A stretch of 63,215 bases of DNA, counting the filler, from Octopus bimaculoides (taxonomy: Eukaryota), in assembly GCF_001194135.2 (NCBI RefSeq). It is 6 parts of 6 records of this genome, joined end to end, with 100 filler letters (N's around TTAATTAATTAA, not from the genome) between each part and the next. Parts side by side here need not be neighbours in the genome. Positions count along the whole stretch, not along the records: positions 37,237 to 58,688 come from NC_068998.1; 5 more parts are not named here. One strand, given 5' to 3'. Below, piece after piece: positions 1 to 63,215 of this stretch (the stretch's first letter is position 1; each line of letters begins with the position of its first letter). Under the pieces are notes generated by a model. That model was given only the letters and a program-made list of their open reading frames with translations. It searched no databases and was not told where the DNA came from. Position numbers and translations under genes: made by a program.

Positions 1-1213
1 CGATATAGAAGATAGGAATTAGAACGAACCGAAATGACCTCTGTTTAAATTGGAGATATATCGACAAAGTTGTGGTCTTCATGTTTAATGAGAACAACTA
101 TTGGCTATATGTAGATATTCTCTTTTGAACCTATTTTGTACGAATGCAAGAACTGGAATTTGGCACAGAAATTAAACGTATTCCATAAACAATATCGCGA
201 TAAAAACGTACACGTGACTTTAAATATAGTATTTATCTTAAAAGACAAAAATCTAATGAAGATATGGCAAAAAGAAATTGTTGAGATGATCGTTGTTATT
301 GGAGCTTTTATTGTTGTTGTTGTTGTTGGTTCTTATTCCCCCATCACTTGCCTGTCCTTATCGAACAGAACTATGATCAACATCAAAGATATCCCTGCTT
401 AATCATTCTGTATATTTCTTTCTTTCTTCCTTTCATTTTTCTTAGATATTTATCTATAACTACGTTGCTCGTGACATCTCTGCGTTTAAGATGACAGGGT
501 CGTAATTTAACTGAACGATTTTCCTTGCTTATTCTATCTAACTGGTCAAGCTGTTTAAGAGCGAAGCGAGATGCCTTTCAGCTTATCACGTATTTATATT
601 TTTATATTTAAGGAGTTCAATTCTATCATGTCAGGTGTATGGAATGGAGAGTGGAAGCATCTGGTTTNNNNNNNNNNNNNNNNNNNNNNNNNNNNNNNNN
701 NNNNNNNNNNNNNNNNNNNNNNNNNNNNNNNNNNNNNNNNNNNNNNNNNNNNNNNNNNNNNNNNNNNNNNNNNNNNNNNNNNNNNNNNNNNNNNNNNNNN
801 NNNNNNNNNNNNNNNNNNNNNNNNNNNNNNNNNNNNNNNNNNNNNNNNNNNNNNNNNNNNNNNNNNNNNNNNNNNNNNNNNNNNNNNNNNNNNNNNNNNN
901 NNNNNNNNNNNNNNNNNNNNNNNNNNNNNNNNNNNNNNNNNNNNNNNNNNNNNNNNNNNNNNNNNNNNNNNNNNNNNNNNNNNNNNNNNNNNNNNNNNNN
1001 NNNNNNNNNNNNNNNNNNNNNNNNNNNNNNNNNNNNNNNNNNNNNNNNNNNNNNNNNNNNNNNNNNNNNNNNNNNNNNNNNNNNNNNNNNNNNNNNNNNN
1101 NNNNNNNNNNNNNNNNNNNNNNNNNNNNNNNNNNNNNNNNNNNNNNNNNNNNNNNNNNNNNNNNNNNNNNNNNNNNNNNNNNNNNNNNNNNNNNNNGTAT
1201 ATATATATATATA

Positions 1214-1627
1214 TACTCTTTTACTCTTTACTCTTTTACTTGTTTCAGTCATTTGACTGTGGCCATGCTGAAGCACCGCCTTTAGTCGAGCAAATCGACC
1301 CCATGACTTATTCTTTGTAAGTCTAGTACTTATTCTATCGACCCCTTTTGCCGAACCGCTAAGTTACGGAGACGTAAACACACCAGCATCGGTTGTCAAG
1401 CGATGTTGGGGGGACAAACACAGACACACAAACATACATACACACATACATATATGTATACATATTTACGACGGGCTTCTTTCAGTTTCCGTCCACCAAA
1501 TCCACTCACAAGGCTTTGGTCTGCCCGAGGCTATAGTAGAAGACATTTGCCCAAAGTGCCACGCATTGGGACTGAACCCGGAACCATGCAGTTCGTAAGC
1601 AAGCTACTTACCATACAGCCACTCCTG
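1214..1627 (-). mobile_element. tRNA-derived SINE family A (internal microsatellite, (AAAGAGT)n tail)
   Basis: Near-identical to copies at 4351, 10060, 17466 and 18266. Confidence 0.85.
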
Positions 1628-1889
1628 TTGTATATCGGGATTGTCATTTTCTTTTTTGCTAAATAAACACACGCACTATATATTTCTTAGTCACTCGTTT
1701 ATTACTGTTCTTGTTTTAACTCATTTCCATTGACCGGAAATCTTTCGTCACACGTCTGTGACCTCTTCAGTGATACTTCGTTTTCGTGTGTGCTTTTGCT
1801 CCACTCATTCCATTCTGATTTTCTATGATATGTATCCTTACGTGCGCATGCGTTTCCGTCCGTGTTTGTATGTGTGTGAGCGAGTGTGT

Positions 1890-2330
1890 GGAAACCTTAT
1901 CAGAAATGAAGAATAGCAGGATCCCCAAGCAGATGCTATATGGAGAACTTGTGAATGGAAAGAGACCTCGGCAGAAACCAAGACTACGATTTAAGGGCTG
2001 TGTCAAGTCCTCATTAAAGGCCTGTGATATGCAGGAGACTGACTATGATAGCAATTCCTGTTATCGCCACAAATTGAGGAAGCAGATTAAGGAGGGGGGC
2101 GACACTTTTGAGAGTGCACGTATTCTGCATGAAGAACTTGAGCATGCTGCTCGAAAGTGCACAGCTGGTGTAGTGAATGGGGGAAAGCTTGGTTTGCAAT
2201 ATTTGCAGTTGTGTATGCTTGTCAAGAGCGGAGCTCATTAGCCACCAGCGGAGCTGCAAATGCAAAATATAAGTCAGTCCTAGCCTAGAGCGCACAATGT
2301 TCCTGAAGGTCAGCAATGGTCTTCCTCGGA
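1890..2330 (+). mobile_element. RTE-clade LINE ORF2 3' fragment
   Basis: RIPKQMLYGELVNGKRPRQKPRLRFK matches the RTE/BovB-type C-terminal motif RxPKxLLYGEL..GKR..G.P..R.K. Confidence 0.75.
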
Positions 2331-2344
2331 TACGAGTGGACAGT

Positions 2345-2415
<71 letters not shown>

Positions 2416-3173
2416 CAAATAATATAATTAGTATATGCATATATACGTACATGTATGTATATACCTACATCTACATGTATATATAGATGCATATCTGGGT
2501 ACAGGACGTTGCAACAAAACGTGGACAAAATGATAAATGGAGTACAGAAAACACACAGGCCACATAGAGAACATTTCCTTCATCAGGTGCTACCATTCTG
2601 AAACTAAGCGTTTCGAAGAGTTAGGGTAGGACGCATTGTTAGAATGGTTCTTCCTACGGACCACAAATTAAATTTAAATTAAATTTGTAACGTGGAGGAA
2701 TGTAGTGGCGGAGAGAAAACAAGACAGGATAGCGAAACAGGGAAAGTAAACAAGAAAGTCTATACGGCCAGACGTGAAAAAATATGTGTATACTGAACGC
2801 TATATATACACACATGGATATGAATATAAAATCTCTAACAAATGTTGGGTGCTGTAAGAAGACTATCATAAACAGTAGTAAAGTGGCTATCGTTCAGTTG
2901 TCTCCAATCCAACTTGTGCTTTTTCGCAGACATCCAACATATTTAGAATTTCGAAAGACAATTTTTACAACTATAATTATTTATAAGATTGTCACTTTGG
3001 TGACAAATGCCAGATAGGAAAAGAAATTGAAATATCAACGTTGTGAAGTTGTTCTCTTGCCAATTCTAAACTAATAAATATATAATAAATTGATATTGCC
3101 CTGTAAGACTCTATATGTATGTATGCTTGTATGTATGTACGTATGTATGTACGTATGTATGTATGTATGTACT

Positions 3174-3221
<48 letters not shown>

Positions 3222-4034
3222 NNNNNNNNNNNNNNNNNNNNNNNNNNNNNNNNNNNNNNNNNNNNNNNNNNNNNNNNNNNNNNNNNNNNNNNNNNNNNNN
3301 NNNNNNNNNNNNNNNNNNNNNNNNNNNNNNNNNNNNNNNNNNNNNNNNNNNNNNNNNNNNNNNNNNNNNNNNNNNNNNNNNNNNNNNNNNNNNNNNNNNN
3401 NNNNNNNNNNNNNNNNNNNNNNNNNNNNNNNNNNNNNNNNNNNNNNNNNNNNNNNNNNNNNNNNNNNNNNNNNNNNNNNNNNNNNNNNNNNNNNNNNNNN
3501 NNNNNNNNNTATACATATATACACAGAAAGACAGACAGACAGACAGACAGATAGACAGGCAGACAGACAAACAGATAGATAGGTAGATAGATAGATAGAA
3601 TATTATTCAACACAGATTGATTCGGCTCCCTGAGACTTGTAGTTTCGCAGGTTTGTAGCAGAAACATGGTTCCTTTTTGTTTAGACTACCGAATAGAGGA
3701 ACACAGGAAGTTCAAGATGGTTACTAGAAGTCGAAAGTGGCTACTGAAAAATGGGCTGCTAGTGGTCAAGGTGAATCACACGGGGTTGTTAGGGGTAAGA
3801 TCGGCATTTTAGCGACAACAGATGCGTTAGGATGAGCAATGGTAGGATAGGAAGCTGGTGGCGTCTTCCTTTCTGGGAAGCTGACAGAAAAGCAAGGCCA
3901 GCGTCTGTGCGTGTGTGTACCAGGTGCATGATAGTGTAGATGTGGGTGTGTTAGTGGTTGTATTAGCCTGTGTGTGTATATGTATGCGTGTGTGTTCGAT
4001 AAAATAAGTATCAGTTGAACACCGAGGTTGATGC

Positions 4035-4265
4035 GGAGACGCGTGGCTTAGTGGTTAGGGGTGTTAGACTCACTACTGTAAGATTGTGGTTTCGATTTCT
4101 GGACTGGGCGCGACGCGTTGTCTTCTTGAGCAAAACACTTCATTCCACGTTGCTCCAGTTGAATCGGCTGAGAAAAAGTGAGTGATCCTGTGACGGACTG
4201 GCGTTCTGTCCAAGGTGCAAATATATTATACGTCATGGAAACCGGGAAACCGGCTCTTATGGGGG
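4035..4265 (+). mobile_element. tRNA-derived SINE family D
   Basis: GCGTGGCTTAGTGGTTAGGG...GGTTTCGATTTC...TTCTTGAGCAAAACACTT; related copies at 5188, ~35940 and ~59640. Confidence 0.75.
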
Positions 4266-4350
4266 TCGGCATACTTTTTACTGGGATCGATGTTATCGAT
4301 TTTCACTTCACCTCAAAATTGTTTTCTTCGTGTTACCTTTACATTAGGGC

Positions 4351-4517
4351 GCAGGAGTAGCTGTGTGGTAAGTAGCTTGCTTACCAGCCACATGGTTCTG
4401 GGTTCAGTCCCACTGCGTGGCACCTTGGGCAAGTGTCTTCTACCATAGCCTCAGGCCGACCAAAGCCTTGTGAGTGGATTTTGGTAGACGGAAACTGAAA
4501 GAAGCCCGTCGTATATA

Positions 4518-4566
<49 letters not shown>

Positions 4567-4708
4567 NNNNNNNNNNNNNNNNNNNNNNNNNNNNNNNNNN
4601 NNNNNNNNNNNNNNNNNNNNNNNNNNNNNNNNNNNNNNNNNNNNNNNNNNNNNNNNNNNNNNNNNNNNNNNNNNNNNNNNNNNNNNNNNNNNNNNNNNNN
4701 NNNNNNNN

Positions 4709-4756
<48 letters not shown>

Positions 4757-4958
4757 TGTGTCTGTGTTTGTCCCAACTAACATCGCTTGACAACCGATGC
4801 TGGTGTGTTTACGTCCCCGTAACTTAGTGGTTCGGCAAAAGAGAACCGATAGAATAAGTACTAGGCTTACAAAGAATAATTTCTGGGATCGATTTGCTCG
4901 ACTAAAAGGCGGTGCTCCAGCATGGCCGCAGTCAAATGACTGAAACAAGTAAAAAAAA
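4351..4958 (+). mobile_element. SINE family A
   Basis: Head GTAGCTGTGTGGTAAG...GGTTCAGTCCC, CCTTGGGCAAG core, internal (TG)n with gap, shared 3' part. Confidence 0.85.
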
Positions 4959-5187
4959 TGGAATGACTTACCACACCTACTACTATATCTAGTAGATCAA
5001 GCCATTACTTACCTGATAAGCCCTTTATTGGCTTATCACAGTTGTAGCATCTTCTTGACCTTTAGATGAAGATTAGTTTTTGCGACATTTGCAATACCAC
5101 TTCACTATGAGACTTGAACAAATTTCTAGTCAGGTGATCGATTTATTACATCATTCACCGCCGCGCGCGCGCGCATGCACACACAGT

Positions 5188-5355
5188 GGAGGCGCGTGGC
5201 TTAGTGGTTAAGGTGTTGAAGTCATGATCGTAAGATTGCGGTTTCAATTCCTGGATCGGGCGAAACATTGTGTTCTTGAGCAAAACACTTCATTCCAAGT
5301 CCACTCAATAATCCTGCGACGGACCGGCCTTCCGTCCAGATGGGGAATATATATG
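5188..5355 (+). mobile_element. SINE family D, joined to the RTE RT fragment
   Basis: Matches the 4035 copy. Confidence 0.7.
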
Positions 5356-5359
5356 CCAT

Positions 5360-5585
5360 GGAAACTGTGAAAGACATTCCATGCCTTTGTTCGTGAGCTC
5401 CTTTATGCTGATGATGTACTTCTCCTTGCTCACACCGAGGAGGACACTCAGGCTATATTGGATCTCTTCTCTAGAGCTTGTATTGCTTTTAGACTTACCA
5501 TTAGTCTAAAGAAAACAAAGATCACGTTCTCTCAGCCACCAGGCCAGCCCTATGTGGAGCCTAACATTTTCGTACAGGGTCAAGA
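5360..5585 (+). mobile_element. RTE-clade LINE reverse-transcriptase fragment
   Basis: RELLYADDVLLLAHTEED...FRLTISLKKTK contains the YADD motif. Confidence 0.8.
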
Positions 5586-5735
5586 CCAAGAGCATAGTAT
5601 GCCTTTATACTTTCTATGTCAGATTAGGATCTGCCATGTTAATGATATCGATATATTTGTGATAGAAATGCGGACATTAAGCTTAGGCATATGCATTGTA
5701 ACGTTGCGAAGGTAGTCTCCCAATCATAGCTCGCT

Positions 5736-5780
<45 letters not shown>

Positions 5781-6465
5781 CAGACAGACAGACAGACAGA
5801 GAAGGAGACAGAGACACAGAGACAGACAGAAACAGATACAGAGAGACACAGAGATAGGGACAGAGAGACAGAGAGACGGAGAGAGTGAGAGAGAGACTGA
5901 GAGAGGAGAGGATGTAAGAGAAAGAAAGAAGACAGACAGACAAAGGATGGGGTAGGGAGGATTGGATTGAAAAAGGTTAGATATTTCGGAATTATAATGA
6001 AATTGTATCTACTCTACAAAACCCATTGGTAAACGTACTCATTAAAAGTGGAAATAAAAATTATTACTATACAATGGTGCCAAAAGTACACCTAAAATAA
6101 AATCGAACTGCATATCGAAATAAATACATAATATATTCTTTATTTTCTCTGGAAACTATCGTGTTTCCAGTAGTTAAACATACATAGAAGTATAAGAACA
6201 CGGGATGCTATCATTAACAGAAACGCAAAAGGAGTTTTATGAGATTTGTATCGTTCTTTTTTTTTATTCAACATATTAACAAAGTGGTGATATATAGAGA
6301 AGCAATTGAAATGTCAAGAAAACAAAGAAGCTCAATTTGTAACAGACTTTACAAAAGTGCATACAATAATTTCCCAAATAGTATGCAATTTAAAATTAAT
6401 TGACATTTTACATGTTTTTGTGTGTATGAAGGACATACGTAAGTACGTGTATGTATGTACTGAAA

Positions 6466-6510
<45 letters not shown>

Positions 6511-7424
6511 TGTATATATAATATAATGTTAGGATAAAGACTTTAGAAGAATTTATCAAGTAGTTAGCGTGAAAAACCCTCATAAGGATAAAAACTATCA
6601 TTTTTCTTTTACATAAATATATATAATTTAATTTATATAAGGGCATTTCTATACAATAATGCTTCACGCTTAGAGGGACTCCATAAGTCAACACTACCAA
6701 AATAAGCACATTTTTACCGATCGCGAGGGAATGCAACTTTCAAAGCTAACCTCCTAAAGACATTTAACTTAACGGTAAACCAATGGTTTCATAATTAATG
6801 CAGTAGACTGCATCTTTTATTCATCAGTACACGTATGGTCAAGACACATAAAAATAAACAAAAATCAACATACCCTGACGAACTTTCCATGTATTCAGCA
6901 TAGTACATAGTCGATTGTTTATCCCTATACATCCATGAAAGGGGCGGGCGTTTTAAGTTACACATGTGCCGAAGTGTGTATATATACACACACAAGCATA
7001 CGAATACTCATGTTTAGGCACGTGTATATACATATATATACACATTATATTCATTGTGATAGTATTTTTTTCTATCCAGCACATGGTGTCTGGATGGATA
7101 ATTGAACTGGTCGTATGTTTGTGTGCATATATATGTATTTATGTACAATTTTTGGTATATTTCATTGACAAAGGCAAAGTATTTCTATACAGAGCCAGAA
7201 ACCCAGGGTCTGGAATTATCCAATTTTTACTAGTTTATTTATCTATTTGTCGTCTCACCTTGTGCTGTATTGAATACTTGATGGGGTTTTAGAGTCAGAT
7301 TTTGACTGCTATTACAAGCATGGTGGTATCTCTTAGATACCCTTATTTATAATTTTATATGTATATATATATAGTTGCCATGATTGACCGTTAAATATTC
7401 TCCTTCTTTTATTTCCTCGTGTTC

Positions 7425-7460
7425 CTTTCTATTGAAGAGCGTAGGCTCGAAAGGTAAAAG
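7425..7460 (+). ncRNA. Degenerate minimal hammerhead motif, second family, in a Penelope-like terminal repeat (~7395-7570)
   Basis: CTTT CTATTGA A GAGC GTAG GCTC GAAA GGTA AAAG: stems I and II pair perfectly, core mutated. Confidence 0.5.
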
Positions 7461-7810
7461 ACTTTCTCACCTTCCTGAGCGTCAAACTAATGCACTTGCT
7501 TGCTGTTTATACACCTTACACATTTCTTCGTCTTTTGTTTTGTTTTTCTGTAAATTTCAACTATATATATGTCAAAATAAGCAACGATGATATCCAGAGG
7601 TAATGCAGTACGGTCGTTTCATGCAACTCCATTTAATTGAACAATGCAATCATTACATAAAGTTAAAATGCAGAGCAATCTTCAGTTGCACAAAGACATA
7701 AAATTTAATTAAATTAGAACAGATGGACACATGAGTATAATTATACCTAAAATCTCTAAGAAGCTAAGGAAATAGACAAAGAACATGCTGTCTCCGCTCA
7801 AGCATAGAAG

Positions 7811-7848
<38 letters not shown>

Positions 7849-8516
7849 NNNNNNNNNNNNNNNNNNNNNNNNNNNNNNNNNNNNNNNNNNNNNNNNNNNN
7901 NNNNNNNNNNNNNNNNNNNNNNNNNNNNNNNNNNNNNNNNNNNNNNNNNNNNNNNNNNNNNNNNNNNNNNNNNNNNNNNNNNNNNNNNNNNNNNNNNNNN
8001 NNNNNNNNNNNNNNNNNNNNNNNNNNNNNNNNNNNNNNNNNNNNNNNNNNNNNNNNNNNNNNNNNNNNNNNNNNNNNNNNNNNNNNNNNNNNNNNNNNNN
8101 NNNNNNNNNNNNNNNNNNNNNNNNNNNNNNNNNNNNNNNNNNNNNNNNNNNNNNNNNNNNNNNNNNNNNNNNNNNNNNNNNNNNNNNNNNNNNNNNNNNN
8201 NNNNNNNNNNNNNNNNNNNNNNNNNNNNNNNNNNNNNNNNNNNNNNNNNNNNNNNNNNNNNNNNNNNNNNNNNNNNNNNNNNNNNNNNNNNNNNNNNNNN
8301 NNNNNNNNNNNNNNNNNNNNNNNNNNNNNNNNNNNNNNNNNNNNNNNNNNNNNNNNNNNNNNNNNNNNNNNNNNNNNNNNNNNNNNNNNNNNNNNNNNNN
8401 NNNNNNNNNNNNNNNNNNNNNNNNNNNNNNNNNNNNNNNNNNNNNNNNNNNNNNNNNNNNNNNNNNNNNNNNNNNNNNNNNNNNNNNNNNNNNNNNNNNN
8501 NNNNNNNNNNNNNNNN

Positions 8517-8562
<46 letters not shown>

Positions 8563-8909
8563 TGTTTATGTTTGTGTCTGTGTATACGTGTATATGAATG
8601 TGTGTGTGCATATGTATGTACGTACGTGTATAATATGTCTGCGCGCGCGCGTGTGTTTGCGGAAAGGTTTAGTAGTGGCTGGCATCGTTCCCAGTGTTTT
8701 CTCCGATGTAACTTATGATTAATTATTTCAAGATAAAATCTTGACAGACCGACAAAACTGAACTGGAATTATTTGTCCATAATTACTCTGTATTTTTGGC
8801 ATTTGTTGTGTGTTTACTGTACATTAAATTATACCATTTGTTTTCACTGAAATAACTAACAATCAAACATATATATACATACGTAAGTACGTATGCACAC
8901 ATAAACAAA

Positions 8910-8950
<41 letters not shown>

Positions 8951-9217
8951 TCACGCACAAACATGCAAAGGTATATGTATATATATATATATATATGCGC
9001 GAGCGCAAGAAATATTCCAATAAAAAGGTTTAAAAAACATAACGTGTTCAAACACAGCTTCAAAGATTACGTATGTATATTTACGTGTCTGTCTGTCAGT
9101 ATATGTATGTATGTATGTATGTATATTTATGTATGTAAGTATATGTAGATAGACAGATTTTTATATATGCATGCCTACAATATATACTGTAAATATACTG
9201 TATGTATGTATGTATGT

Positions 9218-9272
<55 letters not shown>

Positions 9273-9273
<1 letters not shown>

Positions 9274-9715
9274 GCGGCGAGCTGGCAGAAACATTACCTC
9301 GCCGGGCGAAATGTTTAGTGGTATTACGTCTGCCGCTACGTTCTGAGTTCAAATTCAGCCGAGGTCGACTTTGCCTTTCATCCTTTCTATTAAATAAGTA
9401 CAAGTTACGCACTGTGATCGATATAATCGACTTAATCCGTTTGTCTGTCCTTGTTTGTCCCTTCTGTGTTTAGCCCCTTGTGGCTAGTAAAGAAATAAGA
9501 AACGTTACCCCGCCGGGCGAAATGTTTAGTGGTATTTCGTCTGCCGTTACGTTCTGAGTTCAAATTCCGCCCAGGTCGACTTTGCCTTTCATCCTTTCCG
9601 GGTCGATAAATTAAGTACCAGTTATGCACTGGGGTGGATGTAATCGACTTAATCCATTTGTCTGTCCTTGTTTGTTCCCCCTATGTTTAGCCCCTTGTGG
9701 GCAATAAAGAAATAA
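9273..9715 (+). mobile_element. Tandem dimer of tRNA-derived SINE family C inside a (GATA)n array
   Basis: Two consecutive units with GAGCTGGCAGAA head and GAGTTCAAATTC B box; (GATA)n on both flanks. Confidence 0.8.
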
Positions 9716-9722
9716 GATAGAC

Positions 9723-9768
<46 letters not shown>

Positions 9769-10059
9769 AACGTGTAATATAATATAATGTGAGTGTGTAT
9801 CTTATCTTTTACCTTTTATTGCTTGAGTCATTAGACAACGGCCAGGCTGGGGTACCGCATTGAAGAATTTAAGTCTAACGAATCGGTCCCATTACTCACA
9901 TGTTTTTAAAACCTGATACTTATTCCATCGGACTCTTTGCCGAATAGTTGAGTTATGGGGACGTGAACACACTAAGCAAGGTTGACAATCGCACGGCAAA
10001 AAGAGGAAACGGAAAATTCAGACGCAAGACATGTACATGCCTGTTCCTCGTCAGTTATC

Positions 10060-10268
10060 TCTCTTTTACTCTTTTACTCTTTTACTTGTTTCAGTCATTT
10101 GACTGCGGCCATGCTAGAGCACCGCCTTTAGTAGAGCAAATCGACCCCAGGATTTATTCTTTGAATGCCTAGTACTTATTCTATCGGTCTCTTTTGCCGA
10201 ACCGCTAGATTACGGGGACGTAAACACACCAGCATCGGTTGTCAAGCGATGTTGGGGAGACAAATACA

Positions 10269-10344
<76 letters not shown>

Positions 10345-10490
10345 TTTCTATATGACGAGCTTCTTTCAGTTTCCGTTACCAAATCCACTCACAAGGCTTT
10401 GGTCGGGCCGAGGCTATAGTAGAAGACACTTGCCCAAGCCGCCACGCAGTAGGACTGAACCTAGAACCATGTGGTTGGTAAGAAAGCTAC
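10060..10490 (-). mobile_element. SINE family A
   Basis: Multi-copy match within the window. Confidence 0.85.
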
Positions 10491-10643
10491 TTAAATTTTT
10501 TATAACTTCATTCGTACAAATATATTTTTTTTAAAGAAAAGAAAATCCACTGGCAATGAAGGACCCCAAGCTCTTATTACATACATACATACATGCATGC
10601 ATACATACATACATATATTCATACATACATACATACATACAGT

Positions 10644-11025
10644 GGAGGCGCAATGGCCCAGTGGTTAGGGAAGCAGATTCGCGGTCATAGGGTCGCGGTT
10701 TCGATTCCCAGACCGGGCGTTGTGAGTGTTTGTTGAGCGAAAACACCTAAAGCACCACGAGGCTCCTGCAAGGGATGGTGGCGAACCCTGCTGTACTCTT
10801 TCACCATTTACTTTCTCTCACTCTTACTTCCAATTTCTGTTGTGCCTGTAATTCAAAGGCCCAGCCTTGTCACACTGTGTCACGCTGAATATCCCCGAGA
10901 ACTACGTTAAGGGTACACGTGTCTGTGGAATGCTCAGCCACTTGCACGTTAATTTCACGAGCAGGCTGTTCCGTTGATCGGATCAACTGAAACCCTCGAC
11001 GTCGTAAGCGACGGAGTGCCAACAA
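10644..11025 (+). mobile_element. tRNA-derived SINE family B
   Basis: A box TGGCCCAGTGG, B box GGTTTCGATTCCC, (AAC) tail; matches copies at 13476 and 19188. Confidence 0.85.
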
Positions 11026-11608
11026 CACACATACATACATACACACATACATACATACATACATACATACATACATACATACATACATACATACACAAAA
11101 GCACACGCTTATGCATGTGTGTTCGTGTATTGAATTGGCACTGCTATGGCCGAGTGGATAAGGTGTTCGCTTTGCTATCACGTCTCTAGGGATCGAAAAT
11201 GTTCTCTATCATAACTTTGGGTCGACCAACAACCTCTTAGAAAAAATTGGAGGGTAGACTGTGGATTGAACATGCTGTCCAAAGGAACGGCCATAGCAAT
11301 TATATATTGTCACACTGGTTCGCTAATGCTAATTTCACTGGGTAATGCTCAATAACTAATTCAATGAACGCATAATTCAGTTGAGTCTGTGTTGGTCATG
11401 CAAGTGTCTATTTGTCTGTCGGATTTTCTCGCTTTCTCACGCTAAGTGTGTGTGTGTATATACTGGGAAACACACACACACACATACTGGCAACATGTTT
11501 ACGGATGTATATATCAGTAAATGCTCACACCTACCAACATGTGTGCGAGTGTATATTTGTGTGTGCTTGCTTATCTATTTGTATGGATATATATATATNN
11601 NNNNNNNN

Positions 11609-11642
<34 letters not shown>

Positions 11643-11782
11643 GTATGTATAAATGTATGTACATCCATGTGCATGTGTTTACACACACACACATATATAT
11701 AGAGGGGAGGGAGAGAGAGAAGGAAATGTATATATATTTTTATATTCATATACATACTAGTATTTTATATGCCTGCTAATAG

Positions 11783-11813
<31 letters not shown>

Positions 11814-12311
11814 TGTATGTATATAGTCTCCAAAAATAAAACAGCACAATAAGGAGAAAAAAACAAGATGGAGTTAACTGTTATCTCGTGAGATTAATCA
11901 AAGGATAACACCTTATTGGTGGCGAAAGAAATTTTTGCTTCCAAAAAACGAAAGTGAAAGTTGCAGTAATTGTGGATATCTATTTCATTTGACTTCGAAA
12001 TATTTGAATAAATATAGATGGAAACCAAGAAATTTGTGTGTGTGAGAGAAATAGAGAGAGAGAGGGGGAGAGACGTAGCGAATCAAAGAGGGAGGTGGGA
12101 GAGGGGAAGAAACTAAAAAAATAAATTTCTTATTTTCTTTTATTAAAAACAGAAGGAAAACTAAAATTGCATTTATGCTTTTGTCTGGGTTTTTTTTTTC
12201 TTCTTTTATTTTAATTTACTTTGTATTTCGTGTGATTTATTCATTTATTTACTTATCTAATTGGCAAGCGTTGCAAAATTGTGGTACTCTTTGTGCGTGT
12301 GTGTGTGCGTG

Positions 12312-12362
<51 letters not shown>

Positions 12363-12383
12363 NNNNNNNNNNTCTGTGTGTGT

Positions 12384-12414
<31 letters not shown>

Positions 12415-12861
12415 CAATAGAGAAAACTGGAGTGAAAGAGCTTTATGCTCCCGCTAAACCAAATCTTTGATCCGGTTTCGATACCAGCATGAAACTATAT
12501 TGTTAATCCACGCGGTCACTCGACTTGCAAAAGAGAACACCTATGTCCAAGCGTAAAACACGTCCAGTAGGCCTTAATCCTTTAGCATTCAGATTAGGGT
12601 TAAATGTGAAGCATATTGGTTCACATTATTTGAATTAACCATACATTAACTCAAAGCTTCAAGATTTCAACGATGTGCTTGTATATTTCGAGAAAAACAT
12701 TGTAGGGTAGATGTGAGAGGCTAGATCTGGCCAGTTTGAATAAATAACAGGTAGAATATTTGGGTCAGATATGGTCTGTTTAAATGTTAAATCGTTAAAG
12801 AAAAAAACATGAAAATGTGAAATGTGTAGCCAAGGTTATTCTTTCGTTCATTCATATTGAT

Positions 12862-13203
12862 CAATGCTTCTCAACCATGGTTCATTCTGATCTTTGGGGG
12901 GTCCATACAAGATTTTTAGGGCTTCACGTTAGCAAAACAGTATACCGGAGATCCACAGTTGCATTTTAAGGTTCCGTTTAAGTTTTGATTTCAATGTGTC
13001 TATTGCAAGAAACAGGTTTTCTTTCTCAAAAATTTACATAATTCAACCTACATAAATTAATGTGTGAAAAGCAGCGTAGGAATTTTAAATTTTGAAATGT
13101 ATAAAATTAGTTTTTAAACATCGAATGGCTATGAGGGTTCACCAGAATAAAAACAGTAAGCAAAGGGGACCATAAGTAAAAAATGGTTGAGTACCACCCA
13201 CTG
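12862..13203. mobile_element. hAT (Charlie-like) MITE with 8-bp TSD
   Basis: Ends CAATGCTTCTCAACC and GGTTGAGTACCAC(CCA)CTG; flanks ATATTGAT and ATATAGAT (7/8 match). Confidence 0.7.
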
Positions 13204-13475
13204 ATATAGATGATGACTACCATATTTTATAACAGAAAAAACGCAAGGACTTATTTGACGTACCTCGATTTCGGTAGCGTATATTCAAGTAAAAAGAATG
13301 TTTTAGTACATTGTAGTTTATGGACGGCCCATCTTAGCGTACAGGTCCCGGGGAAATTTGGGAATTTTTTTAAAGTACATCTTATTTGTCGTCACATATA
13401 GTACAACATCAGGGATGTATCCGAGAAAGCATAAAAAAACTCCGTCCTTTGTTGCCAATATACTGGCAGCTCTGT

Positions 13476-13855
13476 GGAGGCACAATGGCCCAGTGGTTAG
13501 GGCAGTGGACTCGCGGTCATAGGATCGCGGTTTCGATTCCCAGACCGGGCGTTGTGAGTGTTTATTGAGCGAAAACACCTAAAGCTCCACAAGGCTCCGG
13601 CAGGGAATGGTGGTGAACCCTGCTGTACTCTTTCACCACAACTTTCTCTTACTCTTCCTGTTTCTGTTGTGCCTGTAATTCAAAGGGCCAGCCTTGTCAC
13701 ACTGTGCCACGCTGAATCTCCCCGAGAACTACGTTAAGGGTACACGTGTCTCTGGAGTGCTCAGCCACTTGCACGTTAATTTCACGAGCAGGCTGTTCCG
13801 TTGATCGGATCAACTGGAACCCTCGACGTCGTAAGCGATAGAGTGCCAACAACAA
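13476..13855 (+). mobile_element. SINE family B with 14-bp TSD
   Basis: ACTGGCAGCTCTGT (13462-13475) and ACTGGCAGCTCCGT (13856-13869). Confidence 0.9.
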
Positions 13856-16804
13856 ACTGGCAGCTCCGTACTTTCTCGGCTGTATTTTCAAAACAGTCCA
13901 TCTTCCAATGGGTCTTCTCAGACACTGCAACATTAAGTATATCGTCATTATTCTAATCTTTGTATTGCTAAGGAAGGCAATGTCCATGATAATTTACAGG
14001 GCCTCCGTTACTCGTAGAAGGAATAAGAAAAGGTATCCATAAACCAAAAAACACATCAGAGTACTTGAAACAGCTTGAACTCTACAGAAAGCACCCAAAG
14101 ACCAAAGACCAGATGGTCCTTGGTCTTTGGATGCTGTTGAACTGGGCCACTGGTTCAGTCCACCATCCAAGTAATCTATGACAGGATTTGAACACAGAAC
14201 AGCTGAACCTGAATAAATATTGCAAGGCATACGATCGGGTGAACTTACTATCCCGCCAAAGTACCGCCCTAGGTTAATATCTTTTTCATTGACCTCAAAG
14301 AGATTAAAGGTATTTGAAAATATTCCTCATGACTCTGGATTAATGCTGAATATATTATGAGGGTCTTGCGCATGTCCTTGCAGTGTTTGTACTGTCTATC
14401 GACTGAGTAGAATCATGATTACCGACGTTCCAAGCATGACCATCCATCACTTTGTTTGGATTGGTATCTTTTACTATATTATCTAATGTGCCAGCACTTT
14501 ACTAAGACCGTGAGATGTTACAAATTGAACAAGGTTTTGGCTGCTATTTCTATTGGGTCGATCAACTACTTACAGGATTCCACACTTATTACCGTTGTTT
14601 CTCTTCTTCTTTCTTTTTTTTCTAGTGTTTAGCTTCAAGTCAGCCCTGAGCAGGCTCTTTCTTAAAAGCGTTTTAATCGTGACCAGCCTGTCTTTTCAAA
14701 CAGTTGTAATTTAAACAGCATTGCTCAATATGCCCTTCCTCTTTTTTTTTATATATAGATGGCTAAATGTGATTTTGAGAGAGCTTTATCTGTTATGTTT
14801 AGCGTGTCAAATGCCGAGAAGTTACTTGGCAGAATCATCGGTACACTAGACAAAATTATTTTCCGTGTTCATTCCGGCTCTTTCTGTTCTAAGATCAGAT
14901 TCCTCCGAGGTCATTTTGATTTCATCCTTTTGCGGTCGATATAACAAACTACCAGTCATGTACCGAGCTCGATTTAATCCACTAATCCCTCCCATAAAAT
15001 ATCTGGCCTTTGTTAGAAGCAATTATTAAGGACTGTGGATTAACAGAATCATTAGCTCGTTGAATAAAATTTTGTGACGTTTTGACTCCAGCTCATTACG
15101 TTTTGAGTTTAAATCCTGTGAAAGTCAATCTTGCTTGTCACCCCTCTAGGAACGATAATATAAAGTACCAGCTAAGTAAAAGGATCGATCAAATTGACTA
15201 ACACCATTCTTTTTTACTTATGTTGAAAATAATATTCCTGCAAAGCATCCCAAGCCACGCAAGAAGTTTTCCCGTTGGCTCATTTCCAACTTTATGTCAA
15301 GAAATGACGAAGATGTTATCTTCGTAAAGTCATATGGTATCATAGCCTAAAGGTGGATATGCTCGGGTACTTTAGACAAAACAGGAAAGAGCTAAATAGA
15401 AATATTGGTGTCTCAGTGACTGAACAGACACCAAATATAAGTTCGACGAATGCCTCTCGTTCTTTACTGTATAACTGACGTATTTCTGTACTACGAAAGA
15501 AAGAAGTCTTCTTAGCTTTTTTCTTTTTTTTTTCTTTTACCTGGAGGCTCTGCATGAATCCATCTACGTGGATTCGCGTTCGATGCCACTGTGTACCATC
15601 TTGAGTTTTGTCTACAACCATGGCTTCGGAATCCCATTGCTTCNNNNNNNNNNNNNNNNNNNNNNNNNNNNNNNNNNTGTACAAAAGAAGAGAAAAGTGT
15701 GCTGATTGTGACTTCGAAGTTTCACTTATCAGACTTATCGAAAACTGTTTATTTAACTGTTTTATGAACCACTTCAAGGAGATTTCTAAATCAATGCCAA
15801 TTTGTTTTATACATGCATACATACATACATACATACACACATGCATACATACATACACACATACATACATACATACATACATACATACATACATACATAC
15901 AGCAGTAACTTTTAATTTTTAATATTTGATTTATATTTCAAACAAACACCTTTTATAATATTACTTCATATTTTTTTTTAAATACCATTTGATAAATTAT
16001 ACAAATTCTAAACTTTGTATCTCTTAAGAGCAGAAGAGTTATCTATAAATGCTTATCAATATAGGATTCCATTATTAGGACAGCTCTTTTGTGAAACGAT
16101 CGTAAGATAATTTTAAAACTTAATTCAAAATTTATAAACTGACATATTTATTATTATTATATTATATATTTATACTTATACATATTTACATATATGTTTA
16201 CATATAGTTTTAATACAACAATTACTCTACACATGTATATATCCTTCCGATGAATTTTCCAATACTGATTTCATGATATTAATAATAATATATCATAAAA
16301 TATACATAGACACATACATACATTACAATAAGCTCTATATTTGATAGACTAACTTGCATGCTAGAGTTGACAATACCCGACGTATCAAGTTGCAGTATAA
16401 AAATCGACGAGGAATTAAGTCTATCAGTTATGTATGCCATGGTGAGATTTGAACTTAGAACGCAAAGAAGTGGAATTAATACTACTTGGCATTCTGTCTG
16501 GCATTCATACTGTTCCGTTAATCCACAAACCAAATTGGTACAAAGACTGACTATCCGTTAAAATCGTGAATATCATTTCCAGGCCACACCTCATGAATCA
16601 TATCAGTGGTTGGTTTTATGTTTCCAGCGTGTCAGCCATAGATTTAATGTCGTTACGATGGTAACGTGACAAAAGAGTTTCTGTGAAACTTTGGCAGAAC
16701 AAATACAAGAGATTTCTTTCAGAAAAACACCCGCATCGGAATTCTCGTTCATGCCTACATTCGAGTGTTTTTAACGCTTTAGTATTCAGATTACTCTATC
16801 AGAT

Positions 16805-17144
16805 TATTTACATTATTTACATTTCACGAATATTTGTCCTCATCTTGTTTGTTATCAACACAACGTTTCGGCTGATGTACTCTCCAGCCTTCATCAGGTG
16901 TCCTGGGGGAAATTCGAACCTGTGTTCTCATTTCTAAAGTATTTTCCCGATGTTGTTGTTGTTATTATTATTATTATTGTTATTATTATTATTATTATTA
17001 TTATTCATATCACTGCCTGGAATGGAACTCGGAATTTTGGNNNNNNNNNNNNNNNNNNNNNNNNNNNNNNNNNNNNNNNNNNNNNNNNNNNNNNNNNNNN
17101 NNNNNNNNNNNNNNNNNNNNNNNNNNNNCGCTACGCCATATGCC
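16805..17144 (-). mobile_element. Composite retroelement: tRNA-like head + (AAT)n + hammerhead module + (TGTAAATAA) tail
   Basis: Head fragments at 17129-17144 and 17003-17040 (split by an N gap), (TAT)n ~16960-17003, HHR 16857-16902, tail ATTTACATTATTTACATT at ~16806-16823. Confidence 0.6.
16857..16902 (-). ncRNA. Minimal type I hammerhead ribozyme motif (Penelope-type), intact core
   Basis: Minus strand reads GACAC-CUGAUGA-A-GGCUG-(10 nt loop)-CAGCC-GAAA-CGUU-GUGUU: stem I GACAC/GUGUU, stem II GGCUG/CAGCC, palindromic ACGU stem III, GUU cleavage triplet. Confidence 0.75.
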
Positions 17145-17216
17145 CGTGCACGTGGGGTAGTGGTTAAGAGCGCGGCTACTAACTCCAAGATTCCGAGTTC
17201 CATTCCAGGCAGTGAT

Positions 17217-17248
<32 letters not shown>
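17145..17248 (+). mobile_element. tRNA-like SINE head + (AAT)n, head-to-head with the preceding element
   Basis: A-box-like GGGGTAGTGG, B-box-like GAGTTCCATTCC; 17185-17221 is a near-perfect inverted repeat of 17003-17040. Confidence 0.6.
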
Positions 17249-17252
17249 CGAC

Positions 17253-17458
17253 GATTTTAAATTTTGCCACAAGGCCAGCAATTTCGGTGGATAGTGGATT
17301 ATATTGACCCCCGTTTCTAACTGGTACTTATTTCATCAACCCCGAAATGATGAAAGGTAACGTCGACCCCGGCAGAATTTGAACTAAGAACATAAAGACG
17401 GACAAAATGCTGCTAAGCGTTTCGTCCGGCGTGCTAACGATTCTGCCAGCTCTCCGCT
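17253..17458 (-). mobile_element. SINE family C
   Basis: Reverse-complement match to the 9273 unit. Confidence 0.75.
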
Positions 17459-17465
17459 TTAATAA

Positions 17466-17892
17466 TACTCTTTTACTCTTTTACTCTTTGACTTGTTTCA
17501 GTCATTTGACTGCGGCCATGCTGGAGTACCACCTTCTTTAGTCGAGCAAATCGACCCCAGGACCTATTCTTTGTAAGCCTAGTACTTATTCTATCGGTCA
17601 TTTTTGCCGAACCGCTAAGTTATAGGGACATAAACACACCACCATCGGTTGTCAAGCGATGTTGGGGGGACAAACACAGACACACAAACATATACAAGCA
17701 CATACGTATATATATATATACACATATACGACGGGCTTCTTTCAGTTTCCGTCTACCAAATCCACTCACAAGGCTTTGGTCAGCCCGAGGCTATAGTAGA
17801 AGACACTTGCCCAAGGTGCCACGCAGTTGGGACTGAACCCGGAACCATGTGGTTGGCAAGTATGCTACTTACCACAGAGCCACTCCTGCGCC
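17466..17892 (-). mobile_element. SINE family A
   Basis: Multi-copy match within the window. Confidence 0.85.
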
Positions 17893-17941
<49 letters not shown>

Positions 17942-18265
17942 TATTATTATTATTATTATTATTATTAATATTAAAGATAAAGTATTTGAAAGCCATAGAT
18001 TATCTTTTGAATCTTTCATCTCAAACAATTTCTATCCATTTCATCTAATTACTCCAAAATATAGAAGCTATTTCCCGTTAACATTATTAATGGAAATATC
18101 TCCAACATAATTACCATCTAAATAACCCTATAACTCTATAATATTATGAATTTTTAAATTTGCTTGGTATCAACTAATATGGTGAGCCAACAAGGGACCA
18201 TTTCTATTCGTGGTCGTTTGACCTGCTAGAAACAGCAAACAAATCTCTCTGAAATTACGCACTAT

Positions 18266-18651
18266 CAGGAGTGGCTGTGTGGTAAGTAGCTCATTTACCG
18301 ACTACATGGTTCCGGGTTCAGTCCCACTGCATGGCCCCTTGGGCGAGTGTTTTCAACTATAGCCTCGGCCCGACCAATGCCTTGTGAGTGGATTTGGTAG
18401 ACGGAAACTGAAAGAAGCCCGTCGTATATATGTATATATAGATATATGTATGTGTGTGTATATGTTTGTGTGTCTGTGTTTGTCCCCCCCCCATAATCGC
18501 TTGACAACCGATGGTGGTGTGTTTACGTTCCCGTAACTTAGCGGTTCGGCAAAAGAGAACTGATCGAATAAGTACTAGGCTTACAAAGAATAAGTCCTGG
18601 GGGTCGATTTGCATGACTAAAGGCGGTGCTCCAGCATGGCCGCAGTCAAAT
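18266..18651 (+). mobile_element. SINE family A (3' end in gap)
   Basis: Multi-copy match within the window. Confidence 0.85.
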
Positions 18652-19187
18652 NNNNNNNNNNNNNNNNNNNNNNNNNNNNNNNNNNNNNNNNNNNNNNNNN
18701 NNNNNNNNNNNNNNNNNNNNNNNNNNNNNNNNNNNNNNNNNNNNNNNNNNNNNNNNNNNNNNNNNNNNNNNNNNNNNNNNNNNNNNNNNNNNNNNNNNNN
18801 NNNNNNNNNNNNNNNNNNNNNNNNNNNNNNNNNNNNNNNNNNNNNNNNNNNNNNNNNNNNNNNNNNNNNNNNNNNNNNNNNNNNNNNNNNNNNNNNNNNN
18901 NNNNNNNNNNNNNNNNNNNNNNNNNNNNNNNNNNNNNNNNNNNNNNNNNNNNNNNNNNNNNNNNNNNNNNNNNNNNNNGAGAGAAAGGAAGTCGACTAAA
19001 TCATCCTGAGAACTTCACTAGTCATACGGACCGCGAAAGGGTTAAAAGGCGACGTTTGACTTCAGCAGGATTAAAACTCAAAATGTAAAGAATTGCGACG
19101 AATATAATAAAGCATTTAGTTCCATGCTTTAACAACAACGATTTTTAATTCAGGCAGTGGTATGGCTAGTGTGTACCTCTCGGGACG

Positions 19188-19567
19188 TGGCGGCGCAGTA
19201 GCCCAGTGGTTAGGGCAGTGGATTCGCGGTCTAGGATCGCGGTTTCGATTCCCAGACCGGGCGTTGTGAGTGTTTATTGAGCGAAAACGCCTAAAGCTCC
19301 ACAAGGTTCCAGCTGGGGATGGTGGCGAACCCTGCTGTACTCTTTTACCACAACTTTCTCTCACTCTTACTTCCTGTTTCTGTTCTGCCTGTAATTCAAA
19401 GGGCCAGCCTTGTCATACTCTGTGTCACGCTGAATATCCCCGAGAACTACGTTAAGAGTACACGTGTCTGTGGAGTGTTCAGCCACTTGCACGTTAATTT
19501 CACGAGCAGGCGGTTTCGTTGATCGGATCAACTGGAACCCTTGTCATCGTAAGCGACGGAGTGCCAT
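19188..19567 (+). mobile_element. SINE family B with ~10-bp TSD
   Basis: ACCTCTCGGG at 19175-19184 and 19572-19581. Confidence 0.85.
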
Positions 19568-19799
19568 TTTAACCTCTCGGGGCAGCCACTGAGTTTTCTC
19601 CCCACCCCATACAAGCTTATATAGCATACCCAAAAGCGCTGCTCCCATAAAAGCCTTCCTTCTCTTACTCTCCTCTGCTTACCTTATTGGAAGCGTATTA
19701 CCAAACCATACTCACTAGCAAGTGACAGCGAGTTGTACTGTACTTAAATTTTTAACCCGTTAGAAAGAGATGAAATATGTTATTATTGTATGCTTACAT

Positions 19800-20232
19800 A
19801 ATCTTTTCTACTCTAGGCACAAGGCCCGAAATTTTTGGGGAGGGGGCCAGTCAATTATATCCACCCCAGTACGCGACTGGTACTTAATTTATCGAACCCG
19901 AAAGGATGAAAAGCAAAGTCGACCTCGACGGAATTTGAACTCAGACTGTAAAGACAGACGAAATACCGCTAAGCATTTCACCCGGCGTGCTAACGCTTCT
20001 TAATTCTTTATTATCCACAAGGGGCTAAAGAAAGAGGGAACAAACAAGGACAGACAAAGGGATTAAGTCGATTACATCGACCCCAGTGTGTAACTGGTAC
20101 TTAATTTATCGACTCCGAAAGGATGAAAGGCAAAGTAGTCCTCGGCGGAATTTGAACTCAGAACGTAACGGTAGACGAAATACCGCTAAGCATTTCACCC
20201 GGCGGGGTAACGCTTCCGCGAACTCGCCGCCT
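19800..20232 (-). mobile_element. Two consecutive SINE family C copies
   Basis: Units at ~19800-19998 and ~20000-20232. Confidence 0.75.
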
Positions 20233-20429
20233 TCGTATGCTTACATAATGAGGGTGTTGCGTTTTATCAAATTTAAAATATCCATTTCACCATTTTAGAA
20301 TTAATTCAGTTGTCTTAGGCTTTCATCAAACTAAATGATGCAATTACAGCGATTAACCAACCCATTTTTGAGAAGAAAAGAAACGGCAATCATCTTATCA
20401 TTAAGCCTGTTTTTATTATGCAGAAACTA

Positions 20430-20529
20430 NNNNNNNNNNNNNNNNNNNNNNNNNNNNNNNNNNNNNNNNNNNNTTAATTAATTAANNNNNNNNNNNNNNN
20501 NNNNNNNNNNNNNNNNNNNNNNNNNNNNN
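20430..20529. other. Assembly gap placeholder: 44 N + TTAATTAATTAA + 44 N (also at 30140, 37181, 58733, 61271)
   Basis: The identical 12-mer, with stops in all six frames, is centred in a 100-nt N block five times. Confidence 0.9.
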
Positions 20530-20700
20530 TCCATCTCGATTTCCTTCGTCTAATCTGAACATGTATGGGCTCCTGGTTGGCCCTTTCCCACAGATCGGTG
20601 TTTGGCATTCTGTCGAACCACTTCAGATGGAGGATCTGCCGGAGAATTTGTTGATGAAGGTCTGGATCTTCTTGTAGTTGCTGCAGGTGGCACCCCATGT
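20530..20700 (-). mobile_element. RTE-type LINE fragment
   Basis: QILHLKWFDRMPNTDLWERANQEPIHVQIRRRK resembles RTE-type ORF2 downstream of the RT. Confidence 0.65.
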
Positions 20701-21787
20701 CTCAGAGCCACACAAAAACACAGATTTTACGTTTGAGCTAAAAAAAAGCTAAATAATATACTGTTTACTAATTTCCAGCCTGTTGTTAATTTGGAGCCCT
20801 AGTCTGTCTATGAGGATAGCTTCCTTAATTCTAAGATTTCCCAAATTTCTGTCATTGGCCTCAGTTGTGACTGTTATGCTTTTATTATTTTATTCTTTTA
20901 CTTGTTTCAGCAATTTGACTGCAGCTATGCTGGAGCACTACCTTAAAGGGTTTTAGACCTGTAGAATATGATCTATTCACCAAACTACTACCCAACTATT
21001 TCCTCCAACAATGGTAGTGGTGGTGATGGTGATAATGATAAAAAATAGATAATATGCTGCAGCTGCTAATACTAAATACTACTAATATTACAATAATACT
21101 ACAACTGCTACTATTATGATAGTACAGGAATCTGAGGCCCAACTACCACCCTTACCACTACCTCCATCTCTACTACTGTTGCTGTTGCTGCAACCTCTGC
21201 TGCTACTACACATAAAAACAATAATATCAGTGATATCAGTGATGATGNNNNNNNNNNNNNNNNNNNNNNNNNNNNNNNNNNNNNNNNNNNNNNNNNNNNN
21301 NNNNNNNNNNNNNNNNNNNNNNNNNNNNNNNNNNNNNNNNNNNNNNNNNNNNNNNNNNNNNNNNNNNNNNNNNNNNNNNNNNNNNNNNNNNNNNNNNNNN
21401 NNNNNNNNNNNNNNNNNNNNNNNNNNNNNNNNNNNNNNNNNNNNNNNNNNNNNNNNNNNNNNNNNNNNNNNNNNNNNNNNNNNNNNNNNNNNNNNNNNNN
21501 NNNNNNNNNNNNNNNNNNNNNNNNNNNNNNNNNNNNNNNNNNNNNNNNNNNNNNNNNNNNNNNNNNNNNNNNNNNNNNNNNNNNNNNNNNNNNNNNNNNN
21601 NNNNNNNNNNNNNNNNNNNNNNNNNNNNNNNNNNNNNNNNNNNNNNNNNNNNNNNNNNNNNNNNNNNNNNNNNNNNNNNNNNNNNNNNNNNNNNNNNNNN
21701 NNNNNNNNNNNNNNNNNNNNNNNNNNNNNNNNNNNNNNNNNNNNNNNNNNNNNNNNNNNNNNNNNNNNNNNNNNNNNNNNNNNNNNN

Positions 21788-21843
<56 letters not shown>

Positions 21844-21844
21844 G

Positions 21845-24650
21845 GAAAGGAAACGGGTGGAGCCTCTTCATGAGCTGATTAATGATACATCTAGTGATGG
21901 TGTTACAATAAAAACACTGGTAATTGTGCAACCTGATAATCGCTAGCTCATATGAGTGACAATGAAGAAACAAAATATTGTGAATAACGGTGGTAATGAA
22001 ACTGGAGCCAATGCTCAGAGATTCTGGTCCGGCTCCAGCCTCTCGATATCCAGAAAGGAACCACCACTCATGGCGTAGATGGAGCAAACAAATTAATGCT
22101 GTGGTCATGGAGTGTTACTACCTGAGCAGCCCGGTTGATGAAAATGGTGCTCAAATTAGGGGTTACCGACAACGTATGTATGATCATTGGAGAGAAAAGG
22201 GGTTGTTTCAACTCACGGAACAGAAACTATGTAATCAAGCTAGAGCAATAAGAAAGAATTGTTGGTTCACAGAAGTAGAGCCCGAAGCTATCAAAAGACG
22301 GATCATGGAAAATAGCAGCAGAGATAACAATGAAAATACAGTTCTTGGTAATAAGAGTAATCTCATAGCACAGAAAGGAGCATTGGTAGTTTACTTGATG
22401 AGAGACATATAGATGATCTAAAAGAAGACAATAAAACTAATGGCGACATGACAGATGAAGGAAAGGCAATCTACGACAGAATAAAGGTAAAACTACAGGA
22501 GAACGATAGCGACATTATTTGTAACCTTAAAAAGGTTGCTCGATGGAAAGTGAACCAATAAAAGAAAAATGTCAATGAAATTCTGAAATACATCAGAACA
22601 AACAACATCACAGAAACAAATAATTTGATCAAGGCAGCAAGTATTCTTGTAGCAGAAAACATAGGTGTTGATGTCAAGAAAAAGAAACATAATGGGAGTG
22701 ACAAAAGAAAAGATCCATGATGGAAAAGAAGAATCCAGGCAGGGTTAGACATGCTCTCAAAGGAAATCTCTGTGTTAGACAGAAAAGAGAAAGGAGAGCT
22801 TAAAAGCGAACAAAAATACAGGGCGCTGAAAAGGAAGTATAATATTGAAAGAAAGGGCCTGAAAGTGGAGGAACTGAAACAGTGCCTCGTTGCAAAGATG
22901 GTAAGATACGACGAAAGAATGAAGGATTACCACCAGAATAGATTATTCAGAGTAGATCACAGAGATTCTATAAAGAAATAAATGGAGTGTACAGATGAAT
23001 GGAGAAATAAATGGAGAGTGTACAGATACCAGATAACATCGAAAGTCAAAGGTTTTGGAGTGACATCTGGAGCAAAAACAAGGAGTACAAGAAGGATGAT
23101 GAATGGTTCCAAGAACTGAAAAAAACAGTAGTCTGTCCAAAACAGGCAGAACTAGTCATTTCAGTTAGGGAAGTGAAGGAAATCAGCAAAAGAATGAGCA
23201 ACTGGAAGGCCCCGGGACCAGATGGAGTTCAAGGATCAAAAGATTTGAGGAATGTCATGCGCGAATAGTTGCGCAACTCAATACCTTGTTAAATGCCGAT
23301 CAAGTAACACCAGAGTGGTTGACATTGGGTATGACAGTGCTGTGCCTGAAACATCGAAAAAGGCAATACAGGCCAATATTCTGTTTGCCACTTATGTGGA
23401 AGTTATTCACTGGAATACTCGCAGAGTCAATGTATGAACATCTGGGGGAAAAATGGAGTCCTGCCACATGAGCAGAAGGGTTGCAAGCGTAAGTGCAGAG
23501 GTACCAAGGATCAACTTCTGATAGACAAAACTGTACTTAGAGACTGCAAGAGGAGGAAAAGTAACTTAGCCATGTCATGGATCGGCTATCGTAAGGCGTA
23601 GATATGATCCCACATTCTTGGATTATGGAATGTATGAACCTATTTGGTATTGCATCGAATGTTGAGCAATTGCTTGGAAAAAGTATGGCAAATTGGAGGA
23701 TGGACCTGACAGCATACAGAAGAAGTTTAGAGACAGTAAAAAAAAAAAGCTGGGTATGTATTCAAAAGCCGCCAACAAAAAGTCAACAATTTGTTATTCA
23801 TGAATGACCTGAAACTTTATGGTAAATATGAAGCCCAAGTCAGTTCTCTCGTTGATGCAGTGTATACTTTCAGTGCTTATATCAGAATGGAGTTCGGACT
23901 GAGAGAAGTGTGGTGTGTTAGTCTTGAAGAGAGGCAAAATCAAATGTTACCATCAGGGGAGGTTATGAAGCAGATAGAAGAGACGGGATATAAGTACTTG
24001 GGGATTTTGGAAATGGATAAATTGATGGAGAAAGAAATGACAGAAAAATTTAAGGTGGAGTACTTGCACAGACTGGGACTGATCGTTAAGTCGAAATTAA
24101 ACGGACGGAATAAGATCGAAGCTATCAACACCTGGGCGGTTTCACTCCTTAGATATGGAGCAGGGTAATCGCATGGACAGTAGACGAACTAAACAGCTTA
24201 GACAGAAAGACAAGGAAGTTGCTAACTAGATATGAGTCACTCCACACAAAAAGTGACACAGACAGACTGTATGTACCTAGAAAAACAGGGGGAAGAGGAC
24301 TTATTGGATGCAAACACAGCATTAGAGCAAAAGAAAACAACATAGTATGGTATGTAAAAAATGTCACAGAACCGCTATTATTAGAAGTAAGAAGGTCAGG
24401 CTTGTGTAGAATGTAAGATTGCAAAGATAAAGCACTATACAAGAAATTGAAAACGAATGAAACTGAAAATAGGTGGGTAAAGAAAAGAATGCATGGACAA
24501 TCTCATAGGGATGTTGAAGACAGAGAGATAAAAAAGATGGCTGTGGATGACTAAAAGTGATTTAAAACCGGAAACGGAGGCTCTAATCTGTGCTGCCCAA
24601 CAGCAAGCACTAAGAACAAACTACATAAAATACGGAATACTCCGGATGGT
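21845..24650 (+). mobile_element. Degenerate Dong/R4-clade non-LTR retrotransposon (RT), 3' truncated
   Basis: Frameshifted segments [108 protein letters not shown]. Preceded directly by (AAT)n at 21788-21843. Confidence 0.8.
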
Positions 24651-24689
24651 ACTCGAAAAATAAGGTATGTTACCTTAGTTCACTGGTAG

Positions 24690-25330
24690 TGAACAGCTGT
24701 CACTGTAGTACATCTCCAGCGTTAGAAGCTCTGCAAAGGCAATAACAATAATAAATGCCTTCATGCAGTACCTGGTAGTGGCTCTCATCTTTACTGATTG
24801 GAAGTGTTATCATGTACATTGTTTTGTCTTCGTATAAAAGATGGTCTACAGCAAATATTCTACTCAGTACTACACATTTGCTTGTCAGTTATTTGATCTT
24901 AACCAGTTGAGCATTTCCTTTAGTAGCTGACAATATGTGCATCTCTAATCACGAGCAGAAGTAGTGTGGAGCATCATACATAGCCATGTGTTGAAAGGAA
25001 TTCTTTGGGGTTTGAATAATTCACCTTTGGAAACATGGGTGTTTTGCTCAACATCCTTAAACAACCTTTATTCAGGGACTTTTTGAGTGGGATGGGCTAC
25101 TCGACCTGAAGAAAATTCTAACTGGGCCCCACCTGCAAAGTCATGCGCCGTTTATCTTGATATGAGATCACCATGTCGTGCACATATGGTTATGATGCAT
25201 GTGTCTGGTGCACCCTTATCAGACGGGTAGTCATGATGGGTATAATAGGCTTTGTATATTTTACCCCAGTGTCACTTTGATGGCATGCACTGCTTTCTCA
25301 CTCAATCATAATAATAATAATAATAATAAT
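24690..25330 (+). repeat. Unclassified interspersed repeat ending in (AAT)n/(AAC)n
   Basis: Follows the Dong truncation point and ends ...CTCACTCAATC(ATA)n; recognised from memory as a recurring octopus repeat, not verifiable in this window. Confidence 0.4.
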
Positions 25331-26465
25331 AACAACAACAACAACAGCAACAACAACGACGTCGACAACAACAACAACAACAACAAAAATAATAAAAATA
25401 ACAACAACAACAACAATAATAATAACAATAACAAAAACAACAACAATTCTAGGATGGAATTTATAAATATTTAATACATTGCTTACATATGTTTCCACAA
25501 GTCACATGATTTTGACATCGGAGTCACTATCATTAGAATTAGCACAGTATATTCTGAATTATCCGTGGGCATCTGGATAGTACTATGATGATTCAGTTAA
25601 ATATTTCAATTCATTAGTGTCATCATATGTCTGGTTTACATGTTCATGTTTAAGGTTTTATTGATTATTTTCAGCATCTAACAGAAATACAACTTCCGGG
25701 ATAAACTTAAACTCCAGTAACAGCATTTATTTATGGCATATGTACACACTTCTACAAAAATACAAAAGGAATTGTTATATAACGTAAACATTAAATTGAT
25801 GGAAACAATTTTCACAGTATCATATATTCCCATTTCAGGGTTATGTTATTTTCGTAGTATTTTCCCATTATGCACCGTTTTGACTATTTATGAAGGTATA
25901 AAAAAAAACCGCGTATCTCGGGAATCCGTGGTCCGATTTACGAAAAATTTGTTTTATTCCGTTTGTATTCACACTTCAGGGATTCCTTACTTTCAGAGTA
26001 TCTTCCCATTACGCGCCGGTTTGGGTGTATTAAATTAGACAAGCACACACGCAAGCAAGTTCACAAGCAAGCACGCAAGCAAGCAATCACAAAGTTTTAG
26101 TAGTGTAGGTAGATAGATAGATAGATACATACATACATACATACATACATACATACATACATACATACATACATACATACNNNNNNNNNNNNNNNNNNNN
26201 NNNNNNNNNNNNNNNNNNNNNNNNNNNNNNNNNNNNNNNNNNNNNNNNNNNNNNNNNNNNNNNNNNNNNNNNNNNNNNNNNNNNNNNNNNNNNNNNNNNN
26301 NNNNNNNNNNNNNNNNNNNNNNNNNNNNNNNNNNNNNNNNNNNNNNNNNNNNNNNNNNNNNNNNNNNNNNNNNNNNNNNNNNNNNNNNNNNNNNNNNNNN
26401 NNNNNNNNNNNNNNNNNNNNNNNNNNNNNNNNNNNNNNNNNNNNNNNNNNNNNNNNNNNNNNNNN

Positions 26466-26505
<40 letters not shown>

Positions 26506-26649
26506 CAAATATATATGTGTAGATTATTTGTTATGTACGTATGTATATGGAATATCTTTTCCACAGGCTGAAGCCGTAGCAGATACTACTAACATTGCAC
26601 AGTGATCACTCATTTTAGCTCTATCCAAAGCCACTGCCAAATCAGCTGA

Positions 26650-27451
26650 TATTATTTATTCATGAGTTTTTGACCTTTTACTGAGAGGAGTTTTGGATGA
26701 TCCAGGTTGTGGCTTGTCATTAGACTCATCACTGCTGTTATCACTGTTACTTTCCAGAGTAATAACTGATTGCTCTCTCTTGCGAAGAATTTCTGCTTCT
26801 TTTCGCTTTTCTTCTTCTATCCGTTTGCGTTTCCTCTGTTGCTTTGCAACATAATTCTTCTCAATAGCACTCGCCTTCCTTTTTCTCTCTGGCCAGTTAT
26901 AAATAAATAAACAATCTTCTTCGTTTGACACCATTTTCATTGCATCAGCGTGAACAATGTCAAATAAGTAACCCATGCGATCCTTAAATTTGCTTTCATT
27001 TGCAATTTGATTTTCATTTCTCTTTGATTTTGTTTTTTGGAGTGATCTATATTGTTCATACGTTTTTCGAATCTTGGTAAGTACATGTTGCTTGTCCCTA
27101 GTTGGTATCTTAGGGTTGCTCCAGATCTCATTAATTTCTAAATACACAATATCTTGTTTCGTTCAGTTTTCTTATCACGTATGAGATAGTACATCTCCAA
27201 TTGATGGGAGTTTTTTTTTCTAAAAATCTTTTCAATCATATGTACAATAACTCAGATCTGTTTTCCACTTCTTTTCATTAAGATAGATAAATTTAATTAA
27301 AATACTACGGTAGTGGAGCGCTGACACATCTACAGATGACAAAGGCCATAACAATACTGATTAGGGAATACGGCCTACGGCGTGGAGTGAGGCGCAGCCT
27401 CACACAAGCAGGGAGAGGACGAGCTCATTTGGCAGACATATGGAAGGGTAT

Positions 27452-27482
<31 letters not shown>

Positions 27483-27725
27483 CCGCATCGTTAAAATGAC
27501 TTGGTCACTGCGTTAACTAAATTTCATATATTGATAAATGGAATACTTCTACTATATCTCAATGACAAGCTATGTATTACGTTAAGTGTTATTTCATGCT
27601 GGAAATAAAATACTGAATCGCTTAATGGCGATACTAAATATCAATACTATGGAATTTTCTTCAAATTTCAGGCAGTATCTACAAGTCAAGCCTCACAAGT
27701 TGAAGTGTTTTTTGGGTCACACTAA
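26650..27725 (-). mobile_element. DNA-transposon-derived remnant with 163-aa ORF (transposase N-terminal region, superfamily uncertain)
   Basis: ORF 26656-27147 W..PKIPT...LFDIVHADAM..EDCLF plus a basic coiled coil resembles N-termini of transposase-like proteins common in invertebrate genomes; a disrupted KLPSIGDVL lies upstream. Confidence 0.55.
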
Positions 27726-28240
27726 TATATATATATATNNNNNNNNNNNNNNNNNNNNNNNNNNNNNNNNNNNNNNNNNNNNNNNNNNNNNNNNNNNNNN
27801 NNNNNNNNNNNNNNNNNNNNNNNNNNNNNNNNNNNNNNNNNNNNNNNNNNNNNNNNNNNNNNNNNNNNNNNNNNNNNNNNNNNNNNNNNNNNNNNNNNNN
27901 NNNNNNNNNNNNNNNNNNNNNNNNNNNNNNNNNNNNNNNNNNNNNNNNNNNNNNNNNNNNNNNNNNNNNNNNNNNNNNNNNNNNNNNNNNNNNNNNNNNN
28001 NNNNNNNNNNNNNNNNNNNNNNNNNNNNNNNNNNNNNNNNNNNNNNNNNNNNNNNNNNNNNNNNNNNNNNNNNNNNNNNNNNNNNNNNNNNNNNNNNNNN
28101 NNNNNNNNNNNNNNNNNNNNNNNNNNNNNNNNNNNNNNNNNNNNNNNNNNNNNNNNNNNNNNNNNNNNNNNNNNNNNNNNNNNNNNNNNNNNNNNNNNNN
28201 NNNNNNNNNNNNNNNNNNNNNNNNNNNNNNNNNNNNNNNN

Positions 28241-28298
<58 letters not shown>

Positions 28299-28984
28299 AA
28301 TGTACGAGGTCATATATCTGCCTACGTGCTTGTATCAGTGATTATGTTTGTGAATCTAGATGGGTGTCACCACACACATACATACACAGGTATAACCGCA
28401 TAACTGCGTATTATTATAGGACAGCAAACCTAGTGTGTTAGCATGTATTGAAGTGCGTCTTTGTACGCGTATGTGTGTGAGTGGGGTGGATGGCGGGGCG
28501 GATGGCGTGCGTGTGTGTGTGTGTGTGCGTACACCTGCTGGAATAAGTAACACATCTATACAGAATTGCAAATATGTGAGCAGCCAGGGGCAACGGCAAT
28601 GACAAGGACAGTTTGACAGATTCGGTAACACAAACTGGTCTGTTGTTATGCCTGAATACATAAACAAAAATGTGTGATCTTGTGTATGTCTATAGTTGTT
28701 TCTTGTAGCTTTTTCTTTTTTTTTTTTAATTTTATGTTTGTGCCTCTGTGTGTATGTGTGTGTGTGTGTCTGTGTCTGTGTATGTGTATGAGTATGTGTG
28801 TGTCAGTGTGTGTGTGTGTCAGTGTGTGTGTGTGTGTGTGTGTGCCTACATACATGTGTGGCTAGAACTAAACGTATGTATGTCCGTATGTGTGTATGTG
28901 CTAATATACAGAAACATGTGTATATATATACATACATTCATATACGTGTGTGTGTGTGTGTGTGTATGTATATATACGTGTGTG

Positions 28985-29041
<57 letters not shown>

Positions 29042-29120
29042 ACATATACATACATATGTGTGTGTGCGTGTGTGTGTATGTGCGTGTGTGTGCGTGTGTG
29101 TGTGCGTGTGTGTGTGTACG
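28241..29120. repeat. Compound (TG)n/(TA)n microsatellite field, representative of dozens in the window
   Basis: Seen directly; such arrays border most N gaps and generate the spurious YIYI/CVCV/HTHT ORFs. Confidence 0.95.
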
Positions 29121-29155
29121 TTTGTCATACAAACAAAATAAATTATAAGTATTAC

Positions 29156-29640
29156 CAGAGCTGGGTGTAAATCCGTTAATCGTTAATTAACGAAGTTAAC
29201 ATTTTCGTTAACTAAGTTTGAAAAACATTATCAGACTAATTAACTTCCGTTACATTTTAGTTCCCGTGAACTCAAGTCCGTTAACTCAAGCATTTTATAA
29301 AAACCGGTAAACGTTTAACAGTTTCTATTGTTTTCAGATTGTCATAGCATATTTAATATTGTACGCATCATTCATTCTTCTTGAGTGAGCAAGTGTTGGT
29401 GGACTTTTTCATCAAATTCAACACAGCCATCCCTTCCAGTGCCGCAGATGAACGTTTATTTTCCATGGACAAGGACATCTTGAGTGCCAAGATATCGTCC
29501 TTGTCTGATGAAAATTTTAGTATGTTAATTTTTATGAAGAGCAACATGAATCTTATCAACAAAATGGCGGAGAAGAAGAGGAAAAATTAAATTATGTATA
29601 TATCGTGTTTTTCACTTTATTTATTTTCATTTTTTACGGC
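29156..29640 (+). mobile_element. hAT transposon remnant (terminus plus C-terminal dimerisation domain)
   Basis: CAGAGCTGGG terminus with TAAC/GTTAA subterminal repeats; FIKFNTAIPSSAADERLFS...LSDENFSMLIFMKSN matches the hAT dimerisation motif (SSAxxERLFS). Confidence 0.7.
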
Positions 29641-30367
29641 CACTTTATCAATAAACATTTTTTTCAGTTTGTGTCCGTGCGTGAACAACTTCAGATGCGT
29701 AACAAACGAACTCATACTGTGAGTACACGATGTTCAATAAAGTTATCTGGGATCGAAGTAAAAGGTTCTGAACATTTTGCCATGTTCCACGATGACAGTG
29801 AGAAAATAGGAGTTCAAACTACAAAAATTACTTTCAGACAGGCACTAGACGTAGAATGCCATAGAGAATTGCTGGTAGGAAAGAATATCGAATCTGTGTG
29901 CATGGCTTTCTCTCCGAAGTTGACCTTGTCGTAACTTAGAGAAGAAAGAGAAAAATTCAATTGGAATACACTCTTAGGTAGGCTATATGCTTCTAGCGCA
30001 CTCCTGTGTGTCGTTTAGCAGTTACGCCTTGTATGCTAGCAAAGGTAGCGAACCAATGTTCGCTTGGGATGTTCTAAAAATTCGACAGGGGGAATNNNNN
30101 NNNNNNNNNNNNNNNNNNNNNNNNNNNNNNNNNNNNNNNTTAATTAATTAANNNNNNNNNNNNNNNNNNNNNNNNNNNNNNNNNNNNNNNNNNNNATATA
30201 TATATATATATATATATATACATACATATATATGTACGTAAGTATATATCTGTATATACGCATAGATATATACGTGTGTGTCTGTCAATGTATATGTATA
30301 GTATTCATAGAACAGGAGAGAAAGAGAGACAAAGTGAGACAGAAATACAATGACAGACAGGGAACGT

Positions 30368-30409
<42 letters not shown>

Positions 30410-30790
30410 TATAACTGGAATCTGAATCAAGAATTATAACAACGAGAGGGGCTGAAAAGAGGAAGTCACTTGATGTAGCTACTCGATGTTGAGTCGCTGA
30501 CGAATGTTGTTGAGTGAAGACTAATTATTCATTATATGTCATGTCTTACCGAAGATATAGCTTCTTAAACGGAAGCGGAAATTAAAATCACGTGGTAACC
30601 TCTCTACGGCTGATCATCAGCTGCAGAACATTTCAACGTTTAATTGATTACAACGTTTGTTGGAAACGTAGACTTGTACAGAAATTCAAGAGCATATGAT
30701 GTACATATACACAGCCACATGCGGTCGCATACATAAAATGTAACATAAGCTCGGACGCAGATAGGTGAAATATTTGCATATATATATGCA

Positions 30791-30844
<54 letters not shown>

Positions 30845-32364
30845 ACACTTGACCTTTTAACATCCTACTACTATCATACAACACCCGCATTCTTTCATTA
30901 TTCTTTCTTTTCTTCTGATTATCCTTTTTCGTCTTCATCTTCTTCGTCTTCATCTTCTTCGTCTTCATCTTCTTCCTCTCCGCCACCTCCTTCATTACTT
31001 TACTATTACTGCTGCTTAGAATAGCACCCACGAAAATATTAAAAACAGTACATTCAAAAGAGATACCTCAAGAATTCATCAAAAACAGTCCCAATCACTA
31101 CCAATCAATTTCAGGGCACTTGACCATTTAATATCCTACTACTATCATACCACCCTCACATTTTTCTTGTTCCTCCTCCTCCTCCTCCTCCTCCTCCTCC
31201 TCCTTAGAAACGTCTGACCCACTCGTACACGTGTCTGCCGCTCATACAGTCCTCTCTATACACTTTCAGCAACTCTGTGTAGGCCGTACCGTAGGTATCT
31301 CCAAGACAACTTTCTATCGCATGGTCTATGCGACGATCACACGCTACATACCTTCCTTCAAGGCACTGCAGAAGTAAACTAAATCGTTAAAATTTAGTGT
31401 GCATATACAGCAGATTTCGGGGTCAATCTTTGCTAAACGGCTTCACTCCGTGTGGTTTAGCTTCGTTACTATGCCAACAGTCCAGATACTTATTGATTAG
31501 ACCACGTATGTATATACATACATACATACATACATACATGCATACACACACACACATATATATTATATATATACATNNNNNNNNNNNNNNNNNNNNNNNN
31601 NNNNNNNNNNNNNNNNNNNNNNNNNNNNNNNNNNNNNNNNNNNNNNNNNNNNNNNNNNNNNNNNNNNNNNNNNNNNNNNNNNNNNNNNNNNNNNNNNNNN
31701 NNNNNNNNNNNNNNNNNNNNNNNNNNNNNNNNNNNNNNNNNNNNNNNNNNNNNNNNNNNNNNNNNNNNNNNNNNNNNNNNNNNNNNNNNNNNNNNNNNNN
31801 NNNNNNNNNNNNNNNNNNNNNNNNNNNNNNNNNNNNNNNNNNNNNNNNNNNNNNNNNNNNNNNNNNNNNNNNNNNNNNNNNNNNNNNNNNNNNNNNNNNN
31901 NNNNNNNNNNNNNNNNNNNNNNNNNNNNNNNNNNNNNNNNNNNNNNNNNNNNNNNNNNNNNNNNNNNNNNNNNNNNNNNNNNNNNNNNNNNNNNNNNNNN
32001 NNNNNNNNNNNNNNNNNNNNNNNNNNNNNNNNNNNNNNNNNNNNNNNNNNNNNNNNNNNNNNNNNNNNNNNNNNNNNNNNNNNNNNNNNNNNNNNNNNNN
32101 NNNNNNNNNNNNNNNNNNNNNNNNNNNNNNNNNNNNNNNNNNNNNNNNNNNNNNNNNNNNNNNNNNNNNNNNNNNNNNNNNNNNNNNNNNNNNNNNNNNN
32201 NNNNNNNNNNNNNNNNNNNNNNNNNNNNNNNNNNNNNNNNNNNNNNNNNNNNNNNNNNNNNNNNNNNNNNNNNNNNNNNNNNNNNNNNNNNNNNNNNNNN
32301 NNNNNNNNNNNNNNNNNNNNNNNNNNNNNNNNNNNNNNNNNNNNNNNNNNNNNNNNNNNNNNNN

Positions 32365-32410
<46 letters not shown>

Positions 32411-33258
32411 TTATATATATATACATATTTACATATGTATACATATGACTAATTTGTTATTGCTATTTTATTCAATATTCAGTTAAAATACTCTCTTTTT
32501 ATTTCAATGCATTTTGAACACATATTTTTGTATATTATTGCTTTTAATATGATTTCTTTTTTCTTTATTTTTGTATTTCTAACATTTAATGCTGAGTTTG
32601 GTTTGTAAATATTCCATTTAAAAATTATCATATTGTTAAGGAAATCAATAAAATATTGATATCTTTAGGGTGTATTTTGTAGCAGGAAGATGTTGGCGGG
32701 TTTGCATATTCTGTGCTATTTCTGTGTGCTGGTTGTTGTACTCGATGGCGTTTGTGCGTTCATGTGCGATTCTGTGTTACTGGCTATGTGATATCTTTGC
32801 TATGAATTTGTGAAGATGGCCGTACATGCTTAATTGAGTGATGGTAGTAGTGTGCATGTGTGATTGTCATTGTGAGATTGTGATATTAGTTATGTATATG
32901 TTTGACTTATGATAGCGTTTGCATGTATGATTTTCTGGCTGATTGTTGTTGCGAGATCGTATGATGGCGACCGTGTATATATGTAAAAATGTAAGGGAAG
33001 GTCTGCGATTCTGATGTTAGTTGGGTACATGTTTGATTGCTAGCATAATGGTGATTATGTTTACGTATCATTGTATGAACATTGTTGTGAATGCCAGTAA
33101 ACAAATGTTTGTGTGATGGTGGTTGTGAGATTGTGATGTTAGTTGTGCACCTGTATAGTGATGGTTGTGGATGTATGACTTTTGATAGTAACGTTGACTC
33201 CGTGGGTGAATGAAGTTTCTTTGAGCATGGATGAGGTGACAGTTCGGGTTGCAATCAC

Positions 33259-33332
<74 letters not shown>

Positions 33333-33432
33333 GTCTGTCTGTCTGTCTGTCTGTCTATGAATCTTTCTGCTTGTCTGTTTGTCTGTCTGTCTGTCTCTGT
33401 ATGTCTGTCTGTCTGTCTGTCTCTCTCTCTCG

Positions 33433-33498
<66 letters not shown>

Positions 33499-33840
33499 AT
33501 GCATGTCAATGTATGTAAGTTTGTATATATTAGCAGGTCCAATTTAATACGTTCATACGCATTTGCATACGCAGATTCATGTAGGAAGCAAATATCAAAA
33601 TTAATCAAAATGTAACTCGCCTTCATACGGATTTTGCCAGTGGATTTGACCATATATATATATATATATATAATTTTATATCAATCGTCTTTTATTACAG
33701 CGGTAGAACTCAGAGAAGATAGTGCTATAAGTAATAGTGTGTAGAATGCTGGATAAAAAAGAAAATAGGACGGAAAAGTGGAACATTATTCGCCGGATAC
33801 GAACCAACAATTTCTATAAAACTTACTATATAGGAAGATT

Positions 33841-34190
33841 AACAAGAGCACTCAGGGAGCGCAAACCTCCGCTAAGGCAACACGAACGTCCTCTCAACAG
33901 TTACCTGGAGATGATTTTTAAAATGAGAATATCTGAAATAAACTCGACTGCAATCACAAACGGGAATGCTAAGAATGAAACCGACCGCACTCAAAGGTTA
34001 AGTAAAACACTGGAAAAATAATCCCAAATCCTTATCCCGTACTGGATTAATCCCAAAATCTAACCAGCTTGTGCCAGTTACGAGGCCAACCATTCCTGAA
34101 AGTTTCATCCGAATCCATCCAGCGGTTCCTGAGATATCTTGTCCACGGGCAAACAAATGTGCACGACTGAAAACAATACGTTGTTCACGA
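33841..34190 (+). mobile_element. Helentron/Helitron-like non-autonomous element
   Basis: 5' AACAAGAGCACTCAGGGAGCGCAAACCTCCGCTAAGG; internal AAAGTTTCATCCGAATCCATCCAGCGGTTCCTGAGATATC; end GAAAACAATAC, as I recall for HINE/DINE-type elements. Confidence 0.5.
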
Positions 34191-34646
34191 TGCAAAATGA
34201 ACTATCTGTACCACACAGTAAGTGTGCCAGGGCGAAACGAGTCTCTCCATGACAATGAGCCGATGTATAACTACGTCACCTGGTAGAGTCTATGATGTGT
34301 TTTCTCTCCGGATGAATCGACGTGAGCTTAAATAATCAACATCACATCATCGAATCGTGTCCATAATATTTTGTGTCGAGAAAACTGGGGTTGTCTCAAA
34401 ACTGACTGGCGTTCTACCATTATATCACAGCAACCCATCCAATTTAGAAACTTCGTTCTCACCAGCAAACAATATTTTATTATAATGTAGAAGTGTATCA
34501 ATCAAATTATAGTTGGTCGAGACGATTATATATTAAAGGAATATGAAATTTAACCATCGTATCAGGCTTGAATGTATCTTTCCAGTTGATCATATTTGTC
34601 GTAAATTTGATGCGCAATTCACTCATAAATGTTGGTTTTCGCCATT

Positions 34647-34678
<32 letters not shown>

Positions 34679-34971
34679 GCAAAACACATGTTTAGTGAAG
34701 ACTTGCGTGCAAATGAGTACACAATACTATAGTTAAGACTTTTGCCTGTAGGTTCAGTGTACGTACCTACATGTGAGACTCGGAGTAGCAAGAGACTTGC
34801 ACAGCCAAAGTATTATCTGTCTGTCTGTGTGTGNNNNNNNNNNNNNNNNNNNNNNNNNNNNNNNNNNNNNNNNNNNNNNNNNNNNNNNNNNNNNNNNNNN
34901 NNNNNNNNNNNNNNNNNNNNNNNNNNNNNNNNNNNNNNNNNNNNNNNNNNNNNNNNNNNNNNNNNNNNNNN

Positions 34972-35031
<60 letters not shown>

Positions 35032-35066
35032 CATATATATATAGAGAGAGATATAGATAGATATAT

Positions 35067-35101
<35 letters not shown>

Positions 35102-35659
35102 TACACATATACAGCTTGACTTTATGCTCGCGGCTCTCCAAAATCTGTTGCAATGCACTTGCCAGAATGCGACATAGCATAGAGTTGCATAAATACAACG
35201 CCAAATCGCCATTATGCCACTTTTAATCACCAACAGACACAGGAGGATCATAAACGACATTTCTGCTTTTATGTATACAGCTAGCTTCATATAATAAGCA
35301 ATTAATTGCCACTGATGAATCAATAACTCTAAGAAGATATTATTCAAATAAGTTTTTGGATATACGTGCACAAAATCATAATCAGCTCTACCAATTAATA
35401 GAAAATTAATGTATGGAAAGATGTAGAAATGAACTAAATAATAAATATATCTAACGAAGAGCTCGCTGACCTATTTACTCCGCATTACGATTATTATTAT
35501 GTCTGGTGGATGTTCCTGGCGTTGAATAGACATAATAATTTCACGCACAAAATGTTAACCAATCAAAGCAGAACATTCTCTAACGTATCGCAGTTTAGTC
35601 GTGGTCGACACTGCTGCAAAAACACAGGTGATAAATATACCACATTTATCGTGTTACCG

Positions 35660-35706
<47 letters not shown>

Positions 35707-36384
35707 NNNNNNNNNNNNNNNNNNNNNNNNNNNNNNNNNNNNNNNNNNNNNNNNNNNNNNNNNNNNNNNNNNNNNNNNNNNNNNNNNNNNNNNNNNNNNN
35801 NNNNNNNNNNNNNNNNNNNNNNNNNNNNNNNNNNNNNNNNNNNNNNNNNNNNNNNNNNNNNNNNNNNNNNNNNNNNNNNNNNNNNNNNNNNNNNNNNNNN
35901 NNNNNNNNNNNTATATATATATATATATATATATTGTGAGGGCGCATGGCCTACTCGGTAGGATGTTGCATTCTCGATCGCGAGAACATGGTTCCAATTC
36001 ATGGTGCGTTGTGCAATTCTTGAGCAAAGTTCTTCATCACACGTCTCTGTGCGATTACTTCGTAATTTGACGAGTGGTACACAGTGCATCTGTTCAGGCA
36101 ACGTCGATTTGATGGAGGTAGTGACCTAATGAACGGCACATATATTCGGTCACTATAAACAAATCATTTGTGTAGATCGCTCGGCAAAAGGTGAACACTC
36201 ATGTGTCGTGTTCGAGTCCATTATGTATATAAATATTGGTATATGTATGTATATCTAGATTCGCCCTTAAAACATACTGCCACTGTTTCTGTATGGATAC
36301 AACCCTGTGACGGAGGAGTTAATACTGCTTAACAATCTTCGTCACAGCATTTCTCTCTCTCTCGCTTTCTCCATATATATATAT

Positions 36385-36416
<32 letters not shown>

Positions 36417-37083
36417 CTGCGTGTGTTTATAAATGTGCAAGTATGTATACATGTGTTTTATAACAATTCTTCTACTATAATTCTTCATTTCAGGCAAATT
36501 TTGTGTTCCAAGCCGAACACATATCGGAACAGACCACGAATGGGAAATACAGGTAGAACGTCTTTCGTAAAACGCTGCAGGCTGTTTAGTTTGGTAACAC
36601 CATATCCAAGAGCAATGTGCTTAGAAACATGACAAAATTTTATATAAACTCCAAAAGTGATATTCGCTTCTACATATCTATATATCTACGGATTTGTGTG
36701 AATAAAACTAGCTAAAATGTACTCGACTGTATTGAAAATCTAACAGTAGCTCCTTTTATGTTGAAGCCAGAAAATAAGAACAGTCGGACATTAGCTTGGT
36801 TAAAGAAATTATTATATTTGAGTACTTAAAATATGTTCAAGTTCTTATTAAGTCAAACTGACAAACAGTCTATTAAGAATTCTCTGGAAGACATTTTCTT
36901 AGTTTAATGGATATGGCCATTGTTTCGGAAAAAGGAATATATACCCAGTTGGTGTTAAGTAGGATCAAATGATATAGAGTCGAAAATTTTCTTGATAAAT
37001 TTCAAGTAAGTATGGGGCATCAATATTGAAATCTTACTGAAAGTGTATAAAAAGTAACCGATAGATAATACATAAGATTTATA

Positions 37084-37136
<53 letters not shown>

Positions 37137-39149
37137 NNNNNNNNNNNNNNNNNNNNNNNNNNNNNNNNNNNNNNNNNNNNTTAATTAATTAANNNNNNNN
37201 NNNNNNNNNNNNNNNNNNNNNNNNNNNNNNNNNNNNTATATATATATATATATATGCTAATTACTGAATGTGTCAGTATTGCAATGGAATTACATACCTT
37301 ATATTTAATACCGCTGGAGAGTGGATGTGTCTCGTGTCCCTGAAAACAACGGGTTGATATATCGTTAAAATGAATTAATACATCAAGGTGCATCCACGAT
37401 TAAGTGTAGTACCATGACAAATATATTCAGGTCGATATAACCATGAAAAGTCGAATCTTTGCATCAACATCTGTTATAGTGGAAATATTCACGAAGAAAT
37501 AAATCTATCTTTTTCTATCTGGTTTGCAAGATTCTTTATGTGAATTCGTGTGTTGAAACAAATTTTGTTATGTTCAGGGAGAATCATCAAGATTTTTTTC
37601 TCTGAATGTTTAACTAAGTTAAACAAACAATAATGATGTAGGGAAACTGAAGCAGTGCTTGTGACAATAATTTTGGCATAATGACTCACCCTGTACACAA
37701 CAAAGTCTATTGTCTGTGTTTCATAAATTTTCTTGCGTTAAGTTATTTTTATTAGATCAATCGTCATTTATCACACGATGTTTTATATCACAGCCTCAGT
37801 ATAATATTGTTGTGCCATCATGAAGTTAAACGAAAGACATCAGTGATATATGATGCAGTATGGTTTATCGTCTTTTGTCGTTATCGCCAGATTTCGACCT
37901 GTGTTAGTTCGGAAACACCATTTAATTCTCAATATCATAGATACCCAATATGCTGATTTTTTTTTTTAGTGGTTTTATTGTATAAAAAATGACAATTGCT
38001 TCTATAGCTGAAACTACTAATTTCAGTTTGTAAAATATTCATTTCCTATCTCGTCGAAATCTTTACAATTAGGGTATGAAAGAAAAGCATATCAACGAAT
38101 ATAAATACACTTACGAGACACACATGTTCATATTGGAAAATAAAGAAAGTTGTGCAATAATTGTTTATTGCATGAAAACATCCTGGAAAATTCCTGTAGT
38201 TGCTGAAATCAAAAATTCAAACAAAAACAAAATTTTAGTCAATGATATTTAATTCATATAAATATATAACAACATGAACATGGAAATAGATAGTCTTTTA
38301 TTATTCATAGCAACTTATATATCTACATCGCACACCGTATTTAGGTTGCAGTTTTTTATATTCATATTTTATAAAACATATGCAACAATTGATGATGTGC
38401 AGTGTAAAAACATGTTGCGTTGCATAAGTAAACCTTATGTATGGTGGTCTCATGTAGTTATTTTTATTATGATATTAATCCTGGACAGAAAGGAGTTGTA
38501 TGTGTGAATCTAAAGGTAGAATATGTTGAATAAAATCATAATTAGCACATCATCCCTAATTTTCTTTTGACCAAAGTCGGAAACATTTCAACACTGCTTC
38601 GTGTATATCAGGAGTGTGGTTTTAATTTATTAACTAGGAAATAGAATAGTCAGAGGACCATACAAATACATTTTGCTGTCCAAGTTGGTTTAGTTCTGTC
38701 ACATTTTGAATAATATAAATATATATGAATGAAAGGAACTATTGAATTATATGTAGTATGATGATATGGAAATATACATGTCGCTAAATGTATCAATAAT
38801 TATTTATATGAATATTGAAAAGAAGAGCATATATACCTGCAGAATGAATTTGCATTTGTTATATTGTTGTCTATGGGACATCGACGTCTTATTGCTTCGT
38901 GGCATTCGTTTGACATCACAAATCCTAAAAATTTAATGTCCGATTTTAAGTATCTTTTTCTTTCACAAAATAATATAAAATGTTACGAAAGAGTCAGTAA
39001 AGTAAAATGTTAGTATATCATTACCAGACGTCTATTTAGCTAACCTGCCGTGCTTGTTTTTATTCCAGATTGAAGGAAACGGCCGTAATATTAATTTGAA
39101 ACCGCTCTGATGAACCCTGCTTGTCAGAGCTGTCTAACGTGTAGAAAGC

Positions 39150-39575
39150 AGTCAGGAATGAAGGCAGCTTGGAAGTTTGCTGTCCAATATATCTAAACAA
39201 AAACTTATGATCTGCTCCAGACTACTTATTGACTAACATGAATGAGATGAGCATCGTCTACGGCCAGACACAGGAGGCTCCACGTTGACATTGACAGGGA
39301 GTTCGGTCTCGCAATTTTCTCGATGAAGACTGTCGTGTGTGTATAAAATCAATAAACATACAGATTGGAGTTGGTGTAGAAACTCTAAACAGAATTATTT
39401 ACGAAGTGGGGACCATAAGAAGAATGTGTACAAAGTTTGTTATTGCCTGCTCAGTGACAAACAGAAGAAGTGTTGGCGATAGAAATGAGATGGTTAAGCT
39501 CATTACTTTCAGTTCAAGAGGCGATGACCTGTCACGAAGGCGCGATTTACCTTTATGATCCTGAAATCGAATTGT
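39150..39575 (+). mobile_element. Mariner transposase remnant
   Basis: DCRVCIKSINIQIGVGVETLNRII...RMCTKFV (HTH/linker region) followed by a YDPE motif at 39554-39565. Confidence 0.7.
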
Positions 39576-39894
39576 CCAGGCTCAAATGTCGAGTTATGAA
39601 TACATAACTGTATTCACAATTCAAATGCCGATAAAAGAACTATAAACAAAACAGAAACGCAAATAATTATTCGAACTGTCACTGGACTGTTCCATATGTA
39701 TTTTGACAAGTGCGGATTGCTAGTTACAATGAAATCTGAAATTAGTTGAGGTCTCACCGTAAACACCAACAGATGTACATGATTGATGATTTTACAGATG
39801 TATTTTATCTAAATTACCAAAAATTACCTTGAAATGCTAAAGAGTAAATTTTTTCAATAAAATCGCCATTGGCTTCAATCACGACCTCTAGACG

Positions 39895-40510
39895 ATTACG
39901 GAATCCCCTGCAACTCTTCTGGGAGGTCTCCTTGTTTACGTTGGTGAATGCTGCCACAATCCTTGGCTTCAATTCATCTCTGGTGTTTCAGGGAGGTTTA
40001 TCAGCCTCTTGTTCAACTGCGCTCCACATGTAATAATCAAGCGAGTTGTAGCCCGGGGAGTTAGATGGCCAGATGTTACGGGCAAGGTGGTCGCAGAAAT
40101 TCTCTGAAAACTATGAGTACGTTCTACTTTTATGGCATGGTGCAAAGTCCTGTTGGCATAGAGTCTTCTTCCAGCTGCCAACATTTTGACCTAGGGCAAC
40201 ACTACCTCCTCCAAGTACGATGTAGGCTTCCGTGTTGAGTCTGATGCAGTGTGCGAATGGAAACTTAACGGCGCCATTTCTGCTGATCACTAGTGATCAC
40301 TCCAAAATGATATTAATGGATGTTCGATATTTATCACTCTCGGTAAACGTACCCAGATTGCACTGTCCTCAGAATGTCATCTAAACACTCTGAAGACCTC
40401 GTATTGGAGCTTGCGGTGCAAATGCTGAGCAGTACAGAATGTCGTTTCGAAATTTGTGGCAGAGTGAATTACATCATGTTGCTGTATTTCTGACAAGGTG
40501 CGCCCAACTA
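39895..40510 (-). mobile_element. Tc1/mariner-superfamily (DD37D/maT-like) transposase remnant
   Basis: Minus strand reads QQDFAPCHKS...WPSNSPGYNSLDYYMW (WPPNSPDLNPLDY-type motif), with stop codons. Confidence 0.7.
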
Positions 40511-40645
40511 ACCTTACTATACTGTGTAGTCGACAAAATCAAAAGCAATTAATTCGCATGCGTGAAATAAAAAAATATAAAATGCAGACAATTTAGCCAT
40601 AACACGATGTATAAATATAACATACACACACACATACACACACAA

Positions 40646-40740
<95 letters not shown>

Positions 40741-41309
40741 CACACACACACCGTATGACGAAAGGGAGAAAGTGAAATATAGAGAAATAAATTGAAAGAG
40801 AGGGAGAGAGAGAGACTGATAGATACTCAGACAGACAGACTGACAGGTACATACGTTCCGGGAGAGAAATATGAAGTTTAAAAAACGCGTGGAAAGAATG
40901 AATGGAAACACATGTAGCAAATTTCAATTACATGGTCTTTCGTAGAATATACCTAAAAATTAAGAAGCAATTATCACAGGGATACTCACCTACAGTGACA
41001 AGTAAATCAAATATGAACAATTTCATCGTGAATACACAATTCTACGCTAAACCTTGATGTTGGAATAATGCCCAGTACGTAAATATACTGTGACAGATGC
41101 ATGCCGACCTCAAAGTTATGCATGTTATATATTATAGCTACCTTTTTTTATGGTCTTAAATAATTTATGTACAAAACAGAATCGTTAAATAAAGAACTAA
41201 TTACTATTTACAATTTCTAAAATGGTTAAAATGGGTCTGTAAAAAAACATTTGAGAAAAAACATTTATTTTTCATTTAGTGCAGTTTTAGTCGGCTATAA
41301 ATTGAATGT

Positions 41310-41450
41310 TTACGAGGTGGTATCAAAATATTCCCGGACTAGTTTTGTTGCACGCGAATAGGTGGCAGCACACAGTTGCACGCCCGGTGAGCTGGCAGCC
41401 CCATTCATGAATCAGTGCATCGAGTTACATCGCTGTGTTTACTTTTCAAG
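41310..41450 (+). mobile_element. Mariner-like terminal fragment
   Basis: TACGAGGTGGTATCAAAATATTCCCGGACT resembles mariner TIRs beginning TA-CGAGG. Confidence 0.45.
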
Positions 41451-41650
41451 TGGTCAAATTTATATCTTCGTAACACCCCAGTAATATTTAGTGATAGTTG
41501 TAATTCTCCTTTTGGCGAAACATTGCAAGCTACTGTTTATGTTAACTATGTGTATATATATATATATATAATATTATTAGGGACAAAATCCAAAATTGCA
41601 GGTAAAAAACTCAATTAAAATCAATTTATAAAATTGGTTATTTTCCCTAA

Positions 41651-41697
<47 letters not shown>

Positions 41698-42059
41698 TGT
41701 GTGTGTGTGTGTGTGTGTATTTTTGTATGAAGCTTCAGTCCAATGATTGTGGCAATGCAGGGGTGCTGTAATTTAGCTTGCTACACTTTTACTAAAACTC
41801 CTGAGATGTGTGCCATTTGAGGGATGACGGAATTTGACGTTACCGCCTTTATCTGTGTTTCTCGACTTGAGGTAGTTCTATCTGAATTACTTTACAGAAA
41901 GCGATCCAGTTTTTTTTTTTTTTAAGATACTTGTATCCACGCCATGCACGTCTTTCGGGTTTGTGGGAGGATATTGAAGAACTGCGGGCTTTTGAAGCCC
42001 AAGTTGTTGCAGTGGCTGGTTCTATATCCTGATGGAAATGTTGGGATTTTTGGTAATTA

Positions 42060-42835
42060 TGAAGTGGCACCCTGTCCTGCAGGTTATGTAACTGACAATT
42101 CCAATATTTGAAACTAGATCTAGGATTTTCCGGCTTCCCTGCAGGCAGGAGAGAGTCTCAACCTTTTCAGTTTCTCCTAGCTCCTGATAGGGCGCATTGT
42201 GTCAATATTTGCAATATAACTTCGCTTGATCGTCTCGAGTTCCGTACTTAATTTCACACTGTTTGGTGACCACAGTTGGGAGCAGTAATCAAGACGGCCG
42301 AGAATGAATGTCCTCCAGAGGACCATCGATATTTACTTTTCTCTTGTTTTGAAAGTTTGAACGATCCATCAGGCCAAGCGTCTGTATTTTATTGCAAACT
42401 TGATAATATGCACCTGGAAAGATGCGTCATTATTTATGCCGATACCCAGGTCAGGCACTGATTTTGGATCATGAATTAGAATCCCTCCTGGGAAAGTGTA
42501 TCATATCTACTTTTCCTTGAGCTTCCCATGTTGGTAGTGCAGGGCTTTGGAATTTTCCAGCATTACACTGCACGTTATTTTCCTCAGCTGACCTGTATAT
42601 TGCGTCTAACTCACGTTGTAGATACAAAATATCTCAGGGTCTCTGTATCCTCTGAGAGACTTAGGTATCATCTGCATAGATAGCAAGGGTAGTTACTTGA
42701 GCATCTAAGATCGTGCCACACAGGGAAACTATGAAATGTAGAGGCCCAGGACAGTGCTTTGCGGAACACCACTCATTATTTTTGTGTCCTTGGTAGTGGC
42801 TCCATTGACCACCACTACCTGACTTCTATCTTAGA
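42060..42835 (-). mobile_element. CR1/L2-type LINE RT remnant
   Basis: Minus strand reads VVVNGA...SGVPQSTVLG...IYADDT. Confidence 0.75.
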
Positions 42836-43761
42836 GAAAGTCATGTAGCCATTCTCCAAGATTTACAAGTATGTTAACATTTGACAGCTTGTGACAAATC
42901 ATGTTGGTATCTATCTATCATTCCATCTCACACTTATTTTAGTAAATAATATACTGTTAGTTACTTAACGACAAATGTTTGGTTCAAATTTTGGTACTAA
43001 GCCATTAATTTGAAAGGAGAGAATCAGGCCAATAAAAAATGTTATCGACTCGAAAATAAAGTCGATATTGGCGTGAAGTCGGAAGAAATGCCTGCAAGCA
43101 TGTTGCTCGTCACGGTAACGGTTCAGTCAGAACCACCGCCTTTGTTTCACTACAGATACAATAGTGCTTTTTATTGAAGTGGTATGTGGATTAGCATATA
43201 TGTTGTATTCGATTTTAAAATGGAAGTCGCAATACGCCAGGTATCACAACATCCAATGAAGCTTTGTTCCACAATTTTCTTTGTAGAGTGATTGATAAAT
43301 TGTTAATGATAAAATTTGAAGCTAGACACATTGATGCACAAACAGTAAGGATTTAAAGAAAACATAAGGAAGTTCAACCAACGATCTTGGAGAGGGGGTT
43401 GTGAATGTGTTTTCGCGCGAACACATTTTTGTCATTTGACAGTTCAGCCTCTTGGTGAATGATGCTGACACATACACTGGAATTCATTATAAATTATTCA
43501 ATTTGCAAAACCACCAACGCGGAAACAATGTTATGCTGAACATAGTTATAAACAGATTCCATTGGTAAGCTTATGTAGTTAACTTACAAAGGATAACTGA
43601 TTGTTTTGAGCCGGTTTTACATAATGTTTTCAGTGGAACAGAAGATTTTTAGTATGATGTACAGTAGTTTTTGGCATTTTGGCCATAATTTATTACAATT
43701 GTTAACTAAATTATAATCTACTATAAAAATATTTATAATATCCATTGCTTAAGTTGTAAGG

Positions 43762-43845
43762 AACATGTCAAATTCATTTTCTTTACAACCTCATATATAC
43801 ATAAAATGTGTACATTGTGGTTGCGAGAGAAAACATCTGTTTCTA
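43762..43845 (+). promoter_or_regulatory. Putative core promoter of gene A (TATA-like TATATACATAAAA at 43794-43806)
   Basis: Block AACATGTCAAAT...AACCTCATATATA...TAAAAT...GGTTGCGAGAGAA.ACATCTGT is conserved with 52672-52752. Confidence 0.5.
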
Positions 43846-43926
43846 TCTACTTCGTGAATATCAGAGATAATTATGTTTATGAGACAATATCCTACAAGCA
43901 GCTTGACATTAAGGAAACTGCTCGGA

Positions 43927-43963
43927 ATGAAGGTTTTCATCTTTATTTCGCTTCTTATTGTTG
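43927..43963 (+). CDS. Gene A exon 1 (signal peptide MKVFIFISLLIV)
   Basis: 37 nt ending at donor G|GTACGT; homologous to 52769-52805. Confidence 0.82.
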
Positions 43964-46900
43964 GTACGTAACCAAGTATCTAATTTAAATGAACATTCTA
44001 TGGCTTATGTATCTAGTATGCCTAACGGATTCAGTCCAAAAATAACTATATACTCATTTATTAACATATCTCGTTATTTAATCACCTCCATTTCCCTACA
44101 CCTGACATTATTTGCTAACCCACAGTTCAATCTCACAAACTATGTTCTCAGTTTATACTTCTATTGAATTGCAAACATACACACTCAATTTTTTAAAAAC
44201 TTACCATCTTTCGGTTTATGAATCTGACCCTGTAGCTAAAAATATATCTGCAAACACAAAAGGATTGATGAGTAATGACATTTTTCGCAGCATCCGCTTC
44301 GGGTACATGCATATTGAATAACAATATTACCAACAATAACGTGTAATTTTGCACAATATTTTATATGACGTTACGAGAGAAATTCGAGGTTAGGAATTTG
44401 AGAAAACATATATATCTTGTTTTATTGCAATGTAAGAGTTAAAACAGTGTGATTTTTGCATACATATAATTATCTAGGTTTAACTTTCAAAGTTCCAAAA
44501 TAGACAGGAGCGTTATATACACCACAAAACACGCACCCACGGAGATAGATGGGATGTACCGGGCATTCTCTGGGACAACGTGTTTTCACCTTATACGTCT
44601 TACGTCAACGGGATGAAGCGTTGCAAGTTATGCATAGCTGAACGCTCTGGAATCGTAAATGACTTGCTCGAATCAGGGAGCATCCTTACCTCCAGAACGG
44701 AGATTTTGAAGCCATCTTTACATTTCAGGATATTCCTGCCAGTGTTTTGAAGCCCGAAACATGGCGACAACCCGGAAGTCGATAGCCAATGGCAAAAGGA
44801 GATAATCTTGTTGTTTACTTTTGTAGGGAAGCTTTCCCCCTCCATTTTTGAATAGGTATTAGGCCAATAGCTTTCGGGGTCTAATGATACGCCATGTATG
44901 TACGTATGTATGTATGTATATATTATGTATGTATGAATGAGTGAATGTATGTTATCTTATTTTTGTAAATTTGTCGTTAAAGGTAATTCAGCATATCAGA
45001 TCGTTCATATGTTTTTAAGGATTCAAGTAAAAGAGATTACAAAGATTCTAGTTACAGGGTTATTTTAATTCCAGATTTTAGTTGGTCGTGTGGATTGAAT
45101 CATTCGTTATACTACCTGACGAATGGAGAGAAAATGAACTCTGATGTCGTTTATATTATTCCTGGTTATATGCAGTAAACGATATCCATTTATTCACATA
45201 AATTTAGAACAATGCAACGCGGAGGTTGAAGTTCTCTCGTATATTCTCTATGCGTATACTCATTACAAACTCGAGAGATACAATATTTAATGCTGAATCT
45301 ATATTAAATAATATTTTACGAGTTGTAATACAAGAAATTAATATTTAAAATCATTTTTAAAATTCGCATATATTAATCAACTACAGAATAATAAATATGT
45401 GGCGACGTAGCCAAACGTCAAGGGATCGCTTTGTCAAAAAGGTTTTCATATCAAGATGAAGTAAAGGACTAAACAACTTCTTTATTGCATACAGAAGTTA
45501 AAAAGCAACTGAACTTCGACAAAATTTCGATAATTTCTTGCCTTCTAAATAGTCATGTCTATAATCTTTTTAATTACTATGTAACTAGATCTTCATATAC
45601 CTACCAAGGCAATTAAATAAAATACTCAGCTTTCTTATCACTGAATATACTAACTATATTCCACTGAGGATTACATTTTTATGCTATGTTTTATATCTAT
45701 GAGCTACTAACATTAATCTAAAATTTTAGGTGCTGATGGAGCATCGACGTGCACTGTAAAAGCAAATGCTTATTGCCCGCAGGCGAAGATGTCTTTTAAT
45801 GAAATGGTACTAGCGGAAGACTTCTGCAAGTATAACGAATTCAATTCTACAATTAATTTTTAACGCACGCACGCACAGACATATACAAACAGGCTTCTTT
45901 TTGTTTCCGTCTACGAAATCCACCCTCAAAGGTTTGGTCGGCAAGATGCTACAGTAGAACAGATTTCCACAACTTTTCTTGCAGTTGGACTGAACCTGGA
46001 ACTGCGTGGTTGGAAAGCAACATTCACACCACACAACCACGCCTGCACCTCCTGTTTATTTCTGTGATCCTTTCTGTAGAAGAGCCTAGCCTCGAAACGT
46101 AAAAGACTTTCTCATTTCCCGAGCGCAAATCTAATACGTATGTTTGTTGTTTACATACCCGTCTTCGTCTTTTGCTTTTTGTAAATTCTCACTATATATA
46201 TAAATATATATATATATATATGTATGTATAAATATGTTTATTTCCCCATTTTATTTAACATTTGTATGGAAAATATACTTATATTTCGTTTTATTGTAAT
46301 TATCTTTAATTCGTGAGGTTTTAGTGGCTTAATTCCTACATCACTACATTCTGCAAATATCTCCCAATTTTTAAAAATATTCTCCTACAAGAAAAATACG
46401 TGTCCATAATTGATATGTAACCCCATCAACCTGATTTTCTCTGCTCCGTGACGTTACTAGTGGCATAGGTTGGTGTGTTTTTGTACGCATTGTCTATAGC
46501 GATAACATTGTCTATAGCGATAACATCCGCGACATTTGCTCAAAAAAAAGATCTTCCTCATTTTAGTGCACTTGAACCTGTTCAATATAATATTCTCGAC
46601 TGGATCTTCATTTCTCCTACTCAAACCATAAAATCCATAAGAGATTTCATTTTCAAACATAGAAGTGTATATGACAAGAACACTGAAAGACACAAGCATT
46701 ACATGTATTACACTTTGTTTTCAATTGCTATTGTTCAGGATTTACTGGAGCTATGAACCATGTTTAGACATGATCGACGATTACTGTGCTGGATATTTTG
46801 ATTACTACTTCAGGAACAGGTGTCCGGTAATATATATTTCATATTTCATACCATGAACCAAACAACAATATGAGTGATAATTTGATTTGTTCAAAGCAAA

Positions 46901-49900
46901 ATAAAAGTTCTGCCCCCACCTCCCTCGACATCCCTTCCATTTTCTTTTAAATACATACACGCTTATACACACTCACACACACACAGATAACACAGACACA
47001 CATAGTTTATTTGTGCAATCGTCTACACCTATGTTAAAACGGTTGGACAATGAAAACTACAACTGTAAAATTCACCCACTATTGTTTATGTGCTTATTGG
47101 TTTTTTCCCCCGAAGACATCTTGGGGTTCAATGACAAAAATGCGTGTCATATGATTTGCTTAATTTCCAGAAAACAGGACACTATTTGGAAATCATGGGA
47201 CTACAGAACGATCAAAGACATTATACATATTTTGTTTCATCTTCTCGTATAAAAATGCTTGGTGTAACAGAAACCTTGTTCGGCGAACAGGAATTTATCT
47301 TTTATTCTAAAATATTTATTTAAACTTTAAAAATTTCGCTTTACATCATATTCAATTTTTGTTTCAGAAGTTATCTGAAAAGAATTCTGGCAACCAAAAT
47401 GAAGTACGTAACATTATGGGAAAATACGGGTTTAATTCTATCGTGATGTCCTAATAAAACTCCNNNNNNNNNNNNNNNNNNNNNNNNNNNNNNNNNNNNN
47501 NNNNNNNNNNNNNNNNNNNNNNNNNNNNNNNNNNNNNNNNNNNNNNNNNNNNNNNNNNNNNNNNNNNNNNNNNNNNNNNNNNNNNNNNNNNNNNNNNNNN
47601 NNNNNNNNNNNNNNNNNNNNNNNNNNNNNNNNNNNNNNNNNNNNNNNNNNNNNNNNNNNNNNNNNNNNNNNNNNNNNNNNNNNNNNNNNNNNNNNNNNNN
47701 NNNNNNNNNNNNNNNNNNNNNNNNNNNNNNNNNNNNNNNNNNNNNNNNNNNNNNNNNNNNNNNNNNNNNNNNNNNNNNNNNNNNNNNNNNNNNNNNNNNN
47801 NNNNNNNNNNNNNNNNNNNNNNNNNNNNNNNNNNNNNNNNNNNNNNNNNNNNNNNNNNNNNNNNNNNNNNNNNNNNNNNNNNNNNNNNNNNNNNNNNNNN
47901 NNNNNNNNNNNNNNNNNNNNNNNNNNNNNNNNNNNNNNNNNNNNNNNNNNNNNNNNNNNNNNNNNNNNNNNNNNNNNNNNNNNNNNNNNNNNNNNNNNNN
48001 NNNNNTTTACATGAAATAAATTCGAATACAAAAATATTTTTCTGTTCTATAACACAAAATAGATAAGCATACGAAGTTTGAAAGTCTTTCGGTACCAAAA
48101 ACACTACGTAAAACATTAATGAAAAATGTGGCCCCCGTTTTAAAAAAGATCCGGAATTTATCTTTTATTTTAAAATATTTATTTAAATTTTAAAAAATTC
48201 ACTTTACGTTATTTTAAATTTTTGTTTCAGAATTTACATAAAAAGAAGCTTTCTATAGGCAAAATAAAGTACGTAACATTATGGGAAAATACGGGTTTAA
48301 TTCTATCGTGATGTCCTAATAAAACTCCTAAGAATTTTGCTCAGTGTGTCAACACTAGCAGACTCTTGATAATGATGGACAATGCGATATCTCCTATTCA
48401 ATGTCTATGATAAAGTACAGAGCTGCGATATGTGTGTGTTATTGTAGTTTTGTGATCATTATTGACGATATCCTAGGAAATGTGTTTTATTCAGGAATTT
48501 CAACCATGTTTCGTGGTCTGCTACCACAACAGCTCCTTTATAGGATCCAGTTAGCTCAAGACATCATCAGGAGGAACCACGTCCAGTTTCGGCCCCTACT
48601 CATCTACCGTTTTGACGTGGCNNNNNNNNNNNNNNNNNNNNNNNNNNNNNNNNNNNCCCCCCCCCCCTTTCGGAGGTGTCTTCAGCTCTGGTGTTGGATG
48701 CATGTCTTCTTTCTTCTATTCCCTGGCCTCTTCGATGCAGCATCAACGAATGTCACAGATAACACAGACACACATAGTTTATTTGTGCAATCGTCTCCAC
48801 CTATGTTAAAACGGTTGGACAATGAAAACTGTTGAATTCACCGACTGTTTTTTATGTGCTTATTGGTTTTTTCCCCCGAAGACATCTTGGGGTTCAATGA
48901 CATAAATGCGTGTCATATGATTTGCTTAATTTCCAGAAAACAGGACACTATTTGGAAATCATGGGACTACAGAACGATCAAAGACATTATACATATTTTG
49001 TTTCATCTTCTCGTATAAAAATGTTTGGTGTAACAGAAACCTTGTTCGGCGAACAAGAATTTATCTTTTATTTTAAAATATTTATTTAAACTTTAAAAAT
49101 TTCGCTTTACATCATATTCAATTTTTGTTTCAGAAGTTATCTGAAAAGAATTCTGGCAACCAAAATGAAGTACGTAACATTATGGGAAAATACGGGTTTA
49201 ATTCTATCGTGATGTACTAATAAAACTCTTAAGAATTTTGCTCAGTGTGTCAACACTAGCAGACACTTGATAATGATGGACAATGCAATATCTCCTATTC
49301 AATGTCTATGATAAAGTACAGATCTGCGATATGTGTGTGTTATTGTAGTTTTGTGATCATTATTGACGATATCATAGGAAATGTGTTTTATTCAAATCCT
49401 TTTAATGCTTCACTAACTGTAGTGGAGGTGTAATACTGCAAAATGTTTAATATTTATGTGTATTATATTCAGTATTCAATATGGGTTAGCTGCATTAATC
49501 TATAATTTTGAAAACAATTGAAATGAATGCAACATTCTATGAATATGCAATGGAAAGTTATAAAAATTATCGTAAACAAATTATTATTATCAGTAGCATT
49601 AATGTTATCATCTTTATCAATACTAACGACGGACTCAATAGTCGAAGACGACGTACGGGTCTTCAGCTTTCGCTGAAAGACCTGTATAAATGATTCGTAT
49701 ATAGTAATCAAATTTATGTGTTGTGCATTACATCACGTCATGCATGAAACAGACGTTGTCACAACAGTTGCATGGTGTACAACACGTGTAAAGCAACACC
49801 AGTTGATGTTTTGCTCAAGAGCACACCGCGCCTCAAATCTAGGAATTAAAACCAGGACCTCGCGATAGGCGATAATATTAATAATAATTATTTCTCCTTA

Positions 49901-50124
49901 ATCCCTTCCCTCAAAGTGTTTTTCGCATATATCATCGCAAATACGATTAATAATTTAAAGCAGTCTATCAAATTTATCGAATGTAGATTAATATATCATG
50001 CGTAGTTTAAAAAAAAGACTCCTATAAATAATGTTAACTAACATTCTTTTCTTATTTTTTACAGGTGATATTGGTAAATGTGTTGATTACTGCAAGTTTA
50101 ATTACGTTAATTCAGTGTATGTAA
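43927..50124 (+). CDS. Gene A: spliced gene for a small secreted six-cysteine protein with a hydrophobic C-terminal tail (putative GPI anchor), ~106 aa
   Basis: Hand-assembled exons 43927-43963, 45730-45829, 46739-46826, 47368-47403 (or its duplicate 49134-49169) and 50065-50124. All introns are GT-AG with compatible phases 1,2,0,0. Translation: MKVFIFISLLIVGADGASTCTVKANAYCPQAKMSFNEMVLAEDFCKIYWSYEPCLDMIDDYCAGYFDYYFRNRCPKLSEKNSGNQNEVILVNVLITASLITLIQCM*. Paralogue B has the same phases and the same lengths for exons 1, 2, 3 and 5. AATAAA at 50172-50177. Confidence 0.82.
44550..44760 (+). mobile_element. Penelope-like GIY-YIG endonuclease C-terminal remnant in gene A intron 1
   Basis: FSPYTSYVNGMKRCKLCIAERSGIVNDLLESGSILTSRTEIL resembles the PLE motif PY...KRCxLCxxEK...LNxRxE. 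Confidence 0.55.
45730..45829 (+). CDS. Gene A exon 2 (ADGASTCTVKANAYCPQAKMSFNEMVLAEDFC)
   Basis: Acceptor TTTTAG|, donor AA|GTATAA, 100 nt; same length and phase as 53849-53948. Confidence 0.85.
46070..46105 (+). ncRNA. Degenerate minimal hammerhead motif, second family, in gene A intron 2 (repeat ~46055-46200)
   Basis: CTTT CTGTAGA A GAGC CTAG CCTC GAAA CGTA AAAG; same repeat as 7395-7570. Confidence 0.5.
46739..46826 (+). CDS. Gene A exon 3 (IYWSYEPCLDMIDDYCAGYFDYYFRNRCP)
   Basis: Acceptor TTGTTCAG|, donor CCG|GTAATA, 88 nt; same length and phase as 56843-56930. Confidence 0.85.
47368..47403 (+). CDS. Gene A exon 4 copy a (KLSEKNSGNQNE)
   Basis: Acceptor TTTTTGTTTCAG|, donor GAA|GTACGT, 36 nt, phase 0-0; positional homologue of gene B exon 57412-57459. 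Confidence 0.7.
48231..48268 (+). pseudogene. Gene A exon 4 copy b, diverged 38-nt variant (frameshifting if included)
   Basis: Same acceptor TTTTTGTTTCAG| and donor GTACGTAACATTATGGG context as copies a and c, but 38 nt and diverged in sequence. Confidence 0.55.
49134..49169 (+). CDS. Gene A exon 4 copy c (KLSEKNSGNQNE)
   Basis: Identical 36-nt exon inside a near-identical duplicated block (48754-49228 vs 46982-47463). Confidence 0.65.
50065..50124 (+). CDS. Gene A exon 5 (hydrophobic tail VILVNVLITASLITLIQCM*)
   Basis: Strong acceptor TTCTTTTCTTATTTTTTACAG|; homologous to 58526-58585, with the stop at the same codon (20th). Confidence 0.72.
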   Translation: MILVNVLITASLITLIQCM

Positions 50125-50722
50125 ATATATATATAAATTGGGTTGGTGCATAATTATTGCAGCTTGCTTTCAATAAAGACCATATCAACATTTAAGAAAG
50201 AAACATCTTTAAATAACGTTCTGACCGTCTGCCAAGCAAATGGGGAGCAGTAATCGAAGTAAATGGTGAATATGCTCCGAATAATCATTTAAAGATGTAT
50301 TTTGTTGCATATTGTTATTGTTTTTGTTGAATAAAATTTGTTGAATAAAAGTCGCAATAAATGTCCTATAATATATAAATGTATATATATACTTTATTAA
50401 TAAAGCTGTGTCATCAAGAAAAGTGTTACTCAGAGTTTCACATTCCTGTTCAACAGGAAGTTAAAACTCTGAGTAACAGTTTTTGCGATGACTTTGAAAA
50501 TATTTTCTTAAAGCATATTACCCTACATCCGGCATTCGAGTACTATTTTTTCAGCCCCTTTTTACATTTATGTGCTTACTCTGGTATATATACATAGATA
50601 ACAGCAAGTATTGCGTAAATTTTTACTTAGATCTTCTGCGTAAAATGGCGTTGCTACCACAATTGTAACTGATCATTAAAGACCTCTTAAAATATTTTTG
50701 TCTTATTCTCGGCATTATATAT

Positions 50723-50753
<31 letters not shown>

Positions 50754-50923
50754 CATAGGAAATTGAGTAGGGTAGCATTCACTACCAAATAAGTAACTTC
50801 CAACGAGGCAGCTTTCCTACTATAATATCTCTTCGCAAAAGATATTTACCATAAAGATGGATCCAGAACATTATTTACATTATTTACATTTGACGGATAT
50901 TTGTCCTCATCTTGTTTGTTGTT

Positions 50924-50969
50924 AACACAACGCATCGGCTGACACATCGTCCAGCCTTCATCAGGTGTC
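50924..50969 (-). ncRNA. Degenerate hammerhead ribozyme motif, same family (GAAA->GAUG)
   Basis: Reverse complement reads GACAC CTGATGA A GGCTG GACGATGTGT CAGCC GATG CGTT GTGTT. Confidence 0.6.
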
Positions 50970-51029
50970 TTGGGGAAATTTTCGAAACCTGCGTTCTCAT
51001 TCCTTACCTATTTTTCGATGTTGTTGTTG

Positions 51030-51102
<73 letters not shown>

Positions 51103-51161
51103 GTCCGTGGGACATATGGCGTAGTGTTTAAGAGCGCGGGCTACTAACATCAAGTTTCCGA

Positions 51162-51220
<59 letters not shown>

Positions 51221-51424
51221 TGATAAGTAATAATAAATACATAATTTACCTGTGAATTTGCGTGTGTAAACTGGGAATGCATACAACGAGTTTCTCTGCC
51301 CCAGGTGTACGGAAAACACTTGGCGAGAAATGGAAGAAAATTTGAAGAAAGAAAAAAATAATAATAATAACAATGACATCGAAAATACCTTAGGAATGAG
51401 AACTCAGGTTCGAAATTTCCCCAA

Positions 51425-51470
51425 GACACCTGATGAAGGCTGGACGGTGTATCAGCCGAAGCGTTGTGTT
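51425..51470 (+). ncRNA. Hammerhead ribozyme motif, same family, GAAA->GAAG core change
   Basis: GACAC CTGATGA A GGCTG GACGGTGTAT CAGCC GAAG CGTT GTGTT. Confidence 0.65.
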
Positions 51471-52671
51471 AACAACAAACAAGATGAGGACAAATATCTG
51501 TCATATGTGAATAACGTAAATAATATACATAAGTCCTCATCTCTTAAATATAGGAAAGTATGGATCCAGAAGTATTTGTCATTCCTTCTTCGCCGACGAC
51601 CTGAGATTCAATCGACAGCATAAAAAAAAATTGGAACTTATATGACCCAAGTTTCTACAGACGTTCGGATGAAATTTGGTGATTCCAAATGCGCATTTTA
51701 AACAATAAATTGCGGGAGAGTTCTGCACTCCTTGGCACATATAGCACTGAGAATTTTATCAATAGAACTTCTAGTCATGTGATAACTATGGGTATCTTGG
51801 ACAAGAGAATCATGGCAAATATGAATGACCCATGCATAAAGAAAGGGCCAACAATGAATAATGATTTCAGGAATTAATCTCCGGAGAATAACGAAAATAT
51901 GTCTATCAGAACTCTCGACTTATAAAATATTGTGGGAATTTTACTTGTTATATCTTGAAAAGGAAAGTCGACCCTCTTCTGCAGTCGGAAGAAATACTGT
52001 TTAGCGTGTTGCCCGGCACACTAACAATACTCACAACTAAACACAAATATAAAATGCATTTTATTGCACTGATGAGAATATGGATTAACAATTTCGCTGG
52101 ATTCCATTTTATAATGGAAGTTGCAATGCTTCATACAAGTAGTCATTGTATTATAGCTAACATTCTAGATTGATGGGTACTTTGATAATGAAACAAATCT
52201 GACACTACACATATCGAAACATGAGCTGTACGAATTTGAAAAAAAACAAAAAACAAAAAACAAGACTATGTAACATATCAATCTAGATGAGAAGTGGTGG
52301 AGAAGTAGCATGTGAGAGCACCTTAATCGTTATCAGTTCGGCCTGTTGAAGAATAATATAACACATGTGCTGGAATTCTTCAAGAATTATTCGACTTATA
52401 TAACTGCCAGCACCAGAACAACGTTCCACAAAGCGTAGTTAGAGAGCTTCTCCAGTATATGCGTATATAATTCACTAACAGAGAAAGACTGGTTATTTTG
52501 AAAAAGTTTTACATAACAATTTCAGTGAAAGAGTTCTTTTCTTCATTTCTTCAAATGATGTATGATGTATGTAAGCTTTTGGCATTCTGTCAATATTTTA
52601 TTACAATATTTGACGCAATTCCAATTCAGAGCAAATATGCTTTGTTAGTATCCCCTGGTTAGCCGTAGGCA

Positions 52672-52752
52672 AACATGTCAAATATATTATCTCTTTCAAC
52701 CTCATATATATAAAATTCGTAATTTTTGGTTGCGAGAGAATACATCTGTGTC
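52672..52752 (+). promoter_or_regulatory. Putative core promoter of gene B (TATATAAAA at 52707-52715)
   Basis: TATA-like box ~55 nt upstream of the ATG, in a block conserved with the gene A upstream region. Confidence 0.55.
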
Positions 52753-52768
52753 CATCAAATTGTCCAGA

Positions 52769-52805
52769 ATGAAGGTTTTCATGTTCATGTCGCTTCTTGT
52801 GGTTG
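52769..52805 (+). CDS. Gene B exon 1 (signal peptide [12 protein letters not shown])
   Basis: 37 nt, donor G|GTATGT. Confidence 0.82.
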
Positions 52806-52963
52806 GTATGTACAATTTACATAATTTCAATGAAAATTCTATCAATAATGTATCTAGTAAGCCTAAAAAATTCGATACACTCACACAGATATACATATAC
52901 AATTATATATGCATATCTATATATATACATATATAAGTATGTATGTATGGATGAATATATTTA

Positions 52964-53004
<41 letters not shown>

Positions 53005-56000
53005 ATATGCATATACATATATACATACATATATACATACATATATACTTTGTGTAAATTTTATGAAAAATAAATTAAAGTGCTCTGTATTTATAAACCT
53101 TGACGTACAAGTTTATAGATTTCGTAATATTGCGGTTCACCAAACAACGCATCTCTTTCCGTCATAACTTTTTTCAGTTTTGCTAAGGGCGCCAGTTTAC
53201 TTCGTTCTTTTCCACTGATATAGAAAATATTTCATATCAGGACTGATATACAAAATATATTACATCACAAAAAATGAATATTTGATGTGTAGATATTTTT
53301 ATTTTATTATATTCCTTTTTTTAATTATCCATTTACAATCTATAAATAAATTTATATGTGCAATTTTAGCATAAATGAATGAAATCATAATTTCACTACA
53401 TATAATTTGTGCATATGGCGTTTAGAAGTGTAATGACTCTACTAATTCTGCAACGACGCTAAGACTTTATTCTGAATTATCAAAAGTTTGTCATAAATGT
53501 GTTTCAATAATCCAGTATAAAAGGCAGCGAACTGGTTGAATGATATCGTGCTGCACAAAATGTTCAGCATCTTTTTTTTCTTCCGGGTTTCTGATCTGAA
53601 ATACCGCTAGTCTCCATTTTACACTTCTTTTTATGATCGATAAAATGCCTGCATAAAATTCATGATAGATAGATACATCAGAAAACTCGTCTGTAAATTG
53701 ATATTGAGATGCCAATCGCTGAAAGTAAATATGGTCGTCAGTTTTCATATCACTAATCACATAAAATAAATTCCACTTAGGAGTATATATTTATGGGATG
53801 TCCTATGAGTTTACACCAATGAACTTCTAATATTAATTTATATTTTAGGTGTTGATCTGGCCAAGCTTTGCAGTAAAGAAGCAAACGCACCTTGCAAAGA
53901 GGCGAAAATGTCTTTTAATGACATGTTCTTATCGGACAACTTCTGCAAGTATATGTGATATGGATTTAATTGTAATATTGTTATCACAAATGTGTATATC
54001 TGTATACGTATACATGCATGCATACACATACATAGAGTCATACATACATATAAATCTTAATATATAAATCTGAAATTGTGTGTTTGTGTGAAACCTTTTT
54101 GAATGTTTATAGAAATCCACATTTTCCACTTTTTCGTAAAATTTTTTACATCAATGGAATTTTCTCGATGTGAACTTTCCAGTGCATTAATTAGATTTTT
54201 AAAATTCCGTTTACTTTGTGTGATTTAAGTGAGATTTGGCTGTTGTTTCTAGCAACTTTTATATTTCATCCCTGCTACCTGGAACGCCATTCTTACACAC
54301 GCGCTCAACATAGAAATATAGAGAGTAAAAGTAAAAGAGGGAGAAGAAGAGAGACAGAAAGTGATACATACAACGTCATGGATTAAACTTTCATCTCAGT
54401 ATTCTTTACCTATTTTTCATAACATAGATACGTAAAGACACACACAACCACACATACATGACCTGTGACAACAATATACACATTGCTCTCAATCTCTATT
54501 CATTTCTCCCCCTCTTCCTCTCTCGCTCTCTCAAACGTATACACGTGCAAGTAAACAATCATTCACATCGTGGTATATTTACGAAACATTGATGGCATAA
54601 CTACAGAGTTGTATCCCCCAAATTTGGAAGGTCATAACTTTCATAAAAATGAATATTTTTTAATGAAATTTTCTATGCATATATTATTTATTATGTAGAT
54701 TCCAAATATACAAAGATTTTCGGTGAAAGTGTTTTAGAAGGAGGTGGGGTACAATATTCGGAAATTCAACTTAAATTCCTCTTAACTTCCAGGAAAATGA
54801 ATATTTTGTCATGAAATTTTGTACAAATNNNNNNNNNNNNNNNNNNNNNNNNNNNNNNNNNNNNNNNNNNNNNNNNNNNNNNNNNNNNNNNNNNNNNNNN
54901 NNNNNNNNNNNNNNNNNNNNNNNNNNNNNNNNNNNNNNNNNNNNNNNNNNNNNNNNNNNNNNNNNNNNNNNNNNNNNNNNNNNNNNNNNNNNNNNNNNNN
55001 NNNNNNNNNNNNNNNNNNNNNNNNNNNNNNNNNNNNNNNNNNNNNNNNNNNNNNNNNNNNNNNNNNNNNNNNNNNNNNNNNNNNNNNNNNNNNNNNNNNN
55101 NNNNNNNNNNNNNNNNNNNNNNNNNNNNNNNNNNNNNNNNNNNNNNNNNNNNNNNNNNNNNNNNNNNNNNNNNNNNNNNNNNNNNNNNNNNNNNNNNNNN
55201 NNNNNNNNNNNNNNNNNNNNNNNNNNNNNNNNNNNNNNNNNNNNNNNNNNNNNNNNNNNNNNNNNNNNNNNNNNNNNNNNNNNNNNNNNNNNNNNNNNNN
55301 NNNNNNNNNNNNNNNNNNNNNNNNNNNNNNNNNNNNNNNNNNNNNNNNNNNNNNNNNNNNNNNNNNNNNNNNNNNNNNNNNNNNNNNNNNNNNNNNNNNN
55401 NNNNNNNNNNNNNNNNNNNNNNNNNNNNNNNNNNNNNNNNNNNNNNNNNNNNNNNNNNNNNNNNNNNNNNNNNNNNNNNNNNNNNNNNNNNNNNNNNNNN
55501 NNNNNNNNNNNNNNNNNNNNNAGCAACAGATCGCCAGCAATTGCTTCATCAGAAATTGCCGTCCTAGCTCCTGCTAAAAGGGATTACCCTGCTATGTATA
55601 ATCAGGGCAGCGCAAAAAGTTGTTTTGCACAAGCATTTCTATAGCCAATTACACGGATGAAATTTACGTATGCTTAATAATTTTACGCAAAACAGCCTTC
55701 AGACTTACCCTATTAATTTCATCGTCTTTTGAATTATGAACATATTTACATCATAAGGGTTTTTTCGTTGTAAGGCTTTCTTTTTTAGTTGATTTTCAGC
55801 TAGCAAGACTTATCGTAGATGGCATAATAAGTCACACCCGGACAAGGTCTGGTTATACTGCTAATACTTATATAAAGATACATGACACACGTCTCTGTTT
55901 ATCTACCTATCTATCAAACTCTCGTTCACTCTTTATATATATACATATATATACACACATACATGCACACTCATACACACACATACATGAACACTCATAC

Positions 56001-57901
56001 ACACACATACATATACAGTGTGCGTAAGTTATTTCCAGACAGACTTATGTTTATAAAAAAAATATATATTATAAAATGAAATAATATTATTTATGAAAGA
56101 TTGCTATGAGTATAAAGATAAACATTCTTTTCTATAATGTTATTCAATAAAGCTTCAACAACTGCTTCTATATGCTATCTAACTCATGTAAATGCTCAAA
56201 TCAAGTGGTCCTGGTTCAGTTTGGACATTACTCTGACATTACTATGGTATTATGGGCATGTTCATTGACTTCTCTCTGAGAAACACTCCACATTTGATAG
56301 TGCATTTCTTTGAGAAACAAATAGTTACTACGTGAGTCTATCCCAATTTCATGGAGCAGGCATCTATCCCCATTTCATGGAGCTGTTAATATGCATATAC
56401 TCTACTTAAATTTAACTATTACTAATTAGTGCATTATTAATCGATTAATTCCAAGTCCAACGGGCTCTGCAAATGTCTTCCAATTTATATTCACAGAACA
56501 TGACTGATGTTTACTGTGTCCTTAACATGATATGCATCCGCGCTTTCACATTTATTTTCAGCCCCAGCATGTTATACGTAGCGTGACTTAATGTTTTTGT
56601 GTACGCTTTGGTTATAACGAGAATATCACTTCCAAGTCATTTACGAAAGAATGATCTTTCCTATTTTCGTACACATGGAAAGTTAAATATAGCATACTCG
56701 ACTTTATAATTATTCTTGATCAAAACATGAAATTCAGGAGAGATTTGACTTTTAAACATAATCAGAGAAAACATCGGACAACAAATACATCAAATAATGT
56801 TTACGTATTAAATACTGCTTTCTTTTTATTTTACTTGTCCAGTTTGTACCCGAGGTATAGACCATGCTTGAAGAGGACAAGGGAGACATGCGCTGGGTAT
56901 TTTGTGTACTTCTACCATCACAGGTGTCCGGTAATATATATTCATTATTTCATTAAAAATCGAACACTTACCATGAGCTAAAGAAATTTCAAAATTTAAA
57001 AACGCAATAAATTCCAAAATTAATAAGAACGACGGGAACGTATTTGCCAACGTAATATATATACTCGTTTATTTGTGCGATTGTGATCAAGATTACTAAA
57101 AACGTATGGCCAAGGGGAAAATGCATTGTATAAATAAAATGGTTGTATCCATTGGATATTTTCCTTTGTCATCTTCAGGGTCTATGACATGAACATATGT
57201 CATAACATGTTCTTTATTTTCTGAATGCAGGACACTATTGAGAAGCCATGGAATTAGAGAAGGGTCAAAGATTAACTAAATGTCTGCTTTAACAATAATC
57301 CTGGTCAGAAAATATGAATATATGTTTATCTTAATATATTAATATAAATTTCGAAGACGTGTTATGCATTAAAATTTCACACTATATAATATCCAATTTC
57401 TAAAATTTCAGGTTCATGTTACAACTAGTCATAGCGAAAGCGATTACCACCGAAATGAGGTACGTAATCGTAGCGTAAACTATTCGTTTAATATAATCAA
57501 GATATCCTAATAAAACCGCTGAAAATAATATTCAATATCTCTACCCTAGTATAGAATTAATACTGAAGGAGAATGCAAAATCTATTTTTAATTGCGTACG
57601 ATATACTGCAGAGCTACCGTAGTGTTGATTGTGTGTCATTGTTGCTTTACGGCCATTATTGACGATATTTCTTACCATGTATTATCGGAAATATCTTCTC
57701 TTTTGTTCAAATACATTCATGCTACATCAACAAATATAGTGGAGATCTAATAATTCAAAAATTGTAATATATATCTGCATTATATTCGGCATTCAATATG
57801 ATGTACGATTGCTGCATTAAGTCATACATTTTACTGCAATTAAAATGGTAACATGTTTTTCACGTAGAACAAAAATTTATGACCGTTAAGATGAACAAGT
57901 G

Positions 57902-57954
<53 letters not shown>

Positions 57955-58585
57955 GATTATTATTATTATTGTTTTTGTTGTTGTTGTTATTATTATTATC
58001 ATCATAATTATTATTCATTCGCAACACAGTGTAGGTAAACATGCACCGGAGTCTTCCGTCAAGTGTCAAGTCCCAAGATGGACATCAGACACATAACACT
58101 TTCCTTAAGATGTGTGCTGTGCCCAATACGGCTGCATTTTGCAAGACATCAATCTTGCATGGGTTTTCCAGTTGCCTTAAGAAGTCTTGAAATTTCAATG
58201 AGATTTAGCTCAGCGCTCCGATCACCGCTTCTATCACTTTTACCCTGTCGCTTTTACCCTTTCAAGTTGGAGAATTTGGTGATTCTTTTCAACCACAATA
58301 TTAATGGGATGTTATCACTGATACTTATAAGATTTAACATTCGATAATACTACTAATACAAATGCCATATCACCATACTTTTGGCACGTATTAACGCAAA
58401 TGTCTGTGATGAATTACACGATTTAGGAATGTTATCGTATATGGTATAATATATTATGTGAAATTTAAGGAAACTCCTAACACTATGAAAAGTTAAATAA
58501 GATAACATTATTTTATATTTTGCAGGTGACATTGATAAATCAGCTGATTATTGCAAGTCTAATTACATTATGTAAGCATATATAG
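52769..58585 (+). CDS. Gene B: tandem paralogue of gene A, small secreted six-cysteine protein with a hydrophobic tail, ~110 aa
   Basis: Exons 52769-52805, 53849-53948, 56843-56930, 57412-57459 and 58526-58585; GT-AG introns, phases 1,2,0,0. Translation: [110 protein letters not shown]. Confidence 0.82.
53849..53948 (+). CDS. Gene B exon 2 ([32 protein letters not shown])
   Basis: Acceptor TATTTTAG|, donor AA|GTATAT, 100 nt. Confidence 0.85.
54600..54828. mobile_element. Probable non-autonomous DNA transposon end in gene B intron 2
   Basis: TACAGAGTTGTATCCCCC start with internally repeated AAAATGAATATTTT...ATGAAATTTT motif; runs into a gap. Confidence 0.4.
56843..56930 (+). CDS. Gene B exon 3 ([29 protein letters not shown])
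   Basis: Acceptor TTTTACTTGTCCAG|, donor CCG|GTAATA, 88 nt. Confidence 0.85.
57412..57459 (+). CDS. Gene B exon 4 ([16 protein letters not shown])
   Basis: Acceptor ATTTCAG|, donor GAG|GTACGT, 48 nt, phase 0-0; ends in NE like gene A exon 4. Confidence 0.72.
57897..58345 (-). mobile_element. 3' end of a Dong/R4-like element with (TAA)n tail, in gene B intron 4
   Basis: Minus strand reads VIGAL...[17 protein letters not shown], a typical R4/Dong C-terminus, followed by a short UTR and (AAT)n. Confidence 0.7.
58526..58585 (+). CDS. Gene B exon 5 ([19 protein letters not shown])
   Basis: Acceptor TTTTATATTTTGCAG|; homologous to 50065-50124. An internal T|GTAAGC donor at 58572 could continue the gene elsewhere. 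Confidence 0.7.
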   Translation: MTLINQLIIASLITLCKHI

Positions 58586-58655
58586 ATAATGTATGTATGT
58601 AGTGTATGTATATATGTATGCGTGTATATGTACGCACACAATTATATATGGATGG

Positions 58656-58688
<33 letters not shown>

Positions 58689-58799
58689 NNNNNNNNNNNN
58701 NNNNNNNNNNNNNNNNNNNNNNNNNNNNNNNNTTAATTAATTAANNNNNNNNNNNNNNNNNNNNNNNNNNNNNNNNNNNNNNNNNNNNTACCTAACCTG

Positions 58800-58965
58800 T
58801 CAATGCTTCCTGCTCAGAAGTATTTGAATCTGTCTCTTGTCCGTAAGTAGTCTAGCTGAGGCTCCCCTCCATCATACCTCTTGCACACAACACACATCTG
58901 CTCAAGTATTTTATCAATCTCACCAGACATACCTTTCATTACGCCAATGTTGATTCAGGTAGCTC
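58800..58965 (-). mobile_element. Possible RTE LINE endonuclease N-terminal remnant
   Basis: Minus strand reads NIGVMKGMSGEIDKIL, resembling the NVGTM.G.S.E start of RTE endonucleases. Confidence 0.45.
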
Positions 58966-61900
58966 TCAGCTTGTAAACCTAAGAAATATGAAAGGGAAGT
59001 TGTGGAGATGTTTTCAGTATCAGGAAAGGTCTTAGTGGTCACTTGCCAGANNNNNNNNNNNNNNNNNNNNNNNNNNNNNNAAGTACTTGTATAGGTTGCA
59101 GCATGAATTACAATGATAATCACAATTTCTTTCAGCCCTGTAAAACCTTCGTGGGTATGCAACAGCTATGGACTTGGGGAGAGCAGATAAATTAAAAGTT
59201 TTCAATATTATTATTATCATTTTTATTATTAAGGCAATAATTAGTCTTTGGTAATGTAGAAGTACCTGTGCACATCACAATAGTTCTAAAATTATCACCA
59301 GCATCACATTGTAGGCATATTTACATAAACATACATATGTATACATAACATGGACACACACGTATACATACNNNNNNNNNNNNNNNNNNNNNNNNNNNNN
59401 NNNNNNNNNNNNNNNNNNNNNNNNNNNNNNNNNNNNNNNNNNNNNNNNNNNNNNNNNNNNNNNNNNNNNNNNNNNNNNNNNNNNNNNNNNNNNNNNNNNN
59501 NNNNNTTGTTGAATGACCTGCACAAATGATTTGTTTATAGTGACCAAATGTTTGTGCTACACATTAATTTACTCTCTCCACCAAATCGATGTTGTCTGAA
59601 CATGTGCACTGTGTACCATATGCCAGGCATCGAAGTGATCACAGAGTAATGTGAGATGAAGTGTTTTGCTCAAGAATACAATGCACCACCTGGTCTAGGA
59701 ATTGAANNNNNNNNNNNNNNNNNNNNNNNNNNNNNNNNNNNNNNNNNNNNNNNNNNNNNNNNNNNNNNNNNNNNNNNNNNNNNNNNNNNNNNNNNNNNNN
59801 NNNNNNNNNNNNNNNNNNNNNNNNNNNNNNNNNNNNNNNNNNNNNNNNNNNNNNNNNNNNNNNNNNNNNNNNNNNNNNNNNNNNNNNNNNNNNNNNNNNN
59901 NNNNNNNNNNNNNNNNNNNNNNNNNNNNNNNNNNNNNNNNNNNNNNNNNNNNNNNNNNNNNNNNNNNNNNNNNNNNNNNNNNNNNNNNNNNNNNNNNNNN
60001 NNNNNNNNNNNNNNNNNNNNNNNNNNNNNNNNNNNNNNNNNNNNNNNNNNNNNNNNNNNNNNNNNNNNNNNNNNNNNNNNNNNNNNNNNNNNNNNNNNNN
60101 NNNNNNNNNNNNNNNNNNNNNNNNNNNNNNNNNNNNNNNNNNNNNNNNNNNNNNNNNNNNNNNNNNNNNNNNNNNNNNNNNNNNNNNNNNNNNNNNNNNN
60201 NNNNNNNNNNNNNNNNNNNNNNNNNNNNNNNNNNNNNNNNNNNNNNNNNNNNNNNNNNNNNNNNNNNNNNNNNNNNNNNNNNNNNNNNNNNNNNNNNNNN
60301 NNNNNNNNNNNNNNNNNNNNNNNNNNNNNNNNNNNNNNNNNNNNNNNNNNNNNNNNNNNNNNNNNCAATTAATCATCAAGGGACGTTTCCAACATAAACA
60401 GATAAAAACAGTTGTCAGAAAATATATTAAGGAATATGTCACATGCCATACCCACTAGTCTCCAGAGACCTTGCTCCAGAAAAACACGAGGCTGTTCTTA
60501 CAGTGTGAGACCTGTGGTCCCTGCTGTTCTGTCACAAGCATCAAGTCAGGCTTCCAGGCTGTCACTAGCAAGCGAGCTGCTATCTGAGCCAACAATGCTT
60601 AGATTTCATCTCATATTCTTGCCCAAATTTGAAAGCCTGTTATTGCATATGCATATGTGCTTGTGTAGATGATACGCACACCTTTACATATATATGTAGT
60701 GTGTATAGGTGTGTTTATATATACATACACACACGCACATACATATGCATAGATACATATATATGCACACATACATANNNNNNNNNNACACACGCACATA
60801 CATATGCATAGATACATATATATGCACACATACATACATTGCCAATACACAGACATGTACAGGCATGCATACATACATATACATATGTGTAATTCTTTGA
60901 AGGTGGAGAAAAAATATTTAATAAAAAATTNNNNNNNNNNAAATTACTTTGTGCTCTTGCTTTTGTTTTATATTTCAAATATTTTTGATTTGAATTATTT
61001 CTGATATTTTTTAAATATTGAGAGAACCTAATAGTCTGAAGATATGGTAGATATTTCTGGTCTGTTGATCGTAACGTTGGTGTTCCACCTATGGTTTGGT
61101 AGTCATCTATGCTTTTGCATTCTGTGTCTATTTATTGTAGTTGTCTACATATGTATTTGCTGTTATCGGGGATTTAGATATAGCTTGTAATTATTTGATT
61201 CCAAAGATATAATCTTCCAGTCGTTANNNNNNNNNNNNNNNNNNNNNNNNNNNNNNNNNNNNNNNNNNNNTTAATTAATTAANNNNNNNNNNNNNNNNNN
61301 NNNNNNNNNNNNNNNNNNNNNNNNNNTGTGTACATATACACACACATGAATTTGTTTATATATACATGTACACACACACACACATGTATATATGTATGAA
61401 TATATATATGTATGTATGTATGTATGCGTATATGTGTGTACCTTTGCGTATTTCTACGTATCTGTCAAAATATGAATCTTGCCTATGTGCGCGTTCACGT
61501 GCATATCTCTCTACATGCATGTGTCTATGTCTGTGCATATAGGTGTGTGTATTTGTGCATGCGTGCGCGCGCACGTGTGTATATATTTCTGGAATATGGA
61601 GGGGCAGCAGACTTTTATTGTTGTATTGGGACACGCTTGCAACTGTTTTTGGAGCTTTATTAGTGAAACTATGTCGTTCGTTAGTAGATCTGGTTGCTAA
61701 TAGATACACCCCTTCTTCGTAGAAGGCAACTATTTAAACATCTAGTACTTATGTGTGTACTTATGCATATGTGAGCAACAAAGACTACGATGCCGACAGG
61801 AAACTCTTGTTCCTGGAGATGCTGTATCACTACTGCACTCGACGTCGGAGTTTAGACACTTGGTTCGGCCTTAGATCTCATTGTATCTACGTATTTTCTG

Positions 61901-61967
61901 TATGACCCTTTTCCCTTCACATCTTACCGATCATACATACATACATACATACATATATATATATATC

Positions 61968-62019
<52 letters not shown>

Positions 62020-62029
62020 TATATATATA

Positions 62030-62086
<57 letters not shown>

Positions 62087-63183
62087 ATGTATACATGTGT
62101 TTATTGTAGATATCATTAAAACATGACTCTTTTTAAATATTTCTATGTAAGACCTTTTCGGTTAATTTGGAACAATAAAGTTCTTAGGTGTGTCGAAGTT
62201 TCTAGACAGTATCAGTTTAATCCTCTAAGTGGTTATTACAGGAGATTGTTAATGCCAACTTAAATTGCACAGAAATCGTGGGTTGACTTTATACTTATTG
62301 CCNNNNNNNNNNNNNNNNNNNNNNNNNNNNNNNNNNNNNNNNNNNNNNNNNNNNNNNNNNNNNNNNNNNNNNNNNNNNNNNNNNNNNNNNNNNNNNNNNN
62401 NNNNNNNNNNNNNNNNNNNNNNNNNNNNNNNNNNNNNNNNNNNNNNNNNNNNNNNNNNNNNNNNNNNNNNNNNNNNNNNNNNNNNNNNNNNNNNNNNNNN
62501 NNNNNNNNNNNNNNNNNNNNNNNNNNNNNNNNNNNNNNNNNNNNNNNNNNNNNNNNNNNNNNNNNNNNNNNNNNNNNNNNNNNNNNNNNNNNNNNNNNNN
62601 NNNNNNNNNNNNNNNNNNNNNNNNNNNNNNNNNNNNNNNNNNNNNNNNNNNNNNNNNNNNNNNNNNNNNNNNNNNNNNNNNNNNNNNNNNNNNNNNNNNN
62701 NNNNNNNNNNNNNNNNNNNNNNNNNNNNNNNNNNNNNNNNNNNNNNNNNNNNNNNNNNNNNNNNNNNNNNNNNNNNNNNNNNNNNNNNNNNNNNNNNNNN
62801 NNNNNNNNNNNNNNNNNNNNNNNATATGTGTGTGTGTGTGTGTGTCGTCGAATGTATTGAACCCAATTCTTGCAAATGGGACTGTGAATGTCTAGAAACG
62901 TCGGTTATCGATTTCGGAAATCTGTTGCTCCGAACGAACTGTAAAAAGCTAATGAGAAAATGTGTAAAACTTAAAATAAAAGAGTAAAACTTGAACATAG
63001 TCGTGTATTTCGTAAAATATACATAAACATATATGAATGCAGACCTATACAGACACAGATAAATGTATACACACAGGTACACATTCACACACATACATAT
63101 AGAAATAGGCAAATAGACAGATAGATAGCGAGATAGACAGACAAACAGACATATAGACAGGCAGACAGACAGACAGTCAGACT

Positions 63184-63215
<32 letters not shown>

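Follow-up and report, generated by a model that had tools for sequence, protein, structure and literature searches.

The window, a stretch of 63,215 nucleotides of Octopus bimaculoides DNA, holds in its NC_068998.1 piece (positions 37,237 to 58,688) two five-exon genes on the plus strand, here called gene 1 and gene 2. They had been described in an earlier note, made from the sequence, as a hidden tandem pair of spliced genes for small six-cysteine proteins. Both models are matched by RefSeq genes, LOC128249899 for gene 1 and LOC128249910 for gene 2, each with the product name "uncharacterized protein". Since they are already present in RefSeq, the genes are unnamed but not hidden; they are real protein-coding genes that have been annotated and not yet named. 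The gene structures given in the note were reproduced in full: both genes have canonical GT-AG introns in phases 1,2,0,0, exons of 37, 100, 88 and 60 nt with an exon 4 of differing length before the last, a stop at the same codon, and an identical cysteine spacing, C-x7-C-x16-C-x8-C-x7-C-x11-C.

Exon 1 of gene 2 (37 nt) lies at 52769..52805. It is followed by exon 2 (53849..53948, 100 nt), which encodes cysteines 1-3, exon 3 (56843..56930, 88 nt) with cysteines 4-6, exon 4 (57412..57459, 48 nt) encoding a polar stalk and exon 5 (58526..58585, 60 nt) encoding a hydrophobic tail and the stop. When the exons were joined, an ORF of 333 nt and 110 aa was obtained, with AG/GT at every junction, and its product was the same as RefSeq XP_052830462.1 of LOC128249910 (100% identity over 100% of the length).

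In gene 1, the 37-nt exon 1 (43927..43963) encodes the start of the putative signal peptide (MKVFIFISLLIVG), exon 2 (45730..45829, 100 nt) carries cysteines 1-3 and exon 3 (46739..46826, 88 nt) cysteines 4-6, and exon 5 (50065..50124, 60 nt) encodes the hydrophobic tail (VILVNVLITASLITLIQCM) and the stop. RefSeq places the start codon at an in-frame ATG upstream, at 43873, and isoform X5 of LOC128249899 (P0023, 124 aa) equals the gene 1 model of the earlier note plus 18 N-terminal residues. Absent from that note was a triplication of a unit of about 0.88 kb holding exon 4, which occurs three times around two assembly gaps. Copy A (47368..47403, 36 nt, KLSEKNSGNQNE) has a CAGAAG tandem acceptor, and copy C (49134..49169) encodes the same protein sequence; copy B (48231..48268, 38 nt) is degenerate and would shift the frame if used, and we therefore regard it as a pseudo-exon. 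Joining the exons with one exon-4 copy, either A or C, gave a protein of 106 aa, and in isoforms X1-X4 copies A and C are both present. There are six RefSeq isoforms in total, some pairs of which are distinguished solely by the choice of acceptor at CAGAAG.

The first assembly gap (47464-48005) starts 60 nt past the donor of copy A, the second is at 48622-48656, and both lie in the intron region between the exon-4 copies of gene 1, whose number is thus that of the assembly as it stands. A third gap (54829-55521) lies in intron 2 of gene 2. As all three gaps are intronic, the reading frames of the two genes cross none of them. The ORFs of at least 90 aa in the piece were either of low complexity or ran through gaps, and scans of the piece for Rfam families, tRNAs and tandem repeats detected only microsatellites and nothing else relevant.

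A third member of the family, also absent from the earlier note, was found inside the piece on the minus strand, head-to-head with gene 1. This gene 0 spans 37298-41026 and consists of exon 1 (40990..41026, 37 nt, MKLFIFDLLVTVG), exon 2 (38837..38924, 88 nt, C-x7-C-x12-C), exon 3 (38115..38202, 88 nt, C-x7-C-x11-C) and a stalk exon 4 (37298..37339, 42 nt); its exon 5 falls past the left edge of the piece. Two further copies lie directly downstream of the window, and in a scan of seven loci the matches to exons 2 and 3 came from more than 16 genes. Genes 1 and 2 belong to an array of at least 20 copies that extends over at least 0.5 Mb of CM046618.1, the O. bimaculoides chromosome of this piece. 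The mapped copies occupy 49.30-49.81 Mb on both strands, in keeping with the suggested tandem expansion and longer array.

The exon structure and cysteine pattern of the pair recur at no fewer than 20 further loci. Between genes 1 and 2 the exons share 64-86% identity, whereas the 100-nt flanks share 28-44%, and this excess, together with the recurring pattern, indicates a resemblance beyond chance. The dN/dS ratio of the pair is about 0.7. An exhaustive HMMER search returned 14 relatives beyond genes 1 and 2, mostly of 100-126 aa: 12 O. bimaculoides proteins, all encoded on this chromosome, a single O. vulgaris protein and a fragment from another species. The family signature can be written as C-x7-C-x(12-16)-C-x8-C-x(6-7)-C-x11-C, and the six cysteines are invariant in more than 20 paralogues that share 20-50% identity. 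Apart from these cysteines and a few aromatic positions, which are presumably core residues, the paralogues diverge rapidly.

The earlier note had not recognised the family. Sequence searches of Pfam and the PDB gave no known family at threshold, and word-indexed protein searches recovered nothing but genes 1 and 2 themselves, whether the query was one of the proteins or a profile of three paralogues. Matches to a PHD finger and to phycoerythrin in the PDB search with a single protein were attributed to chance. No literature on the family was found by LOC, XP, UniProt and chromosome accessions or by descriptive terms. The RefSeq models, the conserved architecture and the lack of a match to a known family all support the proposed lineage-specific family of small six-cysteine proteins, and even if the distant relationship discussed below is not true, the six-cysteine domain still defines a clean new family worth naming.

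The hydrophobic leader, polar stalk and hydrophobic tail noted for genes 1 and 2 are conserved throughout the family. By hydropathy and sequence inspection, every full-length member has the leader and the terminal tail (17 models, two of them C-terminally incomplete), the tail ends 0-12 residues from the C-terminus, and it is preceded by a polar stalk with many small residues. By this heuristic inspection the proteins show the three elements of a GPI signal, namely a signal peptide, a polar small-residue spacer and a hydrophobic C-terminal end. It seems likely that the array encodes an octopus-lineage tandem family of six-cysteine helical precursors of about 105 aa that are GPI anchored and displayed on the surface, with a distant kinship to RGM proteins as a possibility. 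Such a precursor would comprise a cleavable signal peptide of about 16-19 aa (exons 1 and 2), a mature domain (exons 2-3, about 58 aa) with the six invariant cysteines in a small helical bundle held by three putative disulfides, a short stalk in which Ser, Thr, Asn and Gly are frequent (exon 4) and a hydrophobic segment running up to the C-terminus (exon 5). After entry into the ER the disulfides would form, and a GPI anchor would replace the tail, so that the protein would be displayed on the outer leaflet of the plasma membrane. Because stalk and tail together are shaped like a GPI-attachment signal, we consider this route the most likely one, and a lipid anchor probably holds the proteins at the cell surface. 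Fast divergence outside the cysteines and aromatic positions agrees with a varied set of binding modules on the cell surface, which we infer may be the role of the family.

It is improbable that the C-terminal stretch is instead the transmembrane anchor of a type I membrane protein that carries 0-12 residues on the cytoplasmic side and no GPI. Tail length ranges from 12 to 19 residues, and in a few members up to 10-12 residues do follow the hydrophobic peak, as such an anchor would allow; most tails, however, stop 0-6 residues past the peak, many include Asn, Gln, Thr or Ser and are rather short to cross a bilayer, and the stalk before them, rich in Ser, Asn and Gly, resembles ω sites. The conservation of the tail also bears on whether the proteins are soluble, secreted cysteine-rich effectors of a pheromone, antimicrobial or salivary/venom type, with the tail exon encoding a propeptide or missing from the mature product. 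Small size, richness in disulfides, tandem arrangement and fast evolution (the dN/dS given above) are typical of effector families, and the O. vulgaris model P0017 (80 aa) stops without a tail. That model looks truncated, however, and in all full-length members the tail exon keeps its length, position and hydrophobicity and reaches the C-terminus; toxin and pheromone families also gave no match in Pfam. We therefore think a soluble effector unlikely. It is very unlikely that the copies are degenerate, non-functional duplicates or gene predictions with no expressed protein: although the dN/dS is high and the exact gene 2 protein, when looked up, was present on the genome record only and on no assembled read set, the ORFs are intact, splice sites are canonical throughout, exon phases and all six cysteines are conserved, and an orthologous exon is retained in a species in which the DNA is only about 70% identical. 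Support for expression comes from the RefSeq isoform models alone; those that differ solely at CAGAAG were presumably derived, as is usual for the pipeline, from transcript alignments.

Returning to the probably GPI-anchored family, we looked at the fold of its domain. AlphaFold2 predicted a mostly helical structure for the 59-aa domain from 15 sequences (pLDDT 86.9). A Foldseek search of the PDB with this model (pLDDT 87) gave no matches, RGM chains included, and a model of the full-length protein, made from two sequences (pLDDT 70), returned only noise. The fold comparison thus neither names the fold nor confirms a relationship to RGM.

Profile comparisons gave one recurring lead. The Pfam family RGM_N (PF06535) was the sole consistent family, matching 7 of 16 members with a best E of 0.002; the scores of 16-18.7 bits are under the Pfam gathering score of 24.2, and the match spans only about 24-33 residues (profile positions ~21-52 of 70). 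Similarly, the family profile searched against the whole PDB hit only the N-domain chains of RGMA and RGMB, at sub-threshold E values of 0.05-0.19. Among the listed matches to these chains, one also bears the name RGMC. In an hhalign comparison of the family with the RGM N-domain, P was 2.8e-4 over 33 columns, with a probability of only 41%. RGMB scored 18.4 bits against the family HMM, a value reached by two of 3000 shuffles with the cysteines fixed and by none of 3000 full shuffles. Neither RGM_C, in the Pfam search, nor a GDPH motif was present, and the six-cysteine domain is followed by about 30-37 residues of stalk and tail.

RGMs are GPI-anchored proteins, and their N-domain is a bundle of three helices with three disulfides (PMC7354924). 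The octopus six-cysteine module may be distantly related to this BMP/GDF-binding domain, as a version that stands alone. A bolder version, in which a cephalopod-specific radiation of stand-alone RGM-N-like modules would supply GPI-anchored mini co-receptors or decoys, with at least 20 paralogues tuning TGF-β-superfamily signalling cell by cell in the octopus, we consider unlikely. Such modules would bind BMP/GDF-type ligands as RGMs do, through the helix 2-linker-helix 3 surface.

Lineage-specific expansions of genes for cell-surface recognition, the protocadherins among them, are a known feature of octopus genomes. What would be added here is an array of at least 20 small, fast-diverging and probably GPI-anchored surface proteins with no Pfam entry. 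If the link to the RGM N-domain is true, this would be the first case of that BMP-binding module standing alone and expanded as a multigene family, and it would offer a testable handle on the diversification of cephalopod signalling and cell recognition; if it is false, the family is one among many uncharacterised lineage-specific families.

Compared with the RGMs (RGMA, RGMB/DRAGON and RGMC/hemojuvelin), the octopus proteins have a similar plan, with a signal peptide, a GPI-type C-terminus (in octopus judged by sequence) and a small six-cysteine N-terminal module, predicted to be mostly helical in octopus and consisting of three helices with three disulfides in RGMB (PMC7354924). A central F-C-x8-C-x7-C is common to both domains, with the same spacing and similar residues, whereas the other cysteine loops differ (x7/x16/x11 in octopus, x4/x22/x21 in RGMB). 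The octopus proteins are unlike RGMs in having no von Willebrand D-like region, GDPH autocleavage site or neogenin-binding C-domain, and their genes lie in a large tandem array, whereas those of RGMs do not. The Plasmodium 6-Cys (s48/45) proteins are likewise called "six-cysteine" and often GPI-anchored, but the s48/45 domain has about 120 aa in a β-sandwich and another cysteine pattern, whereas the octopus domain has 58 aa and is predicted to be helical; kinship was rejected on cysteine pattern, predicted fold and the absence of any Pfam match at E up to 10. Identity with Ly6/uPAR was likewise rejected, as Ly6/uPAR domains are β-structured, with 8-10 cysteines and a C-terminal CCxxxxCN, and the six-cysteine, predicted helical octopus domain gave no UPAR_LY6 match in Pfam. 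In the likely mode of working, however, Ly6/uPAR is the closest analogue: its members resemble the octopus proteins in being made as precursors of about 100 aa, in which a signal peptide and a GPI signal flank a disulfide-rich domain (60-80 aa in Ly6/uPAR), and they often lie in tandem clusters and evolve fast.

Both five-exon models proved to be real genes. When the exons of gene 2 (LOC128249910, 52769-58585, plus strand; 37, 100, 88, 48 and 60 nt) were joined, with AG/GT at all junctions, a 333-nt open reading frame was obtained, and its 110-aa product was identical from end to end to RefSeq XP_052830462.1, "uncharacterized protein LOC128249910". Gene 1 (LOC128249899, 43927-50124, plus strand; exons of 37, 100, 88, 36 and 60 nt) has six RefSeq isoforms, and isoform X5 (124 aa) equals the model of the earlier note plus 18 N-terminal residues, read from an in-frame upstream ATG at 43873. 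The pair had been called "hidden", which it is not: both genes are in RefSeq as unnamed, uncharacterized proteins. Since the MK(x)… leader is a start conserved across the family and the N-terminal extensions of several RefSeq family models are not conserved, the downstream ATG is more likely to be the true start than the upstream one. The proteins encoded by genes 1 and 2 are 51% identical; their nucleotide identity is 64-86% in the exons compared with 28-44% in the flanking 100 nt, and their dN/dS is approximately 0.7.

The piece containing these genes (37237-58688) has a G+C content of 33% and is interrupted by three N runs. From 42769 through to its right end, its sequence, with the gaps counted, matches chromosome CM046618.1 of the Octopus bimaculoides assembly GCA_001194135.2 at 100% identity, position 42769 corresponding to 49,672,959. 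All three N runs are intronic: the first (47464-48005, 542 N) starts 60 nt past the donor of gene 1 exon 4, the second (48622-48656) separates two copies of a unit repeated in the intronic DNA of gene 1, and the third (54829-55521) is within intron 2 of gene 2 (53949-56842). Neither exons nor reading frames extend into a gap, so frame continuity rests on splicing and not on gap lengths. Long microsatellites were seen at 51033-51236, between genes 1 and 2 ((TTA)23 then (TAA)24), and at 57902-58015, in gene 2 intron 4 ((ATT)38). Chromosome 17 of O. bimaculoides is reported to be its Z sex chromosome (PMC10925132); by accession order CM046618.1 might be this chromosome, which we mention as a lead only.

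A unit of about 0.88 kb, which includes exon 4 of gene 1, occurs in three copies (46982-49394), separated by the first two gaps. Copies A (47368-47403) and C (49134-49169) carry intact, identical exons on the plus strand, and copy B carries a frameshifting 38-nt pseudo-exon (48231-48268, plus strand). Identity is about 96.5% between units A and C and 86-92% between B and either of them; this divergence argues for a genuine tandem duplication over an assembly artefact. The 542-N gap falls at a unit boundary, so the copy number is uncertain and further units may be concealed there. RefSeq isoforms contain either a single intact copy or the pair, which accounts for the exon-4 peptide KLSEKNSGNQNE occurring twice in isoforms X1-X4. 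In addition, the exon-4 acceptor is a CAGAAG tandem of the NAGNAG type (47362-47370 and 49128-49136), giving isoforms distinguished by a single Lys.

A third family member, absent from the earlier note, came to light when the piece was scanned for the pattern and read by eye. This gene 0 lies on the minus strand in head-to-head orientation to gene 1, the two ATGs being about 2.9 kb apart. Its exons 1 to 4 (41026-40990, 37 nt; 38924-38837, 88 nt; 38202-38115, 88 nt; 37339-37298, 42 nt) keep the family phases, with AG/GT at all junctions, and its last exon is beyond the left edge of the piece; a long (AC)66 microsatellite (40620-40751) is located in its intron 1, about 240 nt from exon 1. Within 10 kb downstream of the piece, in fetched chromosome DNA, we found a fourth gene (exons of 37, 100 and 88 nt; 17911-20426 of that DNA) and exon 2 of a fifth (at about 25537), only this exon falling within the fetched sequence; neither copy (49.691-49.698 Mb) was found among the annotated proteins. 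An exhaustive HMMER search with a profile of the gene 1 and gene 2 proteins matched 14 further relatives (E 4.6e-7 to 8e-4): 12 O. bimaculoides "uncharacterized proteins" (CM046618.1), one O. vulgaris hypothetical protein and one assembled-read fragment from another species. The mapped members occupy 49.30-49.81 Mb on both strands, and unnamed neighbours of 104-150 aa also have the family exon patterns, so that together the family comprises at least 20 genes on CM046618.1; the reading in the earlier note, which raised a longer array as a possibility, is supported and extended. Genomic contigs of that other species, from assembled reads (SRR11869384, SRR11869390 and SRR11869391), are collinear with gene 1 across intron 1 and exon 2, with 68-73% of nucleotides identical, so an orthologue exists in a fairly distant relative; they include a conserved intronic block matching 45177-45309.

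Only the six Cys are invariant across the family, in the signature C-x7-C-x(12-16)-C-x8-C-x(6-7)-C-x11-C; aromatic positions between them are conserved. Every full-length member consists of a hydrophobic leader (~16-19 residues), the six-Cys domain (~58 residues), a stalk rich in Ser, Thr, Asn and Gly (10-25 residues) and a hydrophobic stretch ending 0-12 residues before the C-terminus. A leader, polar stalk and terminal hydrophobic tail are the standard precursor form for entry into the ER and exchange of the tail for GPI; the octopus precursors would follow this route and are predicted to be GPI-anchored. AlphaFold2, given the six-Cys domain alone with 15 family sequences, predicted a small helical bundle (pLDDT 86.9; helices 2-7, 19-24, 28-42 and 44-57), in which the Cys probably pair into three disulfides. 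We regard these as small, probably disulfide-rich and GPI-anchored surface proteins in tandem arrays. Rapid divergence outside the Cys and aromatic positions, together with the large array, suggests a diversified repertoire of putative surface binding modules.

A Pfam search placed these proteins in no family above threshold and a literature search by accession or description found no paper, so the family appears to be undescribed. The sole recurrent Pfam match was RGM_N (PF06535), with E-values of 0.012 and 0.007 for the full-length gene 1 and gene 2 proteins and about 0.003 when only the domain was searched; it was matched by 7 of 16 members (best E 0.002), all at 16-19 bits, under the cut-off of 24.2. 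When all PDB sequences were searched with the family profile, the N-terminal domains of RGMs were the only matches (chains of RGMA and RGMB, with the name RGMC also attached to one listed entry; E 0.05-0.19), the alignment spanning D-x-E-F-C-x8-C-x7-C. Profile-profile comparison with the RGMB and RGMA N-domains, taken from the PDB alignment output, gave a probability of 41% (P 2.8e-4, 33 columns). RGMB scored 18.4 bits against the 19-sequence family HMM, a value reached by two of 3000 Cys-fixed shuffles and none of 3000 full shuffles, so its likeness exceeds Cys spacing alone. However, the match is local and below the Pfam cut-off, the RGMB pattern (C-x4-C-x22-C-x8-C-x7-C-x21-C) has different outer loops, and the octopus proteins lack the entire vWD-like and GDPH C-terminal region. 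A Foldseek search with the confident domain model returned no RGM chain and no other match; the method performs poorly on helical domains of this size (about 60 residues). On these grounds we did not file the family as RGM; distant kinship of the six-Cys module with the RGM N-domain is a possibility that we hold tentatively, considering it the less probable reading. RGMs are GPI-anchored, and their N-domain, which has three disulfides, folds as a three-helix bundle and binds BMP/GDF ligands (PMC7354924). The octopus family is one among many lineage-specific cephalopod expansions, its value being lifted somewhat by the array size and this testable lead.

The Plasmodium "6-Cys" family is unrelated. 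Ly6/uPAR proteins gave no match and, being β-structured with 8-10 Cys, differ from the six-Cys helical model, but in function they offer the closest analogy, being small, GPI-anchored (as the octopus proteins are predicted to be), clustered and fast-evolving.
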